Shown: positions 1 to 24,360 of the stretch, piece by piece | Layout: each line of letters begins with the position of its first letter | Numbering within the stretch: position 1 is the stretch's first letter | Source of the DNA: a virus | Taxonomy: Duplodnaviria > Caudoviricetes | Strand: one strand, 5' to 3' | Virus record (IMG/VR): IMGVR_UViG_3300025818_000181 | Coordinates: 1-24,360 of that record | Length of the DNA stretch: 24,360 nucleotides | The notes under the pieces: generated by a model | Database searches by the model: none | Told to the model about the DNA's origin: nothing | Seen by the model: the letters and a program-made list of their open reading frames with translations, nothing else | Translations under genes and position numbers: made by a program

Positions 1-2649
1 AATACTCCCCACAACGGTGCCGTCTTTGAAAAAGCCTATAATATCACCATCAGACGTTTTGCGATTAAATGCGGCACTAAGTTGTCCATCAGTAACAAAT
101 TGATTGTCTGTAGACGATAATCTAGCACCAACTGTACTAAAAGAAGAACTCGTCTTACCCACCAGCAAGTTACCGCTGCTGTCGATGCGCATGGCTTCGG
201 AGGTATTTATGTTGAATATATGCTGAACAGCACCATAGAAAAAACTACTATATGCGGTGTCGGCAGAATTGCGTGACTGTATCTTACTTACGCCACCACT
301 GTCTGTGATTTGAACACGATCCCCTGCCGTTTTCACATCTAACTTAGTACTAGGCGAAGTCGTCCCAATGCCTAAACTTTCCGCACTCGCATCCCAGAAG
401 AACTTTGCCGTGGTGCCTGTGTCCTCGTAGAAGCTGATGTCGCCGTCTGGACTAATACGCATACGTTCTAATTCGGAAGCGTTAGTCCTAAACCTAAGAT
501 TACCCCCAGAAGGATTGCTCAACTCTGTGTTTGAACCAACTGTCTTCAGCGTTGTATTTGTAGAGCCATCCGTGTCTGTAATAGTAATCACAGGATTACT
601 TTGAGCAACAGTCAGCCCATCGCTGGTCAAAGTCCCCGTGATGTCTACGCCTGTGCTGGTGGTGGCGAGTTTTTCTGCGTTACTGTAATACAACTTAGCC
701 CATCCAGTAGGAGCATTAAAAGCTGCATAAGTTTGCGTCTGGTCACTGTTTGTAAGAAAGATATGGTTCTGGCCACTCAAGTATAAATTACCTGCGCCAC
801 TTTCTTCAACATAGCTGTCAGTACCATCATGGTAAATCTGTAGGTCAGACCCTGCGCCGAAGATGGCTTTGTCGTTGTCGCCGAAGGATACATCGCCAGT
901 AAACGTACCACCTGTTAGCGGCATAAACCCAGAACCAGCCGTAACACCCGCTTCCCAAGCAGAACCATTGTAGACTTTTAGAACACCGCTTGATGTATTA
1001 AAGAACAGATCCCCAGTATCTAGGCTAGTTGTTGGATCAGTAGCACCAATGCGGTAGGTATTTGCAAAACTCTGAACATCAGTCAGATTTGATGCAACAG
1101 TAGTAACATCAGAAATTGCGCCGCCAACACTGTTCACATTGCTAATTGATCCAGCAACAGTGCCGATTGTATCAGTGCCATTTAGGTTGGTTGCAATCGT
1201 ACCAATGTTTGCTGTGTCACCAGCCACCGTTGTAACATTTGCGCTGATCCCTGCAACCGTGGTGACGTTAGCAGATATGCCAGCAACCGTTGTAACGTCA
1301 GCAGAAATACCACCTACAGCATTTACGTTAGCAATATTGGTAGCAACAGTACCAATGTCAGTACCATCCGCAGCCACTGTAGTTACATCCGCGCTAATCC
1401 CAGCGACTGTCGTTACATTTCCAGATATACCCGCAACCGTATTTACGTTGGCAATATTTGTTGCAACCGTACCAATGTCAGTGCCATCTGCCGCAACCGT
1501 CGTAACGTCTGAGCTAATCCCTGCTACCGTTGTAACGTTTCCAGAAATGCCAGCCACTGTCGTAACATTTGCAGAAATGCCAGACACTGTGTCAATGTTT
1601 GTTTGCTCGGCAGATGTAGGTGTTGTGCGCTTCCAGGCTGTGCCGCCTAAATCGTACACCTTCATCACATTGTTGGTTGTGTCAAAGTATAACGCGCCGT
1701 CAATCAGCGCATCGCCATCATTGTCTAGCGTTGGATCACTTGCCTTTGCGCCAAGGTAACGATCATCAAAGTTGTCATAAGCCAACTCTGCCGCAGCCTG
1801 TGCGGCTTCTGTTGCTGCCTGTGCTGTTTCAGCATTTGTCTCTGCTGTCTCGGCATTTGTCTCCGCAGTTTCCGCAGCGGTCTGAGCTGTCTCGGCGGCA
1901 GTCTGCGCAGCCTCCGCAGCCGTTTGCGCAGTCTCTGCCGCAGTCTCTGATGCAGCCGCTGCGCTTGCGCTAGATGCCGCAGATGCCGCGTCTACCAGCA
2001 ATGCCCACTTTGCGCTATCTGTGTTTGTGCTGATCGGTGTAGATCCGCTAGATGTGTGCGCAGTAATACAGATATAAACGTTGCTATTGCTTGCATCTTT
2101 AACAATATCACGCACCGAGAATGCTGTGCTTGTAGCCCAATCACCCTGCCAAACGCCAAGCTCTTGGGTAACCGCTAAGTCACCAGAAGCATCAAACGAG
2201 AATACTTTGTTCGCACGATCAGCAGCAGAAATCGTAAACTCAGATCCAGTAATTGTGTTTGTGCGTGATGCCTTGATTGCTCGGCCCAACTCTTCGTTGT
2301 GTTGCTGAACCATAAACGTTAGCTTGTCCAAGCTTTCTTCTAGCGATTGCGCTGGGAATGGATCGTTAGGAACCAGATCAAGTCCTTGCGTTAGCCCCTG
2401 CTCTCGCAGAATAACAACAGTTTCTGTAGCCGTGGGCGCTGTCGTAAACACTACGTTACCGCCGCCAACATCACCTACGCCTGTCACAGTGTAGTCAGTT
2501 GTTATTGTTTGAATTGTTTCTGCGCCGTTGCTTGCCCGAACGATGACAGTCAAGTCACTCTGGTCAAACACTTTGAACGTATATGCAAAAGTTGTCAGCG
2601 AACCGTTGCCGCTGTACGATACTCTGTTTGTGCTGCTCGATACTGTCAT
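1..2649 (-). CDS. Tail fibre protein (3' partial, at least 883 aa; not in ORF track because no stop in window)
   Basis: Own translation: ATG at 2649 after AAGGA RBS, MTVSSSTNRVSYSGNGSLTTFAYTFKVFDQSDL (T7 gp17-like N-terminal adaptor), Ala/Thr heptads, VTTVAGIS repeats, then ERMRISPDG, LGIGTTSPSTKLDV, EAMRIDSSGNLLVG and FNRKTSDGDIIGFFKDGTVVGSI. Frame spot-checked as open at the start, near 1950-2000 and at the window edge. Confidence 0.93.
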   Translation of the reverse strand, partial: MTVSSSTNRVSYSGNGSLTTFAYTFKVFDQSDLTVIVRASNGAETIQTITTDYTVTGVGDVGGGNVVFTTAPTATETVVILREQGLTQGLDLVPNDPFPAQSLEESLDKLTFMVQQHNEELGRAIKASRTNTITGSEFTISAADRANKVFSFDASGDLAVTQELGVWQGDWATSTAFSVRDIVKDASNSNVYICITAHTSSGSTPISTNTDSAKWALLVDAASAASSASAAAASETAAETAQTAAEAAQTAAETAQTAAETAETNAETAETNAETAQAATEAAQAAAELAYDNFDDRYLGAKASDPTLDNDGDALIDGALYFDTTNNVMKVYDLGGTAWKRTTPTSAEQTNIDTVSGISANVTTVAGISGNVTTVAGISSDVTTVAADGTDIGTVATNIANVNTVAGISGNVTTVAGISADVTTVAADGTDIGTVATNIANVNAVGGISADVTTVAGISANVTTVAGISANVTTVAGDTANIGTIATNLNGTDTIGTVAGSISNVNSVGGAISDVTTVASNLTDVQSFANTYRIGATDPTTSLDTGDLFFNTSSGVLKVYNGSAWEAGVTAGSGFMPLTGGTFTGDVSFGDNDKAIFGAGSDLQIYHDGTDSYVEESGAGNLYLSGQNHIFLTNSDQTQTYAAFNAPTGWAKLYYSNAEKLATTSTGVDITGTLTSDGLTVAQSNPVITITDTDGSTNTTLKTVGSNTELSNPSGGNLRFRTNASELERMRISPDGDISFYEDTGTTAKFFWDASAESLGIGTTSPSTKLDVKTAGDRVQITDSGGVSKIQSRNSADTAYSSFFYGAVQHIFNINTSEAMRIDSSGNLLVGKTSSSFSTVGARLSSTDNQFVTDGQLSAAFNRKTSDGDIIGFFKDGTVVGSI
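1100..1600 (-). repeat. Imperfect 30-bp (10-aa) tandem repeats in tail fibre shaft (VTTVAGISGN / IGTVATNIAN / VTTVAADGTD units)
   Basis: Recurrent gcaaccgt-tgtaac and accaatgtcagt blocks; the translation shows about 15 decapeptide units with a duplicated higher-order block. Boundaries approximate. Confidence 0.85.
1790..1955 (-). repeat. 21-bp (heptad) repeats AETAQTA/AETAETN, coiled-coil stalk of tail fibre
   Basis: Translation ETAAETAQTAAEAAQTAAETAQTAAETAETNAETAETNAETAQAATEAAQAAAE. Confidence 0.85.
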
Positions 2650-2705
2650 AGCAATTCCTTACTTTGCAGAAAAAATACCACATTATGTTGTAGTTGTGTA
2701 GTCAT

Positions 2706-5189
2706 CTATTCAAAAGCCCCCGCTATATCTGGTAGTCGGGATGGAGCGCTATCACCTGGCCCCCACCAATACTCTTGACCAAACTCCCTGCGCGCCCGTG
2801 TTTCTGCCCTGCGCATCTTCGATCTTGCCTTAGGATCAGTCATAAGTTGCAGCTGATCCCAGACCTTACGCTCTAGCGCCAGGCGTGAATACCAAAGAGA
2901 GGATCCTGGCATATAGCGTTGGGTAAACTTAACCAATTCGCCAGCTGCATTTGTATCTTGGCCCGTTGCCGCCTGGTATAAGTTGCCAACAGTTAGCTTT
3001 AAAGTATCATCTGCAAACCCAAAGACAGGCCCAGCGATTGTCTCAGCAAGCCCGCCACCAAAACGGTTTGTTCCCGAATTTAGAAAATCACCGAAGATCC
3101 CAAGGCCACCGCCTTGCATGAATGCCGCAAACCAAAACTTAGCAGTTTCCTCGCCATCGCCAAACATATCGCGCGGATCTCGACCCTTAGACATTTCTTT
3201 TAGTTGCAATGCCAGGGCGCCCATCATCGTCGTAGAAATAAGCAAGTTTGCAAAATATGACGCCTTAGTTGACGATCCTTCTAGCTGCATACCCCGCATC
3301 AAATGCGTATTGACGACCGTTACGCCAAAGTTCTTATACATCGCAAACGACCTGGATATTTCACCAGATACTGTGCCAGGCTGTGTTTCACCCGTTAAGA
3401 ACACACGACCGCGCAATGAATTAGACGGAACCGCGAAGTTTGTTTCCGTATTAATCATTTCCAGGAAGCGGGTAGCTACATCTTCGCGCAGCGCTTCATC
3501 TACATCAGCTCGATCCATCAGATCTGTAGGCCGAATAAACTTAGCCCCACGCTCATCGAATGGATCCGTAGATCTAATAACGTCCCATTGCTCAGATCCG
3601 ATATTGTAACGCTCCATAGTAGATCTAAAGTTTGGATCTAGCTCATCGAACGTTTTGCCCGCATTCCGCGCAACATTTCCCTGGAACTCCATGCCAAACG
3701 CCCAGCGCCCTGCCGAAGTCATAGGCGACAAGAAAGACGCGCGCATTACAAAATCAGATATGCGCCTGGTAACTTCTGGCCCAGACATATCGCCAACAAA
3801 ACGCATTTGCCCAGCTGCCAGGCTAGTCCAGCCTTCTGCAATCAAACCCGAACTAATCGCTAGTTCGCCTTTTTCTTTTGCACCAAGAGGGTTCACGTAA
3901 TCTAGGTATTGCTGCAATGTCCTGGTTTGCGACAATCCAGTAAACTGACGAGCCATACGTTGAAAGTTTAGATCTGTAATTGCTGAGATAGCCGCTGCCC
4001 CCAGCTGTGCCGATTGAAGTAACTGCCTGGTGCCAGCAAAAACTGAGGCAAACCGACCATCGATCGGCGCATTGTTTCTGCCAGTGACAGCTGAATAAAA
4101 CTCATCGATCCGCTTTGCTGTCTTGTTCGCTTTATCAATAAGCTTTGGATCCGCTGTTTCCTGGGCGGGCTTCATTAGCGTTTGTTTAATAAAGTTTGTT
4201 GTTGCAGCTGGGTTTGGCCCCAGGATCTCCATCAATGCAATGTCGCGTGACATATTCTTTACATGCGACACCATTACATCGAATACGTTAGCATCACCAA
4301 ACTGTTGCTGGTATTCCATCCAGCTATCAGCACTCTTGAACGACAAGAACCTGTGATCCTGGCGACGATTGCCCAAGATCTTTCCGCGACCGCCAGATCC
4401 AGGATTAAGCTTGTTAAATCCATCGGACGTTATGGTGTCATAAACATCCTTCAAGGCCATATCCAAGCGCATGTCACTAAATGGCAAGCCAGTTTGCTCA
4501 TCGATCATTTTATTGCGATCGAGGCGCGGCACAATAAATTCGCGCCACTTTTGATAACCAGCTGCCTTGATCTGAAAGCGATCATGGTTTTGCGGCAGAC
4601 CCCAATCCTCACGCTTTGGAACGTTCCCGCCAGCCTTATTAAACTTTTTGCGTAGGGTTTCAGCTGTTGTTTTCCAGGCTTGTGCCATTTCCCTGGCGCT
4701 TACATCACCAGTATTTTCACCAAAGATCTCCCGTGTAAGGTTCTTTAGCTGCGCCTTTTGACGCACCTCGCCGATAAGATTGCGGCGAAACGTACCTAAG
4801 ATTTGGTTCATTTCTGCAAACGCAAAGCCTGTAATCGCTTCTTCACGTTGTGTTACAGCTGAAAACCTGGACATTCCGTCTTGCTCGAACAATGCCAGGG
4901 CAGCTGCGTTAGGATCAGCGCGACCGAAACGGTCTCGATAGTTCTCCAGGTTGTCAGTGATCTGTTGCCATACGCGCATCTGCGTAATTTTTTGCCGCTT
5001 GGCATGAGCCGTTTTATTCACCAGGGCATTGTATGTATCTTGCCCAGCTTCTTCTGCCGCCTGAACAGCGCCCATGCCCTTAGACTTTTCTTCGTAGATC
5101 TCATCGAACAAGTCGCGCGTTTCATTGGCTTGCTCTTTTGTCAGCGTTCCGCTGTTTTCCAGATCATCGATACACTTGCGAAAACTCAT
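2706..5189 (-). CDS. Internal virion (ejection) protein, last of the cluster, T7 gp16 C-terminal position equivalent (827 aa)
   Basis: Last gene before the tail fibre; helical, with Gly-rich hydrophobic C-terminal segments (FMQGGGLGIFGDF, IAGPVFG, YWWGPG). Start moved from GTG 5198 to ATG 5189, which has GAGGTG upstream and an ATGA overlap with the upstream stop. Confidence 0.8.
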   Translation of the reverse strand: MSFRKCIDDLENSGTLTKEQANETRDLFDEIYEEKSKGMGAVQAAEEAGQDTYNALVNKTAHAKRQKITQMRVWQQITDNLENYRDRFGRADPNAAALALFEQDGMSRFSAVTQREEAITGFAFAEMNQILGTFRRNLIGEVRQKAQLKNLTREIFGENTGDVSAREMAQAWKTTAETLRKKFNKAGGNVPKREDWGLPQNHDRFQIKAAGYQKWREFIVPRLDRNKMIDEQTGLPFSDMRLDMALKDVYDTITSDGFNKLNPGSGGRGKILGNRRQDHRFLSFKSADSWMEYQQQFGDANVFDVMVSHVKNMSRDIALMEILGPNPAATTNFIKQTLMKPAQETADPKLIDKANKTAKRIDEFYSAVTGRNNAPIDGRFASVFAGTRQLLQSAQLGAAAISAITDLNFQRMARQFTGLSQTRTLQQYLDYVNPLGAKEKGELAISSGLIAEGWTSLAAGQMRFVGDMSGPEVTRRISDFVMRASFLSPMTSAGRWAFGMEFQGNVARNAGKTFDELDPNFRSTMERYNIGSEQWDVIRSTDPFDERGAKFIRPTDLMDRADVDEALREDVATRFLEMINTETNFAVPSNSLRGRVFLTGETQPGTVSGEISRSFAMYKNFGVTVVNTHLMRGMQLEGSSTKASYFANLLISTTMMGALALQLKEMSKGRDPRDMFGDGEETAKFWFAAFMQGGGLGIFGDFLNSGTNRFGGGLAETIAGPVFGFADDTLKLTVGNLYQAATGQDTNAAGELVKFTQRYMPGSSLWYSRLALERKVWDQLQLMTDPKARSKMRRAETRARREFGQEYWWGPGDSAPSRLPDIAGAFE

Positions 5190-8100
5190 AGTGGACACCT
5201 CGAAATAGCATCAATCATCGCATCGTCCTGGTCTATTTCGTCCAGGAGCTGCCGCGCTGTGACTTTTCTTAAAACTGGCTCTTGCGTAACTTCATCCACT
5301 TCGCCCAACACTTCTAGTGGGAACTCCTCATCTAAGAAGTTTTCGCGGATCTGTGGGATTGCTACGCTTTCAGGGCTTTCAGCCCCCGCTCCAACAGTAG
5401 CTTGCCGATCGCCCCGTCTGACTTCTGGGCCGCTCTCAACTCCATTTCGTCGTAGTCGAAGCTCGACCCCATCGAGGAGGGTTCCTGTTTCGATTGGGAC
5501 GTCTTTGAAATCGTCGCGCCCGCCTTCGTTGTCGATCCTGTAGTAGCCATCTGCTACCCCCTTTTCTCTTAGTGTGTCAAAAGTAATGGCGGGATTATCC
5601 CCCACTTTTTTAACATATTCTGGGTTAATTAATCTACCCGTGTTGATGAAACGACCGATCATCCGTTGCAGTGCTGCCTCGGCGCCGACCTTCATATCTA
5701 CCAACTCAACGTCATATCCCTTTGATTTAAGCAATGAGATTGTGCGCTCAATACTTTCAACCTTGCCGCCAACCTTAGGAATAACCAGGTTATCACCTTC
5801 TTCCATCAAACCTTTGAACAAAAGATCTGACATGAATGAGCTTTCTTCATGTACCGCATTTGCACCAATGCCGCCCTGGTATTCTGGCAAAACCTTCTTT
5901 GCTTCATCCGCATCAACGATCGATGCACCCATCTTGCGCGCGATCGGATTGGCAATCGTACTCTTACCCGCAGCTGGTGGGCCTAGAATAATTACCGCTT
6001 TCTTTTCTTGGCGGGTTGCTCCTGTAGGGAAATCTAAGCCTTCGTCTACCCAGCCTAGCTCTCTTGCGCCTTTTACTAGGTAGCGGAATGCATCATCGAA
6101 TGACGCCTCATTGCTTCCATCTATAATATAACGTCTGTTATCAAACCATTCAATAGCCGCTACATCGTCGCCATCTTTAGGATAACCAGGGCGCTCATTG
6201 GTTAGCGGGATCTCCTCCATGCGGGCTATCGCATCAACGATCGCTGGATGATTAATGATCTGTTCTTCTGGCGCGCCATCATCGACCAGGCGTTTCAGTT
6301 CCTGGCGCTGTATTTGTGGATCTGTCAGATCCTGGCGCAACCCTGCATCGAGAGCGCTCGTCTGGCGTTCCATGCCAGGGCCGAACATATCATCGAACTG
6401 GTTTAGCTCGATTTCCTCTGCATCTGTTCGTATAGTCGGGATTTCTTCTGGAGCATCGAAAGTGCGTCCAACATCGCTAGTTTCTGCGCGGTCAAACTCG
6501 CCATCTGAAATTGCTCGTCTGACATCTTCGAGAAAGCTTCTTGTAGCGGCGTTGTAGTTGCCTGTTTCTTTTGCTTGCCTTGCCGCAGCGGTAAGGGCAT
6601 CTGAGAGGGTTCCCTTACGGTTTGCTTGGCTTTGGAGGAGCGAGATCGCTTTGCCATCGTCGTTAGCCCTTCTTTCATTAGCGTTTTGCGCAAGTTTATT
6701 ACCTTCACCCTCTAATCGAGCCGCGTTAGTAATTAGGTTTTGGAATGCGTTTTTGTCTTTGCGCAGCTGCTTTTGCGCACGATCAAGAACTTTTGCGCGT
6801 TCAGTAAACAAGCTTTGCGTTAAAACTTCTTCACCAAACAAGTTCTCCTGGGTCTCAGTAACCATTTCTGTTTCGCGCACCTGGCGAACAATAGCTTCTG
6901 CCTGGAACTCATTTGCGGGTTCAGTCTTTGCTAAAACATCGAGCGCTGCTTTTTGCATACCAGGATCATCGATCAAACGACCAACGACTGCCGCATGATT
7001 AGGTGCGACAATTTCGTTCTTTACCATGCCCCAGGCATCATCGCCCAAACGTGCCAGGTCATTTGCCTGGCGAACAAATGCAGATTTAGGCGGTAGCTCA
7101 GAGATCCGATCAGGCGCTACGCGCAAGATCTTAGCTGCATCGATCGCAGTGCCTGTGCCTTCCGCAATATTTTTTAACGCTGCAATCACCATTGCATCAT
7201 CAGGCGTAATGCCATCGACTTCGCGCAAACGATACCCGACCATGCGTACATCCTGGCTAGGATCCTGGTCTAAGATACGCTTGGCTAGACCTAAGCGCTG
7301 GTGCCCATCTGCAATAAACAGTTTTCCATCAGCGTATTCATAGATCGTTACCATGCCCGCTTTGATAGGATCCCACTGCGTCACACCTTCTAGGCGGTCA
7401 GTAACACCGTATATGTCGCCGCCTTCTTTGAACTGGAACGTCTTAGCATCTACGCCAATCTCGTTCGGATCAAACTCATCGACCACGCCGCGCAAGTTTG
7501 TTGCTTCATTTATGTTTTCTGGGAGCTGCACCTCAGATCTAGGGGCTTCTGAGATCTTAGGCAATTCACCATCGTTCAATGCGACCGTGGCTTCTTCTAA
7601 CCTGGATTGATGTTCGACCTGGTTTACTGCTTTGTTGCCTAGAGGATTGCTGTCTGTAATAGATTGTGCTGCCTCGTCGAGTAACTCCGCTGCCTCTTGC
7701 CCAGCTGATTTGCGACCCGCTGCATTGCTTATAACCTGGGCGCCACGGCGCACCTGGTCAGCTGTTAGCCTTACAGTTTCTGTCCCGATCTTGATGCCGA
7801 CAGGGAATGCACCACCAATTACGGCAGCTGATCCAACGTTCGCAACAAAATCTTCCCAGGTATAATCTATCCCCAGGCTATCATACCAATCTTTAACGTC
7901 TGGCTGCTGGATCATTTCGACTGTAGCGTTTGTGAACGCTTCACCCGCAACCAGGCCCAGGAAGTTTTTGCCCAGGCGCGCAGTAGGGATAACCATGAAT
8001 GCCTGGTTAATTGGATCCTCGGCACCCGCCCCAAGCATACCCAGAACACGCGCAGTGCCAGGGCCAATCCCAGGAGAGCGCTCTGTCAGCTCGGCAAGCT

Positions 8101-8536
8101 CCCCTTGTTCCTGGTGAAACTTCTCGCGCGCAGCTTCACGCCAGGACTTATCTCGATCTTGATCCAGGACAGAAACAACCAGCTCCTCAGGCAACTGGTC
8201 ACGATTGTCACGCACAAACGTTTCAATATCGTTTGTTTCGTAGCTGTAGCGCGCTGGGCCATAGAACCTGGCGGCTTCACCACTTAGGATTTCAAACACA
8301 TTAGGGCGAATGTACGCGCCAGGGTTTCTGAAAGATTTACCCGTTAATGTTTCGATTTCTTCAACGATTGGATCCCAAGCTTCTTTAATAAACCGCTCCT
8401 CAGAGGATCCGCTTTGCATTAAGTTAGCATCGAAAGACTTAGACAGGTTTTCTACGAAACCGCCTGTCGGTTTACTACGGCGCGGCGTAGTTGCAAACGA
8501 AAGCGGATTTACCTGGTCTGGTAAGTAACTACTCAC
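5186..8536 (-). CDS. Large multidomain internal virion protein with ParB/Srx-like domain and zeta-toxin-like P-loop kinase (1116 aa)
   Basis: Inside the ejection-gene cluster with overlaps on both sides. FIADGHQRLGLA at about aa 407-418; Walker A GPPAAGKST at aa 852-860 (nt 5957-5983) followed by IVDADEAKK, AVHEES and RFINTGRLI. Confidence 0.82.
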   Translation of the reverse strand: MSSYLPDQVNPLSFATTPRRSKPTGGFVENLSKSFDANLMQSGSSEERFIKEAWDPIVEEIETLTGKSFRNPGAYIRPNVFEILSGEAARFYGPARYSYETNDIETFVRDNRDQLPEELVVSVLDQDRDKSWREAAREKFHQEQGELAELTERSPGIGPGTARVLGMLGAGAEDPINQAFMVIPTARLGKNFLGLVAGEAFTNATVEMIQQPDVKDWYDSLGIDYTWEDFVANVGSAAVIGGAFPVGIKIGTETVRLTADQVRRGAQVISNAAGRKSAGQEAAELLDEAAQSITDSNPLGNKAVNQVEHQSRLEEATVALNDGELPKISEAPRSEVQLPENINEATNLRGVVDEFDPNEIGVDAKTFQFKEGGDIYGVTDRLEGVTQWDPIKAGMVTIYEYADGKLFIADGHQRLGLAKRILDQDPSQDVRMVGYRLREVDGITPDDAMVIAALKNIAEGTGTAIDAAKILRVAPDRISELPPKSAFVRQANDLARLGDDAWGMVKNEIVAPNHAAVVGRLIDDPGMQKAALDVLAKTEPANEFQAEAIVRQVRETEMVTETQENLFGEEVLTQSLFTERAKVLDRAQKQLRKDKNAFQNLITNAARLEGEGNKLAQNANERRANDDGKAISLLQSQANRKGTLSDALTAAARQAKETGNYNAATRSFLEDVRRAISDGEFDRAETSDVGRTFDAPEEIPTIRTDAEEIELNQFDDMFGPGMERQTSALDAGLRQDLTDPQIQRQELKRLVDDGAPEEQIINHPAIVDAIARMEEIPLTNERPGYPKDGDDVAAIEWFDNRRYIIDGSNEASFDDAFRYLVKGARELGWVDEGLDFPTGATRQEKKAVIILGPPAAGKSTIANPIARKMGASIVDADEAKKVLPEYQGGIGANAVHEESSFMSDLLFKGLMEEGDNLVIPKVGGKVESIERTISLLKSKGYDVELVDMKVGAEAALQRMIGRFINTGRLINPEYVKKVGDNPAITFDTLREKGVADGYYRIDNEGGRDDFKDVPIETGTLLDGVELRLRRNGVESGPEVRRGDRQATVGAGAESPESVAIPQIRENFLDEEFPLEVLGEVDEVTQEPVLRKVTARQLLDEIDQDDAMIDAISRCPL

Positions 8537-11201
8537 TTGCTCTTTCCTTCGCTAAGTTCAAAGCCGTTTCAATCATTTGATTGCTATGAGGGATCTTTTC
8601 TTTTCGCAGATAAGCACGAACCTCGCTTGCTGTAACAGTATCAATGTCAAAATCATTTTCTATGATACGCATTATTTCGGTTGTCGCTCTATTGCGATCT
8701 TTTGAAGATGATTTGTCATAATCCCTCAAATCAAATCCCGCGTCTTGATCTTTTGCTTCTCGCAACGCATTCATTACGGAAACATAACTATCGTATTTGA
8801 AGCCATTTTCATTAAACACGTTGACAAAATGATCTACTGTTCTTTCTTGTATTTTAGGATCATCGGACATTACGCCGACCATCCATCTATGAGCCTGAGC
8901 TGATTGCGTTTCTGGGTCATAGTTTAATGGGTCAAACGCCTGGTCTTTCGGCGCTTCCTGTACGACAGGTTCACTTTTTTCTACACGAGGCTGGGCTTTT
9001 CTGCGAGAAGCTTTGATTAGTTCCTCAGCTGTAAAGTTAATATCGTTGCCATCTGGATCCGTAATGATTGCGTAGCCGCTTTCACCATAGTTGCCGTACA
9101 CAACTCCATAGACAATCTTGCCATTGCGCCGACCCAACACTTGTAAGTTATAGTTATCGTCTGATGTAATATCATCAAACGTTTCCTGATCGATTGTACC
9201 TGAGGACGTTGCAATCTCTGCAAAGTTATCGATCGTGATCGTTTCCAGGGCAGTTTCTATTTCATCTGGGGATCTATTCGGCGGCAACAATGTAGGCGTA
9301 CCGCGTACATCCTGGACGCCACCCTTGCCAGTTTTGGGGTTATATCCTGTTGCTACGTTGACCGCTTTTCCCCAAAGATCGCTGTCATAAGACTTGTCCA
9401 CCTTACGAGATAACACTTCGGCATAGTATGCCAGGGCAGTATCCTTTATATTCTTTTTCAGCTCGGCGTTCAGGCTACCAGGTAGTAACTCATACGCTGC
9501 GCCCAGGATCCCATACATTTCTGCCTCAGCGCTTTGCATATCTGCGCCTTCGATCGGATTGCCATTCTGCGCAATCTCCTCGATCCCGTTCATAATGATC
9601 TCAGCTTCTGGGCCGATCCCATCACGCATAAGCCCAGCAACATGCATAGCCACTGGCGCATCTGGCGCAAGTTGTTGTAGTACAGCTGGAGCAAATTCGC
9701 CAAACTGTTCCGTAATTGTGTTGATTGCTTGCATCCGCTCAACGGCAGATCCGCGATTTAGGTAAGGCGCATAAGATGCTACCTCAGCGGGCGTTAGCAA
9801 TTTCATCGGGCCTGTCAGCTCATAGTGGCCTCGAACCGCCACGGCGCTTTGTATTCGCTGCGCCACGCCCGTTTGTCCAGATTGTACAGCTTGGGGAGAC
9901 AGGTCGATAGGAGCAATTTTGACCGAACCTGTGGTGGACGCAAAACCTATTGGATCAGTTTCAAGTTGCTTCTCCATGTTGGCCTTGAAGCCACGCAAGA
10001 ACTCTAACCCAAGCTGCTCTCTTGGCTGGATACCTGGGCCACCAAACTGGTCGCCTTGCTCCAGCATCATTATCATATCGTCAACACCTTTGACGTTTGC
10101 GACACCTTTTACCGCTGTCGCTAATCCCTGGATGTATTGCAGATCCTCAATGCCTTCTTTTAGCTCGGCTTGTTCAACACCCCCCATAGAAGGATAAGCC
10201 ATTTCTGCAATTTCCATAAGTTGCTCGATCGAGCCTGTTGGCAGTGTCTGACCTTCCTGGATCCGACTTGTGTAGTCAGTGACCAGGGCGCCCGCTTGTT
10301 TGCCATATTCCCCAGCAATGCGGGCTTGCTTTTGTTCTTCAGCTGTTGGCGCATCGATGTAGTCAGCTGCCCCGCCATACTTTTTCAAAATCGCAGCTTG
10401 CGAATTTAGATCTAGTTTGCTGAGAGCGTAGAATGCCATCTGACCATCGCCAGCTAGGGACGCATCCCCGTCACGCAATGCCTGGCGCAATGCCTCCAGG
10501 GCTTTGCTCGGTGTTTCAGATCCATTAATATACCGCGACACTTGCATGTCTACAGCGCCAACGACCACTGCCAGCTCTTGTTTTTTCAGCGCATCTGGGT
10601 TGCCCAGGCCAAGAGATCCCAAGCGAACGCTATCAACCCCAAAGTTGTTTAGTGCTAGGTCGAACTCCTTAACGTCATTTGCCATGCCCGCTGTTGTCAT
10701 TGTGCCTTGAGCGCGCGCAGTACGCGCAGCCTGGTTAGCCTGGTCGATCTTCTGATCGATTGTGCCACGCAAACGGAACCTATGAGTAAGCTCCATTTGG
10801 TTAAATCGATCAGTTAAGATCCTACGAGCTTCACGATCTTTAACATCTTCGAGGAGCTTTTCGCGCGCGAGTGTAGAGGATTGAGACCAAAGCCCCTCCT
10901 CCTCTTTGCCGCCTTCGTTGAAAACATCGCGCAATTTGCCAGTTTCGATCTGTGACAATCTCCGCGCTTCTTCGCGCAAGGCTTCTTCGCCAGCAATGAT
11001 CTTTTCGTTGATCTGCGTTTCCCTGGCAGCTTTGTATCGTGTGGCTGCAAATTCACCAGCTTGCCGCGCAAACTCTTTGACAATACCACCCTCAGCTTGC
11101 GCCTGTTGGATGAACGGCGTTGCGCTCATGCGCGCACGAAAGCTACGTCCTGGCGCTTCGCCTGTCGGGGTAGAGCTTACACGATAAGTAGGAATACGCA
11201 T
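8529..11201 (-). CDS. Internal virion (ejection) protein, T7 gp15 position equivalent (890 aa)
   Basis: Long helical, Cys-free ORF after the gp14-like gene; N-terminal MRIPTY is of the kind seen in this slot. Function from synteny. Confidence 0.72.
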   Translation of the reverse strand: MRIPTYRVSSTPTGEAPGRSFRARMSATPFIQQAQAEGGIVKEFARQAGEFAATRYKAARETQINEKIIAGEEALREEARRLSQIETGKLRDVFNEGGKEEEGLWSQSSTLAREKLLEDVKDREARRILTDRFNQMELTHRFRLRGTIDQKIDQANQAARTARAQGTMTTAGMANDVKEFDLALNNFGVDSVRLGSLGLGNPDALKKQELAVVVGAVDMQVSRYINGSETPSKALEALRQALRDGDASLAGDGQMAFYALSKLDLNSQAAILKKYGGAADYIDAPTAEEQKQARIAGEYGKQAGALVTDYTSRIQEGQTLPTGSIEQLMEIAEMAYPSMGGVEQAELKEGIEDLQYIQGLATAVKGVANVKGVDDMIMMLEQGDQFGGPGIQPREQLGLEFLRGFKANMEKQLETDPIGFASTTGSVKIAPIDLSPQAVQSGQTGVAQRIQSAVAVRGHYELTGPMKLLTPAEVASYAPYLNRGSAVERMQAINTITEQFGEFAPAVLQQLAPDAPVAMHVAGLMRDGIGPEAEIIMNGIEEIAQNGNPIEGADMQSAEAEMYGILGAAYELLPGSLNAELKKNIKDTALAYYAEVLSRKVDKSYDSDLWGKAVNVATGYNPKTGKGGVQDVRGTPTLLPPNRSPDEIETALETITIDNFAEIATSSGTIDQETFDDITSDDNYNLQVLGRRNGKIVYGVVYGNYGESGYAIITDPDGNDINFTAEELIKASRRKAQPRVEKSEPVVQEAPKDQAFDPLNYDPETQSAQAHRWMVGVMSDDPKIQERTVDHFVNVFNENGFKYDSYVSVMNALREAKDQDAGFDLRDYDKSSSKDRNRATTEIMRIIENDFDIDTVTASEVRAYLRKEKIPHSNQMIETALNLAKERASE

Positions 11202-11207
11202 TTATTA

Positions 11208-11732
11208 TCACCCAAACATATTTGTTTCGTAACCAATCCGCGCAGCGGATCCCAAACCAGAGATAAGGCTTGCAGTACCCTGGGCGCGCAATGCCGCAGC
11301 TGATGCACCAGCTTCCATCCTGGATAGCTGTGCTGTAAGCCTGGTGTCCTCTTGCGCATCGTTGATCTGCATGTTGGTGACATAGTTGTTAAACTTGTCC
11401 ACCGTGATCTCGTATTCTAATTCGCGCGCATTCTCGCGCAAAACTTGCATTGGCGTTCCCTGGGAAATATCCACCCCTGCGAATGCATAGTTAGCCACAA
11501 CCTCACCCTGAACTTTGCGGAACTGCATCCGCTTGCGTTCATTCGAGATAAGCAAGTTATTGTTAATGATGGTACGCTGGTTTTCCAGCAAGTTTACATC
11601 GCGCTCAATAACCTGGGCGTTAAACTCACCAACCGCTCTTGCGGCCTCTGCCGCTCGATTAGCCGCAGCTGCCTCGGACGCACCGCCGATCAGCTGGGAT
11701 CCAGCCATTATGAATGGGAGCGATTCAGCCAT
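11208..11732 (-). CDS. Small internal virion protein, T7 gp14 position equivalent (174 aa)
   Basis: Ala/Gln-rich with Gly-rich hydrophobic ends and a central FAGVDISQGTP motif; follows the GNAT gene. Confidence 0.72.
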   Translation of the reverse strand: MAESLPFIMAGSQLIGGASEAAAANRAAEAARAVGEFNAQVIERDVNLLENQRTIINNNLLISNERKRMQFRKVQGEVVANYAFAGVDISQGTPMQVLRENARELEYEITVDKFNNYVTNMQINDAQEDTRLTAQLSRMEAGASAAALRAQGTASLISGLGSAARIGYETNMFG

Positions 11733-12160
11733 TTTGCGTACCTTTCATAATCCGAACCATCTGGCCCGTACTTTTTCATTGTTCCCTCGCTTTGAAAGCC
11801 CAGGAACTTAGCAAGCTTGTGTGCATCGACGAAATCAGATCGCACAACCGCTTGCACTCTATGCAATTTCAAACGCTCGATCGCCGCGTCTAACTCGCGC
11901 CGAACCAATCGAACTGTCTGTATTTTCTTTTGACGCATATCCTTAGTCGGCAAAAACCAGGCTTCCGCAACGCCATCCCATAACGGCGCCAGGCCAGTAA
12001 CAGCATAAACATCGCCGCCATCGAGCAATGCTAGTCCACGACCAGGCATTGTGTAGACAGGCAAACTAGAAAGAACCAACCCCATCTGAGACTGGTTCTG
12101 TCTAGGCGCTCTTTCTGCAACATGCAGTACGTGTGATCTGGTCAAGGGTCTAGCTATCAT
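11708..12160 (-). CDS. GNAT-family acetyltransferase-like protein (T7 gp13 position)
   Basis: GVAEAW, LHRVQAVV and AHKLAKFLGFQSEGTMKKYG resemble RimJ/RimL-type GNAT motifs; usual position after tail tubular B. Confidence 0.8.
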   Translation of the reverse strand: MIARPLTRSHVLHVAERAPRQNQSQMGLVLSSLPVYTMPGRGLALLDGGDVYAVTGLAPLWDGVAEAWFLPTKDMRQKKIQTVRLVRRELDAAIERLKLHRVQAVVRSDFVDAHKLAKFLGFQSEGTMKKYGPDGSDYERYAKWLNRSHS

Positions 12161-14160
12161 TTGTCAAACGTATTCATTCGTGGGTACAGCGCCAGGACTG
12201 TCAAAGGCAGGGGCTGCGTTTGTTGCAAGTATAGCCTATCATCGTCGTCAAAACCACCAGGAAACTCAATCTCTTTGTCACCAGTGAACAATGGCACAGC
12301 TTCATCCATGTTCATTGAGCTATCGCGGAAAAAGATCCTATCGATTTCGCCGCTATCATTGCCAACCTCGACACCAACTGTCTCGAACAAACGAACCGTA
12401 ATGCCGTGGATCCGCTTCGGTTTGCCTTGGCTTACCCCATCGCTAGATCCGCTTTCGATCCGCAAGGTCTGCATCGAGCTTGTGTATCCATAGCCTACAG
12501 CTGCGCTGGTTGCTGAGAAATCGAGCGTGATTGCACCGCTTGACACGGTTTTGTCTGGATGTGACGCGCCATTGGCAAGTACAGAAACTGTATCACCTTC
12601 TAAATGATACAGCGAACTAAAGCCTGATACAGAGCTGCCAGAATAAACCAGGCCACTATCTACAAAGAATGCAGACGTTGTTGCGCCACCAAAGTCAAAG
12701 TTTTTCATAACCTCGACGTAGCGCATAGTTGCGCCATTGATTGTGCGTTTCACAATCATATAAAGCTCATCATTGCCCGTATCTGTCGGCAGGGTGGCAA
12801 TGCTCTCGACTACTGCCTGACCGCCACTAAACTCGCCACCGATCACATGCTTATGCCAAGCAACAACGTCCTCCTCTCGACGGTACGTTAGACCGACAAG
12901 AGTACCATCACTGCGCACAGCCCAAACAATATTCTCAGGCTCCTGTTGATACGCAAACTGTTCCAGGCCACCTTCGGTTATGTGTTCTGCTAGGACGGTA
13001 AGATCTGGCGCCTGGTAGCCCGCTGTATCTACTTCACCAACATACTTAAACTCACGCACCTTTCTTTCGCCACGTTGCAAAAACAAGGTAACATCAGCGA
13101 CCTGGACAGGCTCAGTATTCGCAGATCCATAGTTAGAATACTTGCGGATTACTGTAGATGTTGGCGTAACAGGCCCATTATTGGTTGTTGTAAGCACATA
13201 TTCACCGCCCGAAGTGCCGATTGTAAGCACTCGCGTAGGCGATAAGTACCGAATACTATTCACCTGGTTAGACGCAATCGTGTAGATTAGCGCATCATCA
13301 GCCGCTGAACCTGTTGTGAAATTCAAATAATCCGCGTTTTTAGAAAACCAGATTGTTTGTGGATTGTTGTTTGTTGCCGCAAATACCAAACGCTGTTCAA
13401 AAAACGTAACCACGCTTGGGTAATTATCAGATCCTGTTAGCGCTGGGCTGGGCGATCCTGTAATTGTTGCTGTCGCAAACGTCCAGGCATTGTGATTTGT
13501 CCTGGACAAAGTGCGAATTGCGTAGCTTGGATGAGCAAAATACATAACATCCGCTGATTGCGCAAAGCGCAAATCAAATACGTCCGCAATCGCATAAGGC
13601 GTAGTTTCCTCATAGATCTTATCAACAGATCCCCCAGAGGTGTACGCAGTAAACCCTGTCGTATCGATGTCGTTGCCAAAGAGATCTTGCAGGGTAAATG
13701 TGTTCGTTGTGACGTTTGCAATGAGATAGTTGCGCCCATTCAGCTCGGTCATACCGCCTACGCTATCCAGGTAAATTTCATCACCATTGCTGTAGCCGTG
13801 GCCTGATATTGTAATAACACCAGGATCCGCTTGTGTTGCACCAGTAATTGTTTGCGAAGATCCCTCCAGAACTTGCAAACCATTGCGGAAAACCCGCATA
13901 TACTGATCGCCAAACTCCAGGATATATGTGTCTGTCGTTTTAAACTGAAACGGAATTAGCCTGGTCTTATCTGCGCTGTCTTTAACCGCTCCCAGGTATT
14001 CTGTGCCAGGACGCCGCGTTACGCCACCATGTGGTTGCACAACCATATTGGTCAGATCCGATAGGCCAGCACGATACTTTTCTAAAGAAACACGCCCTTC
14101 CAGGCGCGGAGAGATCTCGCCAGCTGTAAATGTACTGAGCGAAGGAGCTGAACGGGCCAT
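12157..14160 (-). CDS. Tail tubular protein B / nozzle (667 aa)
   Basis: N-terminal FTAGEISPRL...NMVVQPHGGVTRRPGT, YPSVVTFFEQRLVFA, AQSADVMYFAHP and VVAWHKH; position after tubular A. Confidence 0.9.
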   Translation of the reverse strand: MARSAPSLSTFTAGEISPRLEGRVSLEKYRAGLSDLTNMVVQPHGGVTRRPGTEYLGAVKDSADKTRLIPFQFKTTDTYILEFGDQYMRVFRNGLQVLEGSSQTITGATQADPGVITISGHGYSNGDEIYLDSVGGMTELNGRNYLIANVTTNTFTLQDLFGNDIDTTGFTAYTSGGSVDKIYEETTPYAIADVFDLRFAQSADVMYFAHPSYAIRTLSRTNHNAWTFATATITGSPSPALTGSDNYPSVVTFFEQRLVFAATNNNPQTIWFSKNADYLNFTTGSAADDALIYTIASNQVNSIRYLSPTRVLTIGTSGGEYVLTTTNNGPVTPTSTVIRKYSNYGSANTEPVQVADVTLFLQRGERKVREFKYVGEVDTAGYQAPDLTVLAEHITEGGLEQFAYQQEPENIVWAVRSDGTLVGLTYRREEDVVAWHKHVIGGEFSGGQAVVESIATLPTDTGNDELYMIVKRTINGATMRYVEVMKNFDFGGATTSAFFVDSGLVYSGSSVSGFSSLYHLEGDTVSVLANGASHPDKTVSSGAITLDFSATSAAVGYGYTSSMQTLRIESGSSDGVSQGKPKRIHGITVRLFETVGVEVGNDSGEIDRIFFRDSSMNMDEAVPLFTGDKEIEFPGGFDDDDRLYLQQTQPLPLTVLALYPRMNTFDK

Positions 14161-14765
14161 TAGAACCTCGCTTCGATAAAGTCGTTAGCCTCAATGCGCT
14201 CTGGTGCGCCCTCGGTTGCATCCTGGAACGTAGCCTCTTTTAGCTTACGATCGTAATCCGCAGCTGTAAGTTGCCGCATTGTTGTGGATCCTGTGATCGC
14301 ATACGAGATTTCATATGCTAATCTTGCCGCCAATGTCTCGATCAAACCCGCATCATATTGCTGAGGATCGGTAATCCTGGCAACATATTTGATCCGCGCT
14401 GTACCTTCGTCCGTAAGAAGCTTACGGCCCTCAATGATAAACGCTGGTGTATCACTGTTGCTGCGCATGTTGTCAAAAGGGAACGTCAACGTGCCGTTGC
14501 TAAACTCTAACACCCGCAAGCAATACGGATTAGTCGGCAGGGAATACTGGTACGCATAGCCGTATGTAGGGCTATCTGTTTCCTGGGGAAGCTCCGCTCG
14601 ACGTATCAGGCAATTCCAGGGATGAGAGCGAAATACGCTATCACGTACTGCATCATAGCGCTGATTGACAATGCGCGCTGGTTTGCTGTTTTCATCCAAT
14701 GTTGTGATGTTCGACGCACCCAAGGTGTTAAGCGCATAGTTTGCAATATCAACGGTACTTGTCAT
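14160..14765 (-). CDS. Tail tubular protein A / adaptor (201 aa)
   Basis: MTSTVDIANYALNTLGA, RDSVFRSHPWN, YAYQYSLP and FIIEGRKLLTD; position after capsid genes. Confidence 0.88.
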   Translation of the reverse strand: MTSTVDIANYALNTLGASNITTLDENSKPARIVNQRYDAVRDSVFRSHPWNCLIRRAELPQETDSPTYGYAYQYSLPTNPYCLRVLEFSNGTLTFPFDNMRSNSDTPAFIIEGRKLLTDEGTARIKYVARITDPQQYDAGLIETLAARLAYEISYAITGSTTMRQLTAADYDRKLKEATFQDATEGAPERIEANDFIEARF

Positions 14766-14780
14766 CCGCTATCTCCATGT

Positions 14781-14809
14781 AAAAGAGGGGGCGGTTTCCC
14801 GCCCCGCTC
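14781..14809 (-). terminator. Intrinsic terminator after capsid and cement genes
   Basis: Minus strand GAG-C-GGGGCGG-GAAA-CCGCCCC-CTC-TTTT directly after the stop at 14813; same position as T7 Tphi. Confidence 0.85.
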
Positions 14810-14812
14810 AAT

Positions 14813-15274
14813 TTAGTCTACCACATACATGATGGTCAGCTCAATGGTGCCAGTGCCAGCTGCACCGCCCATTGTTACTGTGATTGCCACGCCATCCTCG
14901 TTTGTGTCTGTCTCTGAGCCTGAGCCTAGAGCTAGAGTAGCAAGAATGTCGTTCTTTGCCGCAGATGTTGACGCAGCTGCCGCTTTGTAAGCCGCCGCAG
15001 ACGCAGACACAGCTGTACCAGCCGCGTTTACGTGTGCTGCATAACCTACAGACAATGTTGTTGATGCACCCAGCGCATCATGCGCAAGAGTACCTGTCAA
15101 CAAACGAGCGCCATCAGGCAAGACAAACATCTCGATAACGTCACCAGACGCCAGCGCAGATGCCTCGTATGTGCCATGAGCTACGCGGATACGTCCACTA
15201 AGCTCATTTGCTTTGTTCATCACGGCTGGTGTTGCGCGTGAATTTGTGCGTTGTGCTGAATATACAGTAGCCAT
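14813..15274 (-). CDS. Putative capsid cement/decoration protein (153 aa)
   Basis: Ala-rich, beta-rich ORF with TAAGGAG RBS directly after the capsid gene and before the terminator; positionally like BPP-1 Bbp16. Confidence 0.62.
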   Translation of the reverse strand: MATVYSAQRTNSRATPAVMNKANELSGRIRVAHGTYEASALASGDVIEMFVLPDGARLLTGTLAHDALGASTTLSVGYAAHVNAAGTAVSASAAAYKAAAASTSAAKNDILATLALGSGSETDTNEDGVAITVTMGGAAGTGTIELTIMYVVD

Positions 15275-15289
15275 TTGTCAGTCTCCTTA

Positions 15290-16150
15290 TTATTCGCTAC
15301 ACGCGATTTCAACGACTTTGGCTTCTTCCATACGTGTCGCACCTACTGATTGACAGTAGTAAACTTGCGTTGCGTATGATTTGTCTGCACGTTCATCAAT
15401 GCGCGCAGAAGGCTCTTTGCCGATTGCACACTTGATACCGTCTGCCGCAAACGCGATAACCTGGCGATCACCAGATCCATCGGTTGTTAGACGGTTGCTT
15501 ACATGGAAGTTGAAGCCAACGAATGTGTTGATTTCACCCATAGCCAACGCTTTCACAGTGTTGTAGTCGCTTGATGTTACAGTCGTGTTGTTCAACAGGT
15601 CTGAGATCTGCTTCGGTGAGCAAACAATGTGACGAGCGATTGACGGATCAACGTTGCCCTCATCCAAGATCTGCTTCGCCTCAACCAACTTAGCAATCGT
15701 CAAACCAGATGATGCAACTGCAATCTTTTGGTCTGATGGAAGTACTGTGTCAGATGAGCCATCTTTACCTGTTTTGGCTGTGCCTAGTGCCGCTGCGATG
15801 ATTACATCATCCATTGCGCGACCCATAGCAGCTGCCGCTGCACGGCTGTAAGTTGATGTCGGATCTACCAACAAACGAACTTTGTCCTGATCGTCGATCA
15901 GATCCGCATATTCGTAGTCAGACATTGTAACCATACGGCGTGAATGTGGTGTGTCCACAATCGGTGTATCCGCATGGCGCGATGTGCGTAGGACAGCTGC
16001 CGCTGAACCCACTTGGTCAAAGAAAGCTTTTTCGCCATTAACACTTTCTACATCCACCGCGTTACGCAGCAGAGAACCCATTTGCTGTGACAGCATTTGG
16101 ATGTTTGCAGAAAACTGTTGGACAAAAGCTGTAGTAATTTGAGTAGACAT
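15290..16150 (-). CDS. Major capsid protein (286 aa)
   Basis: MSTQITTAFVQQF, LSQQMGSLLR, AAAAAMGRAMDDVII, TSSDYNTVKAL and GATRMEEAKVVEIAC; AGGAG RBS; follows scaffold. Confidence 0.9.
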   Translation of the reverse strand: MSTQITTAFVQQFSANIQMLSQQMGSLLRNAVDVESVNGEKAFFDQVGSAAAVLRTSRHADTPIVDTPHSRRMVTMSDYEYADLIDDQDKVRLLVDPTSTYSRAAAAAMGRAMDDVIIAAALGTAKTGKDGSSDTVLPSDQKIAVASSGLTIAKLVEAKQILDEGNVDPSIARHIVCSPKQISDLLNNTTVTSSDYNTVKALAMGEINTFVGFNFHVSNRLTTDGSGDRQVIAFAADGIKCAIGKEPSARIDERADKSYATQVYYCQSVGATRMEEAKVVEIACSE

Positions 16151-16191
16151 TTGCCTAATCTCCTAGCTTGTTACAGTTTAAATTGCTGCGC

Positions 16192-16282
16192 TTGGTTATC
16201 CTTTTCAGGGCCAATGCTACGGCTAAGGGCCGCTAATCCACTTGACGCACAAGTTTGCGGTGTGGGCCTCTCGGTTATCCAC
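16192..16282 (-). promoter_or_regulatory. Structured mRNA element between scaffold and capsid genes
   Basis: Two GNRA-capped hairpins with the same AUAA/C internal loop (16262-16282 and 16192-16214), plus small hairpins between them. Confidence 0.6.
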
Positions 16283-17162
16283 TCGCATAGCCACGCAAGC
16301 GCAAGACTTCGGCAACTGCCGCGTCATGCTCAGGGTGTCCAGCAATAGTATACGGCGTATTAGGCCGCATGTGTTCTGCGATACGCTGCCGCGCTTCTTG
16401 CGGACTCATCACAAAATCTGTAGGCTCTCCGACCAGGCTATCCTCGCCTATTATCTCAGCGATCTTTGCAAACGCCTTAACAACTTCGGGATGATCGCCC
16501 AAAATGCGACCATCAGCTAACTGGATCTGGTTAAACACCTCTGGATCTTCCATAACTGTTTGACCAGCGGAGCGCGCCATATTCAATCTAGCCTCAAAGT
16601 TTGGCCCAAATTCCTGGCGCAACTGTTGTTCGCCCTGGAACCTGGCCTCCTCTGCGCGTTGCTCAAACGCTTGTAGGCCATTCGTTACTTGTTCCTCATA
16701 CAAACTTGCCACTGCCTGGGCTTGCTTGTTTGATAATCCCATCTCATACGCCTTGTTTCTGAAAGCCTCGAAAGAAATATCGTCAAAGATTTCAGTGCGA
16801 TCCAACTCATAGTTTGCTGGATCTGTAGGCGCCCCCAGCTCCTGGTAAACCGCGCGGATCTCATCATCCGTAGCGTTTGGCCCAGGCTTTGCAATCTTGT
16901 TTGCGCCTATAAGTTTTTGTGCGTTGAGATGAGTTTTTGCAAAATCATTCAATGTTTCCCACTTATTGATAAGCGGGTTTTGTCGATAGACCTCATCAAG
17001 ACCGTCCATCCAGCTCCCTTGTGGCGCCACTTCTGGCGCGGGCGCTGCAACTGGTTCTGCCGCAACAGGCTCTGCCATTACTGGCTCGGCTGCTACTGCC
17101 TCAGCTGCAACTGGTTCAGCGACTTGTTGAGATCCTGTATCTAGGGTTGTCTCCTCGCTCAT
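16275..17162 (-). CDS. Capsid scaffolding protein (295 aa)
   Basis: Acidic, with a low-complexity N-terminus, LAK-like FAKTHLNAQKLIG, GLSNKQAQ, LRQEFG and LGDHPEVVKAF; lies between portal and capsid. Confidence 0.82.
   Translation of the reverse strand: MSEETTLDTGSQQVAEPVAAEAVAAEPVMAEPVAAEPVAAPAPEVAPQGSWMDGLDEVYRQNPLINKWETLNDFAKTHLNAQKLIGANKIAKPGPNATDDEIRAVYQELGAPTDPANYELDRTEIFDDISFEAFRNKAYEMGLSNKQAQAVASLYEEQVTNGLQAFEQRAEEARFQGEQQLRQEFGPNFEARLNMARSAGQTVMEDPEVFNQIQLADGRILGDHPEVVKAFAKIAEIIGEDSLVGEPTDFVMSPQEARQRIAEHMRPNTPYTIAGHPEHDAAVAEVLRLRGYASG
17046..17120 (-). repeat. Five imperfect 15-bp repeats (AEPVA pentapeptide) in scaffold N-terminus
   Basis: AEPVA-AEAVA-AEPVM-AEPVA-AEPVA in the translation. 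Confidence 0.8.
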
Positions 17163-17170
17163 AGTATTTC

Positions 17171-17383
17171 CTATCTAGGTTCTTGTTCCTCGGACAACAT
17201 TCTGACGATCGTAAGCACAGCGGCTCGTTGCCCTTCCTGGAACGCGGATTGATGTGGATCGCCAGAAACGAAAGTGGTTGTCTCAAAAGAGAACCTTCTC
17301 TTGAGATCACTCAGTACTTGCTCCCCATCATCGTTATTGAATGTACGTCGATAGGCGAGTTTTAATTCTTCTATTTGCTTCAT
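17171..17383 (-). CDS. Small conserved head-module protein, Bbp19-like (70 aa)
   Basis: AYRRTF...GEQVLSDL...AFQEGQRAAV pattern; ATGA overlap with the portal stop. Confidence 0.72.
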   Translation of the reverse strand: MKQIEELKLAYRRTFNNDDGEQVLSDLKRRFSFETTTFVSGDPHQSAFQEGQRAAVLTIVRMLSEEQEPR

Positions 17384-18993
17384 ATCTGACCACGTTCTCG
17401 CGCATCAGATGCTACTTTTAGCACAGGAGCAGCTTTATTCAGCTGTTCTGCCAGCGCCATATCTTGCTGTGCCTGTGCTTGCGCTGCCTGGGCCTCAGCT
17501 CTTTGACGCCGCAAATCACGAACTTCCGTATTGCTACGGATAACCCGCGCTGGGATCCCTGTGACTTCAACCAGGTACTGAACCAGCTTGTCATCGTCCA
17601 GGTAATCCATAACAGGCGCCACCTGTTGCATTTGCATCAACACCTCGAACCCACGCAGCATAGACTGTAGATCAGTCATTTTCTGCGCTTTGGCTAGTGG
17701 TGAAACATATTCGATGTCGATCTCTTGCCCCTGTAGCTCCTCAGGCGCGGCAGGGAGGAGTCCGTTCCTGAGGAGCAATGCAAAGGATCGGGAGATAAGG
17801 GGCTGCAATAGCTCCGCTTGCAATCGGCCCAGGACAGGCCCGAGGAGGCGCATTTTCTCCTCATTCCTCTGCAATACTTCCGTAGCGGTCATTGCTGGGC
17901 CATTTGCCATGAGAAGCTGATCGACGAAAAACGCCTGGCGTATCGCATTCCTACGCTGTTCTTCCATGTTTAAGCCTAGCGGATTGTTTGCTCCAATCTG
18001 CAACGGTTCTAATCTGTCCCTGGTTCCAGTGCGATAGAAGTTCAATGCGCCTGGTGTTGTGCGTACAGGCAGCATAAATCCATCATCAGGAACCATAAGA
18101 GGGGGATCAATCTGCTTTTGCGCAGCTTTGATCGTCGTTTCCGACATTTTGTTTAGCATTTTCGTGTCAGGTAGCGCATTCATCGCTGGGCTGCGCCCAT
18201 ATGTTGACACACTATCCTTAACAAATCGCGTTACCATAAACGGAAATTCGTCAAATCCACTCTCACTAAGCAGCTGTCTACTACCAGAAGTGTAGTAAAT
18301 AGAGGCAATAGGCTTGTTCTTAGCCGCTCGACCGCTTGCATTTGGACGCGGAAACACTGCATGAACAATGTCATGCTCTTTGTACGGCTCTTTTTCCAGG
18401 TCTTTCTCGACCTCACGCGGCAAATTATCTTCACCAAACTGCATAGCGATCGCCCGCGCAGTCAATTTAAACTTGCGGTAAACCGTATCAACCGTGCCAT
18501 CCTGGTTCTCAGAAACACAGATCTCAGCAATATGGCGGGAACTAAACCGCAATCCATCGTCAATACCCTCGATGTAGAACGCAGCTGTACCAAAAACCAC
18601 CAGATCATAATACAACTCATGGATCTCTTGCTGAAAGTTAGATCTATGAAAAGCCTGGTACATCTGATCGATGCAAACCTCTAGCCACTCGTTAGCCGCA
18701 TCATTCTGTTGCAACATCGGATCCCGATAACGCATAGAAAACCAGGGAGTGCTGGGGGAAGTAAGCATTCCATGCAAGCTAGACGCTAATAGCTCGACCG
18801 CATGAACGGCAGTACCATCGTATAACAATTCGGTACGTTTATCGCCCTGAGTGCGCTTCTTGGTTATGTCAGCTTTACGGGGCAGCATATAATCCGCAAG
18901 CTCTTGCCAGTGGCTTTCCCATTGTGAACGCTGCGATTGTAGGGTTTTATATCTACGATCGAGCTGCGCGATCATTGGTAATACTTCTGCCAT
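17380..18993 (-). CDS. Portal (head-to-tail connecting) protein (537 aa)
   Basis: WQELADYMLP, YDGTAVHAVELLAS, DLVVFGTA, YGRSPAM, MTATEVLQRNEEKMRLLGPVLGRLQ and IEYVSPLAKAQ. ATG 18993 (TGATG overlap) preferred over GTG 18996. Confidence 0.93.
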   Translation of the reverse strand: MAEVLPMIAQLDRRYKTLQSQRSQWESHWQELADYMLPRKADITKKRTQGDKRTELLYDGTAVHAVELLASSLHGMLTSPSTPWFSMRYRDPMLQQNDAANEWLEVCIDQMYQAFHRSNFQQEIHELYYDLVVFGTAAFYIEGIDDGLRFSSRHIAEICVSENQDGTVDTVYRKFKLTARAIAMQFGEDNLPREVEKDLEKEPYKEHDIVHAVFPRPNASGRAAKNKPIASIYYTSGSRQLLSESGFDEFPFMVTRFVKDSVSTYGRSPAMNALPDTKMLNKMSETTIKAAQKQIDPPLMVPDDGFMLPVRTTPGALNFYRTGTRDRLEPLQIGANNPLGLNMEEQRRNAIRQAFFVDQLLMANGPAMTATEVLQRNEEKMRLLGPVLGRLQAELLQPLISRSFALLLRNGLLPAAPEELQGQEIDIEYVSPLAKAQKMTDLQSMLRGFEVLMQMQQVAPVMDYLDDDKLVQYLVEVTGIPARVIRSNTEVRDLRRQRAEAQAAQAQAQQDMALAEQLNKAAPVLKVASDARERGQI

Positions 18994-19181
18994 CACATCA
19001 TCCCGTAACTTGTCATTAAACTTTCGCGCTTCTTGCGCTTATTCCCACCCTTCATACGTCCAGCCATACTTTGGTTTAGACGCTCCAGGGGATCTACCGT
19101 TGCATTACGGTTCTTGTTAGCGGGCTGGGCAGACCGCCTGCCCATAACGCCCGCCATGTTCTTTGGCTTGCGACCCATCAT
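18993..19181 (-). CDS. Small basic hypothetical protein (62 aa)
   Basis: Overlaps both neighbours at start and stop; Arg/Lys/Met-rich. Confidence 0.7.
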   Translation of the reverse strand: MMGRKPKNMAGVMGRRSAQPANKNRNATVDPLERLNQSMAGRMKGGNKRKKRESLMTSYGMM

Positions 19182-19861
19182 GCGATCAATCCTTGCCCAA
19201 CCAGGCCGCGACGACGACGAAGCATCGAAGTATCCTCAGATAACAAACCGCGCGGTGTCGTTAAAATTGTTGAACGACGCCCTTTTTCGTAGAAGCTAAT
19301 GGCCTCATCCTCAGCTGGACCAACAGATTGGGTGGTTGCAACTGTAGCCTCAGCCGTTCCACCAGCCGCCGTTCCAACACTTGTTGTTGTCGTCCCGCCA
19401 GTTTGAACCCCGCCTGTTGTCGTTGTCCCAGGAGACACATCAACAACAACCTCATCAGGAGTTACCTCAACAATCGTACCAGTGCCGCCCGCAGGGGTTT
19501 CAACAGTAGTTCCAATATCTTCTTCTGCGACATCAGTTACAACGGGAGTTGATGTATCAGCCTGGGTCGCAACATCGTCTTGCACAGAAACAACATCATT
19601 TATCGTTGTATCAGGGCCACCAGTAGGGGACGTTGTATCTACAGCTGTCGTATCAGTTTCAGGGGTAGCTACCGCTGGAACCTCAGGCGTTTGTACTTGA
19701 CCCGCTTGACCGCTCGGCATCATCAAAGACGCGCCAACAACAGCACCCGCTGCCGTAGCAACCGCCGTGCCAGTAACGCCCAGGCCCACCGCTGTAGCCA
19801 CACCGTAGCCAACCGCGCCGCCGCCAATGCCACCAAGTATAAGAGGTGCTGCCGCTGCCAT
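19178..19861 (-). CDS. Putative virion-associated protein with Thr/Val/acidic low-complexity core (227 aa; T7 gp7.3-like position)
   Basis: AGGAG RBS; Gly/Ala hydrophobic N-terminus; C-terminal KGRRSTILTTPRGL; lies between terL and portal. Confidence 0.65.
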   Translation of the reverse strand: MAAAAPLILGGIGGGAVGYGVATAVGLGVTGTAVATAAGAVVGASLMMPSGQAGQVQTPEVPAVATPETDTTAVDTTSPTGGPDTTINDVVSVQDDVATQADTSTPVVTDVAEEDIGTTVETPAGGTGTIVEVTPDEVVVDVSPGTTTTGGVQTGGTTTTSVGTAAGGTAEATVATTQSVGPAEDEAISFYEKGRRSTILTTPRGLLSEDTSMLRRRRGLVGQGLIA

Positions 19862-19871
19862 CTTCTATCTC

Positions 19872-21146
19872 CTATGCTGCAAAAGGATTGTAATCATTCA
19901 TCGCTTGTTTCTGAGGAACCTGGATACGGTTCCCGCTTTCTCGCAAACCAACCGCCAAATACCTAAAAGCATCCGCTGCGTGGCTCGACCAATCGTGTAC
20001 AGGTGACGCCCTAAAGCTTCTAGTGCGCTCGTTATACGCCCTGTGATACTGTCGTAGACATTCCAAGCCATGTTTACACTTCTCTCTATCAAACCATAAA
20101 CGCGGAATAAGCATCTGCGCGGCATGGATACCATCCTCGATCGGCAACTTCGGAACAACCCGAAAGTTCAAACCAAGATCCCACGCAATCTCGCGTCTAC
20201 TTTTTCCAGTACCCAACTCCCGCACCTCAATATCGTGGGGTGCATTGTGTTCACCGTAGAGGTAATTCTTAGAAGAAAGTACCTTACAATAGTGAGGTAG
20301 TCCTTCGCCCCGTGCCTCGTAGTAATCAATCACATGCACAGCGCGCCCAACCGTCTGGGTGAAAAATATGCTAGTGCTATCTCCAACTCCGAGATCCCAC
20401 CAGGTGTCAACCCGAACTGAGGGGTCGTAGGGTACGTTGGTAATCCTACCATCCGCACTCGCTTCCTCCAGCTCCTTGCCATAGACCGCACCAGGCACAT
20501 TCGCATTCCAGCTGCACTCAAATTCCTGAGCATACTGATCCGCTGTCATCATCGCCTGGGCAGCTTCCAATTCCTCATCATCAAGCAATCCAGTTTCCGA
20601 AGCCTTATAGATCGCACATAGCCAATCATCATTCCCAGCAGCTTCCTCATATTTTTCATAGAAAGCATTGTGACCCTTAGGCGTACCAATGAAACAACAC
20701 CACCCCTTGCGATCCGAAAGCGCGGGCCTCAAGATCTCAGGAAACACATTCTCAGGCATGTCGGCAACCTCGTCCATCACACACCCGTCCAGGTAAATCC
20801 CACGCAAGCTATCTGGATTCTCCGCACCGAGTAGCGAGATCCTCGCACCAGTAGGCAGATCACACCGCAATTCAGTCTCATGGAACTTAACGCCAGGGAT
20901 CTTGCCAGCGAACTGTTTTATATAATCCCAGGCAACGTTCTTTGCCTGGCGATACGTGGGGGCCATATACGCAAGCCTGGGGTTCGGCTTATCGCACATT
21001 AACGCAGATCTCAAAATATGATTGATCGCCCAAACCGTCTTGCCAAAACGGCGGTGACACACAACTACACCCCAGCGCTTCTCTTGCATCTCATTATGCA
21101 ACTTCAGCTGTAGCTCTCTAGGCTCATACGGTATCTCAATATGCAT
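19872..21146 (-). CDS. terL: Terminase large subunit (424 aa)
   Basis: VVCHRRFGKT (Walker A), YMAPTYRQAK, GCVMDE (Walker B), IGTPKG, WDLG and HDWSSHAADAFRY nuclease motifs. Confidence 0.96.
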   Translation of the reverse strand: MHIEIPYEPRELQLKLHNEMQEKRWGVVVCHRRFGKTVWAINHILRSALMCDKPNPRLAYMAPTYRQAKNVAWDYIKQFAGKIPGVKFHETELRCDLPTGARISLLGAENPDSLRGIYLDGCVMDEVADMPENVFPEILRPALSDRKGWCCFIGTPKGHNAFYEKYEEAAGNDDWLCAIYKASETGLLDDEELEAAQAMMTADQYAQEFECSWNANVPGAVYGKELEEASADGRITNVPYDPSVRVDTWWDLGVGDSTSIFFTQTVGRAVHVIDYYEARGEGLPHYCKVLSSKNYLYGEHNAPHDIEVRELGTGKSRREIAWDLGLNFRVVPKLPIEDGIHAAQMLIPRLWFDREKCKHGLECLRQYHRAYNERTRSFRASPVHDWSSHAADAFRYLAVGLRESGNRIQVPQKQAMNDYNPFAA

Positions 21147-21319
21147 CAGTGCTTGCTCTCATCGTCAAACTTCAAAAGACCTATGTTCGTCAACATCTGC
21201 TCATAAACATCTATCAGCAGTACAGCTGCCTCATACTGCGTAGTCGCTGAGGAGCCTTCTACGACCATCCTACGCAATTCGTTAATGTGACCTAGCAAGG
21301 CGGTGTTTTCGGCTTTCAT
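21146..21319 (-). CDS. Small hypothetical protein (57 aa; below ORF-track cutoff)
   Basis: Own translation MKAENTALLGHINELRRMVVEG...LLKFDDESKH; its TGA overlaps the terL ATG (TGATG). Confidence 0.65.
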   Translation of the reverse strand: MKAENTALLGHINELRRMVVEGSSATTQYEAAVLLIDVYEQMLTNIGLLKFDDESKH

Positions 21320-21425
21320 AGGCTCTCTCAGGCTGTGTGAGGGGCAGATACTATAGGTCAGGTATATTATGGCTTACGAGGCGGCGGGCGGTTTCGCGGA
21401 GGGTGGGGGTCGGCAGGTCGCAGAA

Positions 21426-21453
21426 ATTTAACATAATTCACATTATCGGATAA
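21426..21453 (-). other. dif: dif-like XerC/XerD recombination site
   Basis: Minus strand TTATCCGATAA-TGTGAA-TTATGTTAAAT; 11-6-11 layout; XerD arm identical to E. coli dif; 21/28 overall; intergenic. Confidence 0.8.
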
Positions 21454-21602
21454 TCTTATCGAGCAAAAACAATAACTTAGCCAGCTATGCGGATTATGCA
21501 TGGATCGAGCTGTGATTTTGCCATGCGCTTGCTGCATATCACGGGCTATTTCTGCCCTTCGCGCGCGTAGCTCGGTCACGCTGGATGTATGGTCTCACTC
21601 TC

Positions 21603-22052
21603 CTAGTGCCGAACCAGAACGTCTTGCTCCTCCTCCTCATTGGCATTCACTGCCACATCTCCACCAGCCCAGCTGATCGTGATAGCTGTGTTTGTTGGCT
21701 GATCTTCTTTCTTGTCTCGGATCCCAAATGGCTGGTTACGCGCAGCTGTCCACTTGAGTGTCTCGATCTCCAGGCGTCTGCGTTGCACCTCTGCATTGAG
21801 CATACGCGGATCTTCGACCTTTGGCAGCTCTGCCATTGCTAACCCGTTCAGATGGTCTGCGTACCACTCGGCCTGTAGTATGCGCGCCTTGCGGTACATC
21901 TCCCAAATGATCTCATCTGCCTGGACTGCGCGCGTGACGCTGCGATAGCTTGGCATACCTTTGGTCTTTGTGATGTCCATCAGTGTCTCGCCCTCAGCAA
22001 GACGATCGCAGATCTTCTGCATTATCTCGACGGTGACGGTTTTACTAATCAT
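21603..22052 (-). CDS. terS: Terminase small subunit (149 aa), Sf6/P22-like
   Basis: ICDRLAEGETLMDI...MPSYRSV HTH, YRKAR and RLEIETLKWTAAR..P; upstream of terL. Confidence 0.85.
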   Translation of the reverse strand: MISKTVTVEIMQKICDRLAEGETLMDITKTKGMPSYRSVTRAVQADEIIWEMYRKARILQAEWYADHLNGLAMAELPKVEDPRMLNAEVQRRRLEIETLKWTAARNQPFGIRDKKEDQPTNTAITISWAGGDVAVNANEEEEQDVLVRH

Positions 22053-22065
22053 GGTTATTCCTATG

Positions 22066-22110
22066 AAAAAGCCCCAGCTGTTTCAGTGCGAGACCTAGAA
22101 CAGCCAGGGC
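22066..22110 (-). terminator. Putative intrinsic terminator/attenuator immediately upstream of terS
   Basis: Minus strand GCCCTGGCTGTT-16 nt-AACAGCTGGGGC-TTTTT (12-bp stem, 2 G-U), ending 13 nt before the terS ATG. Confidence 0.6.
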
Positions 22111-22175
22111 GAGTTTGAGGCATAATCGCACACAGGCTAGATGGTGCAAAAATGATAAAGACACAACATCTTGCG

Positions 22176-22215
22176 ATTATACCATAAATCTACGTCATTT
22201 CGGTATTTTAAGCAA
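22176..22215 (-). promoter_or_regulatory. Putative late promoter with second -10-like element
   Basis: TTGCTT (22215-22210), 17 bp, TAGATT (22192-22187), then TATGG and TATAAT (22181-22176). Confidence 0.6.
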
Positions 22216-22243
22216 TAGATATATATTTTTTTACATTTACCCC

Positions 22244-22272
22244 TTGACAGTATCTGTCTCATGCTTTAAGTA
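22244..22272 (+). promoter_or_regulatory. Sigma70-like promoter P1 with overlapping palindromic operator
   Basis: TTGACA-17 bp-TAAGTA; palindrome GACAG-TAT-CTGTC at 22246-22258; AT-rich tract upstream. Confidence 0.72.
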
Positions 22273-22330
22273 AGGTCATGTGGTTGAGCGTTGCTCCCAC
22301 GATTTTCCCAACCAACTACGGAGTTCGATC

Positions 22331-22822
22331 ATGGAGTTTGATCTTCCCCCTGGTGCTTTTAACGGCGGTCATTGTGGCGTCCAAGCTGTTGCTGTTGTCG
22401 CTGATATGAGCCTGACAAAGTGCTTCCGCGTGTTCCAGGCAACATGCCCGCGCATCAAGCGTCAACGGCGCTGGTCTGGCGGTACGTTCCACCATGAACG
22501 TTTAGCTGTCCTGGACAAGCTTGGCATCAAGTACAACGAAGTTGATGGCTGTGTCGGTTTGACCTTGCAGCGTTTCGTCAAGGACGTTGCCAATCCTAAT
22601 CATGTCTACATGGTTACTACTACTCGTCACGTTCAGCTGGTGCGCGGCGGTAAAGTTCTCGACCAGCGCGGCGTCAAAGACATTACCGAGTTCTGGGGTC
22701 GCCGCAAAAAGATCAGCTACGAGGTGCTGCGCATCGATGTTGCAGAGGTTATCGAGGCTTTCGACATCGCTGAGGCACAGACCTTCGGCCTTCCACTATT
22801 CGATCACAAAGGAGAAATCTAA
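22331..22822 (+). CDS. Hypothetical protein, possible papain-like (C39-like) cysteine peptidase fold (163 aa)
   Basis: Start moved to ATG 22331 (GGAG RBS). HCGVQAVA, VTTTRHVQLV and VLD give a Cys-His-Asp order and spacing typical of papain-like folds. Confidence 0.55.
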   Translation: MEFDLPPGAFNGGHCGVQAVAVVADMSLTKCFRVFQATCPRIKRQRRWSGGTFHHERLAVLDKLGIKYNEVDGCVGLTLQRFVKDVANPNHVYMVTTTRHVQLVRGGKVLDQRGVKDITEFWGRRKKISYEVLRIDVAEVIEAFDIAEAQTFGLPLFDHKGEI

Positions 22823-23295
22823 TGAGTGCTTATTTATGTAACGAAGAACACATCGGCGTTCTTGCCAATGCCATGTATCGCGCCAACGTTGGCTTGTACT
22901 GCAAGCCTAGCAGCCCGCAAAAAATGGCAGCGCTTCTAGCCAAAGCCAACTGGATCAGCATCGAAGCGCGTTACCCTGGCGATAACTTCATGCTTGGCGA
23001 TCAGACCTTCGAGGAATACTGCGAGGCTTGTCAGAAAGAAGCTTGTCGGCCTGACCCTGATCTAAAGCCTGTAGACTTCATCAAGATTGCTCAGTGCTTT
23101 GCCTACCAGGCATGTGAGGCCAAAGAGTTTCGGGAGGCACAGTACGACAGCGACTACATCGGTGACTATCACATCAACCAGTTCATCATGGAAATGGTGC
23201 GGAAAATGCCTGGCTACGATGATGCGCCCTGGGGCTACCAGCGTAAGCCTGATGCGCCTGAGGTTTTGGATCTTAGCGCCATGATGATGCAATAA
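22822..23295 (+). CDS. Hypothetical phage protein (157 aa)
   Basis: AAGGAG RBS and TAATG overlap; motifs MSAYL...HI, ARYP, CFAYQACE and PGYDDAPWG. Function unknown. Confidence 0.8.
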   Translation: MSAYLCNEEHIGVLANAMYRANVGLYCKPSSPQKMAALLAKANWISIEARYPGDNFMLGDQTFEEYCEACQKEACRPDPDLKPVDFIKIAQCFAYQACEAKEFREAQYDSDYIGDYHINQFIMEMVRKMPGYDDAPWGYQRKPDAPEVLDLSAMMMQ

Positions 23296-23297
23296 CC

Positions 23298-23326
23298 TTG
23301 ACAGATACTGTCTCAATGTTTATGTA
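23298..23326 (+). promoter_or_regulatory. Sigma70-like promoter P2 with the same operator in inverted orientation
   Basis: TTGACA-17 bp-TATGTA; palindrome GACAG-ATA-CTGTC at 23300-23312. Confidence 0.72.
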
Positions 23327-23341
23327 AGTTACGGAGGTTAT

Positions 23342-23518
23342 ATGAAATACATACTCAAGAAAATCGCTATGTACGGTAACAACACTGTCGGCGTCTACAA
23401 AGATATGGAGGCGGCAGTAGCCGCCAAAGTAGATCTCCAGGCTATGACCTATGACGAATACTTTATCGAGATCATACCTGTACAAGATAACTACCGCATC
23501 ACTGGATTGGGAGCTTAA
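23342..23518 (+). CDS. Small hypothetical protein (58 aa; below ORF-track cutoff)
   Basis: GGAGGT RBS; MKYILKKIAMYGNNTVGVYKDMEAAVAAK...RITGLGA; directly after P2. Confidence 0.75.
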   Translation: MKYILKKIAMYGNNTVGVYKDMEAAVAAKVDLQAMTYDEYFIEIIPVQDNYRITGLGA

Positions 23519-23521
23519 CAC

Positions 23522-23716
23522 ATGAAAGAACTTTACGAGATGATGGCAGCTGACAACATGCGCCCGACTGCCAAAGTTACAAAGCAGATCAATGGCCTGG
23601 TTGCCCGTTACAACAAAAAGAGCGTTGACCAGGCAATCAAGACCAGCCGTGAAAAGATCAGCGGCAAAGAAGCAAAAGCAATACATGCATTGTTGAAAGG
23701 CCGTAGCAATGGATAA
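23522..23716 (+). CDS. Small basic hypothetical protein (64 aa)
   Basis: GGAG upstream; starts 3 nt after the previous stop. Confidence 0.7.
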   Translation: MKELYEMMAADNMRPTAKVTKQINGLVARYNKKSVDQAIKTSREKISGKEAKAIHALLKGRSNG

Positions 23717-23831
23717 CTTTCAAGACTTCATCAAGATCCTAAAAAGCATTACCCTGGGCGACATAATCGGAGCGCTTTGCCTGGTCGCCATGCTTTACAT
23801 GGGCTTGTTCCTTGCATTGATCTACCAGTAA
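23709..23831 (+). CDS. Small single-pass membrane peptide (40 aa; below ORF-track cutoff)
   Basis: MDNFQDFIKILKSITLGDIIGALCLVAMLYMGLFLALIYQ; overlaps the previous stop and ends just before the terminator. Confidence 0.62.
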   Translation: MDNFQDFIKILKSITLGDIIGALCLVAMLYMGLFLALIYQ

Positions 23832-23849
23832 CAGCCCGCCACAGCCAAT

Positions 23850-24326
23850 CTAAGAGCCGCCTAGTGCGGCTTTTTTTGTCTTGTACTCCATTGCCCGTGC
23901 GTGATGCTTTTGGCTTTCCCTGCGATCATCTATGCGCCAGGTCAATCTGACCAGGGCAGCTGCATATTCTGCCTTCACGCTATGCCTGGAACATCCCAGC
24001 ATCTTTGCAAGCTTAGTCCACTTCGGCCCGCGCTGCCTTCCAACCTGGCTATGCGCTACAGCCCAGATCAGCTTTCGATCTTCTGCGTCCAGCTTCAAGC
24101 CAAGATCCAGGGCAAGATCTAATCGATCTACCTGTTCAGCAGTAGGCTGCACTCGAACCCGCTCAACATCAGACCAGCCATACGCAGACCAGGACTGCAC
24201 ATAATCAGGCCAGCTGCTCATTTTCTGCTTACGAAACGCACCAGGTAAAGCCCGTTCAGTCTCAGCTGCTTCAAAAAACAAAATGCTTAAATCATCTACC
24301 GTCATTTTCTTAGGATCGATCTGCAT
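23850..24326 (-). CDS. HTH-containing putative transcription regulator, DUF6362-like (158 aa)
   Basis: EAAETERALP, SSWPDY, AYGW, PTAEQVDRL, DRKLIWA and WTKLAKMLGCSRHSVK (HTH); GAGG RBS; last co-oriented gene before the late promoter. Confidence 0.62.
   Translation of the reverse strand: MQIDPKKMTVDDLSILFFEAAETERALPGAFRKQKMSSWPDYVQSWSAYGWSDVERVRVQPTAEQVDRLDLALDLGLKLDAEDRKLIWAVAHSQVGRQRGPKWTKLAKMLGCSRHSVKAEYAAALVRLTWRIDDRRESQKHHARAMEYKTKKAALGGS
23855..23877 (+). terminator. Intrinsic terminator of the plus-strand cassette
   Basis: AGCCGC-CTAGT-GCGGCT followed by a T run; overlaps the last codons of the convergent gene. Confidence 0.85.
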
Positions 24327-24360
24327 AGTATTCCTCGACCTGTTGGCAAAACTTAGCTTG

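Follow-up and report, generated by a model that had tools for sequence, protein, structure and literature searches.

Phage P1 cyclises its terminally redundant DNA through the action of Cre at loxP; it encodes this recombinase itself and is a plasmid prophage. At the dif site of bacterial chromosomes, it is XerC and XerD that act, resolving chromosome dimers. A chromosomal dif lies at the replication terminus, between converging KOPS. Recombination there by XerCD normally requires FtsK, according to the available text of PMC9226527. IMEXs (CTXphi, VGJphi, TLCphi, the GGI and the gokushovirus EC6098) carry a dif-like site but no integrase of their own. The portions of PMC5357621, PMC7062461 and PMC9226527 at hand describe them as small ssDNA phages, satellites or islands that integrate at host dif. 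Finally, the plasmid sites cer, psi and Acinetobacter pdif recombine with themselves, have a spacer unlike that of the chromosome and adjoin a site for an accessory protein.

Here we analyse a dif-type site found in a viral DNA stretch of 24,360 nucleotides, hereafter the window. This 24-kb fragment derives from a podovirus related to the HTVC010P-type pelagiphages (TerL identity 58%) and has a G+C content of 50%. The metagenome runs in which its sequence was found carry the labels freshwater, aquatic and marine, and its source is a marine or brackish podovirus. A search of cultured phages with TerS and the gap around the site returned no close isolate.

How does this locus compare? It resembles chromosomal dif in its 11-6-11 layout, its E. 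coli XerD arm, its ATAA/TTAT symmetry, its intergenic and AT-rich setting and its single copy. It departs from chromosomal dif in lying on a phage, away from any replication terminus with converging KOPS and FtsK activation, with a hypervariable spacer, a free orientation, no KOPS polarity and a putative position in a terminal repeat. If our preferred reading holds, the site is like loxP of P1 in being a tyrosine-recombinase site near the packaging start that is duplicated on virion DNA. Such duplication in a terminal redundancy is present in Vequintavirinae records, and contig ends point to it in the window's family. Unlike in P1, the enzyme would be host XerCD; we found neither a phage-encoded recombinase nor a ParA gene. 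With the IMEXs the phage shares a phage-borne dif-like site and the lack of an integrase, but it is a 34-kb tailed phage in which PF09397 detected no XafT/FtsK-gamma-like gene, no junction was found, and its centres are not homologous to one fixed host dif centre (30 spacers in 42 sites). With cer, psi and pdif it shares self-self recombination, as we read it, a non-chromosomal spacer and perhaps an adjoining accessory site. That candidate accessory site is IHF-like, rather than of the PepA, ArgR or ArcA kind; the phage looks lytic, the site is tied to a genome end, and the partition genes of a plasmid-kept replicon were not seen (PF13614 ParA in 0 of 5 near-complete genomes).

Two groups of tailed phages are also close. 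The Vequintavirinae (rV5-like phages, Mydovirus, Certrevirus) also combine host-type arms with an altered spacer, and their site lies inside a terminal repeat of 459-514 bp; they are, however, 140-kb enterobacterial myoviruses whose repeat is not beside the terminase genes. The HTVC010P-type pelagiphages (PMC8477408) and phiM5 are the closest cultured TerL relatives (58%) and share the small ORF, the C-run and the AT element described below, but they have no canonical dif, and an integrase gene of their own is present in phiM5 and in pelagiphages of subgroup II. We found no description of dif at tailed-phage termini in the literature searched (few subscription papers, no supplements), and the term Xer is absent from the available text of the HTVC010P-type paper (PMC8477408) and of the BASEL paper. 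What is new here is the extension of terminal dif to the abundant HTVC010P-like family, where contig ends tie the terS-terL site to a genome end, and the turnover of spacer and orientation in the terS-terL dif of this family.

The dif-type site and its conservation

The initial annotation had placed the site between terS and terL. It does lie in a non-coding gap of 283 bp (21320-21602), but this gap is bounded by terS and by a 57-codon ORF, which intervenes before terL and overlaps its start (Table 1). The minus strand of the window also encodes the portal, capsid, tail and internal virion genes.

Table 1. Features of the terS-terL region, in window coordinates
Feature	Position	Strand	Remarks
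terS, Sf6-type small terminase subunit, 149 aa	21603..22052	-	PF20901; phrog_1482
Putative terminal repeat or redundancy, about 360-540 bp, deduced from relatives	21365..21900		left edge within 21720-21905
Motif A (CG motif; ACATCC..GCTACGCGCGCG), just past terS stop	21558..21588	-	22-gap alignment; 61 IMG/VR loci by pattern
IHF-consensus-like site, 1 mismatch, 13 bp from XerC arm	21467..21479	+	
dif-type site, TTATCCGATAA-TGTGAA-TTATGTTAAAT	21426..21453	-	
XerC-type arm, TTATCCGATAA	21443..21453	-	
6-bp spacer, TGTGAA	21437..21442	-	varies freely in family except last base
XerD-type arm, TTATGTTAAAT	21426..21436	-	same as E. coli and many gamma/beta-proteobacterial dif
C-run (motif B; CCCCCACCCTCC), then GC stretch	21398..21409	-	conserved in family, pelagiphages and unrelated phages
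AT element (CCATAATATACC)	21361..21375	-	coincides with putative right physical end
57-aa ORF without family match	21146..21319	-	position before terL conserved; same position in HTVC010P-type phages
terL, large terminase, 424 aa	19872..21146	-	58% identity to HTVC010P-type pelagiphages

Its core is that of a dif: arms of 11 bp flank a 6-bp centre, and their inner bases show dyad symmetry. Comparison with E. coli dif (PMC2731167, Table 1) confirmed the perfect XerD arm (11/11), the ATAA/TTAT symmetry and the 6-bp spacer that had been claimed for it. The XerC arm agrees at 5 of 11 positions, keeping the inner ATAA bases, and the spacer at 4 of 6. Even with 2 mismatches allowed, this is the single match in the window, against a chance mean of 0.06, and 6 of 100 shuffles gave one. 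It is the conservation among relatives, and not the single match, that puts the site far beyond chance. Judged by sequence, it is a real, conserved XerC/XerD-type dif, and it is probably functional.

The comparison of dif sequences had also been expected to predict the host. We ran it and no single host came out: the XerD arm is common to many gamma- and beta-proteobacteria, and the XerC arm is closest to that of dif on Rhodobacter sphaeroides chromosome 2. The dif pattern matched in 124 of 401 alphaproteobacterial genomes, a yield near the reversed-pattern background in AT-rich genomes, and singled out no host.

Conservation in the terS-terL gap, in turn, was borne out. Among the 80 best of 513 IMG/VR TerL matches (78-100% identity), the site is present in the gap in 73, at 290-365 bp before terL; the other 7 all miss the upstream DNA, and one of them has the site at its opposite contig end. 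To avoid circularity, a second set was built from a terS pattern without using dif: its 80 full loci, minus 1 incomplete and 8 without a located C-run (6 of these truncated), left 71, and 70 of them hold the site. Scans with motif A and motif B recovered it in 56/61 and 36/41 loci; the misses were 4 variant sites, 4 loci from one dif-less clade, 1 truncated locus and 1 unrelated locus. None of these counts stands for as many independent genomes, because many loci are near-copies or are repeated between collections. The dif-less clade (L495, L498, L518, L524, L592) keeps motif A and the C-run; no integrase was seen in its partial records (16-45% complete). Since both this clade and phiM5 lack it, dif must be dispensable. 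In a few other loci (L362/L400, L369, L379, L391), 300-500 extra bases separate terS from motif A, possibly inserted small genes.

Some features elsewhere in the window deserve mention. Between terS and the early small ORFs lies a divergent, AT-rich intergenic stretch (22053-22279) with a TTGACA hexamer at about 22245, which likely holds the early and late promoters; sigma-70 promoters in the gap region showed no excess (5 found, 5.4 expected). The 1116-aa internal virion protein encoded at 5186-8536 (minus strand) includes a P-loop kinase domain resembling that of zeta toxins (PF06414, residues 841-1001, E 1e-17); its counterparts in two relatives gave no such hit. The domain is possibly an injected kinase targeting the bacterial host.

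The gap module and the putative genome end

The elements of the gap keep one order: the terS stop is followed by motif A, then by a variable stretch holding the IHF-like site and dif, and last by the C-run, the AT element and the small ORF. Motif A is likely an end-processing or replication signal, and a CG motif resembling it is present in unrelated phages. A match to what we take to be the IHF consensus (at most 1 mismatch) occurs in 40 of 78 assessable gaps, compared with 6.2 expected from shuffles; 15 of the 93 gaps were too short and were left out. Most of these matches stand at a fixed distance from dif, 13-14 or 19 bp, and the IHF-like site could be an accessory site. The C-run appears to mark the genome end. 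The module order recurs in unrelated phages, with several full modules in IMG/VR and another in the deposited phage C72C1. From about 3200 stretches of IMG/VR matching the dif pattern, we sampled 80 loci at random, of which 52 passed the filter and 46 were scanned for neighbours; 13 of these 46 adjoin a terminase gene, a count that comes without a chance control.

The gap is probably the genome end, a point that the first reading overlooked. The contig ends of relatives, together with phiM5, place the right physical end of the packaged genome at about 21364-21375. A direct terminal repeat of 357 bp is annotated in Sinorhizobium phage phiM5, where it begins 68 bp into the ORF preceding terL; its right end, just before terL, reads ATATATC and is 43 bases from the C-run start. 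Eight distinct contigs of relatives stop at the AT element, 34-51 bp beyond the C-run. The motif scans gave 25 distinct contig ends on the terS side, and 7 of them lie in this interval (+34..+51); so do 4 of the 15 ends of the terS-anchored set, where 0.30 were expected (P = 2.5e-4). That P value is optimistic, because the counting interval of +30..+55 was set after the first such ends had been seen and 3 of the 4 ends are contigs that suggested it. As contigs end after the C-run where the right end of phiM5 is annotated, dif would lie about 50-90 bp inside the genome end.

Most contigs cross this region unbroken. Those on the terL side pass through it and none of 80 starts there, which fits a redundancy and neither a cos cut nor a sequencing drop-out. 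The left edge is diffuse, as 12 terL-side contigs begin at points scattered 34-424 bp upstream of the C-run. Nine terL-side contigs have their first base inside terS, between codons 50 and 111. The repeat thus probably reaches past dif into terS, whose 3' half would be inside it, and dif would be duplicated on the virion DNA of the window's phage. With a TerS of the Sf6 type, processive headful packaging is possible, and dif would then be duplicated in the first headful only.

Several other apparent repeats were set aside. The occurrence of dif at both ends of contig L148/L196 (127-bp overlap) and the 125-bp 'terminal repeat' inside terL of the Skadi phages (available text of PMC10504331) are likely assembler overlaps, as is a 55-bp repeat of phage OH, which was not used. 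What phage nomo has annotated as 'repeat_region' is local and 34 bp long, and is no end repeat.

Sites in other phages and turnover of the spacer

A query containing dif matched 404 phage records, many of them Vequintavirinae. The rV5-like phage EmilHeitz has both E. coli arms around the spacer TGGGTA. In Klebsiella phage DP, dif is at 274-301 of a 514-bp repeat present at both ends; in EdH4, it is at 170-197 of a 459-bp end repeat. In KPP-1 the match (116518-116568) falls inside the repeat 116316-116829, which was mapped by PhageTerm in a phage presented as strictly lytic in the available text of PMC9862379. PhageTerm has also called one rV5-like isolate headful/pac (PMC13211470, as far as its available text goes). 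More widely, a dif close to that of E. coli but with a changed spacer is present in lytic phages of the rV5-like, Mydovirus, Certrevirus and Seunavirus groups (Vequintavirinae records L417 274-301, L419 2508-2535, L421 170-197). In Escherichia phage Seurat (L420 2503-2550) an intergenic dif is followed by an IHF-like site, an arrangement shared by further Seurat-like phages, among them VogelGryff and WildeMaa.

Canonical dif was found in the equivalent gap of 0 of 6 HTVC010P-type pelagiphages, and none was found near the terminase of Ralstonia phage GP4, phiM5 or two Manatee Spring phages. The pelagiphage host P. ubique is reported to be without a dif/Xer system (available text of PMC2731167). 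As a negative control the pelagiphages are blurred, because 5 of the 6 (L085, L086, L094, L095, L096) have at the equivalent place, 60-130 bp before the C-run, a palindrome [GA]TAA-N6/7-TTAT with a 6-7-bp centre. It is perhaps a site for another, single recombinase; the AT-rich DNA makes chance possible.

We also noted some sites of other kinds. Low-GC viral contigs (L172/L173, L204/L205) hold two dif-pattern matches about 2 kb apart, like pdif modules. An enterobacterial-type phage (L135 2440-2700) has a dif-like site with cer/psi-like flanks between terL and portal. An unrelated phage present in the same runs as the window (L109, about 2480-2550) shares with positions 21425-21473 some 48 bp that include the IHF-like site and dif, possibly by cassette exchange or through a common host. 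An abundant contig in two runs that matches 21425-21473 and then diverges looked like a junction, but was rejected as an attL or attR because its loose ends match this same phage.

The spacer is the part of the site that changes. In 42 distinct 28-mers, whose arms are partly fixed by the search pattern, we counted 30 spacers; the canonical TGTATA occurs once. The last base, which adjoins the XerD arm, is A in 41 of 42, kept as in chromosomal dif. TGTGAA, GGTGAA and GGTCTA all occur in phages with 100% identical TerS, and on a quick IQ-TREE TerL tree (51 rows) single tight clades contain up to five spacers. Orientation changes 6 times on this tree, at least 2 of the changes being forced on well-supported branches, and the distance from dif to the C-run varies from 15 to 140 bp in the family. 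A free spacer of this kind suits a site whose recombination partner is its own copy, not one that must pair with one host dif. In the gokushoviruses that integrate, phage-side dif spacers vary too, according to the portion of PMC7062461 at hand.

What the site may do

To explain these results we propose that the terminal repeat supplies two identical dif copies through which host XerCD closes the injected genome into a circle, a reading to which we give an even chance. With dif in the repeat, each linear phage chromosome would carry two identical copies, and host XerCD would join them, making the injected DNA circular. Strand exchange would begin with XerC, with IHF bending the DNA as an aid. 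The Holliday junction could then be completed by replication or by the phage's own resolvase, and genes for such resolvases are present in both annotated relatives. Later, the same site could resolve circular dimers. The spacer may drift because the partner sites copy one sequence, so that it always matches itself; a spacer unlike that of the host would also disfavour full exchange with chromosomal dif. The XerC-first, FtsK-independent route is likely because there is no KOPS bias (0 KOPS in the window, 0-3 per genome in 8 relatives, no polarity) and no FtsK-gamma gene. No XerCD activator was found in the window's phage family. Such a route is known from IMEXs and ColE1 (PMC9226527 and PMC5357621, in their available text).

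The initial annotation had held that the phage either integrates without its own integrase or resolves circular multimers. Of these halves, the one in which the site acts on the phage's own DNA is favoured. Integration at host dif through XerCD, with terS split from terL until excision, is improbable. It does agree with the lack of an integrase, a claim that stood (PF00589 gave no hit in any of 20 relative records, of which 12 are at least 90% complete), and it is what filamentous phages and gokushoviruses do, the latter with variable phage-side spacers as noted. Contig G408 (L270) even has the final base of the XerD arm as its position 1, which is either an assembly break or a true junction. 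Against this, spacers change among near-identical phages that should share a host, and TGTATA is all but missing. A search with dif plus the downstream C-run, a pattern able to catch host-phage joints, gave 33 IMG/VR and 31 metagenome loci. Two have no upstream DNA; terS is upstream in 61 of the other 62, and the exception, L399, has the same module but is phage-like DNA of unrelated origin. No host junction appeared in these 62 contigs, and contigs from 4 of 4 runs span the site without a joint, which speaks against the proposed separation of terS from terL. Nor did a close prophage turn up: a GTDB scan with TerL gave 4 loci (36-60% identity), and of the 119 portal loci present in 109 of 401 alphaproteobacterial genomes 40 were inspected; all were too distant, with no dif near terL. 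The 5 near-complete genomes have no serine recombinase, ParA (PF13614) or FtsK-gamma (PF09397), no repressor family was seen among 42 ORFs of two relatives, and the same site occurs in phages presented as strictly lytic (available text of PMC9862379). The absence of junctions and prophages weighs little, since the host may be uncultured or its genomes unsampled. Taken together, the free spacer, the flipping orientation and the lack of a junction, integrase or prophage make integration unlikely. Still less credible is a decoy, in which many phage copies titrate XerCD and so block chromosome segregation or division in the host: a near-perfect XerD arm on a replicating lytic genome would suit it, but titration needs neither a single site per genome nor strict positional conservation.

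Lytic phages need concatemers for packaging, and this counts against the idea that XerCD acts as at cer and psi, resolving or decatenating replicating phage circles, with the gap as merely free non-coding space. Self-self recombination of any kind would fit the free spacer, the two orientations, the single strong site in each genome and the IHF-like site, and cer and psi do use accessory proteins without FtsK (available text of PMC5357621). We nevertheless find this unlikely: it leaves unexplained why dif stays beside the end module in the window's family, why 13 of the 46 IMG/VR loci lie beside a terminase gene (again without chance control) and why Vequintavirinae have dif in an end repeat far from their terminase genes; nor is there a ParA or another sign of a plasmid prophage. 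Unlikely, too, is binding without strand exchange, in which XerCD and IHF near the end would position the terminase (compare IHF at lambda cos), shield the end or stop FtsK. The fixed spacing to the IHF-like site and the end motif speaks for it, as does a spacer that is free in sequence yet fixed at 6 bp, which suits cooperative binding. That FtsK is stopped at XerCD-dif is known (PMC2800217, in its available text). An element that positions terminase, however, would poorly tolerate the changes in orientation and C-run distance, and the conserved base beside the XerD arm is kept in chromosomal dif as well.

If host XerCD does circularise the injected genome from its terminal repeat, lytic tailed phages would join the elements that exploit XerCD, in a non-integrative mode. 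How short-terminal-repeat phages close or concatemerise injected DNA is unsettled for most families. We envision, more tentatively and with clearly less than even confidence, that many unrelated lytic tailed phages use host XerCD as their Cre, IHF-assisted and FtsK-independent, with the changing spacer as a self/non-self code. Such a code would block both integration at host dif and fusion with other phages. The carriage of dif alone is in any case poor ground for calling a phage temperate, and the module of CG motif, IHF-like site, dif, C-run and AT element flags genome ends of uncultured phages. If the broader view is true, xerC and xerD would be host factors of lytic infection, from marine HTVC010P-like podoviruses to rV5-like coliphages.
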